NCBI RefSeq assembly: GCF_006345805.1
Contig: NC_043013.1
Location: forward strand, 42,346,001 to 42,410,000
Length of the DNA: 64,000 nt
Origin: Octopus sinensis
Lineage: Eukaryota
Reading direction: 5' to 3'
Made by a program: the position numbers and the translations under genes. Positions 1 to 64,000 of this stretch are shown piece by piece (the first letter of the stretch is position 1; each line of letters begins with the position of its first letter). Below the pieces are notes generated by a model. It saw only the letters and a program-made list of their open reading frames with translations. It searched no databases and was not told the origin of the DNA.

Positions 1-1091
1 AGGGATTACTGTACATACATAAATATATACAAGCATGCCCGATTCCATGTACGTATATAAGCATGTACTATGTGCAATGTGTTTGTATACATGTGTGACT
101 GTTAGAGAATAAGAGAGCGTGAAGGATGTTAGTGAGCAGGTAAAGTGTGAGTGAGTGAGTGCTTGAGAGTGTGAGTGAGTGCTTGAGTTTGCAAAAAGAC
201 GAAAGGAAATTCCCAGGGAAGACATGGAGATGTTGAAAAGAGTAAGAACGGAGAGAGGGGAGTTAAATAGATATACAGAGAAATATAGAAGAGAGAGACA
301 GAGAAAGAGAGAGTGATGGAGAAAATTAATTAGGGAGAAAAAAAATGTCACAAATACACAAACGTACGTATACTGCCTCACACACACACACTTCACATAC
401 TTATTCTAACACAAACACACAATACACGCGCGCACACACACACAAACTTACAGTGAAACACGTGTGTTATTCCAAGTGTTTACTTAGATATTTCCCGCAG
501 AACAAGTTCCAATCGCTATGTTATTTTACGAATGTTATCTTTATTATCCTCCTCCTCCATCATTATTATTTGAATGAAGTTTTCCCAACAAATAAGGAGC
601 CAGTCTCTAACAAAGAAATAAAACTCCATTAATGGAATTTGGATAACAAAAACAGTGACAAGTTATACGATGAACTTCAGAAAATCTTGCATATTATTAC
701 TGTTGCATTTTGTACTTATTTTCGAATTGTTTTTTGTAGATATCTCCTGTTTCTGTATTGCAAACACATAACCTTCGAACGAAATGTCACGTGGTGCAAC
801 GACTATAACCCCAAGGACGGCTACAGCTCATCTTAATTTTAGCATCATACACAAGTTTGCGAGAAAAATACCCACGCACAACCCTTTTATTATTATTTTT
901 TTTGTCTGTGGTAGACAGAGTAGTTCTCTCCTGGGTTTTTAGTGAGGTACACAAGTCTTGGGTTGCATGAAAGGTCAACGGGAAGCAAGTACATCTTGCG
1001 GATTTCACTTCCGACCCACATGATGTTCTCTTCACTTTGTCAATATATTTTTTTATTTGTTGCTGTGGTTCAACAGATGCTGATTGATACC

Positions 1092-1681
1092 TATTCATTT
1101 ACTACCCACAAGGGGCTACACACAGAGGGGACAAACAAGGACAGACAAACGGATTAAGTCGATTATATCGACCCCAGTGCGTAATTGGTACTTATTTAAT
1201 TGACCCCGAAAGGATGAAAGGCAAAGTCGACCTTAGCGGAATTTGAACTCAGAACGTAACGGCAGACGAAATACCTATTTCTTTATTACCCACAAGGAGC
1301 TAAACACAGAGAGGACAAACAAGGACAGACAAACGGATTAAGTCGATTATATCGACCCCAGTGCGTAACTGGTATTTATTTAATCGACCCCGAAAGGATG
1401 AAAGGCAAAGCCGACCTCGGCAGAATTTGAAGCCAGAACGTAGCGGCAGACGAAATACCTATTTCTTTACAACCCACAAGGGGCTACAGACAGAGGAGAC
1501 AAACAAACGGATTAAGTCCATTACATTGACCCCAGTGCGTAACTAGTACTTATTTAATCGACCCCAAAAGGATGAAAGACAAAGCCGACCTCGGCGGAAT
1601 TTGAACTCAGAACGTAACGGCAGACGAAATACCGCTAAGCATCTTGCCCGGCGTACTAACGTTTCTGCCAGCTCGCCGCCC
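1092..1681 (-). mobile_element. tRNA-derived SINE family S1 (Meta-domain-like), head-to-tail trimer with 14-bp TSD
   Basis: Three ~185-bp units. The minus-strand head has A-box (TGGCAGAAACGTT) and B-box (GAGTTCAAATTCC) motifs, then GCCTTTCATCCTTTCGGGGTCGAT. TGCTGATTGATACC is repeated at 1078-1091 and 1686-1699. Other S1 copies: ~2150-2300, 7660-7875, 25432-25655, 26714-26907, 28625-28835, 44740-44955, 46690-46825, 47040-47740, 54065-54465, 56770-57600, 60364-60800. Confidence 0.85.
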
Positions 1682-2741
1682 TAATTGCTGATTGATACCC
1701 TGTACGACACGCACAAGCTGTTTAACATGATTTTTAAAGAGCTCTCCTCTCCTCTTCAGAGTTAGAAACAACTAATATCCCCATTTCTAAGGAAGCTTCC
1801 AGTAGAGGTCACGATCTTGCTGGAAATAATATGTATAGGTTGCATAGACCAGTTAAGTATCGCAAATGTTTGTTCCAGGACTGGTACCACAAATGCGTTG
1901 CAGGATATTGTTCTCTTGGAAGACAAAAGCTCTGGCAGCTATGTTTTTTATCGTAAAAATATACAAACCAAAAGTGTGGCAAGACCTCCGCCCGTCTTGC
2001 CACACTTTTGAGTGGACTGGAGCAACGTGAAATGAAGTGTTTTGCTCAAGAACACAACGCGTCGCCCGGTCCAGGAATCGAAACCACAATCTTACGATCA
2101 TGATGCTTGACACCCTAACCACCAAGCCACGCGCCTCCACCTTTCTTTACGTAGTGAGTTCTAATACCGCTGACGTCGACTTTGCCTTTCATCCTTTCGA
2201 GTTGGCTAAAATAAGCGCCAGATGAACTCTAGGGTCATTGTAATTGACTTGCCCCCCTACCCGGAAATTGCTTACCTTGTACCAAAATTTGAAATCAATG
2301 CTGTCTCTTAATTATATCAATATTAAAGTTTTAAATTAAATTCTTAATTTAAAAATTTTTGGTGACTAAATCGACAAAACTTTGCACTCAACCGCACTGA
2401 CTTTCATAAATTATTTATTTGCATTTGTTATTGATTTGTGACTCAACCAGTTCGTTAATAATCAAAGAATATCGATCAAATTGAAGCAAAACACTTCATT
2501 TTTCAAATGAAAAATATTTTGACAAAATATTAATTTCTAGAATACAAATACACAAATACTTGAAAAACAATTTATCCATTTTCACACACACATACATTAT
2601 GAAAATGGATAAATTTCACACACACTATATATATATAGTTAATCCAAACATGAAATCACAAAGAGAAAACACAACAACGCGAGGACGTGGAACAAGTATA
2701 GTATTATTGGACGCTGAGGAAAGAAGGAGTGTGTATGTATG

Positions 2742-2809
<68 letters not shown>

Positions 2810-3607
2810 AGGTGGCGACACATGGCCTAGTGGTTAGAGCAGCGGACTCGCGGGTTCGAATCTCAAACCGGGTGATGTGTGTGTTTATGAGCGGAAACAC
2901 CTAAGCTCCACGCGGCTCCGGCAGAAGGTAATGGCGAACTTCTACTTCTTTCGCCACAGGTGGGGAACCTATACGTCAAGGAGACCGGGAAACCGGTCCT
3001 TATGAGCCAGGCATGGCTCGAGAAGGAACACACATACACGACAAGAAATAATTTTTGTCTCTTTTTATGGAAACAAAAGGGTTTATAGGACTGCAAAAAA
3101 GAAGTGCTTAAATGTAATTGCGACAGAGATAAAGAAACATTGATCATAGAACAAACATCAAATTCAAGTAAACGGCTTTATATATAACACCATACTCCCA
3201 AATAAATATTACCATGGTTCTTAAACATAAAATATACATATACAAAAAACAGAAGGTAAAAATATATATAAATATATATATATATAAATATATATATATA
3301 AATATTACCATGGTTCTTAAACATAAAATATACATATACAAAAAACAGAAGGTAAAAATATATATGCAAATAAAAATACAAATATATAGAACGGCTTATC
3401 AGAAAGGTAAATACAATCGACTAAAAATTCTAAAGCGTGTCATGCTACTAAAAATCTAAATAAACTCAAATAAAATATCAGCCGACTAAAAAAATGTTTT
3501 TACTTACCTCACACAAAAGAGAGTACGTCCAAAAATGTTCAATTCGTAAAACCATGGTAGGTTTGAGTCCGGGAGCAAAAAAGAGTTCCATGAAATCAAA
3601 TCAAACA

Positions 3608-3690
3608 CACCTATGGCCATTTAGGGGGTTCATTGCTGCGGTTCGATTACAGTTAATGAGCATCTCGGCAATGATCCCCTCATCAAGATG
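3608..3690 (-). ncRNA. degenerate type I hammerhead ribozyme-like motif
   Basis: Minus strand reads CATC-TTGATGA-GGGGATCATTGC...GCAATGAACCCCC-TAAA-TGGCCA-TA-GGTG. All three helices can form. The core has two substitutions (C3>U, G12>U). Confidence 0.5.
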
Positions 3691-4023
3691 AACGAGAAAC
3701 TCGGGCTAATTTTTTTATTACCTATAAAGGACTATGCGAAGATGCTTGTCGACAAATACAAAACAAAGACAATACAAAACGTAACAAAACAAACTCGAGG
3801 AATAAAAATTAAAAACAGAGGATAAAACAAGAAAAAATAAAAGAAACGAATGATAATATCAAAGAATGAAAACAAAGCGCAATACCCGACTCGAACCCCG
3901 AAGTCAACTGGTTACATTTTTAACAGGCTTTTCTCTTTTCATTAACAAATCTACATGCATTATTTTTCACAAAATTTACATCATTATTTTCCAGTCTTTT
4001 TTTTTTTCAAATTAAAAGTTCTT

Positions 4024-5189
4024 TTACCTTGGTATCACTGTTTTTTTCAACCTCTCGTATTCCACAACAAAAGGGATATCCTCATTCAACCAGCACTCAT
4101 CTAACATTTTCACATGTTCTAAAGAAAATGCACCCATAAATCTCTCATATTTTCTATCAGGTATCCAAACACCTCTATCATCTACATCAAATCTCTCTTT
4201 TGGCATCTTCACTCTCACCAGTCCCTTCCATTTCGCAGTTTTTTTTCTCTGTATCTACACCCCTCTCATACACCACCAAGAAACCTTTGTATTTACATTG
4301 TTCTATTGTGTTTTTTTTTTTGTTTTGTTTTTTTTTCCTTTCTTACAAATTTTTTAATTTGAATCCTTCCTTACCTTTCTTTGGCTCTGCTGAACTCTTT
4401 TTTGTTTCTTTCATCTTATTCTTTTCTTTCTCTTTAACTTCCTGGGTATAATCCTCCTCGTTTTTATTCTTCTCTTTAACTTCCTGGGTACACTCCTTAT
4501 CTTTCCTGGTATGTAATTTCTCCTCCGTCTACCTCTCTTGCTCCTTCTTCTCACTATGCGTGTACACAAACAAGGGGCACTGAGTCTTCATGTGACCCCT
4601 TCACACCGCATATATAGCAGTTCGGCCTCCGTCCCTCCACCACCACATTCAACGTTTTCTCTTCTTCGACCTCAATCTGGTAGGGGACCTTCTCGCTGTC
4701 TCTAAATGTGATGAAAAACCACGTTTCAACTCCGAATCCCCACAAGTTTAACCTTTTCGTCACTCCAACGGTCCCAGTTCTAGATCGTCGTCGGTTGCAG
4801 CCAGAATAGCTGCAACAAACCACTCGGTTTTAATTTCTGGTGGTAACCTTAGTATTCTGATCCGGACACTGCGCCTTCCCCTGTAACTGGGTAACAGCGT
4901 CACCTTCTCTGTTCTCAGAACGGTGGTGGAATGTGAGGCCACCTCTTCCTTTGTGGTAAACCTCACCTCCACCGTGCCAAACCTTCTTCCTCTACCGCGT
5001 TCGGTACACCACCGTCTTTAAAACTTTTATCTTTCGTAATCCTTTGCGGAAGGATCAACTTGATAGCATCTCCCTCCTTCCTTATTAATTCTTCGCTCTT
5101 CAGTATCTTCCCCATGTCAATGTGTTTTTGTTTCGATTCTAATGGCGCGGCTGTTCTCGCCGCAGCGGGTTTTTTGCATAGCTCTCCAT
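4024..5189 (-). pseudogene. non-LTR retrotransposon ORF1 (L1/Tx1-like gag-type protein, CCHC zinc knuckle), frameshifted
   Basis: ORF fragments 4760-4972, 4554-4823 and 4024-4218 join through frameshifts. VVVEGRRPNCYICGVKG continues in the shifted frame as HMKTQCP, giving a CX2CX4HX4C knuckle. A K/E-rich linker follows. Confidence 0.7.
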
Positions 5190-5549
5190 ATCGGAATGAC
5201 TACGTTACTCTTTTCACCCAAAATGGAGAAAAAAAGAGCAGCAAAAATCAACAACACCAGCAAATAACACGCTTGCGACAGCAAATTCATCAGGTTTCAA
5301 CAATAATCTCCAAGAGTCACAAAAAAACACTACCTTTCTCCTTCAAGACTGAAAAATAATAATCCATCACAGGACCAGTCCAAATTTTCTAACACACTAA
5401 AAAAAAAAAAAAATTATTTCATTACTAAACATGCAGGTGGCTGTTGTTAATAGAAATTTTAACTATCCGGTTTCAAAACCCGTAAAACTAAATATTATTT
5501 ATACACCTAATATTATTTACCACATCTAATTTTATTTCTGTACACTTTC

Positions 5550-6535
5550 AGAAAAGTAAGACAAAACTTATGGTTGCAATTTATTTAAAGTTTTAGGCCC
5601 AAAAGACTTAAGGATGGCAAGGGATTACCTTACACATAGCTTACAACACTTGTTGATATTAACTCTGAAATAAGGGGCCCTCGATATAACAGACCATTCA
5701 AGAGAATAACTTTTATTATTCCTCTTTAAACTATGTATATAAGAGGCAAGTGTAGCGGAGTTACAATATTTTTCGTTCGAAAACGAATTCATGTGGGCCC
5801 TGTACCGAGCCCTAAAATTTACAGTACTGCCTTTATAAAACCTATCCAAATTACCCTCCTCTTTAACAATGCATTTATATATAGCATTAGTAGTGAGACA
5901 AACTCCATCAAGGGGACATAGTCCAGGGTTTCTACCAATTACAGGATTTACCAGAGCCATCCCTAACCTTATTACTAATACTAACATTACTTATCTGGCT
6001 TCCGGCTTTCTTACCTTCAAATATCTCATTAATGGGGATCGATAAGGCCGGTGGGAGCAAATGGTTTGTAGCACTAACCTTAGGCGTATTAGAGCTTACC
6101 TGCCCAACACCAGGGTTTCCAACAGAAGAATACTTCCAGTGCACTTACCCATTAAACTTGTTTCTATTAATAGATGCAATAATTGAGGCCAAATTTGGCA
6201 TTTACCGAGTACGAAAATTTGATGGAGGACTTATTACAGATGATGTAGTATTTATGATTCTTTGGAAAATTCTCCTTCATAATCCTAAAAAAACAACTTG
6301 GGCAAATTTCTTACTCTGAGAGAAAAAGGGTGGGTGTGAACCATATGACTTCCCGTATTCTAGAACGTGAGTTCTTGGTTTTACTCATCTCCTCACTACC
6401 ACTGTTTCGCTTCCTAACATCTTTGTATACGTATCTAACTGATGGCTTATATTGGTTGCAATCAAATAATGCATTGCATTTCTCCCAACTATCCATGACA
6501 TGGTCAGGTGGTAGACCAGGGGAGTTTTGGAGCAT
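5550..6535 (-). pseudogene. Penelope-like retroelement 3' part (linker plus GIY-YIG endonuclease), disrupted
   Basis: REVIWFTP resembles the PLE motif IIWFNPP. CPLDGVCLTTNAIYKCIV...FYKGST-NFRARYRAH...LEWSVI...CKLCVR*SLAILK...TLNK matches the PLE GIY-YIG domain. Stops and frameshifts are present. Confidence 0.85.
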
Positions 6536-6816
6536 AAGGTTATATATATATATATATATATAAAGTTAAACTTTCTTATAAAGTATGTTTTTAAGTATAC
6601 TTCACAATATATGGACTGTATTAAGAAGAGTTCATTGCGAGCTAAATCGAAGGATAAGTACGTAATGCATAGTTTTCACATATGACTTTTACATGGAATT
6701 TTATTTACTGATTTACAAATTTTTATGTGTATTTATTTCGTTGTATATTTAAAATTATGCTTTGGAATTTAAATTGATTGCCTGGATGTGTTCCTTCTAT
6801 AATTTCTCTTATCTTT

Positions 6817-7117
6817 ATACATACATACATACATACATACATACATACATACATACATACATACATACATACATACATACATACATACATACAGACATAC
6901 ATACATACATAAAGACATACATACATACATACATACATACATACATACATACATACATACATAAAGACATACATACATACATACATACATACATACATAC
7001 ATACATACATACATACATACATACATACATACATACATACATACATACATACATACATACATACATACATACATACATACATACATACATACATACATAC
7101 ATACATACATACATACA
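6817..7117. repeat. (TACA)n microsatellite
   Basis: About 300 bp of near-perfect TACA. Confidence 0.97.
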
Positions 7118-7280
7118 TGGAAAGTTTACGAAAATAAACAAAAGATGAAGGCAGGTGGTATACAAACAAACAGATGTATTAGTATAGCGCTCAGGAATAG
7201 AAAAAGTCTTTTACGTTTCGAGCCCGCGCTCTTCGACAGAAAGGTACACAGAAAAAAAAAAACAAGGAGAGAAACAAGGA
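7118..7280 (-). mobile_element. short microsatellite-associated repeat family B with minimal hammerhead-like motif (7208-7243)
   Basis: Homologous to 21612-21800 and, inverted, to 31490-31680. Minus strand reads CTTT-CTGTCGA-A-GAGC-GCGG-GCTC-GAAA-CG-TA-AAAG. Confidence 0.6.
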
Positions 7281-9130
7281 GATATTACCAAAACTTTCAA
7301 ACACTGAGATTTGAAATTAGTTGTCACTGCTGTTCATATCATCGGTGGATAAATTTTAAAATTGATATCACCAGCAGTGACATAGGTGGATCGCAGGCGC
7401 AATAGCATTAAATATCTATAAATCATAAATTTTTACGAAGCGTAAGGATGCTTAACAAGCATCAACCTGCTAGAAATAAGAGCTAAAGTCTTAAATTTAT
7501 CCATCGTACCGCACCAAGATAACAGAGAAAAACAGTATGCGAGGAAAACAGAAAGGATTAAAATATTATGCAATCATTTTCACATATATATATACATATA
7601 ATGAAAATGGATAAATTTTGCGTGTGTGTACACGCGCGTGCATATGAGAGAGATAGAAGGGTGGCAAGCTGGTAGAATCGTTAACATATTGGATAAAATG
7701 CTTAATGGTATTTCGTCCGGCTCTTTACATTCTGATTTCGAATTCTGCCGAAGTTAGCTTCGCCTTTCATCCCTTCGGGTTCGATAAAATTAGTACCAGT
7801 TAAGCACTCGGGTCGATGTTATCTACTACATCTCTCCCACAAAATTTCAGGCCCTGTGCTATATTAGAAAGAATTATATATGAGACACTTAGTAATGAAT
7901 AAATTATTATGATATTCTACAGTAGATGCTCTGAGGCTAAATATTTTTACCGTTTGTTTTTACAATAGCATATTCAATATTCGCTGAAGATTTTTCAGTA
8001 TTCTTCTTTATATCCCTTTTGACATTTAATGTAGACACTTGTGTGATGAGCGTGCAGCCACATTTTGTCTATGAAGGCCAACGTCGTTGCCCCTGTCAGA
8101 GTGTGAAGCAGCTGGATAAGTGTCTCGGCCCTTTCAGCCACAACACCAGAGCTACCCAGCGTCACCTAGCAATGTAGGCGACAAAATGCCCCTGCAGATT
8201 TTTTACAATAGCATATTCAATATTTTTTGAAGATTTTTTCAACGTTCTTTATTTTTCTTTTAAAATATTTATAAAATATGCTTTCATGTGATTCTTTTTT
8301 TAAAGGATAAAATATTACGTTTCTATAAAAATCTAATTCTGGGAAAGTAAAAAAAGCATGATTAGTAATAACAAACCACACCCAAAACCCAAAAAGTTAG
8401 CTATTTTCGCGAGCTTTATTTTGCATGTTTTATATGTTCTTAGAATTTATATACATATATTAGATATACTATTTCTTATAATAAATGCTTTGCCAGTGTA
8501 ACAGCTAATGTTTTGCGCATTAAAATGGGAAAAAACTACAACTTGCACGTATAACTGATATACTAACAAGCTATCAACATATGTAATCAGAAACCTTGAA
8601 CAGGAAGAGTAGAAATTCAGAAATGTGGAACTTGTATGTTCCAAAACTTCTGTCTAAAATCCCAACTAAAAATCTTCTGAAATAAGTGGGTTTGGGGGTT
8701 TCGGAGTTGTGGGTGTCGAGGGTTTATTTTCTTTCTTTATAGAATTTCTCTCGTGCCTATGTGCAGGCACAAATCCGACACAAAAGTAGGGTTAGCAGGA
8801 GGTTCGGTAAGAAAGAGAGGTGGGAATCGGGAGTTGTCGAAATTGATTTGAGGTTGGCTTCTGGCACGATCGATAGCATACAAATCCAGCTCGTGTACTT
8901 AACTCAGCAGGTTCGGATGATACCACCGCCGCTGGTGACTATGACTATAGGCATTTGACATAAACGATTAAAACAGACATTCATTTTGCCTTTGCGTTCT
9001 AATTGCTAATAAGCCACCTTCTTTTCAATTTGTCGTTTACACTTTTACCCTTTTGGAAATCAGAACACGTTTTCAACGGTTCTTCTTAAAAGACTGACAG
9101 AGGTAGTTGAGTTTAACCCTAGGCGTTAAG

Positions 9131-9186
9131 AGCCGCTGATGAGGATTAGCATGGTCTACACCAAAATCCGAAATCGCGATCCAGCT
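9131..9186 (+). ncRNA. type I hammerhead ribozyme (intact core)
   Basis: AGCCG-CTGATGA-GGATT(agcaTGGTctacACCAa)AATCC-GAAA-TCGCGA-TC-CAGCT. Canonical CUGAUGA/GAAA/UH core, palindromic helix III, one mismatch in helix I. Confidence 0.75.
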
Positions 9187-9249
9187 ATGTACGCTCGGAA
9201 CTTAACTCCCTTTGTCAGTCACTTAGAACAGTGCGTTTGTGGCTTTCAG

Positions 9250-9632
9250 TTTACTCTTTCACTCTTTTACTTGTTTCAGTCATTTGACTGCGGCCATGCT
9301 GGAGCACCGCCTTTTAATCGAGCAACTCGACCCCGGGACTTATTCTTTTGTAAGCCCAGCACTTATTCTATCGGTCACTTTTGCCGAACCGCTAAGTAAC
9401 GGGGACATAAACACACCAGCATCGGTTGTCAAGCAATGCTAGGGGACAAACACGGACACACAAACACACACACACGCATATATATATACATATATACGAC
9501 AGGCTTCTTTCAGTTTCCGTCTACCAAATCCACTCACAAGGCTTTGGTCGGCCCGAGGCTATAGTAGAAGACACTTGCCCAACGTGCCACGCAGTGGGAC
9601 TGAACCCGGAACCATGTGGTTGGTAGACAAGC
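9250..9632 (-). mobile_element. tRNA-derived CORE-like SINE family S2 with internal (TA)n(TG)n spacer
   Basis: Family consensus: head GGTTCCGGGTTCAGTCCCACTGCGTGGCAC, CORE-like TTGGGCAAGTGTCTT, tail GACTGAAACAAGTAAAAGA. Other copies: ~9760-10090, 10720-11545, 11935-12420, 12538-12975, 17480-17880, 25805-26260, 28875-29432, 33228-33600, 36800-37080, 37365-37555, 41960-42230, 43675-44050, 48770-49220, 49425-49830, 51050-51447, 52950-53530, 58155-58460, 58695-59075, 63205-63368. Confidence 0.88.
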
Positions 9633-9683
9633 TAACTCTTATCTTTAGCAAAACTGGTGCTAGTCAGTACCACCCTTTGACTA

Positions 9684-9763
<80 letters not shown>

Positions 9764-10424
9764 TGCAACATCACTTGACAATCGATACCGGTGTGTTTAT
9801 GTCTCCGTAACTTAGCGTTTCGGCAAAAGAAAGCGATAGAATAAACGCTAGGCTTACAGAATAAAAGAATATGTACATATTTGTGTGTCTATGTTTGTTC
9901 CCCTGCCATCGCTTGACAACCGATGCTGGTGTGTTTATGTCCCCAAAACTTAGCGTTTCGGTTCAACAGACCGATAGAATAAGCGCTAGGCTTACAAAGA
10001 ATAAGTCCTGAGGTCGATTTCTTTCACTAATACTATTTAAGGCGGTGCTCCAGCATGGCCGCAGTTAAATGACAGAAACAACTAAAAGAATAAACAAATG
10101 ACAGAATGTGTGTGTGTGTGTGTGTGTGTTTGTGTGTGTGTGTCTGTGTGTTTGTGCGTGTGTAAATACACATATAGGCGGTGTTAATGAGTGCATTTGG
10201 CTATACAATTACACCACCAGATTACAATTGAATGTTGCCATTAGCATGGATTATCGACCCCCACACCCCTACATCTACTCTCATCAACGATGCCATTTCA
10301 TAGGATTAACTGTACAACTAACCTTAATTACTTCCACATACGCTATTATAAATTTTTGTGCCTTAATTATCGTTAGATTGGTGTATAAAGTGCTACAGTT
10401 GGCGTTTTAACCCCATGCTCCAAC

Positions 10425-10524
<100 letters not shown>

Positions 10525-11168
10525 TGTGTATGTATGTATTATGTATGTATGTATGTATGTATGTATGTATGGTTGCGTGTGTATAATATTTATGTTTGTG
10601 TGTGTGTGTGTAATTATGTAGCTACATTTGTAGGTAGGTGTTAGATGCATGTATTTAAGTTCGTTTGTAAGTTTGTATGTATTAAGTAGGTTTGTAAGTA
10701 CAAAATATATGCGTATATATAAGACGGAAACTGAAACAAGCCCGTCGTATATATGTGTGTGTGTGTGTGTGTGTGTATCCGTATATATGTTTGTGTGTCT
10801 GTGTTTGTCCCCCTCAAAATCGCTTGACAACCGATGCTGGTGTTTTCGTCCCCATAACCTAGCGGTTCAGCAAAATAGACCGATAGAATAAGTACTAGGC
10901 TTACAAAGAATAAGTCCTGGGGTCAATTTGTATGACTAAAGGTGGTGCTCCAGCATAGCCACAGTCAAATGACTGAAACAAGGAAATGAGTAAAGGAGTA
11001 TGTGTATATGTTTCCGTGTGACTGCGTGGTAAGCAGTTTGCTTCCCAACCACAGGGTTCCGGGTTCAGTCCCACTGCGTGGCACCTTGGACTAGTGTCTT
11101 CTATAACCTTGAGCCGACCAAAGCCTTGTGAGTGGATTTGGTAGACAGAAACTGAAAGAAGCCCGTCG

Positions 11169-11210
<42 letters not shown>

Positions 11211-12180
11211 GTGTGTGTGCATGTATGTATGTATGTATGTATGTATGTATGTGTGTATATGTTTGTGTGTCTGTGTTTGTCCCACCAACATCGTTTGACA
11301 ACCGATGCTGGTGTATTTACATCCCTATAACTTAGCGGTTCGGCAAAAGAGACCGATAGAATAAGTAGCAGGCTTACAAAGAATAAGTCCTGGGGTCGAT
11401 TTGCTCGACTAAAGGCAGTGCTCCAGCTTGCTTCCCAACCACATGGTTCCGAGTTCAGTCCGACTGCGTGGCACCTTGGTCAAGTGTCTTCTACTATAAG
11501 CCTCGTATTGACCAAAGCCTAGTGAGTGGATTTGGTTGACGGAATCATAAATGCACCACGTCTATAAGAGATGTTATCTCTGGACGAATACCGCAATAAA
11601 TTTGCCTTTCAACAACGTATTTATATTAAGAATCATACATAGAACACCATTATAAATATTCGATGCTTTATCTAGAAATGATGGCACGTTCTTAAATTTG
11701 AGGCTCAACTCTTCGTTGGTTTTTAATTCATTCTTATAATCGCATTTCTGTATCCGTCAACACATGAAAATTTATCTAAACCTTATCTGGAATATCTATG
11801 GTAAACATATCTTCAAATTGTTTGTGAAAGTCTTCCCTTCCAAATATTCAGGGAAATCTTTATGTGACCCAACCAAATGGAAACAGAAAACCCGAACGTC
11901 ATCACTATGTATTTTTGTTCTTTTCTTTTCTTTTATCTTTCTTTTACTTATTTCAGTCACTGGACTGCGGCCATGATGGAGCACAGTCTTAAAGCGTTTA
12001 TTCGAACGAATCGACTTCATTACTTATTTTTTAATCCTGATATTTATTCTATTGATTCTCTTTTGTCGAATCGCTAAGTTACGGGAACGTAAACCAACCT
12101 ATACTGGTTTTCAAGCATTGCAAATTGGGATAAAGACAATACGAACACAAGCACACATACTCTCTTCTCTCTCTCTCTCA

Positions 12181-12238
<58 letters not shown>

Positions 12239-12694
12239 ACACACACACACACACGCACGCACACACACACGCACACACACACATACGACGGGATTCCTCA
12301 CAAGGCATTGTTCGGCCCGGGGATTATAATAGAAGATATTTGCCCAAGCTGGAGCACAGTGGGACTGAATCCAAAACCACGTCACTGCAACGTGAGTCTC
12401 TTTGTAACTACACAGCCATACAGAAACATTTCAGAAAAAACTAATAAATTTCTTCACATTCAAATCTGTGTTTGAACACAATAACCTACGAAACATATAA
12501 CTTTTATTGTCTAAATCAACTGTTTGTCCCCATACAGCGTAGGAGTGGCTGTGTGGTAAGCAGGTTGGTAAGCACATGGCTTCGGGTTCAGTCCCACTGC
12601 GTGGCACCTTGGGCGAGTGTCTTCTACTATAGCCTCGGGCAGACCAAAGTCTTGCGAGTGGATTTGGTAGACGGAAACTGAAAGAAGCCCGTCG

Positions 12695-12728
<34 letters not shown>

Positions 12729-13436
12729 TGTATGTATGTATGTATGTATGTATGTGTGTGTATATGTTTGTGTGTCTGTGTTTGTCCCACCAACATCGCT
12801 TGACAACCGATGCTGGTGTGTTTACGTCCCCGTAACTTAGCGGTTCGGCAAAAAAGACCGATAGAATAAATACTAGGCTTACAAAGAATAAGTCTTGGGG
12901 TCGATTTGCTCGACTAAAAGGCGATGCTCCAGCATGGCCGCAGTCACATGACTGAAACAAGTAAAAGAGAGTAAAAAAGACGAGAGAATACTGCCGCACA
13001 TTCATTCCTTTTAACTTGAAATATAAAGCAAACATATAAACTAAGTCAGTTTTCAACTTCTTTAAGTTATCTCGCATGTAAACATCATTGTTTCCTAAGA
13101 ATTCCTAAATGTGTCTCAAGAAAACTTGTAAAATAAGACAAGTGTCGTTCTATAAACAACCAGCAAACTTCTGCGTGGCGTATTTCAACACTCGATTAAA
13201 TTTTTTTTCGTATTTTTATTCCGTCTATCATTCTTCTACTTCTGTTAATTATTTGACTATGGCCCTGATCGTCGCTTTCACTGCTTTGAATGGTTTTAGT
13301 CGAACAAATCGACCCCACTGCTTATTTTTAAGTCTGGTACATATTTTATCGGTCTCTTTTTACCGAAGTGTTGAGTTACGGGAATGTAAAGAAACCGTCA
13401 CCGGTTGTCGAGCGGTGGATGGAAGACAAATTGGTT

Positions 13437-13737
13437 GGTACTCCGTCGATCACGACGATGAGTGTTCCAGTTGATCCGGTCACCGGAACAACCCGCGCGT
13501 GAAAGTAACGTGCAAGTGGCTGAGTACTCCACATACATACGTGCCCTTAACGTAGTTCTTGGGGGAGGTTCAGCGTGAAACAAAATGCGACAAGGCTGGG
13601 TCTTGAATTATTGTTCATTCTGGCCAGCCGAGTGGACTGCAGCAACGTCTTGCTCAAGGATACAACACGCTGCCGGGAATCGAACTCACGACCTTACGAT
13701 TGAGAGCCGAATATCACTAACTGCTAAACCACGCGCT
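13437..13737 (-). mobile_element. tRNA-derived SINE family S3
   Basis: Minus-strand head GCGCGTGGTTTAGCAGTTAG...GTGAGTTCGATTCCCGG and CORE-like TCCTTGAGCAAGAC. Other copies: ~2010-2140, 2810-3030, 23873-24260, 24493-24855, 33752-34131, 38850-39168, 50650-50990. Confidence 0.8.
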
Positions 13738-14179
13738 GTCAGGGCAAATGCAAATACGCGCATACATACATACATACATACATACATACATACATACACA
13801 CATACATACGTATATATATATATATATATACTGTTTGTATATATATAATATATAATAATATATTATAATATATGTATGTATGTATTTATGTATGTATGTA
13901 TGTATTTATTATGTATGATGTATTTTATATATATACCGAGCTTCCATATAGTTTCCGTCTACCAAATCCATTCACACACCGTTAGTTGGCCCGAGACTAT
14001 ATAGTAAAAGACACTTGCTCGAGGTGCTGTGGAGTGGAATTGAACCTGAAACCGCGTGGTTGCGAAGCAAGGTTTTTAACCACACAGGCAATGTTGTTCT
14101 GAATAATCTGTCAAGTGAGAGAATAATTGTTTCTGATTTTATTTGCTGAAATGACGTATTGCCGTAACGCATTTCCCTT

Positions 14180-14192
14180 AAGAAAGAAAGAT

Positions 14193-14246
<54 letters not shown>

Positions 14247-14270
14247 GAAGGAAGAAAGAAAGAAGAGGAA

Positions 14271-14309
<39 letters not shown>

Positions 14310-14344
14310 GAAGAAAGAAAGAGGGATGGAAAGAAAAGAAGGAA

Positions 14345-14382
<38 letters not shown>

Positions 14383-14819
14383 GAGGAAGAAAAAAGAAAG
14401 AAAGAAAGAAAGAAAGAAAGGGAGGAAAAGAGGGATGGAATAAAAAAAGGAAGGAAGGAAGAAAGAAAGAAAGAAAGAGAGAAAGGGAGGAAGAAAAAAG
14501 AAAGAAAGAAAGAAAGAAAGAAAGGGAGAAGAAAGAACTAAGAAAGAAAGAAGAAAGAAAGAAAAGAAAGAAAGAAGAAAGGGAGGAAAAAGAAAAGGAA
14601 GAAAGAAGAAGAAAGAAAGAGAGGAAGGAAGAAAGAAAGAAAGAAAGAAAGAGAGGAAGAAAAAAGAAAGAAAGAAAGAAAGAAAGGGAGGAAGAAAAAA
14701 GAAAGAAAGAAAGAAAGAAAGAAAGGGAGAAAGAAAGAAATAAAGAAAGAAAGAAAGAAAGAAAGAAAGAAGAGGAAAAGAAAGAAAGAAAGAAAGAAAG
14801 AAAGAGGGATGGAAAGAAA

Positions 14820-14852
<33 letters not shown>

Positions 14853-14921
14853 GAGGAAGAAAGAAAGAAAGAATGAAAGAAAGAAAGAAAGAATGAAAGA
14901 AAGAAAGAAAGAAAGAAAGGG

Positions 14922-14952
<31 letters not shown>

Positions 14953-15068
14953 TGGAAGGAAGGAAGGGAGGAAGAAAGAAGAAAGAAAGAAAGAAAGAAA
15001 GAAAGAATGGAAGGAAGGAAGGAAGAAAGAAAGAAAGAAAAAAAGAAAGAAAGAGGGATGGAAAGAAA

Positions 15069-15109
<41 letters not shown>

Positions 15110-15452
15110 GGAGGAAGAAAGAAAGAAAGAAGAATAAAAAGAAGAAAGAAGAAGAAGGGAGGAAGAAAGAAAGAAAGAAAGAAATAGAGGGATGGAAAGA
15201 AAGGAAGAAAGAAAGAAAGAAAGAGGAGGAAGAAGAAAGAAAGAAAGAATGAAAGAAAGAAAGAAGAAAGAAAGAAGAAAGGGAGAAGAAAGAAAGAAGA
15301 AAGAAAGGGATGGAAAAAGGAAGAAAGAAAGAAAGAAAGAATGGAAGGAAGGAAGGAAGAAAGAAAGAAAAAGAAAGAAGAACAAATGAAGAAGGAAAAA
15401 GAAAGAAGAAAAAAGACAGAAAGGAAGAAAGGAAGGAAGGAAGGAAGGAAGG

Positions 15453-15489
<37 letters not shown>

Positions 15490-15563
15490 GAAGGAAGGAA
15501 GGAAGGAAGGAAAAAAGATAGAAAGAAAGAGAGAAAGAAAGAAAGAAAGAATGAGAGAGAGAG

Positions 15564-15601
<38 letters not shown>

Positions 15602-15880
15602 GAAGGAAAGAAGGAAGGAAGGAAGGAAAGCAGGCAGGCAGGCTGGCAGGAAGGAAGGAAGGAAGGAAGGAAGGAAAAAAGATAGAAAGAAAGAAAGAGA
15701 GAAAGAAAGAAGAAAAAGAGAAGAGGAGAGAGAAAGAAAGAAAGAAAGAAAGAAGAAAGGAAGGAAAGAAGGAAGGAAGGGGAAGGTAGAGGCAGGCAGG
15801 AAGGAAGGAAGAAGGAAGGAAGAAGGAAGGAAAAAATAGAAAAAGAAAGAGAAAGAAAAGAAGAAAGAAAGAAAGAAAGC
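14180..15880. repeat. 1.7-kb polypurine (GAAA/GGAA)n compound microsatellite
   Basis: The + strand is almost entirely A/G. It produces the spurious 450-650 aa F/S/L-rich minus-strand ORFs and shorter K/E/R-rich plus-strand ORFs. Confidence 0.97.
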
Positions 15881-16373
15881 ATCTCTTCTGCAAGAATTAT
15901 CGATTCTCCTTTTAAATTTGTTACCAAAGTCTAGCAAATAATAAACTCTTGTTTTTTTTTTGTCTCTGTGTGTTTTTCTCCCTTTATAACCGAACATAAA
16001 CTAACATTAAAGTCTCGAATGAGTTCTTAATGCTAGTTTATGTTCCTAGAGTTGCTTCATATAGTTGTAACAAAAAATTAGGCAGGCCTTAGAAAAAAAT
16101 TGGATCTTTGGTTATTTCGTCTATTCGACATTGTATTGTATTATTCCTCAAAGGAATTTTATTGATTATTTCAGTTGCTGAGTTTGTATAACAAGCTATG
16201 TAGAACCTCACCAACAGCTACTAGGATCAATTCTTCATCAATACTATGTGGTTTTCTGATCTGGAAGAGTAGGTATGAAAAATTGTAAGAGGTACATAAC
16301 TCCTCATTTTCATGCATTTTGTTGAAACGTCGGTCGTCTGCAAATTTGAATTGCAAAATCCTGAATTGCTTTA

Positions 16374-16473
16374 NNNNNNNNNNNNNNNNNNNNNNNNNNN
16401 NNNNNNNNNNNNNNNNNNNNNNNNNNNNNNNNNNNNNNNNNNNNNNNNNNNNNNNNNNNNNNNNNNNNNNNNN
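16374..16473. other. assembly gap (100 N) with duplicated flanks
   Basis: ~15790-16373 recurs almost identically at ~16675-17265. Confidence 0.95.
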
Positions 16474-16730
16474 CGAGGCAGGCGGCAGGAAGGAAGGAAG
16501 GAAGGAAGAAGGAAAAAAAAAAAGATAGAAAGAAGAAATAGAGAAAGAGAAAGAAAGAAACGAATGAGAGAGAGAGAGAGAAAGAAGAAAAGAAAGAAGA
16601 AAGAAAGAAAGGAAGGAAAGAAGAGAAGGAAGGAAGGAAGGAAAAAAGAAGGAGGGAAAAGGAAGGAAGGAAGGTAGGCAGGCAGGCAGGAAGGAAGGAA
16701 GGAAGGAAGGAAGGAAGGAAAAAAAAAGAT

Positions 16731-16768
<38 letters not shown>

Positions 16769-17276
16769 CATCTCTTCTGCAAGAATTATCGATTCTCCTT
16801 TTAGAATTTGTTACCAAATGTCTAGCAAATAATAAACTCTTATGTTTTTTTTTTGTCTCTGTGTGTTTTTTCTCCCTTTATAACCGAACATAAACTAACA
16901 TTAAAGTCTCGAATGAGTTCTTAATGCTAGTTTATGTTCCTAGAGTTGCTTCATATAGTTGTAACAAAAATTAGGCAGGCCTTAGAAAAAAATTGGATCT
17001 TTGGTTATTTCGTCTATTCGACATTGTATTGTATTATTCCTCAAAGGAATTTTATTGATTATTTCAGTTGCTGAGTTTGTATAACAAGCTATGTAGAACC
17101 TCACCAACAGCTACTAGGATCAATTCTTCATCAATACTATGTGGTTTTCTGATCTGGAAGAGTAGGTATGAAAAATTGTAAGAGGTACATAACTCCTCAT
17201 TTTCATGCATTTTGTTGAAACGTCGGTCGTCTGCAAATTTGAATTGCAAAATCCTGAATTGCTTTAAAGCAAAATA

Positions 17277-17449
17277 CCGTATTTGATGGCATTCAAGACA
17301 CTTTTTCCTTCAAAAAACGCTTCAAAAAATTACCTCGGTTCCTGTATGCAAAGTTGGGCCTATATTACATAACTTAATGTACTAAAAACACTTTTTCTCC
17401 TGAATACGCGCTGCTGAAATTGGAGTGTCTTTTATGCCATCAAAGGCAG
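17277..17449. mobile_element. MITE, Tc1/pogo-like (TA flanks)
   Basis: Imperfect TIRs CCGTATTTGATGGCATTCAAGACAC / GTGTCTTTTATGCCATCAAAGGCAG. The internal motif AATTTCAGCAGYGCRTATTCA (minus strand here) recurs at ~48515 and ~59440. Confidence 0.65.
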
Positions 17450-18153
17450 TAATTCTCTATATCTTTTGTTAATTTTTCATTTGTATCAATCATTAGTCAG
17501 CGGCCATGTTGGAACACCGCTTTGAAGACTCTTTAGTCAAATACATCGGCCCTAGTACTTATTTTTTAAGCCTGGTACTTATTCTATCGATCTTTTTTGC
17601 CGAACCGCTAAGTTTTAGGACATAAACACAACACCAGTTGTGAAGCGGTGTTGGGGAACAAACATAGGCACACACACACACACACACACATACAAAACAC
17701 ACAAACACACAAACACATACACACATACGTTAAGCTTCTTTCAGTTTCCGTCTACCAAATCCACTCACAAGGCTTTGGTTGGCCCGAGGCTATAGTAGAA
17801 GACACTTACCCAAAGTGCCACGCAGTGGGACTGAACTCAGAACCATGTGGTTGGGAAGCAAGCTACTTACCACGCACACCGACGCCGACGCCAATATGAA
17901 TTATTTCCAGGTGCTTTTCTAATCCTGAATGTTTCTTAGATTTATTGGAAATCACTTCTTGGCAAATCAAAATCATTTTTAATGCTTTGTGTGGGACTGA
18001 TGCAATAAACTCATTTCTTAAAATATTTGATACCGCACTGTCGATATTTCTTATTTGATCCTGCCGTTATGAGATCGTTGGTACCATCTATGAAATCGTT
18101 TTAGCCGATTCTGTATAAATAATGCATGTTTACTCCATCAAAATGGAAAACTG

Positions 18154-18586
18154 GGATCTTTTCGGTTTGAACGGCAGTTTTTTCTAGCGGTGTCATATGA
18201 AATTGTCACCCATAATTATGACCCTATTATCGATATTGCATTTCAATCTGTTTTAGAGTTAGGGTTAGGTTTAGGGTTAGGGTTAGGGGTGGGGGGATGG
18301 GTATCTTTTTTCTTCAGAAATGTAAATAAACCCAATATGTTTCTTAAACGAGGGACATATTCATACGGCACAGAATGTTTTCACCTCAATAGACGTCATT
18401 GATTGGTTGAAATTGCAGAAATTGAAGAAAAACAACAACAAATATCTTACAAACTATAGAATTTTCTCAGTAAAGCCAAGAGAAAAAGATGTTTTATAAA
18501 CACATTCTACCAGTATACGAAGTTTAAAAGTGTTTAGTTACGTGGAAATTATTTTTTAAAAACTGCCGTTCAAACCGAAAAGATCC
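18154..18586. mobile_element. TIR element with internal (TTAGGG)-like repeats, copy 1
   Basis: 29-bp TIR GGATCTTTTCGGTTTGAACGGCAGTTTTT. Flanks GAAAACTG / GCAAACTG. Confidence 0.9.
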
Positions 18587-20187
18587 GCAAACTGTTGTAG
18601 ATCATACATAAACATAATAATTACTAATTGCTAGAATTAAATATTGCCGCTGCAAAAACAGTGTCTTATTGATATTCATCGTTCTTGTTCACCTGCGTGG
18701 GGAGTTGTCCCGTTTGGTTTGCGTTATTCAGGGGTCTTTTTGGGGGTTTTTTTTTTACATTCGGCGTCTTAAAGAGACTTTTCCCTCTGATGCTAAACCC
18801 GCAGTTAATAAGCGCATAAGCAAAATACATGCATTAAGTATGTAACATTGATTATTTATGTATTTATGTACTATTAGAGTTGCTTATAATTCAAGTTTAA
18901 TATCGTATTACTTGCGTGGCGTTGTTGTACATAAGCAGATAGACTCTACACTATTTGCATATATATCTCAGATCAGTGTTCTAATTCGTCTCGAGGTCAT
19001 TCGAGTACATGATGCCTATGAGTAGCGAAAACTGTGAATTATCAATATCCATCGTTCTCGATCACGCACACAGCGAATTGCCTCGCCTGGTTTGAAGTAC
19101 TCGGTATTTTCTTAAAGGGACTTTTCCCCAGGACGCTATCGCACAGATAATGAGTATATAAACAAAACACATACAGTATGTGACATCGATAATGTTTACA
19201 TTATCAAAGTTGCTTATATTGAAATATATTCATTCAACTACGGCAGTAGTCGGATAATATTCTTAAGGCCGCAATTTACTCACACGCAGCACCTTTCAGA
19301 GCTTGTCGCCAATTCAGTTCTAAACCAAATTGAAAATTGTTAACATTTTTGAAGAGGACTGATTCCTAGCTACATTTTGGCATTAAAAAAATTGAGATTT
19401 AATCCAGTAGAAAAAAGTTAACATCAAAATTTGTAGTAACATTATAGGAGAGACGCCACCAATCAAGTTTAGATCCAAATAACTTTTTTTTGTTTTAAAA
19501 GCAAAATATATTATCTTAGCTTCAATGATAAAAGAAAGCATGAAGAATTTCATAGTTTTGTTCCCATGCAACAAAAATTTGTGACAAAAACGTTGTGAGG
19601 TAAAAATCATGAAAAAAAATAAGGCAAAATATTGGATTTAAATATAATTAACATTTTTATTTTAAAAGCAAACTATATTTTAATTAAGTTTAAATGATAG
19701 GGCTCAAATCGAGGAATTTCATGATATCAATCTCATGCAATGAAGTTTTAAAAGAAAAAAGTTATGAGTGTTTGTTTCTCAAATTTGAGGGTGATAATAT
19801 AACTCTATACTTTTTATGAATATAGTCCAAAAAGGAGACTTTCAATGTCTGTCACCGGCATCATTGACGTAAGGAAAAAAATAATCAACGACACCGCTAA
19901 TTGGCACATTTGACACATTATTAATTAGCATAATAGCACAGCCTGGAAAAATCGTGGATTACATGAAAAAATGCGAGCAAGAAAAATGCGAGCAAGAGAA
20001 ATAATATTCTTAAAATTACAGGACAAGTTATTACATCTGGTAAAGTACAGAACAAGAAAATTTTTACTTAAAATATTGCAGCTAAGGATAAAATTTGAAT
20101 ATTAAAAATTATTTGATTTTAATTTACAAGGTAATATTATAATAAAAATATTGACACACTAGAATACTTAAAAATAAGAGCCAGAAG

Positions 20188-20637
20188 GGATCTTTTCGGT
20201 TTGAACGGCAGTTTTTTCTTGCGGTGTCATATGAAATTGTCACCCATAATTATGACCCTAGAATCGATCTATTGCATTTCAATCTATTTTAGATTTAGGG
20301 TTAGAGTTAGGGTTAGTTAGGGTTAGGTTTAGGGTTAGGGATGGGGGAAGGGTATCTTTTTTTCTTCAGAAATGTAAGTAAACCCAATCTGTTTCTTAAA
20401 CGAGGGACATATTCATACGGCACAGAATGTTTTCACCTCAATAGACGTATTTGATTGGTTGAAATTGCAGAAATTGAAGAAAAAAAACAACAAATATCTT
20501 ACAAACTATAGAATTTTCTCAATAAAGCCAAGAGAAAAAGATGTTTTATAAACACATTCTACCAGTATACGAAGTTTAAAAGTGTTTAGTTACGTGGAAA
20601 TTATTTTAAAAAACTGCCGTTCAAACCGAAAAGATCC
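20188..20637. mobile_element. TIR element with internal (TTAGGG)-like repeats, copy 2
   Basis: Same TIRs and a highly similar body. Flanked by a ~26-bp direct repeat. Confidence 0.9.
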
Positions 20638-21572
20638 GAATACTTAAAAAATAAGAACCAGAAGTACCAATATAGCTAACGTTTTATGCAAAGTAGAATA
20701 GTATATATGACAGGCAAATTCGTTATGTAACAAATAGACATTGGGTCAAGACTAAAAATGTGAAGACTTGGCAATAACTCAAGAAATTTTACTGTGAATT
20801 TGTTGTTCTAGGTAGGTTTTACTGTAATATGTAACTAAATTTTGTATTATTCTATTTATTGTACTAATTATGTACTACTATTGTTTTTTATAACCTATTT
20901 TCAAATTTCTAATTATTAATTAATAATTAAAAAAATGAATTGCTTTAAAGTGCAAAAAAATATTTTAATTAAGATTAATTTTTATTTTTAATAGAAGTAA
21001 CAATAACGAACGGAAGTAATAACTAGTAATAAAACTTTTAGCTTTAATAAAAGCTAATATTTCCTAAATCAAAATATTTTATTTGAAATTTTATCCTTGG
21101 CTGCAATATTTTATATAAAAATTTTCTTGTTCTGTTTTTTACTAGATGTCCCGAACTTTTCCAAGTATAATAACTTGTCCTATAATTTTCCAGGTTTATA
21201 GTCTTAAGACTGCTCGCATTTTTCCATGTAATTAATAATTGCCTGGAGACAATTATTAGTAGGCGGTTGTCCGGGTGAGTGGATGCAGTTGTTCGGGTAG
21301 ATAGGAGCAGTTGTCCGAGAGAGTTGTGCTTGATAGCAGTTAACTTTGTTGAAAGTTGTACCGGATACACAAGGAGGACATTTGAATCCATTATGAACTG
21401 AGCTACTGAAATCAAAGTATCTTCGGCAGGGACACAATGTAAAACTAGTATCAGCACACGAACCATCGTCTGTCCGATTGGTTGGTATTCCCGCGCACTC
21501 TCGAGTGAGCCAACTTCGACAATGTTTATGTGTACGCATGTACGTGTGTGAGTGTATGTTGCGTGTGTGTAC

Positions 21573-21611
<39 letters not shown>

Positions 21612-21616
<5 letters not shown>

Positions 21617-21800
21617 AGAGTTTACGAAAAAAACAAAAGACGAAGACAGGTGGTGTACAAAACAAACAGATGTATTAGTATAACGCTCCGGAATAGAAAA
21701 AGTCTTTTACGTTTCGAACCTACGCTCTTCTACAGAAAGGGACACAGAAAAAACAAGGAGAGAAAAATGTGTGTAGTGGCTAACAATCTATCATGGCGAC
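21612..21800 (-). mobile_element. repeat family B copy within (TA)n, with minimal hammerhead-like motif (21704-21739)
   Basis: Minus strand reads CTTT-CTGTAGA-A-GAGC-GTAG-GTTC-GAAA-CG-TA-AAAG. (TA)n on both sides. Confidence 0.6.
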
Positions 21801-22818
21801 TGATATATATATATATATATTTAAATTTGTATGTGTGTGTGTATGGATATATATATAATGTACGTATGTGTGTAGATACATATACGTGCATATATATAAA
21901 CATATATGTGTGTGTGCGTGCGTGTGTTTGTGTATGTGTGTGTAGGTAGCTTGTCAGATGAATGGATGGAGAGAGAGAGAAGGAGAGAATTTCGTGTTTG
22001 TGTAAATGGAAGTGTGCATGTGTACAACACACGCACACACATACTGAGACACACATACAGGCACACAAACAAACACTTATGTATATATACATGCATGCGT
22101 ACATACATACACACCGACACGCACATACATACATACATACATACACACACATACATACATACATGCATACATACATACGTACGTACGTACATACATCCAT
22201 CCATCCATACATACATACATACATACATACATACATACATACATACATACACGCACACACACACACATACATACATACACCCACACACATACATACATAC
22301 ACACATACACACACACACACACATACACACATACATACATACATACATACATCGTCGCTGTTACTACGATAAAGTGAGATCACATGTCTATTCCTCCGAG
22401 AGAGAAACCAATCAAAGCGTTTCGTCCGTTCTTTTATAACTGTCTTTCAGTGACCAGCAGAGGACGTCAGACCTGCAGCTATAAACTGAAGATAACTAAC
22501 AGAAGCTTTACTATCTCGGAAACGGGCGTTAATAAATCTGACTATCATTGCTGGGTGAGATTTTACACCATCTCTAGTCTTAGTAGCCATAAAGTTAGGC
22601 CTTTCATCATGGCGCCAGGCAAAGAGAACCAGGGAGAATTGTATGTGTGTGTGCGTGTGTGTGTGTGCGTGTGTGTCTGCGCGTGCGCACGTTAGTGTAG
22701 AGCATCCGCACGCCTACATACACAGGCGAAACACATACAGGCCTAAAATTGCTTACATACGCAACCGCACTTATACATACATATACACACACTTGTATAT
22801 GTATTGAACATATATTTA

Positions 22819-22861
<43 letters not shown>

Positions 22862-23069
22862 CGCATACACACACACACGCATGTATATGTATGTATGTTT
22901 ATGTATATGTATATGCATGTATATATATCGTCGACCTTATACATTCACTAAGTACGTCCGTTGGCTTTTGTTGTTTTTGTTTTTCTTTTTGTTTTTATTT
23001 TTGATTTGCTTACATACATATATATACGTATGTCTGAGTAACAAGTATGTTTATATGTATGCCTGCATA

Positions 23070-23085
23070 GATAGACAGACAGACT

Positions 23086-23167
<82 letters not shown>

Positions 23168-23194
23168 CAGACATAGATAGATAGACAGATAGAC

Positions 23195-23248
<54 letters not shown>

Positions 23249-23294
23249 GTAGATAGATAGATAGATAGATAGATAGAGAGATAGATAGATAGAT

Positions 23295-23352
<58 letters not shown>
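23070..23352. repeat. (GATA)n microsatellite
   Basis: Visible tandem TAGA. A second tract lies at ~32610-32880. Confidence 0.97.
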
Positions 23353-23353
<1 letters not shown>

Positions 23354-23982
23354 CTTAATATGTACGTTTATGTGTATCCCTACATATAAGTCTGCATTTT
23401 CGTTAAACCGATTGTAAAATTGTCTGAAATGACTGAAGCAGACGATAAAAGTTTTTCAAAACGCTTTAATTTATTTGGAAGGAACCAAAACGACGACAAT
23501 CCCTCTTTTATTCAAAATAAAATAAAATGAAATAAAATAAATGAATAAATAAATAAAAATCGGAAGTAGGACGATGAGTTGACAGAAAGTTGATGTCGGA
23601 ATAAATGATTTACAGTTTCTAGCCTTGTACTTCTGTGATCTAGTGGTGGAGGTGATGGTACTGGTAGTGGTGGTGGCGGTGGGGGTTATGTGTTGCTGGT
23701 AATGGTAGTAGTGGTAGTATGATGATGGTGATGGGAAGAGGATGGGATGATGGCACGGAATAGGGAGGTGGGGTAGGGAACACATTGCTGGTAAGGGTGG
23801 TAGTGGTAAGGTGGCGGCGGCAACTGTGGTGGTGGTGGTGGTGGTGGTGGTGGTGGTGGTGGTTTTTTGGTATCGCTCCGTCGTTCGACGATGAGGGTTC
23901 AGTTGTTCGACCAACTGCTCATTGCCCGCTTATTGAACTAATGACGCGTTAGATGTGTCTGAGTATACCACAGACACGAGTA

Positions 23983-24207
23983 CAGTAAGCCCTCACCATA
24001 TCGCGGTTCATCTAACGCGGTTTATTATTTTAAGCTTACGCCCATTCCTCCGTGGTGTTGTTTCGCATTTATAATAAAATTAATATATACAGATTATGAA
24101 AATAATTTTTTAAAAATAGACTGTACAGTACTGTTTCCACTTCACGGATTTTCGCCTATCGCGGGGTGTTTTTGAACGTAACACCCGCGATAGTCGAGGG
24201 ATCACTG
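23983..24207. mobile_element. Tigger/pogo-like MITE inserted at TA inside an S3 SINE
   Basis: TIRs CAGTAAGCCCTCACCATATCGCGG / CCGCGATAGTCGAGGGATCACTG with TA on both sides. The flanks rejoin as CAGACACGAG-TA-CTCTTAACGTA, close to the S3 consensus. Confidence 0.85.
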
Positions 24208-27200
24208 TACTCTTAACGTAATTCTCCGGCTGAATTCAGTGCAACACAGCAAGTGACAAGACTCACTTTCTAGTTACCTGTAGAATTCATTCGACACGTA
24301 GATTTACCTGAAGTTATGAGAAAAAGTGACATTTTTTTTTTTTTTTACCTAAAGTGCTAACCTCTTAAACCTCTTAAACATTCGACCATACTGTGACTCC
24401 AGGATATATACACTTCACTCTGAGTCAGCGTTGGATTAACCATTAAGCAAAATGGTAAATAGTTTACGGCACAAAAGAAATCGTGCGTGCGTGGCACTCC
24501 GTCGGTTACGACGACGAGGGTTCCATTTGATCCGATCAACGAAACAGCCCGCTCGTGAAATTAACGTGCAAGTGGCTGAGCATTCCACAGACGTGTGTAC
24601 CTTTAACGTAGTTCACGGGGAGATTCAGCGTGACAAGGCTGGTCCTTTGAAATACAGGTACAACAGAAACAGGAAGAAAGAGTGAGAGAAGGTTGTGGTG
24701 AAAGAGTACAGCAGGGTTCGCCACAACCCCTTGCCGGAGCCTCGTGGAGCTTTAAGTGTTTTCGCTCAAAAAAATACTCACAACACCCGGGAATCGAAAC
24801 TGCGATCATACGACCGCGAGTCCGCTGCCCTAACCACTGGCCCATTGCGCCTCCACACAAAAGATATCACTTCAAACTTGTTAAAATAATATTCGGAATG
24901 CTTATCTCTTTTAAGTACAGAAACAAACGTATTATGTAAGATTAATTTTGAAGATATGATCAAAGACTGTAATTAAAAAAATAGAGAACTTCTTCATATA
25001 TTAATAAAGTGGAAATATACAAAGATATACACTACTTTCCTTCTTACTGTTAGTTTTGTTTCATTTTGAAAACTAAAAAAAATTTAATAGTTTCTTTTTG
25101 TTTCTATTATTTGTATCTGGGGCCACCAAAATCTCTTAAGTGCTTAAATGGGTCTTAATCCGGGCTCTACTCCATATACATTGAACCAATGCATGTATCG
25201 ATCTATAATTTACTAGTTAATCGGTTTATAGGTCTTTAGTTAATACTAATCGACAGATGCTCGCTAAACGGATCCTTTCTGCAACTCTGCATTCGAACCA
25301 TGCAGCTGCAATGTTAGCATCGAGTGATCTCTATGTAACATCTGCGGCCATTTCCTGGTCTGACAAAGTGAAAAGCAACGGGATTCTTGTTCAGGGATAG
25401 CCTCTATTTGATTGCTTGACATGTTAGAAATACCTGTTTCTTTACTACCCACAAGGTGCTAAACACAGAGAGGACAAACAAGGACAGACAAACGGATTAA
25501 GTCGATTATATCGACCCCAATGCGTAACTGGTACTTAATTTATCGACCCCGAAAGGCAAAGTCGACCTCGGCAGAATTTGAACTCAGAACGTAACGGCGG
25601 ACGAAATACGGCTACGTATTTCGCCCGGCGTGCTAACGTTTCTGCCAGCTCACCGCAGTTCGAAATATCAGCCAAATCTCCCACAAATTACATCCTACCT
25701 AGAACACCACCATCACTGCACAGAATACAAAGCTTCTTGAAGTGAAGACCAGATGGGTTGAATGTACAATGCGTATGAAGGAGTCGAAAATACCAAAGAA
25801 AATCTTACTCTCTTTTACTTTTTTACTCTTTTACTTGTTTCAGTCATTTGACTGTGGCCATGCTGGAGCACCGCCTTTAGTCGAGCAAATCAACCCCAGG
25901 ACTTATTCTTTGTAAGCCTAGTACTTATTCTATCGGTCTCTTTTGCCGAACCGCTAAGTTACGGGGACATAAACACACCAGCATCGGTTGTCAAGCGATG
26001 TTGGGAGAACAATTACAGACACAAAAACACATACACACACACACACACACACGCACGCACGCACACACACACACATATATATATATATATACATATATAC
26101 GACGGGCTTCTTTCAGTATCTGTCTACCAAATCCACTCACAAGGCTTTGGTCAGCCCGAGGCTATAGTAGAAGACACTTGCCCAAGTTGCCACGCAATGG
26201 GACTGAACCCAGAACCATGTGGTTCGTAAGCAAGCTACTTACCACACAGCCACTCCTACACCTACTCCTTCCACAGCCTCTCCTTCCTCTCACAGAGGAA
26301 AATTTAGAATGCTTGTCTGATGCCTGTCGCTTGAAAAGAACAAATTTATAGAAAACCTGAAAATATTTACGAACAAGAAATCAGTTTTTTAAAAGACAAA
26401 CATCCAACAAATTGTGAAATCTGGAGACGTTAATATTTTACTGGAGTTTACGGAGTTTGAGAAAGAAAAACGGCCAGAAACCTATTGATAAGTGGATTAA
26501 CACTACCTTGAGACAAGGTTCAATCTCATCTGGATCTTTACATACGTAGGTGTGCTTCTTGTGACTTCCGAACAATATCCAGGTTTAGAGACCATGCCTT
26601 GTGGACCATAGTATCGATAGAGCGCATTTTTGACTTACTAAACTACACAATGAAGGAGGCTTTAGGTTCAAGGTGTTAGAAAAGCGACCAGATCTCTCTA
26701 AAAATATACCCAACCTATTTCTTTATTACCCACAAGGGGCTAAACACAGAGGGGACAAACAAGGACAGACATAGGTATTAAGTCGATTACATCGACCCCA
26801 GTGCGTAACTGGTACTTAATTTATCGACCCCGAAAGGATGAAAGGCAAAGTCGACCTCGGCGGAATTTGAACTCACAACGTAACGCAGACGAAATACCGC
26901 TAAGCATTGGATAATATTGTTTTTTTTTATACACAAACACCCGAAGCAAAAATGGTTTAGAGAATCATTAACGGAACAGGTTTGGTCATGGGCCAACTCA
27001 GTGGTGGGGGTGGTGGGGGCGTGCATACACGCCTCCCACTCTCTCTCTCTTTCTCTTTCTCCATCCAGTCATCAGGCAAGCTAGCTACATACATGATTTT
27101 TTTTTATTGCCCACAAGGGACCGATATAGAGATACAAACACACACGCGGGGACAATTAACACATGAAAAATGAATAAAATGAAAATATTACAATGAAGGT

Positions 27201-27397
27201 GAAACGGTCACCCCGGCCCCACTCCGGAATGATTACGTGATTTCAGTTATTTCAAACAAAGCGTCTTTAACAGTTCTTTAAAATAATCTCAACTTAACCA
27301 TTTTATGTCACTTTTTCTGTCATCATAATTCACCACTGGGGCGCTGGGTTCAATACTCACTTCGGGCCCCATACACACATACACAAACACACGCACG

Positions 27398-27437
<40 letters not shown>

Positions 27438-27668
27438 ACACACACACACACGGGTCTACTGAGTCAGGACAGGCCTGGGGCATAGACACGAGAACAGAGG
27501 ATACAAGGGGTGCAAGCGCATCCCCTGAAACTTTTTGGGTGGGTGGGATCGCCAAGACGAACGAGTGTAGAAACATTTTTGGACTGATATGAAACACTAT
27601 TTTTCCAATATTAGATTTATCTGATTTGATTGCTATATAATAACAATAATAATAACAATAATAATAAC

Positions 27669-27728
<60 letters not shown>

Positions 27729-27729
<1 letters not shown>

Positions 27730-27996
27730 GGGTGTTTCGTTCAACATCCTTAAACAACCCTTATTCAGGGACCTTTTGAGCGGGATGGGTTACTCGATCT
27801 GAAGAAAATTTTAACTGGGCTCCACCTGCAAGGTCATGTGCTGTTTATCTTGATATGAGATCACCATGTCGCGCACATATGATTGTGATGCATGTGCCTG
27901 GTGTACCCTTATCAGACGGGTAGTCATGATGGGTATACTGGGCTTCGTATATTTTACCCCAGTGTCACTTCGATGGCATGCTCTGCTCGCTCACTC

Positions 27997-28057
<61 letters not shown>

Positions 28058-28573
28058 TCATGTACATTGTTTTGCAGTGTTATCATGTACATTGTTTTGT
28101 CTTGGTATAAAAGATGGGCTACAGCAAATATTCTGCTCAATACCATAGATTTGCTTGTCAGTTGTTTGATCTTAACCAGCTGAGCATGTCCCTTAGTGGC
28201 TGGCGATGTGTGCATCTCTGATCACGAGCAGAAGTAGTGGGGGAGCATCATAGCCATGTGTTGAGAGGGATTCTTTGGGGTTTGAATAATTCACCTCTGG
28301 AAACATGGGTGGTTCTTTCAACATCCTTAAACAACCCTTATTCAGGGACATTTTGAGCGGGATGGGCTACTCAACCTGAAGAAAATTCTAACTGGGCCCC
28401 ACCTGCAAGGTCATGTGCTGTTTATCTTGATATGAAATCACCATGTCGCGCACATATGGTTGTGATGCAAGTGCCTGGTGTACCCTTATCAGACGGGTAG
28501 TCATGATGGGTATATTGGGCTTCGTATATTTTACCCCAGTATTACTTTGATGGCATGCACTGCTCTCTCATTC

Positions 28574-28575
<2 letters not shown>
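27729..28575 (+). mobile_element. two 5'-truncated retroelement 3' ends in (AAT)n
   Basis: 27735-27997 matches 28313-28574. Each copy ends in (AAT)n and begins next to (AAT)n. Confidence 0.7.
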
Positions 28576-28624
<49 letters not shown>

Positions 28625-29197
28625 CCTTTCTACTATAGGCGCAAGGCCTGAAATTTTAGTGGGTGTGGTTAGTCGATTAGATGGACCGCAGTGCTCCACT
28701 TGTACTTATTCTATTGACCCCGAAAGGATAAAAGGTAAACTCGACTGCGGCGGCATTTGAAATCCGAACGTAAGGCCGGACGAAATGCCGCTTAGCATTA
28801 TTGCCAGGCGTGCTAACGATTCCACCAGTTCGCCATTCTTTATTTCATTTGATATTGAGATTGAAAAATTCGGTTTACTCTCTATTACTTGTTTCAGTCA
28901 TTTGACTGCGGCCATGCTGGAGCACCGCCTTTTAGTCGAGCAAATCAACCCACCCCAGGTCTTATTCTTTGTAAGCCTAGTACTTATTCTATCGGTCTCT
29001 TTTGCCGAACCGCTAAGTAACGGGGACGTAAACATACCAGCAACGGTTGTCAAGCGATGTGGGAGGACAAACACAGACACACAAACACACACACACATAT
29101 ATATACATATATATATATATGATATATATATTATATATATATATATATAATATATATATATAGATTATATATATATATATATATACATACATATAAT

Positions 29198-29268
<71 letters not shown>

Positions 29269-29797
29269 TACGACAGGCTTCTTTCAGTTTCTGTCTACCA
29301 AATCCACTCACAAGGCTTTGGTCGGCCCGAGGCTATAGTAGTAGACACTTCCCCAAGGTGCCACGCAGTGGGACTGAACCTGGAACAGTGTGGTTGGTAA
29401 GCAGGTTACTTACCACACAGCCACTCCTGCGCATATTTGTAAAAAAAGATTTTTTAAATTGGCGCTGGGTCCGCACCCTCTAAAAAAATTTCGTTCCTGG
29501 ACTTATGACCTGGGACTAAACAACAAACAGCAACATCAACAATATACAGCATTCTTGTTTATGATACGGCCACGCCACAAGCAACGAACTAAGCATAGAC
29601 ATGAATGTACAGACGCAAACCAGCTCACTCTGCAAGAAAAGGAAAACAAAAGAACAGCTCCTTATCAGTTGAAAGTGTAGAATTTTATTTGTTGCTCAGC
29701 AAAAGCAGATTCCACAAAAATTTCCTCTTGCCGTAGTAAGCAAATAATAATAATAATAATAATAACAACAACAAAAACTACAATAATAATAACGATA

Positions 29798-29848
<51 letters not shown>

Positions 29849-30120
29849 TGAGTAATAAGGTTGAAACGAAAACCAACAGTAAACAACACTTCCATCTCAA
29901 ATTCAGCTAACCAAGGTCACACTACTAAATGATATACACAGATACATGTATACATACATACGTAGATGCATACATACATATGTACGTACGTACATACATA
30001 CTACATACATGATACAAACATACATACACATACATACAAACATACACACACATACATGCAAAACCATGCATGCATAGGTATACAAGTGAAAAAGTACTAG
30101 ATAGGAGTGTGTGTATATAT

Positions 30121-30195
<75 letters not shown>

Positions 30196-30486
30196 GTATG
30201 TATATATATATATATATACATGTGTCTATGTATGTTGAATGTATATACGTATATTATTATTTATCAGTATGACCTTGGTTTGCGTGAATTATATATATAT
30301 ATATTTACATACATTGTATATAAGAAAAAGGGACAGGCAAACACGTTGCTTGACCGCATACCGAAAAAATAGAAATAGCAGTCAAGAATGCTTATTTCTA
30401 TCAAAGTTGGACTCCGGCATGACAACCCTGTAATTCACATATGCAAACAGAAGGAATAGATAACGAAAACGAAGTCTGATGGTTAT

Positions 30487-30596
30487 CTGTGAACATCATG
30501 TTTCTGGATTATAAACATATTGAATATATATTCCATATTATTTTTGATATATATTTCATATACATTCATTATATTTCACATCCTTCTTCAGCACAG
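30487..30596 (-). ncRNA. type I hammerhead ribozyme with extended helix II
   Basis: CTGTG-CTGAAGA-A-GGAT...(~70 nt AT-rich)...ATCC-A-GAAA-CATGATG-TT-CACAG. Perfect 5-bp helix I and a GUU triplet. Confidence 0.7.
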
Positions 30597-31116
30597 CTTT
30601 CCATTGAAAAAGATTTATATCTAGATAAAAAATGCGACGTACCTCAACCTTCTGACCATGCGACATCAAAAATATTTGAAGAAAGTGAGCAAAAGTAAAC
30701 CTACATAGACTTTTGAATTCGTAATCTTCCCTCCAAAATTTTGCCATGCGCACTACAAAAATAGTTCCATAAGATGGGGAACCATTAGGTTGTCATAAGG
30801 GAGTGAAAAATCCATAGTAATTAATAATAAGAGTAATATTTCTATAAAGGCTTTTAAAAAAACCCCATTATTTACTGGTAGAATTCGGTATGTAAATATA
30901 GCCGATTAACCGGCAGGAACTTCTGTAAAGTTCAGTATATATATTGTATATAAGAAAAAGGGACAGGCAAACAGGTTGCTTGACCGCATACCGAAAAAAT
31001 AGAAATAGCAGTCAAGAATGCTTATTCTATCAAAGTTGGACTCCGGGCATGACAACCCTGTAATTCACATATGCAAACAGAAGGAATAGATAACGAAAAC
31101 GAAGTCTGATGGTTAT

Positions 31117-31226
31117 CTGTGAACTCATGTTTCTGGATTATAAACAATTGAATATATATTCCATATATATTTTTGATATATATTTCATATACTTGCATAT
31201 ATATTTCACATCCTTCTTCAGCACAG
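31117..31226 (-). ncRNA. type I hammerhead ribozyme, second copy
   Basis: Same motif as 30487-30596, with a 1-nt deletion in helix III (CATGAG). Confidence 0.6.
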
Positions 31227-31319
31227 CTTTCCATACACACATATATACTATACATATGTATATACATAAATATATATGTGTTATAGAAGTTCATATCTAT
31301 AAGATCAAAATGTAGTCTC

Positions 31320-31398
<79 letters not shown>

Positions 31399-31839
31399 AT
31401 TATATATATATATATTATATATATATAATATATATATATACATATATATATATGCAATTCAACATGCGCAAGCTTTAATACAGGCACGTTTATTTTCTTT
31501 CTCCGTTTTTTCTCTTCTCCTCATCTGTTTTCTTTCTTCATTCCTTTCTGTTGATGATATAGGTTCGAAACGTCAAAAAGATTCTTCCATTTTCCCTGAG
31601 CGTGAAACTAATACATCTTGTTTGTTCTTACTCACCTGTCTCTGTCTTTTTTTTTATATTTTTCGCACAATTTTGAACCATATATATATTAAGACAGTGC
31701 ATTTTGGGCTTTTGAGTTATTTTAACTCTAACTATTTAGCAAAAGCGGTGCTAGCCAGTACCCTCTGTCACTTTGGTGACCTCTATTAATTTTGATTTAG
31801 TTTCTAATTGCTAACAAACCACACTTTTAACTTGTTTTG

Positions 31840-31892
<53 letters not shown>

Positions 31893-31901
31893 ATATAATA
31901 T

Positions 31902-32294
31902 AAAATGAGGGGGTCTAGAAGACACCCACATGCCGAAATAGCAGTCGAAACTCTGACTATAAAACCACGTTAAATGTTCATATCGCACCATGAGGTAAAG
32001 CGGAGGGGCAAAACATACAAGCAAAAATTATTGAATAATTCAAGATCCAAGGATTTCTGGTTCTGCTTTAGATAAGCTTTACCGTCATCAATTGATATAT
32101 TCAATTGATGACGGTAAAGCTTATCTAAAGCAGAACCAGAAATCCTTGGATCTTGAATTATTCAATAATTTTTGCTTGTATGTTTTGCCCCTCCGCTTTA
32201 CCTCATGGTGCGATATGAACATTTAACGTGGTTTTATAGTCAGAGTTTCGACTGCTATTTCGGCATGTTGGTGTCTTCTAGACACCCTCATTTT
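31902..32294. repeat. long palindrome: 194-bp arms, 5-bp spacer
   Basis: 31902-32095 is the reverse complement of 32101-32294; I see two mismatches. Confidence 0.95.
32099..32158 (+). ncRNA. type I hammerhead ribozyme variant (mirror copy 32038-32095 on minus strand)
   Basis: ATTCAA-TTGATGA-C-GGT(aaaGCTTatctaAAGCaga)ACC-A-GAAA-TCCTTGGA-TC-TTGAAT. 6-bp helix I, C3>U. Confidence 0.7.
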
Positions 32295-32384
32295 TAATTG
32301 TTAAAAATTTTTTTACCTTTGTAAGGTATTTCTTTCATGCTGGCCACTTGATAATTTCGACACTTAAATATCGATATTATCCTC

Positions 32385-32424
<40 letters not shown>

Positions 32425-32694
32425 TATATATATATAAATTAGAGACAAAACCACTATTAGGCAACTCAAGCAGTCATAGACATAAACCAAAACATAAAAA
32501 ATAAATATATTATTATATATAATATATAATAAATATAAAATTAAAAATTTAATTATTATGATTTTTAAAATTTTTAATTTTTATATTTTAAATTTTTAAA
32601 TGTATTATAAATAGATAGATAGATGTAGATAGATAGATAGATAGATAGATTAGATAGATAGATAGATGATAGAGAGATAGATAAATAGAGAGAT

Positions 32695-32730
<36 letters not shown>

Positions 32731-32735
32731 TAAAG

Positions 32736-32772
<37 letters not shown>

Positions 32773-32783
32773 TAGATAGATAG

Positions 32784-32848
<65 letters not shown>

Positions 32849-34519
32849 TATAGATAGAGATATATAGATATATAGATATATATATAAGAAAATAGAGATA
32901 AATCAATTAATAATTATTTATCTATTACAAAAATAGACATAATCTCTGACAGCTGTTTCGATTCAAACTTTAAAAATTAATTAGAATAATTCAAACATAA
33001 AGTTGAATATCCACATATATCAGCGTGCAAATATATGTGATTCGTGCCTTAGGGGATTTCTAATATGCCCATTTATTTTTCTATTCTTTATTATTTTATT
33101 ATATATTTTTGATGTATTTTTATTATATCTCTATACATATGAATGCTGTATTGTAGTTATATTATCCATACATTCAAAAATATATATACTTTTACCTATT
33201 ATATTACCCTTTCCATATTTATTTTGTATAACTAACCACATGGTTCCGGGTTCAGGCCCACTGCGTGGCATCTTGGGCAAGTGTCTTCTGCTATAGCCCC
33301 GGGCCGACCAATGCCTTGTGAGTGGATTTGGTAGACGGAAACTGAAAGAAGCCTGTCGTATATATGTATATATGTATATGTGTGTGTGTTTGCGTGTCTG
33401 TGTTTGTCCCCCTAGCATTGCATGACAACCGATGCTGGTGTGTTTACGTCCCCGTCACCTAGCGGTTCGGCAAAAAGAGACCGATAGAATAAGTACTGGG
33501 CTTACAAAGAATAAGTCCGGTTCGAGTTGCTCGACTAAAGGCGGTGCTCCAGCATGGCCGCAGTCAATGACTGAAACAAGTAAAGAGTAAAGAGTAAAGA
33601 GTATATATTTAGCACCTTATTACTTAATTTTCATAAGACTAAAGGCGGTGCTCCAGCATGGCCATAGTTAAATGACTGAAACAAGTAAAAGAAAGAGGGC
33701 ATACAGTGTACAGAATAATAAGGAAAGAATGCATACTTTTCTATATTAGGAAGCACTCCGTCGGTTACGACGATGAGGGTTCCGGTTGATCCGAATCAAC
33801 GGAACAGCCTGCTCGTGAAATTAACGTGTAAGTGGCTGAGCACTCCACAGACACGTGCACCCTTAACGTAGTTCTCGGGGATATTCAGCGTGACACAGAG
33901 AGTGACAAGGCCGGCCCCTTGAAATTCAGGTACAACGGAAACAGGAAGTAAGAGTGAGAGAAAGTTGTGGTGAAAGAGTACAGCAGCGATCACCACCATC
34001 CCCTGCCGGAGCCTCGTGGAGCTTTTAGGTGTTTTCACTCAATAAACACTCACAACGCCCAGTCTGGGAATCGAAACCGCGATCCTATGACCGCGAGTCC
34101 GCTGCCCTAACCACTGGGCCATGCGCCTCCACTTTTCTATATATATATATGAACAAGGACTCCCATCTTAAATTCCAGAAGATTTCGTTATGATGATAGT
34201 GATGGTGATTGATAAGTCCTGAAACTTATCTCATTGCTTTGCTCCCATCAGGTCTCAGCTGAAGGGGAAACAGAAGCAAAAAAAAAAAAAAAATAGCAGC
34301 AGCAGCAGCAACTGCAACGGCAAACAACACCACCGACATCAGCCGGGATGCCTCTACATGACTACTCGACATGCAAGAAATAACAGCTACATCCCACACA
34401 GTTACATTAGAAAGAACGAACATATTGAATAAAGTAGTAATCCACATTGCGTCCGAAAAAGTACAGAAAGGTCATGGTTGGAACGTGTTTAATCCATAAC
34501 AGCAACAACTGAAGCTGCC

Positions 34520-35030
34520 TGCGTGGCTGATCGACCTGCTAGAAATAAGAGACAAATCTACCTCAAATCTCACATAGATGCACTCTGCCAGAATAAAGGC
34601 GGACTGGTCACGATCGGTACGTCTTTGATCAACAGTAACAACATTAATAGAAGAGGATCTTCATGGTCGCTCGACCTACTAAAAATAGCAACCAAATCTC
34701 CCTCAAATCTCATGCAGTTGTTGCTGTCCTTCGAAAGAACAGGCACATCGAATAGTCTAAGATATACATTGTCAGAAAAAAAGCCTGAATGGTCACAACT
34801 GGAATGTGTTTAGCCAACAACGGTCACAACAGAGGGAGCCTCTACATAGCCGTAAGCCTGCTAGAAATAGTAACCAAATATCTCTCAAATGCCACACAAC
34901 TAACTATCTTAGAAACAAGAGACACATGGAACGAATTAGTCCAAAGTATACTTCAAGGTCGGAACAAAAAGTGACAAATAAATTACGGAATGGCCACAGT
35001 TGGAACGCCATTAATCATATTCTTGCTTTC
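34520..35030 (+). repeat. degenerate ~150-bp tandem repeat (CGACCTGCTAGAAATAGCAACCAAATCTCCCTCAAAT family)
   Basis: The motif recurs at ~34533, 34672 and 34857. Dispersed copies at ~7465, 35770 (inverted), 50480 and 56185. Confidence 0.65.
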
Positions 35031-35333
35031 TAACAGAGCTGGTCTGAGGCTACACTTCAGCAACAACAATAACAGCATTGTTTTCAAACAGGATGTTGAA
35101 GTAAGTAGACATAATTATAAAGGCTTCACTGTCCTTTTGGTCGAGTAGTGGCAGGATGTTGTTGTTTAGCCCATGGTCGGTTCTGAGCGAGTAAGACACT
35201 CGGTTAAAGGCGTTCCGGTCGTGATCAACCTGTCATTTGATTTGATTTGATTTGATTTTTCTTTTCAACCAGTGAAACTGTATCATCCAATGTGTCGTTG
35301 TGTATGTGTATGTATGTGTGCGTGTATGTGTAT

Positions 35334-35374
<41 letters not shown>

Positions 35375-35859
35375 GTGTGTGTGTATACTCAAACACACAT
35401 ATATACCTATACAGATATGTAATGTAATATATATATGTATACACACATACATGCAAACATACATACATACCTACATACATGTGTTGTTTGTATGAGTCGT
35501 GTTCTTTAGAATGTTCTCACAAATCAACTCACACACACACACTAACGCACACACACTCTTAAACGCAGGAAACACAACCCATATATACTCAACATTATAT
35601 ACACCACATATATACACACACATACACACTCATACAGAGAGAAAGAGAAAAGGAGAGAGAGAGAGGGGAGAGAGAAAAAAGGAGAGAAGGAGGAAAGAGA
35701 CGTACACATACAAAAGACCAAAGAGAATCCAGTTAGTTTAAGAGTCTGAGACGGTAGAGAATAGCTAAATGAAGATTTGACTGCAATTTCTAGCAGGTCG
35801 ATCGACTCCTGTAACGGCTCTTAGCGGGATGTGGCAATATCCACGGGTAAAAAAAAAAT

Positions 35860-36740
35860 TGGGGGTAGAAAAAGTTTGAGGGTAGATGTGGGTAGTGTTT
35901 CTGAGTGGAAGAGGTTGGTAGTGTTTGTGAGTAAATGTGGGAGCGTGTGTGGATAGAAATGGGTTGCATGGTTGGGTAGAAGTGGGTAGCATTCATAGGT
36001 AGATGTGGGTAGGGATGCAGGTAGAAGAAGGGGGTAGCGCGTTTGGGTAGAAGAAGGGGGTAGTGCGTTTGGGTAGAATTGGGTAGCGTTCATAGGTAGA
36101 TGTGGGTAAGGATACGGTAGAAGTGGGTAGCGTGTTTGGGTAGAAGTGGGTAGCGTTCATAGGTAGATGTGGGTAGGGATGCAGGTAGAAGAAGGGGGTA
36201 GCGCGTTTGGTAGAAGTGGGTAGCGTTCATAGGTAGATGTGGGTAGGTATGCGAGTAGAAGAAGTGGGTAGCGTGTTTGGGTGGAAGTGGGTAGCGTTCA
36301 TATGTAGATGTGGGTAGGGATGCGGTAGAAGAAGTGGGTAGCGTGTTTGGGTAGAAGTGGGTAGCTTTCATAGGTAGATGTTGGTAGGTATGCGGGTAGA
36401 AGAAGTAGGTAGCGTGTTTGGGTGGAAGTGGTAGCGTTCATAGGTAGATGTGGGTAGGGATGCGAGTAGAAGAAGTGGGTAGCGTTCATAGGTAGATGTG
36501 GATAGGGATGCGAGTAGAAGTGGGTAGCGTATTTGGGTAGAAGTGGGTAGCGTTCATAGGTAGATGTGGGTAGGGATGCGGTAGAAGTGGGTAGCGTTCA
36601 CAGGTAGAAGTGGATAGAGAAGTGGGTAGAAACGGGTAGGGATGTGGGTAGAAGTTGGTAATGTGTTTGGGTGGTGTTCATAGGTAGAAGAAACGGGTAG
36701 GGATGTGGCTTGAAGTGGTTTGTTGGGTGAAGTAGCGTGC
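35860..36740. repeat. G-rich minisatellite (~60-70-bp unit built from GGGTAG submotifs)
   Basis: Repeated GGGTAGCGTTCATAGGTAGATGTGGGTAGGGATGCGGTAGAAG. Confidence 0.92.
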
Positions 36741-37651
36741 TAAAATTCATTTTAGTGGTCGTTGTAAATTTAAATTAAACGACCTCATATCTTTTTTTTT
36801 AGGCGCAAACATGCCTGTGTGGTAAGAAATTTGCTTCTGAACCACGTGATTTCAGGTTCAGTTCTACAATATGGCACTTTAGACGTGTGTCTGTCTGTCT
36901 GTCTGTCAGCCGTAATTTGACAACTGGTGTTGGTTTACTTACGTTCTCTTAAGCTAACCTGTTCGGCAAAAAAAAAAAAACGCGATAGAATAAGTACCAA
37001 ACTTTAAACATTTAAGTATAAGGATCGATGAAAGCGATGCCCTAGCATGGCCGCTATTTGATAACTGAAACAACTAGAAGAAGCAAAAGACGGCAAAAGA
37101 AAAAAACAATAAACGATCTCTTAGAGTACGACTGCGGAATATCTAGGGAGAAATGACAGCCGGTTCGGATCTTGTCTGTTTGGTTGCCAGCGGCTGCCAG
37201 CGTCAATTTTCTGTTCGAATTGATTTCATATTCAGTGTAATGATACACTTTTATAAGCTAATTAATGACGTGAAAGTAATTTTCGCTATAAATCAATAAA
37301 TAAAGAGTTATTAGCCATTAAAGTTTGCAAATTTTGATAATTATAGCCAATCGTAAGCCACAGACCATCGCTTGACAACCGATGGTAGTGTGTTTACATC
37401 CCCCGTAACCTAGCGGTTTGGCAAAAGAGAACGATAGAATAAGTACTAGGTTTACAAAGAATAAGTCCCGGTGGGATCGATTTGTTCGACTAAAGGCGGT
37501 GTTCCAGCATGGCCGCAGTCAAATGACTGAAACAAGTAAAAGAATAAAAAATAAAAGAATCCCGAAATACAAAAATATCTGTTTCATTCACACCAAAAAT
37601 CCTGCAACACGTCAGTGGCCAACATATTAAAATACCTCTTAAGGTGAAAAT

Positions 37652-37955
37652 TATAAACAATTATAAATAAAGGCAAAAGAAAAAAATTTTCTATACCAAT
37701 ATGATGAAAAATAGACTTTAGATCGTCTAACCACATACAATATTGTTCACTGTACATACGAAGCGTGTTGAAACGAGGAAAGCAAGCTAACAGAAAATCT
37801 TTAAATTCCGTCATCTTCAAAAGGATTCTTCCTTCATCAGCGTGGAACACGATAAGAATTTATAGTGAATAGTATTGTATGTGGTTAGACGATTTAAAGT
37901 CTATTTTTCAGCAAATTGGCATAGAAAACTTTTACTTTTGCCTTTATCTATAATT

Positions 37956-37962
<7 letters not shown>
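37652..37962. repeat. imperfect foldback (~110-bp arms)
   Basis: 37652-~37770 is inverted relative to ~37846-37962. Abuts (TA)n. Confidence 0.88.
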
Positions 37963-38003
<41 letters not shown>

Positions 38004-38422
38004 TATATACATATACATATATATAAATACATACATACGTCCATACATGCAGACATACATAGATAGTCCCGTGTTTATTGAGAAATCATTGTACATAGTG
38101 GTGGGGGAAAGTAGACATCCTGTTGCTTTCGTTCATCGTTGGTCAAATTTCCAGCCACATTGACAAATAATTGAAATAAAGAATAATTCTTTTATTATAG
38201 AACTAGCTTCAAAGCCGCGCTCTGTGCAGTCTTTTAAGCTAGCTCCTGCAGAGGGCTAAAATTAAAGAGAGCTAAATAGCATGATTATAATATGTCAATA
38301 ATGCGTTCATCTCTTAGAGAGTTTTTAGTACTAGCCTTTTCGTTTGTTGCAAGATCAGCGACAGTGTGTTGCTTGAATTTGAGCAGAAGCGGGCTACTTC
38401 CATTTCTACCAGACGAGGTGTC

Positions 38423-38470
38423 CAGTACCGAAGAGAGACGGAAATAGCTCGAAACCAGGCTGGTCTGCTG
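38423..38470 (+). ncRNA. type I hammerhead ribozyme (GUC site)
   Basis: CAGTA-CCGAAGA-GAG-acggaaatag-CTC-GAAA-CCAGGCTGG-TC-TGCTG. All three helices pair; U4>C. Confidence 0.72.
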
Positions 38471-39279
38471 ATCCCGTCGCTAGAAGATGGTAAGAGTTTG
38501 CTCCCCTGCTCGCTGTATATCGGATGCAGCTGTGCGTCGTTAACCAGTTAGAGATGTCCTATTGGGGTTAAGAAATCGCAGTAAAATACGTTCCAACAGA
38601 ACAGCCATATTGAAGTGGCTAAGAACATTACTTGCTAGTACAGTTACTGCGTTCATCTCATAGAGAGATTTTAGAACTAGCTTTTTTTGCTTATTATACA
38701 AGAATTTAGTTTAAAAGAACATAGAATCATAGAGTTCTTATCCCCCACCCCCACCCCCAAAAATGAAACAGAGAAAGGTGAAGAACATTCCACTCATATT
38801 AAGCAACTGCATACCTATTTTTGCCCACCACTGTATCTATATATTATAAAGACTCCGCCGGTTACGACGACGAGGGTCCCAGCTGATACGATCAACGGAA
38901 CAGCTTGCTCGTGAAATTAACGTGCAAATGGCTGAGCATTCCACAGACACGTGTACCCTTAACGTAGTTCTCGGGGATAATCAACGTGACACAGAGAGTG
39001 ACAAGGCTGACCCTTTGAAATACAAGTACAACTCATTTTTGCCAGCTGAGTGGACTGGAGCAACGTGAAATAAAGTGTCTTGCTCAAGGACACAACGCGT
39101 CGCCGGGAATCGAACTCACAACCTTACGATCATGAGCCGAATGCCCTAACCACTAAGCCTCGCGCCCTCACCTATATATTATATACACCTATACATACAT
39201 GTGCGCACACACACACACACACACACATACACACACACATACATACATATATATATATATGTGTGTATATATATATGTA

Positions 39280-39321
<42 letters not shown>

Positions 39322-39463
39322 TACATAAATATATGTATGTATATGTATATACATATATATGTATATATATATATATGTATGTATATGCATATATATATAT
39401 GTATATATATATATGTATGTATATGTATATATATTATATATAGATATATATACATATACATAC

Positions 39464-39513
<50 letters not shown>

Positions 39514-40016
39514 CTATATATACATATATATATATATATGTATATATATATGTCATTGTGTGTGTGTGTGTGTTTGAGTGTGTGTATGCGCGCGCGCGTG
39601 AAGGACTTGGGAGGAGACCTGTATAGCATTTGTGTCTATCTCAAGAGCTTTAGTATCTTAAGTGATGTGAATTGACTCTCTTCTGACTTTTTTTTCTATT
39701 CCTTTATTTATTTATTTTCTAAAATTTTCTTTGTTTTTTTTTGTTTTTTTTTGCCTTTAGTTTTGGTCGCTGGACTGTGGGCCTTGCTGGAACCCAGCAG
39801 TTACAGCTCTAATTATATCAACTGGTAAATATTTCATTGACCTCAGAATGGCGAACAACAAAAATAAACAATTCGACAATGTAGTCTTTGGTTGTGTGAT
39901 TTATAAGCTTACGTTGCAGCCCCATAATTTCGGGTTCAATCTCACTGCACAGCATCTTGGGCAAGTGTCTTCTACTAATGTCCCAGGCTGACAAAAACTG
40001 TGAGGAAGCCAGTCGT

Positions 40017-40122
<106 letters not shown>

Positions 40123-40345
40123 TACACAGACACACAGACACACACATTATTTAAAACAGTTTATTTCGGCTTCTTGTGGCTTAAAGTTTCGCAGGCATCT
40201 AATAGAAGCCCGTTTCTTTCAGGCTTCAGTTTACAGAATGGAGAGATACTGGAAGTCCAAGATGGCTACTGGAAGATAGACTGCTATTGGCCATGGCGGG
40301 TCACATCACGTCGTTGTCAAAGAATATCAGTTGCTCAGACATGTA

Positions 40346-41270
40346 TTGGGTCATTCCATAAATAATGCAGTCTTTTTATACTTCTTTTAATTTTCAAAGT
40401 AAAGATAACCAAAGTTTCTTTTAATCTAAAATATACTCTCCTTCATTTTCTACAATGCTCTTCCATGTATCTGGTAGACTTGCAAGGCCTCTCTTCCAAA
40501 ATTCACTTGTCCATGTCGAAAAATACTTCTCCACTACTGCTCCGACCTCGTCTACTGAATTCATATTTTTTTCCATCCTAATGATTTTGAAGATTGCGGA
40601 ATAAATGATAATCAGATGGGGCAATATCCAACGAATATGATGGGTGGGGCATCGTTTCCCATTCAAATGGCTCCAGCTTCTGGAATATCATCTTCGCTGT
40701 GTGACCGAGCATTATCCTGATGGAAGAACACCTTTCCTCTTGAAACCAAAGACGGTCGCTTTTCTTCTAGCGCAGGTGTCGATGAATGATTGAATGACCA
40801 AAACCAGGCTTCTCTACTAGTCCCTCAACAGTTACAATGGGATTTTGTTCCACCGGGGTTTGCAGGACGTCCTAGTAGAGCTCTACAGATCTTCTAGGAT
40901 GAGGCTCGTCTTCAAGGCTGTAGTTTCCGGTTTTGGAATTTCTGGAACTACCGTTGACACTGGTTTACTCTTATTATCTGATCCCCAAGTACTGCATTAA
41001 TATTCCTCGCACTTTCCGTTGCATTGTTGCCTTAATTTAACTCATAAAGCAAAATATACAGAATATACTTATTTGTCACTTCCATTATAGCTTTGAAGAA
41101 AAGTAACTGTTAAAATCGAACTGCACTCTTCAAAGCTTGCACTAAGAATAAGGACAAGGTAAAATTACGACCTACTTTTATAGCAAGTTGATGCAGGTAG
41201 TTTATCCTGTCCCCTTCCAACTTTTAGTTCATGCAAGTGAAAAAACAGCATTATTTATGAGATGACCTAA
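40346..41270 (-). mobile_element. internally deleted mariner transposon
   Basis: TIRs TTGGGTCATTCCATAAATAATGC / GCATTATTTATGAGATGACCTAA with TA flanks. Remnants HPSYSLDIAPSDYHLF (YSPDLAPSD motif) and FWKRGLASLPDTWKSIVENEGEY. Confidence 0.9.
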
Positions 41271-41928
41271 TATATGTGTGTGTGTGTGTGTGTTTGTTTC
41301 CCCAACCACGCCACTTGACAACCGGTGCTGCTTTGTATACATCCTCGTAACCTAGCAGTTTAACAAAAAAGACCGATAGGATAAGTACCAAACTTTAAAA
41401 GAAATACAAAAAAATGAAACGTAACGTGGTCGATTTGTTTGACTAAAAACCTCTGAAGGCGGTGCCCCAGCATCGCCGCAGTCCAGTGACTGAATCAGAA
41501 AGAAAAAAAGGATGGCTATAGGTGAAACGTTTTTGATCAGTGGTCTATTCGATCAAAGCCGACCGAGGCTTGGCAGCTCGATGATGACGATGGTGTTGAG
41601 GACCAAGTAGATCTTTATCACACACGCTCGAACAGTGAAATATTTCCAAGATAGCAATGGAAACTTTGTATTCAACAAAGCTTGCTTTTCTCAGGGTAAA
41701 CTGAAAAAAAAAACACGAGAACAACTCTTAACCTTTTTTAAGTGGAAGGAGTGTCGTGTTTACGATAATTATATAAGTTTGCAACAGCGGTATAAGTATG
41801 GTTCAAACCGTTACTTTTGTATCGTGATTCAGCAAAGTTCTCCAAACAGAAAATAACATAAAATGAGAAAAACAAGACCCGTGTGTGTGTGTGTGTGTGT
41901 GCGTGTGTGTATGCGTGTACGTACATAA

Positions 41929-41959
<31 letters not shown>

Positions 41960-42104
41960 AGTGGCTGTGTGGTAAGTAGCTTGCTTACAGCCTCACGGTT
42001 CCGGGTTCAGTCCCACTGTGTGACACCTTGGTCACGTGTCTCCTACTATAGCCTCGGGCCGACCAAAGTGAATTTGGTAGACGGAAACTGAAAGAAGCCC
42101 GTCG

Positions 42105-42221
<117 letters not shown>

Positions 42222-42634
42222 CTGTGTCTGTAATCGATAAATTAAGTACCAGTGAAACACTGAGATCGATGTAATCGACTAGTTCTTCCCCCTCCCCCAA
42301 ATTTCAGGCCTTGTACCTATAGTAGAAAGGATTATTGCGCACCGGCCGCTCTCACTGAGATGAAGACCCGCTTGCTAGATCAATAGGTTTTGGGGTTTCA
42401 CTCAATATTCTTCCTGCCATTTCTCATCGTCATTTTTTAACCAAATTCAGTAGCTTTCCTTGTCCACTGTAGTCTGGATATCACTCATGATGGTATTTGC
42501 TTACGATGAGTTAGGCCTAGCGACAACAACAATCGCCCCATTCTACTTCCAGTGTATATAAAGGCCACAGAACCTCCCAAACTAAATAGCAACATTGAGG
42601 TCTCAAACTAGACACCAATACAGCGAGGTTGACA

Positions 42635-43060
<426 letters not shown>

Positions 43061-43332
43061 CGAAACGCGGAGTAGATGAAACAGAGGCGACTGAAGAAGG
43101 GGAATTTTCCTTGTGTTGTATGTCCTGTACTCTATTCTTTCGTTGTTTAAGAAAAATGTCCATTTCTTTGGTTTTGTGTTTATGTTTTCGTTTCTCACAG
43201 TGTTCGACGTTTTTTTGGTGTCCTGTACCCATACATGCATGTATATATACATGTAGGGGTAGGTACGTACATATATGTATGTATATATGCATATGTTTTA
43301 TTTATTAATTTGTTATATATACATATGTACGG

Positions 43333-43403
<71 letters not shown>

Positions 43404-44323
43404 AACATATATAATAGAATAGGCAACTATTTAGAATATTATAAATATACGTTAACTCCAACTGCGAAAGATAAATCATACTTATCATTATATCTTTGTG
43501 ACTTCCGAATTCTTTTTGAGGTTGTGCACCTCCCACGTTTTAATGTTAAGTTGACATGAAGACAAACGTTAGTGGTTTTAGACGTGTTGGAAATTGAATA
43601 TCAACTGTAATGTTCGCTCTAAGCGACGCTCTTCTGTTTAAGAATGCGTACAAAGGAAAAATGTTGTGCACATAGACGTGGGCATGACTGCGGTATTAAG
43701 AAGCTTACTTCCTAACCGTGTGGTATTGGGTTCGGTCCCACGCCGTGGCATCTTGGGCAAGTGTCTTTTCTTATAGCCCCGTGCCGATTAATGCCTTGTA
43801 AGTGAATTTGGCACACGGGAAACTGAAAAGAAGCTCGTCGTGCGCACGCGCGCGCGTGTGTGTGTGTTGTGTTTTTGTTATGTTTGATCCCTACCACTGC
43901 TATACAACCGGTGCTGGTTTGTTTGCTTCCTCATAATATATCTGTTCGGCAAAAGAGACCAAGACGACAGAAAAAGTACCACACTTAAAAATAGTACTCG
44001 GGTTGGTATCCCAGCATGGCCGCAGTTCAATGACCGAAACACGTGAAAGGTTAAAGGACTTAAAATTTTTGTTTTTCTTTTGCTATTACCAAGAAAGCCA
44101 AAATTTGCACAGAAATTAACCTCCGCACTCGGCCACAGCCAATAAATTAAAGGAAATATTGTACCGTCGTAGTTGAAGAAATTGTTGATGTCGATCTGTT
44201 ATAAAGTTCATTACAGGGGATTACATGATCAAGCGACAGCTCAGCAGGAGAAAACTGAAGCCGGTGACATCTTGCCGTTGATAGCATTGTTTTGATTAGA
44301 TGTGTTTGAAGAAGAGTACTTAA

Positions 44324-44544
44324 CCCTTTTGTTACTGTATTTATTTTGAGATGTTCTGTGTTTCTTTCAATTACTTTAAATATAACAAAGAATTTAGTAA
44401 AATAACTTAGTTATCATTAAGCTGGTGTTAGGAACATAAATTGTGACTAAGGTTTGGGGGAATATTTTAATTTTAAACTTAAGAAAACAAGACATTTGTA
44501 CTACAAAGCCAGAGCCGGTTTTGGCCAGGTTGGTAACGAAAGGG
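44324..44544. mobile_element. piggyBac-like MITE
   Basis: TTAA-CCCTTTTGTTAC ... GTAACGAAAGGG. The right TTAA is degenerate. Confidence 0.65.
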
Positions 44545-46825
44545 GAAGAGTTATTTCTTCAGTTGATGCTAACTGAACCTTATTCATCTTCACGTTTATT
44601 CCAAGCTGTGTTTCAACCGGCAGACTCAGACAAACACGCATCGGTTGTAAATTTCACTGTCGTATCCGTGTAATAAACCATTTGTGTCCATTTTCATAAG
44701 AAGAGCTCAATGTTGCTATTCTTGTTTTCCGAGAAAAGGTGGTGAGCAGGCAAAAATCGTTAGCATGCCGAGCAAAATACTCAGCGGCATTTCATCAGTT
44801 CTTACGTTCTGAGTTCAAATTCCGCTGATGTCGTCTTTGCCTTTCATCCTTTCGGGGTCGATAAAATTAATTCCAGTTGAGCACTGGGGGTCGATGAAAT
44901 CGACTTACCCCCACCCCCCGAAACTGCTAGCCTTGTGTCAAAATTTGAAACCAATATTTCAACTGGAGATAACTTCTACGTTATAACCTCTGAGATAATT
45001 TCTATGGAATTGTAAGCATTACGATAGTTGGGAAGAACCTTTAGTAAATACTCATCAAATTTTCCAATAGATGGATTTTAACATTTAAAGTCAGACTTCA
45101 TTGTACTGCTCCTTATACTTTAGTTAGGATTTTCAATTCTCTTGAATCCGAGTTAGTTTAAGCAGTCCTTTAGATGAATAAGACCACTGTATGATGCCGT
45201 TGTCATTGGAACGCCAAATCTAGAGATTAAAAATAGATATTTCCAGTCATTTGTTTTCACTTCTGCTCGTACATAAAAACGATAAGAATGATTTATCTTT
45301 CGCAGTTGGAGTTAATGTATATTTATGATATTCTAAATGATTACTAATTCAATGTAAGAAGTGGCAAAGTATAAATTCGAGAGACCCGATCTACAATATC
45401 ATTATTTCCTTCATTGTAGATTCCGTATAATTCTGGAAATTGGAGCCGCTTTATAATTTCGTTCAATGTAGGTAGGTGCCATATAATGCTGAAAAATGGG
45501 GCTATTTTTGAGTCTCATCTGAAATCTATTGTCCAAATAAAAACTAATGCTTTCATTTATTCCATACAATCGCTAAGAAACCCACACCAAAACCCAGTCT
45601 GGCGATACACACTCAATAGAGAAAAAAGACTTTGCTCCTTGCAGACAAGTGAACATTGTTTCAAGTTCATCTATCTACCCATCCATCTTCTGCATCCACT
45701 ATTCCTGGAAGGGTCATAAGGGTAAAGTCCTTAGGCACCCCCTCCTTAGGGTCTTATCAAGAAGCAACCGTCATTAGACTTTCCCAAGCGCGAATAATAG
45801 AGATTATGTTATCCAACCACCTTATCACTCAAACATTAATGGTCGTTCCCTCCTGGCCCCACCTCCTGGGGTTTCGAGACACGTATCCTTTGTGCTCCCG
45901 CCTCACAACTCCCAGAACAAGCTGCAGGTTTATTGCTGCTTTTACCGGCATTGAGTGGAGACTTTCAGATATTTTTCGAAAAAAACCCTCAACATAAGAT
46001 CCGAACGCGTCTCTTGTTAACCCGAGCGAGGGACGATGTTGTATAATTATAGATGCAGTATCGTTTAAATCTTGTTATTTAAATGTATTTTCTAATCGGC
46101 ACACATTTTTGATTTACCATATTCCTTTCACAGCCGAACGACTGGTGGCGCATATTTTATTCCTTCATTCGGACATGGAATTATGATTCTCAATAACTCA
46201 GTATTGTAAAGTTTATTTTCAACTTCCTTTTTTATGTTTACTAGGTCTCGGTGCACTGGACAATATTATTTTTCATTGTAACCAATAATAGTGAACTTTA
46301 TCATTTTTTATTGGTGGTACGTTGCAGAATGTCAGAACAATTTAGTGCAAAGTTATAAGGATTATTAGCCACAACAAAACTCATGTTCTACTTATTGTTA
46401 TGGTCGACGACGTCGTTGTCATTGTTGCTGCTGCTGCTACTGGTTGTTGTTGTTGTTAAGCAACAAGACGGGTAAGGGTGATTAAGAGATGGGTCCTGGG
46501 CTTAGGGGCGGGAGACCCCAGACCTTGAAAAAAAAAAACTTTGGTCGTCTTGTTGTAGTCGAAGGCTCTTCCTTGACGCCCGACACCACTGGGAGGTGGC
46601 CCTCGAAGTCGCTAGAAATGGAGATCTCCAGGTCCAAATTCTTGAATGGCTGCTGCTACTGGTGGTACTGCTGCTGTTGCTTCTGCTGCTGACAGTATCG
46701 TTAGGACGCCGGACAAATTGCATAGCAGCATTTTGTTCGTCTTTACGGTCTGAATTCAAATTCCGCCAAAGTTGACTTCGTCTTTCATCCTTGAGTACTG
46801 GGGTCGATGTAATCGACTAGTCCCC

Positions 46826-46873
<48 letters not shown>

Positions 46874-46884
46874 TATTATTATTA

Positions 46885-47003
46885 TTCAGTAGTTTTATTT
46901 TTATAGCGTGCTTTCACTTCACTACCGAGCGCAGCTCTGTGTGCCTTGGGTATGTGCTGTGATTTGTTGTGATGCTCTGATGGTTATTGTATGGAAAGTG
47001 TTC

Positions 47004-47005
<2 letters not shown>
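46885..47005 (-). mobile_element. Dong/R4-like LINE extreme 3' end in (TAA)n
   Basis: Minus strand reads RTLSIQ* then a ~95-nt UTR with AATAAA. (TAA)n on both sides. Confidence 0.55.
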
Positions 47006-47036
<31 letters not shown>

Positions 47037-47277
47037 GTAAGGCGGCGAGCTGGCAGAATTGTTAGGGCGCTGGACGAAATGCTTAGCGGCATTTCGCCTG
47101 TCTTTATGTTCTGAGTTCAAATTCCGCTGTGGTCGATCTTGCTTTTCATCCTTTCAGGGTCGATAAAATAAGTACCAGTTGGACACTGGGGTCGATGTAA
47201 TCGACTCATCCTCACCTCCTCCCAAGCTGCCGTTGTGGCAAAAATTTAAAATCATAATAATAATAATAATAATAATA

Positions 47278-47314
<37 letters not shown>

Positions 47315-47562
47315 TATTATTAAGTAAGGCGGCGAGCTGGCAGAATTGTTAGGGCGCTGGACGAAATGCTTAGCGGCATTTCGCCTGTCTTTATGTTCTG
47401 AGTTCAAATTCCGCTGTGGTCGATCTTGCTTTTCATCCTTTCAGGGTCGATAAAATAAGTACCAGTGGACACTGGGGTCGATGTAATCGACTCATCTCAC
47501 CTCCTCCCAAGCTGCCGTTGTGGCAAAAATTTAAAATCATAATAATAATAATAATAATAATA

Positions 47563-47599
<37 letters not shown>

Positions 47600-47610
47600 A
47601 TTATTATTAA
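47006..47610 (+). repeat. tandem duplication (~290 bp) of an S1 SINE with (AAT)n/(ATT)n flanks
   Basis: 47030-47280 is nearly identical to 47318-47570. Confidence 0.88.
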
Positions 47611-48934
47611 AGCAGTGCGCTGAATCGTTAGTACACCGGACAAAATGCTGAGCGGCATTTCGTCCGTCTTTACGTTCTGAATTCAAACTCTGCCGAGGTT
47701 GACTACACCAATCGAGCGCTGGGGTCGATATAATCGATTATTCCTCGAACCCCCCCCCCCACACACACACACAAATAATATTTCCAGGCTTTAGAAAGAA
47801 TTGTTATTTTATTTATTTATTTATTTATTCATTTATCTGTACAATTAAGCTGTTCTTGTTGCCAGCTACATCTAATTTTGAACAGCCATAAGAAATTAAG
47901 CGTCAATCAACCGGTTTGATGATTAATGATGACTGTCTTAAGAGCAGAACCGAAACAATACAGTAAGTCACAGAAACTGGAACGATGGAGTATGTCACAC
48001 CAGTATCCAATTGCATTTAAACAGGGTGTCCATCTAATTTATAAATAAACTGATGCAATTATCATTTGTTGCACAATTAACATTTAATGTTACTCCCTCA
48101 TCGTGAAATTTAGGACTCATAGCCTGCACGTGAAAGTAATAACACATTAAGTAGCATATAGCGGTTTGATCGGCGGAATTTTATGAAAATGGACTAATTT
48201 ACCATTATTAAAAGCATTCGTTCCTAAATGCGTGACAGGATCTAGGAGTACGATGGGATGATCTACAATTGCTGTAATTTTTAATCTGGCTTCGCTCAGT
48301 TAATTGGTGTTTACTAAACTTCCTTTGGCTAAAGTTCTTTCTACTTATGCAAAATATATCTATACAGGATTTTGATTGTATTACTGATCCAAGAACGAAC
48401 TTATCGCTTTGACTATACCATTACAACAAAAACTAACCAGGCGTCCATCTTAGATTTACTAAGCCTTGTTGAATTTGGCAGAATAAAAGATGCACAGCAT
48501 TTAAGAAGCACCCTAATTTCAGCAGCGCATATTCAGTGGGGAAATGAGCGTCAGGGACAAAAATAGCTTATGGAAGCCCAAAGATGCATGCAGGACCCGG
48601 TGTAATTTTTTGAGACATTTTTCGGGGGGAAAAAAGCATCTTTTTTATATGTCATCAAATATTTTTGTTTGAGTACATTAGAGATCGTTAGCAAAAAAAA
48701 AATTTCTGCTTCTGGATCAGTTTTAATTGTAAAAAAATTTACATAATTTAATTGTAAAAAAAAATTACAGGCGTAGAAGTGGCTGTGTGGTAAGTAGCTT
48801 GCTTACCAGTCACATGATTCCGGGTTCAGTCCCACTGCATGGTACCTTGGGCAAGTGTCTTCTACTATAGCCTCGGGCCGACCAAAGCCTTGCGAGTGGA
48901 TTTGGTAGACGGAAACTGAAAGAAGCCCATCGTA

Positions 48935-48983
<49 letters not shown>

Positions 48984-49568
48984 TGTGTGTGTGTATGTGT
49001 GTGTATATATGTTTGTGTGTCTGTGTTTGTCTCCCCAACATCGCTTGACAACCGATGCTGGTGTATTTTCGTTCCCGTAACTTAGTGGTTCGGCAAAAAG
49101 AGACCAATAGAATAAGTACTAGGCTTACAAAGAATAAGTCCTGGGGTCGATTTGTTCGACTAATGGCGGTGCTCTAGCATGACTACAGTCAAATGACTGA
49201 AACAAGTAAAAGAGTAAAGAATATACATAAAGAAACATGCATCTTGAGCCAAAGCAGGAAATACTTCACCGATTCTTCTTGGTTTCACTTTCGGTTCCAA
49301 AACTTTGACCTGTCTTAGATGATAAATCTTTAATTATTTTTGCAGCTGCACACTTCTAATCATTAAAATGAATGCTCTTGAATTGTTGTAGAATAATAGG
49401 ATATATTTCAATTTGATGATTGCAGAGGATTGACTGTGTGGTAAGAAGCTTACTTCCCAGGGTTCCGTGTTGATTCCCACCGCGTAGCACCTTCGGCAAG
49501 TGTCTTCTACTATAGCCTCGACCCGGCAAAAGTGCAGATCTTGCAGACGGAAACTGAAGGAAGACCGT

Positions 49569-49608
<40 letters not shown>

Positions 49609-51449
49609 CGCGCGTGTTTTGAGGTTTGTTTCTGCGTTCTATCTTTGTGTTTGTCCTCCACCACCGCCTGACAACCGGTGTTGGTGTGTTTACGTTCCTG
49701 CAACTCAGCGGTAGAATAAGTACCAGGTTTTTTTAAAAAATAAGTACTGAAGGTCGATTCATTCAGCTAAAAATTCTTCAAGATGGTGCTCCAGCATGGC
49801 CGCAGTCTAATGACTGAAACAAGTACAAGTTAAACAATAGAATGCAATGAATTTTGGTTTAACTGCTTCAGGTTAAGAGTGAACTGTAAGTAATTTTCAG
49901 TTAAACCCTAGTGTTTTGGAAACAAAATGTCCAAACGGAAAGAAACCCAAAGGATGAAAGTCTGGTGATTTGGCAGAATCGTTAGAACACCAGTAAAAAG
50001 GGATTTACACAGTTGTCCCGGCTCTTTACATTCTGAGTTCAAATTTCGCTGAGGCCAACTTGCCCTTTCTTCCTTCTGGAATTAGTGAAAAAAAGTACCA
50101 CTCAAGTACTCTCTGCCCCTTTAAAATTGTTGGCCATGCGCCTAAATCAGAAATTATCAAAGACAACTCACAGAATCGTTAGAGCACCAGAAAAATATTC
50201 TGTGGTATTTCTTCTGGACCTTTAGAATACTGGGGCTTCAACGTATTTCACTACCTTTTGTCACCCGCTATTACCGCGTCCCGTTTTTAAGTCCTACGCC
50301 AGTCAGGTAAAACGTATTTAACTATAAAGCATTTTACAAAATTAGATATGCATAATCTACTCAATGCTCTAATGAACCCCGTCATTTTTAACAGGTACAA
50401 CATTAGTTTTGTTATAACACAATTTATTTTCTCGAACCAACAAAATGGCCTCTACATAATCTCTGAACCTGCATGAAATGTCAGCCAAGTGTCCCTCAAA
50501 CTACATTGTATCATCATGAAAAATACAAGGACATAGTTGATAATCTAGCCCTCATATTATTATTAAGTTAGGATATTATTATTAAGGACAACTGTCTTTT
50601 AAAGGATAACTGGATAGCTTATGATCAGAGACAACAACAACAGCAACAACAGTGGAATCGCAATGGCCCAGTGGTTAGGGCAGCGGACTCGCGGTCGGAG
50701 GATCGCGGTTTCGAGTCCCAGACCGGGCGTTCTGTGTGTTTATTGAGCGAAAACAACTAAAGCTCCACGAGGCCCCGGCAGGGGGTGGTGGCGACCCCTG
50801 TTGTACTCTTTCGCCCCAACTTTCTCTCACTCTTTCTTCCTGTTTCTTGTCCCCGACTTCCTACGCAACCGCTGAGCCTGGATGCGCATTCATCCATCCG
50901 TCGATGCTCTCGGTGTCGGGGTTTGACCTTCTTTCTCTTCTGCAGGTCTTACGAATAGCAAAGGACCACGATTCGGACTTCTCCCACTGCGAGCTTCAAC
51001 AGCAACAGCAACAACAACAATAGCAGTAGTAGAAACAGCATCTCCTTTCTTTACTCTTTTACTTATTTCAGTCATTTGACTGCGGCCATGCTGGAACACC
51101 GCCTTTAGTCGAGCAAATCGATCCCAAGACTTATTCTTTGTAAGCCTAGTACTTATTCTATCGTTCTCTTTTGCCGAACTGCAAAGTTACGGAGACGTAA
51201 ACACACCAGCATCGGTTGTCAAGCGATGTTGGGGGGGGGACACAGATATACACACATACGCACATATATTTATATACATGTATACGACGGGCTTCTTTCA
51301 GTTTCCGTCTACCAAATCCACTCACAAGGCTTTGGTCGGCCCGAGGCTATATTAGAAGACACTTGCCCAAGGTGCCACGCAGTGGGATTGAACCCGGAAC
51401 CATGCGGTTGGTAAGGAAGCTACTTACCACACAGCCACTCCTACGCCTG

Positions 51450-52045
51450 TTTCCAATTCCTGAATATGTCATTGATGACACCTCTGTTGCATTCGAGAAG
51501 AGTACAACTGTCGAGCGAATCTGTAATTAAGATCGTTCCGCCGACCTCCCTGAATAGGGAGAAGCGAGCCTGTTTTCTCTCGGTAGTTGCTGTGGCGAAA
51601 GAGGTAGAATGGAAGACGAGAGTGAAAGGAATTGCAGCAGGCATGTTTATCTCCAGTGTCGAGCTAATCGACTTTTCCGTTTCCCACATGAAACGGAAAA
51701 TAAGGCTGGAGAAGAAATGCCTGTCGCAAAGTGTGTTTCGTAAAAGATGGATGTCTATAGCAAGAATGTTGCGAGTGAAAGAACCTGTCTGAACGAGAAT
51801 ATAAAAAGGACCTAGCAAAGTCTTGGTTTGTGGGGTCGACCGCGTCTTCCGTTTCATTTTTTTGTAAATCACTCTTTCTCATTTAATTGTCTATATTTTA
51901 ATTGTTTGTTTATTCATACGTTTCGTCTCATTCGATACCCTGACCCCAATGTTTGTTTTGTCTGTCCTCGTATCGTCCCCTCTTTTTCTCAACCTCATTG
52001 TTAATAAAGAAATTGACTGTGATCTCTGCCCTCGATGTTCTTTCT
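51450..52045 (+). pseudogene. L1/Tx1-like LINE ORF2 C-terminus and 3' UTR, 5'-truncated
   Basis: RVQLSSESVIKIVPP...VAVAKEVEWKTRVKG...HMKRKIRLEKKCLSQSVFRKRW resembles Tx1-type ORF2 ends (AKxxxWxxR...FxxRW). T-rich UTR with AATAAA. Confidence 0.6.
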
Positions 52046-53214
52046 CTTCTTTTATTCTTTTACTTGTTTCTCTCGTTTGACTGCGGCCATGTTGGAGCAC
52101 CAAAGAAAGAGAGAAAAAAAATTAAGACGCCCACAAGAAAGCTTCCAAGCCGAAATTTAGTGGTTCAGCTTGAATAAACACATAAATAAATAAGTAAATA
52201 AATAAATAAATAGCATCCGTTATTGCAATCGAAAAGGAACCCCAAAAGTTTTTTTCTTTTTTTTTTTCGAGGTACTAGGGAAATAAAATAACTTAAAATA
52301 GCATAAAACTTAGTGAATGAAGAAGAAAAAGAAGAAGAAGAAGAAGAAGAAGAGGAGGAGGAGGAGGAGGAGGAGGAGGAGAATGAGGTGGAGAAGAAGA
52401 AGAAGAATGGGGCAATGGACGAGAGGAAGAAGAGGTAAAGCGATTGTTGTTGGAGGGAGATGAGGGGTACGGGGAGGACAGGAGAGGGATGAAAAAGGGA
52501 AGATGAGTGGAGGTAGGAGAGGGGAAGTGGAGGAAGACAAGATGAAGAGGAGGAGCAGGAGAGAGAGAGGAAGTGGAGACAGGGAAATGAGGCGGAGAAA
52601 CTGAAAAAGGAGGAGGAGAAGAAGAAGAAAAAGAGAAGAAGAAGAAGAAGAAGAATGCCCTTTTTTTCGAAAGCATTGTGATGAAATGAGAAGCTCTACT
52701 TGGAAAGTACTTGAGGTGGGGTGGGGGTAAGTGTTTTTTTATTTTATTTTATGGCTATTTTTGGTTAAAATTACTTGTTCTCTCTGCTAGAACTATGGTG
52801 GCATCATTTGCAGGCTTAAGTGCGCGAGCGCGTTTGTGTATATGTGTGTGTGTGTATACGTGTTTTGCATGTGTGTGTGCGTCTCTGTGTGTGTCTGTAT
52901 AACTGATTGTGTGTAAGTGAAAGTAAGCAAGCATAATACATAAAGTATACTCTTTACTCTTACTCTTTTAGTTGTTTCGGTCATTTGACTGTGGCCATAC
53001 TGGAGCACCGCCTTTAATCGAGCAAATCGACCCCAGGACTTATTCTTTGTAAGCTTAGTACTTAATTTATCGGGTCTCTTTTGCCGAACCGCTAGGTTAC
53101 GGCGACGTAAACACACCAGCATCGGTTGTCAAGTGATGTTGGGAGAACAAACACAGACACACAAACATATACACACACACATATATATGTATTGCTTTCA
53201 AAATGTGACCTCGT

Positions 53215-53411
53215 GTGTACCGTTGGCGATTTTTTTTCCTCTGTCTTCCCTTCTCTGGATCTTTCCTTCTCCTATGTTTCCGACGAAGAGCTCCACTCGA
53301 AACGTTAAACCCTCCTTCTTCCCTTTTTTCCTGAGCGTCCAATAATACTATATTTGTTCCACGTCCTCCGTTGTTGTGTCTTTTTGTGTTTTCTGGTTTG
53401 GATTAACTTTA
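53215..53411 (+). mobile_element. repeat family A inside the microsatellite spacer of an S2 SINE, with minimal hammerhead-like motif (53276-53310)
   Basis: GTTT-CCGACGA-A-GAG-CTCCA-CTC-GAAA-CG-TT-AAAC. Homologues at 62948-63142 and, truncated, at 2635-2730. Confidence 0.65.
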
Positions 53412-53597
53412 TATATACATATATACGACGGGCTTCTTTCAGTTTCCGTCTACCAAATCCACTTTGGTCGGCCCGAGGCTATAGTAGAAGACACTTGCCC
53501 ACGCAGTGGTTGGTAAGCAAGCTACTTACCACACACACACACATATATATAAATAAATACAGTATATGATATACTTTAGGCGAATAAACGATGAACA

Positions 53598-53643
53598 ACC
53601 CTTTAATCGATTTCCGAACCCTATCGGATTCTCATCAGAGGTG
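53598..53643 (-). ncRNA. possible type I hammerhead motif
   Basis: ACCT-CTGATGA-GAATCC-GATA-GGGTTC-G-GAAA-TCGA-TT-AAAGG. Good core, helix II and palindromic helix III; weak helix I. Confidence 0.45.
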
Positions 53644-54664
53644 TCCACATCATTTGACCAATCCCAGAGAGACAATCAGCCAATCTGTTTATATACTCAA
53701 CAATTCCAGTTGCTACAAAGAATTGGAGTTATTAATTTGAATACTTATCAAGTATTAACACTAAGTATCAACAGAGGCCTGTGAACGGGTATAGAAGCGA
53801 TGCCTGTCGCCAGGATTTCCAACACTAATCGAATAGAACAAACGACTCCAAATTTTTATTATCGTAACCCTGTGAATGGATTTGGGACTGTTAGCTTGCA
53901 GGGGTTATTGAGTCATATATCGTATAAAATTGAAGTTAAACCAGTAATGACGTTTTGAATGCATTTAATACGTGCGTTTAAGATAATTGCGCAATAGATA
54001 AAAATGGACATTTCATCTCTTACGCAAAATCTTCCTCAGTTATAATATTTATCGCTCACCAGAAGACGGCGAGCTGGCAGAATCGTTAGCACGCCGGGCG
54101 AAATGCTTAGCGGTATTTCGTCTGCCGTTACGTTCTGAGTTCAAATTCCGCCGAGGTCGACTTTGCCTTTCATCCTTTCGGGGTCGATTAAATAAGTACC
54201 AGTTACGCACTGGAGTCGATATAATCGACTTAATCCGTTTGTCTGTCCTTGTTTGTCCTCTCTGTGTTTAGCCCCTTGTGGGTAGTAAAGAAATAGGTAT
54301 TTCGTCTGCCGTTACGTTCTGAGTACAAATTCTACTGAGGTCGACTTTGCCTTTCATTATCCTTTCGGAGTCGATAAATTAAGTACCAGTTACGTACTGG
54401 AGTCAGTCTAATCGACTGGCCTCCTCTCAAAAAATTTCGGACCTTGTGGCTAGAGTAGAAAAGAATATTTATCTCTCACCAGATAGAGTACGTTGAACTT
54501 TCTGTGACGTAAACATGCATTCACATATAGATATATATATACACTCACATGCATCCTGGCCTAATTTTTCAACAGCCTGAGCTGTTTTTCACGGAGATGT
54601 TTTGTTTCCTTCTTTTTTCTAATCAAAATAATTCAAAACTTGCTATTTAAAACTCTATTGTTAC

Positions 54665-55534
54665 GTAGTAGTAGTAGTAGTAGTGGCGGCGGTGGCGGGG
54701 TGGTGGTGGTGGTGGTGGTGGTGGTGGTGGTGGTGGTGGTGGTGGTGGTGGTGGTGGTAGTGATGGTGGTGGTGATGGTGGTAGTGGTGGTGGTGGTAGT
54801 GGTGGTGGTGGTAGTGGTGGTGGTGGTGGTAGTGGTGGTGGTGGTGGTGGTGTTGGTGATAGTGGTGTGGAGGTGTTAGTGGTAGTGGTAGTGGTGGTGG
54901 TGGTGGTGTTAGTGGTGTTGGTGGTTGGTGGTAGTGTTTTTTTTTTGTTATTGTTGTTGTTGGTGGTGGTGGTTGTGGTGGTGGTGGTGGAGGGTGTGGT
55001 GGTGGTGGTGGTGGTGGTGGTGGTGGTGGTGGTGGTGGAGGTGGAGGTGGTGGTGGTTTCGATTCCCATTTAAAACCGCTCCGCAACGCAAATTGCTCTG
55101 TCGGTGAAGAAGTAATGCGCTGAACATCAGAAGACGCTTTCAAAATGAGAGAGGACCACGTGGAACTGAAACATTCCATCTCAGCATCACTTTCATTGCC
55201 GTCATCACCATTATCATTGTTATCCCCGTCACCATCATCATCTTCATGAGCGCTATCGTCATCATCATCGTCGTCGTCATCATCCTCGTCGTCGTCATCA
55301 TCCTCGTCGTCGTCATCATCATCGTCATCGTCATCGTCGTCGTCATCATCCTCGTCGTCGTCGTCGTAGTCGTCATCTACCTCACCATCATTGTCATCAT
55401 CACCATTATCATCGTCATCATAACATCACCATCGACGTCGCTGTCGTCGTCTGCAGCTGCAACAGCAGCAGAATCATCATCATCATCATCAATTGTTTCT
55501 CCATTACAACTTGCTAAAACTTCTACTACTACTA

Positions 55535-55567
<33 letters not shown>

Positions 55568-56150
55568 CTTCTTCTTCTTCTTCTCCTCCTCCTCCTCCTC
55601 CTCTTCTCCTTCTTCTTCTTCTACTCCTCCTCTTTCTTCTCCTCCTCCTACTCCTTCTTCCTCTTCTTCTCCTCCTTCTCCTCCTCCTCCTTCTACTTCT
55701 TCTTCTTCTGCTACTACTACTACTACTACAACTACTACCACCACCACTACTACAGCTACCACCACCGTCGCCACCGCCGCCACAACTACTACTACTACTA
55801 CTACACTACTACTACTACTACTACTACTACTGTTACAAATCTGCATGTCAGTATTATCAAGTTACGTGTTCGCTGTCACCACCGCATTCATTGCTACTAC
55901 CACCACCACCACTACCTCTACCGCCGCCGCCATCATCATCTCTACCACCAGTTCTATCAGCATCACCATCCCCACTACCATCGTCAACGCCTTCATCAAT
56001 ACCATCAAACCAACACCATCATCATCATCCTCATCACTACTATCGCCCTTAATCCCAGCCACGACCACCACCATCGCAATTACAAGCTTTACCACAATCA
56101 GCATCATCATCAGTGGCTTCATCATTACCGCCTTCAACACCTCCACCACC
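54665..56150. repeat. compound trinucleotide low-complexity block (GGT, CAT/CGT, CTT/CCT, CTA, CAC)
   Basis: Directly visible. Produces the homopolymeric ORFs in the track. Confidence 0.93.
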
Positions 56151-57690
56151 ACAGTTCAGCGAAGGAGCCTTTATGCAATCTCGTGATCTGCTAGAAATAG
56201 CAACCAAGTGTTCCTCATTTCACACCATAAGATCTTTTTGAAGTAAGGCACGTTTGGAGAATATGGCCTGAGTGACTGCTGATGGCTTAGTCGTTAGGAT
56301 GTTACAATCACGATCGCATCGCAAGATCGTGGTTTCAATTTCAGGAGCGGATGGTGCGTTGTGTTCTTGGTCTCATGTTGCTCTGTGATCACTTCTTTCA
56401 TATCTGTGAAAAACTGAAGATGGAAATGTCATGAATGGAAAGTTTATGATCATAAGCTTGCAGGAACAGGGCTGACCAAGAACTAAGCGACAACATCCGC
56501 AATAACACCATCGCCATTACAGCCACCACCATAACCGTCACCAACATCGTCTCCATCACCGTCAGCATTACCCTGCTTACATTTGTTTCATTAGTGGTTT
56601 AGAGGAGAAAGGGTCACAGTGCTCATCTTTTCAGCCCTTTTCACGATTTTTCAGCTCCTCCAAGGGTGTCCGAAACCAGAGAATTGGCTTGAATACCTAC
56701 AACAGAATGAACACCGCCAAAGACATCCCAATACACGCACAACCAGCACAAACACCAGCGACCCTACAAATTTTGGATTCAAATTTTGGCACAATGCCAA
56801 CAGTTTCGGCAGAGGGGGTAAGTCGATTACATCGACTTCAGAGCATAACTGGTACATATTTCATCAACCCTGAAAAGATGATAGACAAAGTCGACCTCGG
56901 CAGAATTTGAACTCAAAACGTAAAAACAGACCAAGTGCCGCTAAGCATTTAACCAGACGTATTAACGATTCTGCCAGTTCGTCACCTTAGGAACCTTACA
57001 AATATCAGTTTCAAATTTTGGTACAAAGCCAGCAATTCTGGGGGATGAGGTCAGTCGATTACATCGACTCCAGTGCTTAACTGACATTTATTTTATTGAC
57101 CCCGAAAGGCAAAGTCGACCTCGGAGGAATTTGAACTCAGAACATAAAGACAGACGAAATACCACTAAGCATTTCGCACAGCGTGCTAACGATTCTTATT
57201 TATTTATTGCCCACAAGGGGCTAAACATAGAGAGGACAAACAAGAACAGGCAAAGGTATTAAGTCGATTACATCGACCCCAGTGCGTAACTGGTACTTAA
57301 TTTATCGACCCCGAAAGGATGAAAGGTAAAGTCGACCTCGGCGAAATTTGAACTCAGAACGTAGCGGCAGACGAAATACCTATTTCTTTATTACCCACAA
57401 GGGGCTAAACACAGAGGGGACAAACAAGAACAGGCAAAGGTATTAAGTCGATTACATCGGCCCCAGTGCGTAACTGGTACTTAATTTATCGACCCCGAAA
57501 AGATGAAAGGTAAAGTCGACCTCGGCGGAATTTGAACTCAGAACGTAACGGCAGACGAAATACCGCTAAACATTTCGCCCGGCGTGCTAACGATTCCGCT
57601 AGCTTGTAGCATTAGCATCCATATAAATATTAGCAACAGCAACATCGTTATCACCACTATCACCACTACGACTACTGTAACTATCCTCGT

Positions 57691-57723
<33 letters not shown>

Positions 57724-58080
57724 CACGTTGCAGTCACCGTGGAGATCTACGCACTCTTAGAAATCTCCAGGAAATGACAAAGCGTCTGTCAAGTCACCTG
57801 TACTATTGGCTCTCCTCATAAACGTAAAAAGGTTACTATTGTCAAGTAAACAGACAGGCGAGTGCAAGAAAAAGAAAAAACGAAGATTATGGTTTATTTC
57901 AAAAGATTAACGTCACTAAGAGATTACAGACAGCATGTGTGTTGTACATTAAGATATTTGTTTTTACTGAGACGACAAGAAATTAGTATATGACAGACTT
58001 AAGCTTTGGTTGTGAAGATTCGACAAATAGATATGAGACATGCGTACATATATATATATATATATATAGATATATATTAT

Positions 58081-58126
<46 letters not shown>

Positions 58127-60929
58127 TATGTATGTATGTATGTATGTATGTATATGGCTGTGTGGTAAGTAGCTTGCTTACCAATCACATGGTTCCGGGT
58201 TCATTGCCACTGCGTGGCACCTTGGGCAAGTGCCTTCTACTATAGCCACGGGCCGACCAAAGCCTTGTGAGTGGATTTGGTGGACGGAAACTGAAAGAAG
58301 CCCGTCGTATACATGTATATGTATGTATATGTGTGTGTGTGTTTGTGTGTCTGTGTTTGTCTCCCAACATCACTTTACAACCGATGCTGATGTGTTTACG
58401 TCCCCGTAACTTAGCGGTACGGCAAAAGAGACCGATAGAATAAGTACTAGGCTTACAAAGATTAAGTGAAATGGGCGACAGCGTGTTGTGTTCACGAATG
58501 AGGCAACTCACTTTATGTGGCTTCGGTGTACTCAACCGATTGGTGGCACAACCGTCACTCCTTCCAACTGAGTAAGGCATAGTAGGGTTGAGAGAGTGTC
58601 GGCGTCCGCTTGCGATTACATAGGCACCTAAGACAACTATCGAAACAGATCATACTCGCTTGCGAGTGACGGCTAAACTTTACGTGTTGCAGTTACTGGA
58701 CTGCAGTCATGCTGAAGCACTGCCTTGAACGGTCTTTCGAACATATCGACCCCAATACTTGCTTTTGTAGTCTGGTTACTTACTCTATCGGTCGTTTTCG
58801 CCGAGCCGTTAAGTTACGTGGAAGTAAACAAACCAACACCGATTGTCAAGTGGGACAGTTAAACACAAGCGCAAAGACTCACACACACACACACACACAC
58901 ACACGTATATACACGACTGCCTTCCACCTTATCCGTCTATCAAAATCATCTACGTAGCATTGGTAGATCTGGGGCTATTGTAGAAGACACTTGCCCAAGA
59001 TGCCACACAACAGGACTGAACCTGAAACTACGTAGCTGTAAATCGAGCTTCTTAACCACAGCAATGCCTGCACCTATACATGGTTTTCTAACAACAAGAA
59101 CCACAGTATGTCTGCTACTTAATTTACTGATGCCATCATTACCACTACCACCACCACTACAATTAACAGCAAAACAAGAACTGTATTCAGACCGCAGAGG
59201 AATGCAATGAAATACTTTTAATAATTTAGTTAACTAAATTACTTAACTCCAATTCAACATTTGTATTAATTATACTATTAAAAAAGCAACTATTTTCTTT
59301 TTTAGCAGTTAAATCTATCAAAATCTCGAAAGGCTTTGCAAATAGCTTAGCGGCCTACACCAGCGAGCGTTTAGTTTGTTGCCAAAGAACTGATCGTATT
59401 TGATAGCATAAAACACACACAAGCATATTAAACGCACCCAAATTTCAGCAGTGCATATTCAAGAGAAAACTGTTTTTAGAGCATTTCTGTACTGCAATAT
59501 TCATTATGTGGACATGTGGCGTTGGTTCTGCATGAACAGTCTGCCTTGCTTCAGGTTTGGGTCTATTGCTGATAATTTCTTCATGCCAAGAGAACAGCTA
59601 AAAGAGGCTACCGTATCTATTAAATATTTTTTCTATATCTATTCGTTTTGGGAAATTGTATAACGACGAAACAAAAAGGTCTCGCTCACACAGAAATTTT
59701 ACGTTCAGGGAAAATGGGAGTGTAAACCATATGATTTTTACGGTGGCGTATCCTCTCTGTGGGGTTAGAGTCGGAAATATACTTAATCTCATCCCTAAAA
59801 CTAGAGGCCCAACTGTAATATAGGCTCAACTTCACAAATAGGATCCAAGGAGGTTATTTGAGTTGTTGGGTTTTTTTTTAGAGAAACAATGCATTTTATA
59901 CACCACTAAATACAGTATATCCTGACTGGTCTACAATTGCAGGCAACCCATACTTACACTGAAGAATAAATTTCCTGTTATTTAGATATCTGAAATTCAC
60001 CACTGAGAAATAATTCTAACTTGTACAGGCATTAAATTTAGAAATGTTGTTGGGAAATCCGCAGTAGGCTCTTTTAATTCTGGGACCTCGTATCTAAGGG
60101 AGACGTGATTGGGAGAGAGTTAAGCGTAGCGGTGTGGTAGGAAGTTTGTTTCCCAACGACATGGTTCCGGGTTGACGTAAAGGAACTAAGCCTCTTGGCC
60201 AACGTGCTAATGGTTTTACCAACTCGCCGCCTTTCTTTTAATTACGGCTTCAAATTTCTTAGAGAGACAGACAGACAGACACACAGACAAAGATAGTGAC
60301 AGACAGACAGACAAGACAAACGGATGGACGGAAGGACAGAAAGTGTTAACCGGTTACATCGATGGCGGCGAGCTGGCAGAAACGTTAGCACGCCGGGCGA
60401 AATGCGTAGCCGTATTTCGTCTGCCGTTACCCTTGTGGGTAGTAAAGAAATAGGTATTTCGTCTGCCGTTACGTTCTGAGTTCAAATTCCACCGAGGTCG
60501 ACTTTGCCTTTCATCCTTTCGGGGTCGATAAATTAAGTACCAGTGACGCACTGGGGTCGATGTAATTGACTTAATCCGTTTGTCTGTACTTGTTTGTCCC
60601 CTCTATGTTTAGCCCCTTGTGGGTAGCAAAGAAATAGGTTACATCGACCCCAGTGCTCAACTGGTACTTATTTTATCGACCCCGAAAGGAATGAAAGGCA
60701 GAGTTGACTCGGCGGAATTTGAACTCAGAACGTAATGACGGACGAAAAGCCGCTAAGCATTTTATCCGGCGTGCTAGCGGTTTTGCCAGCTCACCGCCTT
60801 TTTTAATTATACAATATAACACTCGACACAGTATATCTATTGACGTCATCTCACCACTTCGGTGAAAGAGAGAAAGAGAGAGAGAGAAGGAAATATTCAA
60901 GAGCTTTTTGTTTCTTTTTTTGTTTTTTC

Positions 60930-60970
<41 letters not shown>

Positions 60971-61425
60971 CCTTGTTTTATGTGATTGTTAGTTATTTCG
61001 ATGGCTTTTTGTTTTGTTTTTTTTAAATAATTATTTCAAGTTCGGTTATTAGAATAGGTGTCTGTGTGTTGTCACGAGAAATAGATTTTTGACAACTTTC
61101 TACGTATATATGTATATGTATGTAGCTTGATGTATGTTTGTGAGTGCGCGCGCGCGTGTGCATGTGCGTGTGTATGTGTGTGTGCATGTCTGTGTGCGTT
61201 TGTGTGCCGGCGTGTGTGTGTGTGTGTGTGTGCGCCTCTATGTGTATGTATGTATGTATGTATGTATGTATGTATGTATGTATGTATATAATTTTAACCT
61301 GATCTTCCTTCGGTTGATTTCTGTAGTTATCATCAGTGTATTTTTGGCGATTTAAATAAGAGTTTTGACTGTTATTTCCAGCAGGTAGACATACTTAGTA
61401 TGTCCTTTGATTAATAATAGTAATA

Positions 61426-61504
<79 letters not shown>

Positions 61505-62947
61505 CCCTCTGCCTCTACCTCTCTCCTCTCCTTCCAGGTGATCAGTGTTCAGCCAAGCCTGACCTTCCTGTCTTGGTTCGACTACCATCCGTGCAACATC
61601 TATATTCCTTCCATGCCTGTCACCTCTTATGTGCCCGCCGTAAGGCTTCACTTCCACACACGCCAGCTTAATTTAATTCGTCCTTAGTCGAAAGACACCT
61701 AGTACCATTTCTCCATTTTTTTCCTCCTTGTTTTCGTATACATTCGCTGCTCTCTTCCAAGGAATCTAGTGATTTTAGCTTAGATTTTCCTTGGGGCTGG
61801 CCACATTGGAGCAGTCTTGAGTATGACTAGCCGAAACTGCAATGATAATCTGGAACTCGACTGACGAAAGAAAACTCCGAATGGCCCATCCTTGTTTTTA
61901 CTTGTCCCTTTTTGTATCATCTAAGTGTCTGGATGTCTTGTTGTCGCCTGTCGCGTTCTTGTCCTATTTTTTGTATTCTTTTCTCTGTGTGTGTGTGTGT
62001 GTGGTGTGTGTGTATGTGGTGTGTGGTGTGTGTGCGTGCGTGTGTGTTTATATATATATATATTTCATTAATGAGAGAGACGGAAGATGGAAGATACGAG
62101 AATGTTTATTGATCACTACAATTGTCACGACCTATCTAGCATCGAGAGAGAGAGAGAGAGGAGGAATACATACAAACATGCATACATACATACATACATA
62201 CATACATACATACATACATACATACATACATACATAAACCTACGAAGTAGAAATATTGTCTATACGTTTGTTTTTATATGTTTATACAGATTTTTACATA
62301 TGTTTGTTTTTAATTTTATATCAAACTGAAGAACTATCCGACAGTTTCTGTAGAAAGCATATTTATTATACTTTCACAAGAGGCTAATCAGGTAAGAGAT
62401 AATAACAATACAAAGTAAATAACTCTGAAAAATGCTTTTGTGCGTCCGCAGAGAATATTACCCTCAGTAGCGCTAGTGTTGGTATGTTCTTGATAAGTCA
62501 CTAACCGAAATAAGTGGATCTGTTGTTTAGGAAAATACTATTTACTTTTTTAAGCGTTATACTTGATAAATTGCGAAAATAGCTCAAATAGTTCAAATAC
62601 TAAGAAATAAGCATACTCAATTTGATTTTTACGAAATAATTTACGAACATGAATGGGTTATTCCCCCTTGGCTATGTATAAGGATCCCTTTCAGGAGCGA
62701 ATGGGTTATTTTCCTTGGATGTTTAAAAATAATATATTAGTTATATGCAGTAGATATAAGAATCCCTTCCAGAGGCACTATTATTGATTATTTTTTCATC
62801 AATCTAAGTATGTCACTAGTTTTCCAGACACTCACGTGTCAAGTTTCATCAAAATCCATAAAATGATATAGGACGAGTTACATAACAACGCCACAAACAC
62901 ATCCACAGATTTCCACATATGTAGTATATATATATATATATACACAC

Positions 62948-63142
62948 AAAGTTAATCCAAACAAGAAGAGCACAAAGAAACACAACAACGTGAGGACGTG
63001 GAACAGATATAGTATTATTGGACGCTCAGGAAAGAAGGAAAGAAGGAGGGCTTAACGTTTCGAGCGGAGCTCTTCGTCGGAAACATAGGTGAAGGAAAGA
63101 TCCAGAGAAGGGAAGACAGAGGAAAAAAATCGCCAACGGTAC
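62948..63142 (-). mobile_element. repeat family A copy with minimal hammerhead-like motif (63050-63084)
   Basis: Minus strand reads GTTT-CCGACGA-A-GAGC-TCC-GCTC-GAAA-CG-TT-AAGC. Flanked by (TA)n and (CA)n. Confidence 0.68.
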
Positions 63143-63152
63143 ACACACACAA

Positions 63153-63186
<34 letters not shown>

Positions 63187-63367
63187 TAATATATATATAT
63201 ATATATATGACGGGTCTTTCAGTTTCCGTCTACCAAATCCACTCACAAGGCTTTGGTCAGCCCGAGGCTATAGTAGAAAACACTTGCCAAAAGTGCCATG
63301 CAGTGGGACTGAACCCGGAACCTTGTATTTCGGAAGCAAGCTTTTTATCACACAGCCGCACTTGCCC

Positions 63368-63404
<37 letters not shown>

Positions 63405-63443
63405 CATATATATGTGTGTATGTGTGTGTTTTTGTGTGTGTGC

Positions 63444-63476
<33 letters not shown>

Positions 63477-64000
63477 TGTATATTCGCCACTTAAAAGTTG
63501 ATGTTGCATTAGAACACACATATAGAGCAATATGAACCAAGAGAAGAAACTCTCATGTGCTTATTTGGTGCATAGAAGTACATCATAGCTATCGTCAGCG
63601 ACAGACAATCAGCACTACTTCTGCCGTTCGGCTACCAGATCACGCGAATTCAAATTGTATGGTATTAAAACTACTCCTGTCGCTCAATTTACTTTTCAAT
63701 CAGCCTACTGGTTTTAGCGACATCAGCTTTTGCTTTGTCTCTGTATTCCTATATATATATATATCGCTTGCGCAGCAGTTACTGCTAACTCCAGCCGCTT
63801 GATGTCTATCACTGAAAAGGTCAAATAATTATTGAGAGACATCCTATAAATAAAGATCATTACATATTTTTTTTTTCATATTGTAGTAAACTTGACTTAC
63901 GGCTGTTTCCAGTTATATTTATAGGTTCGTTATTGATTGGTTTACTCAGTCGGCCCATTGATAGGCTGGGAAAATTTTAAAGATCTAGAGAATTAATGCG

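Follow-up and report, generated by a model that had tools for sequence, protein, structure and literature searches.

The window analysed here is a 64-kb stretch of the Octopus sinensis genome. A strict whole-window scan found only two type I hammerheads with a perfect 5-bp helix I, both on the minus strand, and local alignment showed that each of them opens one of two direct repeats (30936-31234 and 30306-30604) that are 299 bp long, lie at an offset of 630 and are identical in 291 of 302 columns. Most of the differences between the two repeats are one-base indels. Together they form an insertion that we assign to a dispersed repeat family, called family A below, with the following features:

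30306..31234, minus strand: whole insertion, 1.45 units of the ~642-nt non-coding hammerhead repeat (family A), 94% identical to other genomic copies, 5'-truncated, with TA-rich flanks and without an inverted arm
30936..31234, minus strand: upstream direct repeat, unit positions 1-304
30306..30604, minus strand: downstream direct repeat, ending at the second preferred 3' end of family A (unit position ~304)
31117..31226, minus strand: upstream type I hammerhead, cut predicted at 31122/31121 after GUU
30487..30596, minus strand: downstream type I hammerhead, cut predicted at 30492/30491 after GUU, near-palindromic helix III
31139..31209, minus strand: AT-rich hairpin insert of 71 nt capping the upstream helix II, about three 22-24-nt tandem units
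30510..30579, minus strand: AT-rich hairpin insert of 70 nt capping the downstream helix II, TRF period 23, 2.8 copies
30492..31121, minus strand: predicted cut-to-cut monomer, 630 nt, 32.7% GC
30975..31012 (second copy 30345-30382), minus strand: 38-nt block conserved between sister families, 355 exact pattern matches, control 0
30821..30840, minus strand: internal site matching the main 3' end of family A (unit position ~423), not an end in the window copy

Both hammerheads follow the order CUGUG / CUGAAGA / A-GGAU...AUCC-A / GAAA / C-AUGA(U)-G / UU, cut, CACAG, in which CUGUG/CACAG is helix I, CUGAAGA belongs to the core, GGAU/AUCC is helix II, and GAAA is followed by a short helix III. The conserved core bases are all present and pair 10.1-11.1 is mismatched, with an A opposite an A at the base of helix II. 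Both have GUU as the cleavage triplet, a detail that an earlier sequence-only reading of this DNA had overlooked. The other local claims of that reading held up well: its 292-bp repeats 630 bp apart with minus-strand hammerheads correspond to our 299-bp repeats, with its start at 30313 within 7 bp of ours; our motif scan put the predicted cuts at the very positions it had given; its ~70-nt AT-rich helix II insert and A-A mismatch were recovered; and its statements that the flanks are TA-rich and that there is no meaningful ORF agree with the TA-rich flanks of the window copy and with the absence of any ORF of at least 150 aa overlapping the locus. A search against Rfam gave no hammerhead match at E<=1, probably because the helix II insert makes it blind to the motif; its 33 matches were of microRNA type, lay on simple repeats and hairpins, and all stayed under the gathering scores.

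The exact hammerhead 20-mer has 175 matches in the genome, spread over many contigs, and none in the control; the first 100 matches listed fall into 66 sites by our own count, and about 115 sites are estimated in all. A search with the spacer recovered genomic copies that are 92-94% identical (40 scored), and its 1,214 first-look candidates overstate the size of the family when set against the exact 20-mer count. Insertions were analyzed at 83 loci, or 82 after dropping one of two contigs with the same array; these loci were picked for hammerhead or spacer content, so very short copies are under-sampled. The family A monomer has a median length of 642 nt (37 near-full units, range 598-652). 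In the window copy 22 of 922 columns are deleted, 12 of them in homopolymers, so the value of 630 partly reflects decay or assembly indels. The unit of 630 nt proposed from the sequence describes this copy and not the family, while the proposed retrozyme-like 1.5-mer is supported as 1.45 units of a dispersed hammerhead repeat, and the multimers that it foresaw in the genome exist at other loci, where the longest uninterrupted run reaches 2,936 bp. In a multimer locus, the longest stop-to-stop frame is 96 aa.

The unusual traits of the motif are traits of the family. Pair 10.1-11.1 is A·A in 114 of 115 motif matches (with its 5' A fixed by the search pattern), and GUU is found in 111 of the 115 motif matches of the sampled loci. 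By comparison, the loop III of the upstream window hammerhead, one U shorter than in family A, is found in 1 of these 115. Roughly three tandem units of 22-24 nt make up the helix II insert, and units have been gained or lost in single copies. Substitutions amount to 1.0% in the 3' half of the hammerhead versus 2.0-2.2% elsewhere; we do not rely on this apparent conservation within the family, which is weak and, in the 5' half, biased by the search pattern.

Two sister families are collinear with family A at ~62-72% identity and have their 3' ends at homologous sites. Family B (for example L165, L173 and L182) is an older sister retrozyme family with a ~548-nt unit, copies that are 82-90% alike and the same 3' end sites as family A; its hammerhead combines a helix I of AUCAUG/CAUGAU with a CGCG palindrome and a GUA site, and the basal pair of helix II is G-C or A·C. 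Family C (for example L190, L216 and L217) is young, with a 545-556-nt unit, 179 exact matches to its 21-mer, arrays of four or more units, and 3' ends at its positions 252 and 371-373; its hammerhead, with a GUU site, has AUAGCG/CGCUAU as helix I and C·A as the basal pair of helix II. Comparing A, B and C by hand along helix I, outward from the core, we found that both sides have changed in 4 of the 5 pairs and that no pair is broken. Because these changes are compensatory across three families, the hammerhead fold looks to be under selection. Three of the 16 sampled family C loci (L192, L204 and L216, one of them a 4-mer) form a U4C subfamily in which the core reads CCGAUGA and helix III is a perfect palindrome. 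A different hammerhead, whose helix II has A·A at its base and is extended by a long AT-rich stretch, lies in a short (TA)n-flanked insertion at L071:5528-5625, in which no similarity to families A-C was detected.

When 140-nt segments are folded locally, helices I and II form and the hammerhead fold comes within 1.5-2.7 kcal/mol of the ensemble. In the fold of a 941-nt transcript the upstream hammerhead carries a cost of 11 kcal/mol, and the minimum free energy structure of the circular monomer lacks helix I. The canonical features of fast type I motifs are missing, because pair 10.1-11.1 is unpaired and helix II carries an extension of ~70 nt in place of a short loop 2. GUU is cleaved more slowly than GUC, and the A·A mismatch, the GUU site and the AT insert, which run through the whole family, may slow cleavage. 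The near-palindromic helix III gives an intermolecular duplex of -9.6 kcal/mol in the predictions, which fits the dimer model described in PMC4209133. Several published cases bear on how such motifs behave. GUU is reported as a valid cleavage site (PMC3138052); a mispair at 10.1-11.1 is described as a ground for rejecting candidates, natural U·U cases exist, and a U4C change retains sufficient activity in a viroid in vivo (PMC3088659). Among predicted Xenopus retrozyme dimers, 1 of 9 is reported to have cleaved in vitro (bioRxiv 10.64898/2026.07.22.740005), and in an anole Penelope-like element the ribozyme mutants are reported to insert unimpaired, making cleavage dispensable in vitro (PMC11167929).

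The 3' ends of the copies cluster. Of the 137 outer 3' ends found at the 82 loci, unit positions 413-431 hold 72 and positions 284-306 hold 32, which gives two preferred ends ~120 nt apart; another 17 lie at 236-275 and 16 elsewhere, and 118 of the 137 adjoin TA-rich sequence. The TA-rich insert in helix II, with its four TATATA words, holds only 1 of the 137 ends, so microhomology to TA alone cannot set them. Arms on both strands (inverted arms) are present at 57 of 83 loci. Fifty-five loci have 3' ends on both sides; among them, exactly one end lies at 413-431 in 51 and both lie there in none, and 26 pair the 413-431 end with one at 284-306. In the window copy the 3' end is at the ~304 site and an inverted arm is lacking. 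The 5' starts are scattered: of 149, one falls within unit positions 110-120 versus 2.6 expected, so these starts show no pile-up at the cut site of the kind that cleaved linear templates should leave. In a single case (L015:1307-1505), which we do not count as evidence, an arm that ends at the predicted cleavage position joins an inverted piece and could be the footprint of a cleaved RNA end. Partial tandems, an inverted 5' copy, a tail and a bias to microsatellites are described for Penelope-like elements (bioRxiv 2021.04.23.441226), as is a tail bounded by two internal reverse transcription start sites (PMC11167929). The marks of family A, namely two internal 3' ends, inverted arms, 5' truncation and a microsatellite target, match this published anatomy, and family C carries them likewise.

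What served as template can be asked of the same copies. All 82 loci read through the cut site (partly by selection), which means that the template was ligated or uncut. Units of one locus resemble each other: pairs of polymorphic sites agree in 2144 of 2263 cases (94.7%) among units of one locus versus 62.2% between loci, and 24 locus-private substitutions are common to all units of their locus, including the window copy and several inverted arms. Such agreement would fit repeated copying of one molecule. Another 223 private substitutions are confined to one unit and 9 are partly shared, unit-to-unit gradients run through L156, and two variants alternate between units in L118 (G000:C3:147701400-147707100), a 4.5-unit array and the longest of the arrays by units, which suggests a dimer period. 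These patterns are not explained by a single monomer circle and would fit multimeric templates or later duplication. Between a circle and an uncut multimer as the template we see an even balance. Four of the 19 runs holding the stretch were examined, one from each of four studies; contigs of these runs (X1, X3, X6 and X12, taken to be RNA by guess) cover 30, 24, 30 and 14 of 30 bins, respectively, which is weak support for transcription of the unit. The X1 contigs bridge the cut site and join the end of the unit to its start, and the X6 contigs also contain this join. A 239-nt contig of X3 (record 14, depth 56) shares only the conserved block with the unit and then diverges, possibly representing a fourth related family.

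Altogether, the locus is very probably a 5'-truncated copy of a non-coding hammerhead repeat family, that is, a non-LTR retrozyme, likely spread by a Penelope-like reverse transcriptase and endonuclease. The motif, the family, the insertion anatomy and intact Penelope-like ORFs are all present in this one genome; the cleavage and the enzyme used are inferred. In the cycle that we propose, an array of more than one unit would be transcribed, and cleavage by the hammerheads would follow GUU, probably at a slow rate and in dimers formed via the near-palindromic helix III. A host ligase would close a circle of ~642 nt, and a borrowed protein of Penelope type would introduce nicks into both strands of a (TA)n target. 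Reverse transcription would then begin at two internal sites, ~190 and ~310 nt downstream of the cut site, and run across the hammerhead junction for a random distance of up to 4.5 units, producing direct arrays and head-to-head arms.

The strongest competitor, to which we give somewhat less than an even chance, keeps the element and the borrowed enzymes and makes the hammerhead a weakened passenger, the template being uncut multimers from a few source arrays, with no circle. A·A and GUU throughout the family, the spreading U4C subfamily of family C and the unit-specific variants of L156 and L118 are what would be expected of a passenger, as are the unimpaired insertion of the anole ribozyme mutants (PMC11167929) and the 8 of 9 Xenopus dimers that are reported as uncleaved (bioRxiv 10.64898/2026.07.22.740005). 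Against it, the compensatory changes in helix I and the helix III palindromes kept in three families imply selection on the fold, private variants are common to all units of a locus, repeated 5' truncation would presumably shorten the arrays if no circle regenerated them, and the U4C form is described as still active enough in a viroid in vivo (PMC3088659). A bolder version of the retrozyme reading, which we hold only tentatively and think rather unlikely, takes families A-C to be circular RNAs that are rolling-copied by a Penelope-type reverse transcriptase from two fixed internal starts 120 nt apart, with hammerheads tuned down by the mismatch at the helix II base, by GUU and, in one subfamily, by U4C, which would keep the circles closed and make cutting dependent on a dimer or the helper protein. 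If true, the genome copies would be a direct footprint of a retrozyme-Penelope partnership that has so far been argued from co-occurrence and pLTR similarity.

The same genome encodes intact proteins with reverse transcriptase and GIY-YIG domains in ORFs of 775 and 781 aa (RVT_1 just below cut-off), and 147 GIY-YIG matches were scored. We considered it improbable that the unit is itself the pseudo-LTR (pLTR) of such an autonomous Penelope-like element, with the copies representing 5'-truncated ends of it. Where copies are long, unit position 1 is preceded by unit position 642, for up to 4.5 units, rather than by an ORF; no ORF is joined to the unit in the 83 family A loci, and none was found in families B and C. 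A tblastn search with two Penelope-like families matched the flanks at 4 of the 83 loci, always outside the repeat. Among 50 sampled GIY-YIG stretches, some of them overlapping, out of 5029 first-look candidates, none shares pLTR sequence with the unit; the sole matches near them are nearby fragments of sister families, and the match at L053/L081 was rejected as a pLTR for this reason. Repeat pairs spaced 5.3-5.4 kb apart proved to stem from a segmental duplication in one case (L207) and from an inserted LINE in the other (L208). L063 and L070 represent an autonomous Penelope-like family whose region 3' of the ORF contains a hammerhead, with U·U as the basal pair of helix II, and runs out in (TA)n; by its target preference only, this family is a candidate helper. 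The 38-nt block conserved between the sister families is a candidate binding site for the helper enzyme.

There is next to no chance that the window locus is a private tandem duplication or an assembly artefact with a fortuitous likeness to hammerheads, the alternative that the sequence-only reading had named against itself: the two repeats do differ chiefly by one-base indels, which are typical of long-read consensus errors, but the 175 genomic hammerhead matches, the tandem units at many independent loci, the end-to-start junction in contigs from two independent public runs and the covariation across families speak against it.

Non-LTR retrozymes are described as tandem type I hammerhead repeats and as proposed users of Penelope-like enzymes (PMC7229834; bioRxiv 10.64898/2026.07.22.740005; PMC6765202). 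Family A shares with those of animals the non-coding tandem units with one type I hammerhead each, a GC content below 45%, the dispersal as monomers to multimers and the co-occurrence with Penelope-like elements (PMC7229834; bioRxiv 10.64898/2026.07.22.740005). It differs from the animal elements as described there in the ~70-nt AT hairpin on helix II, the A·A base and the GUU site, and from canonical motifs in having no evident contact between loop 1 and loop 2; in addition, it is known here from sequence, and its circle is a prediction. Its monomer of ~642 nt exceeds the typical ~300 bp given in PMC7229834, where circles range from 150 to over 1000 nt, so the earlier remark on unusual length is right in that respect, though the value is inside the 51-972 bp of reported family consensus lengths, whose mean is 650 bp in ray-finned fish (bioRxiv 10.64898/2026.07.22.740005). 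By these sequence features the locus qualifies as a new family of animal non-LTR retrozyme, and the family tables of that preprint could list related elements; the class of element is already known and the length is not exceptional.

Penelope-like elements with a C-terminal GIY-YIG domain (PMC4209133; PMC11167929; bioRxiv 2021.04.23.441226) have in common with family A the 5' truncation, the partial tandems, the inverted 5' arm and the microsatellite targets, as well as two internal 3' ends bounding a tail and, in their pLTRs, a type I hammerhead with a short palindromic helix III; unlike them, family A has no ORF and its tail is ~120 nt versus the 30-40 bp described there. The axolotl HHR_Amex2 (PMC7229834) likewise has a mismatch at the helix II base, U·U there versus A·A in family A and C·A in family C, and is reported to cleave weakly as a monomer and better as a dimer; it has a 350-bp unit and ~60,000 motifs versus about 175 exact matches here. 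Plant LTR retrozymes resemble the locus in having two hammerheads ~600-700 nt apart in direct repeats (PMC7229834; bioRxiv 10.64898/2026.07.22.740005). The features described as their own, type III hammerheads, GC above 55%, 4-bp target duplications and Gypsy-type ends, were not seen in family A, which has type I motifs, 32.7% GC and ends that merge into (TA)n.

In the open-access papers searched we found no description of a retrozyme from octopus or any other cephalopod, and none of the marks that retrozymes leave at insertion sites. Mobilisation of animal retrozymes by Penelope-like elements is proposed from shared ribozymes, co-occurrence and pLTR similarity (PMC7229834; bioRxiv 10.64898/2026.07.22.740005). 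In the young family A the insertion footprint itself is visible: start sites fixed at two internal positions, arms in inverted orientation and targets made of (TA)n, a pattern conserved across three sister families. The value of family A lies in being a clean test case for this mobilisation. The natural variants (A·A, C·A, A·C and G-C at 10.1-11.1, GUU and GUA sites, U4C, long and short helix II) can be used to ask whether cleavage matters to spread. Two other repeats lie close to the insertion in the window: a MITE-like 199-bp inverted repeat, 98% complementary with a 5-nt loop (31897-32299), and an inverted 149-bp pair of a common dispersed repeat, 91% alike (29250-29398 and 33231-33379).
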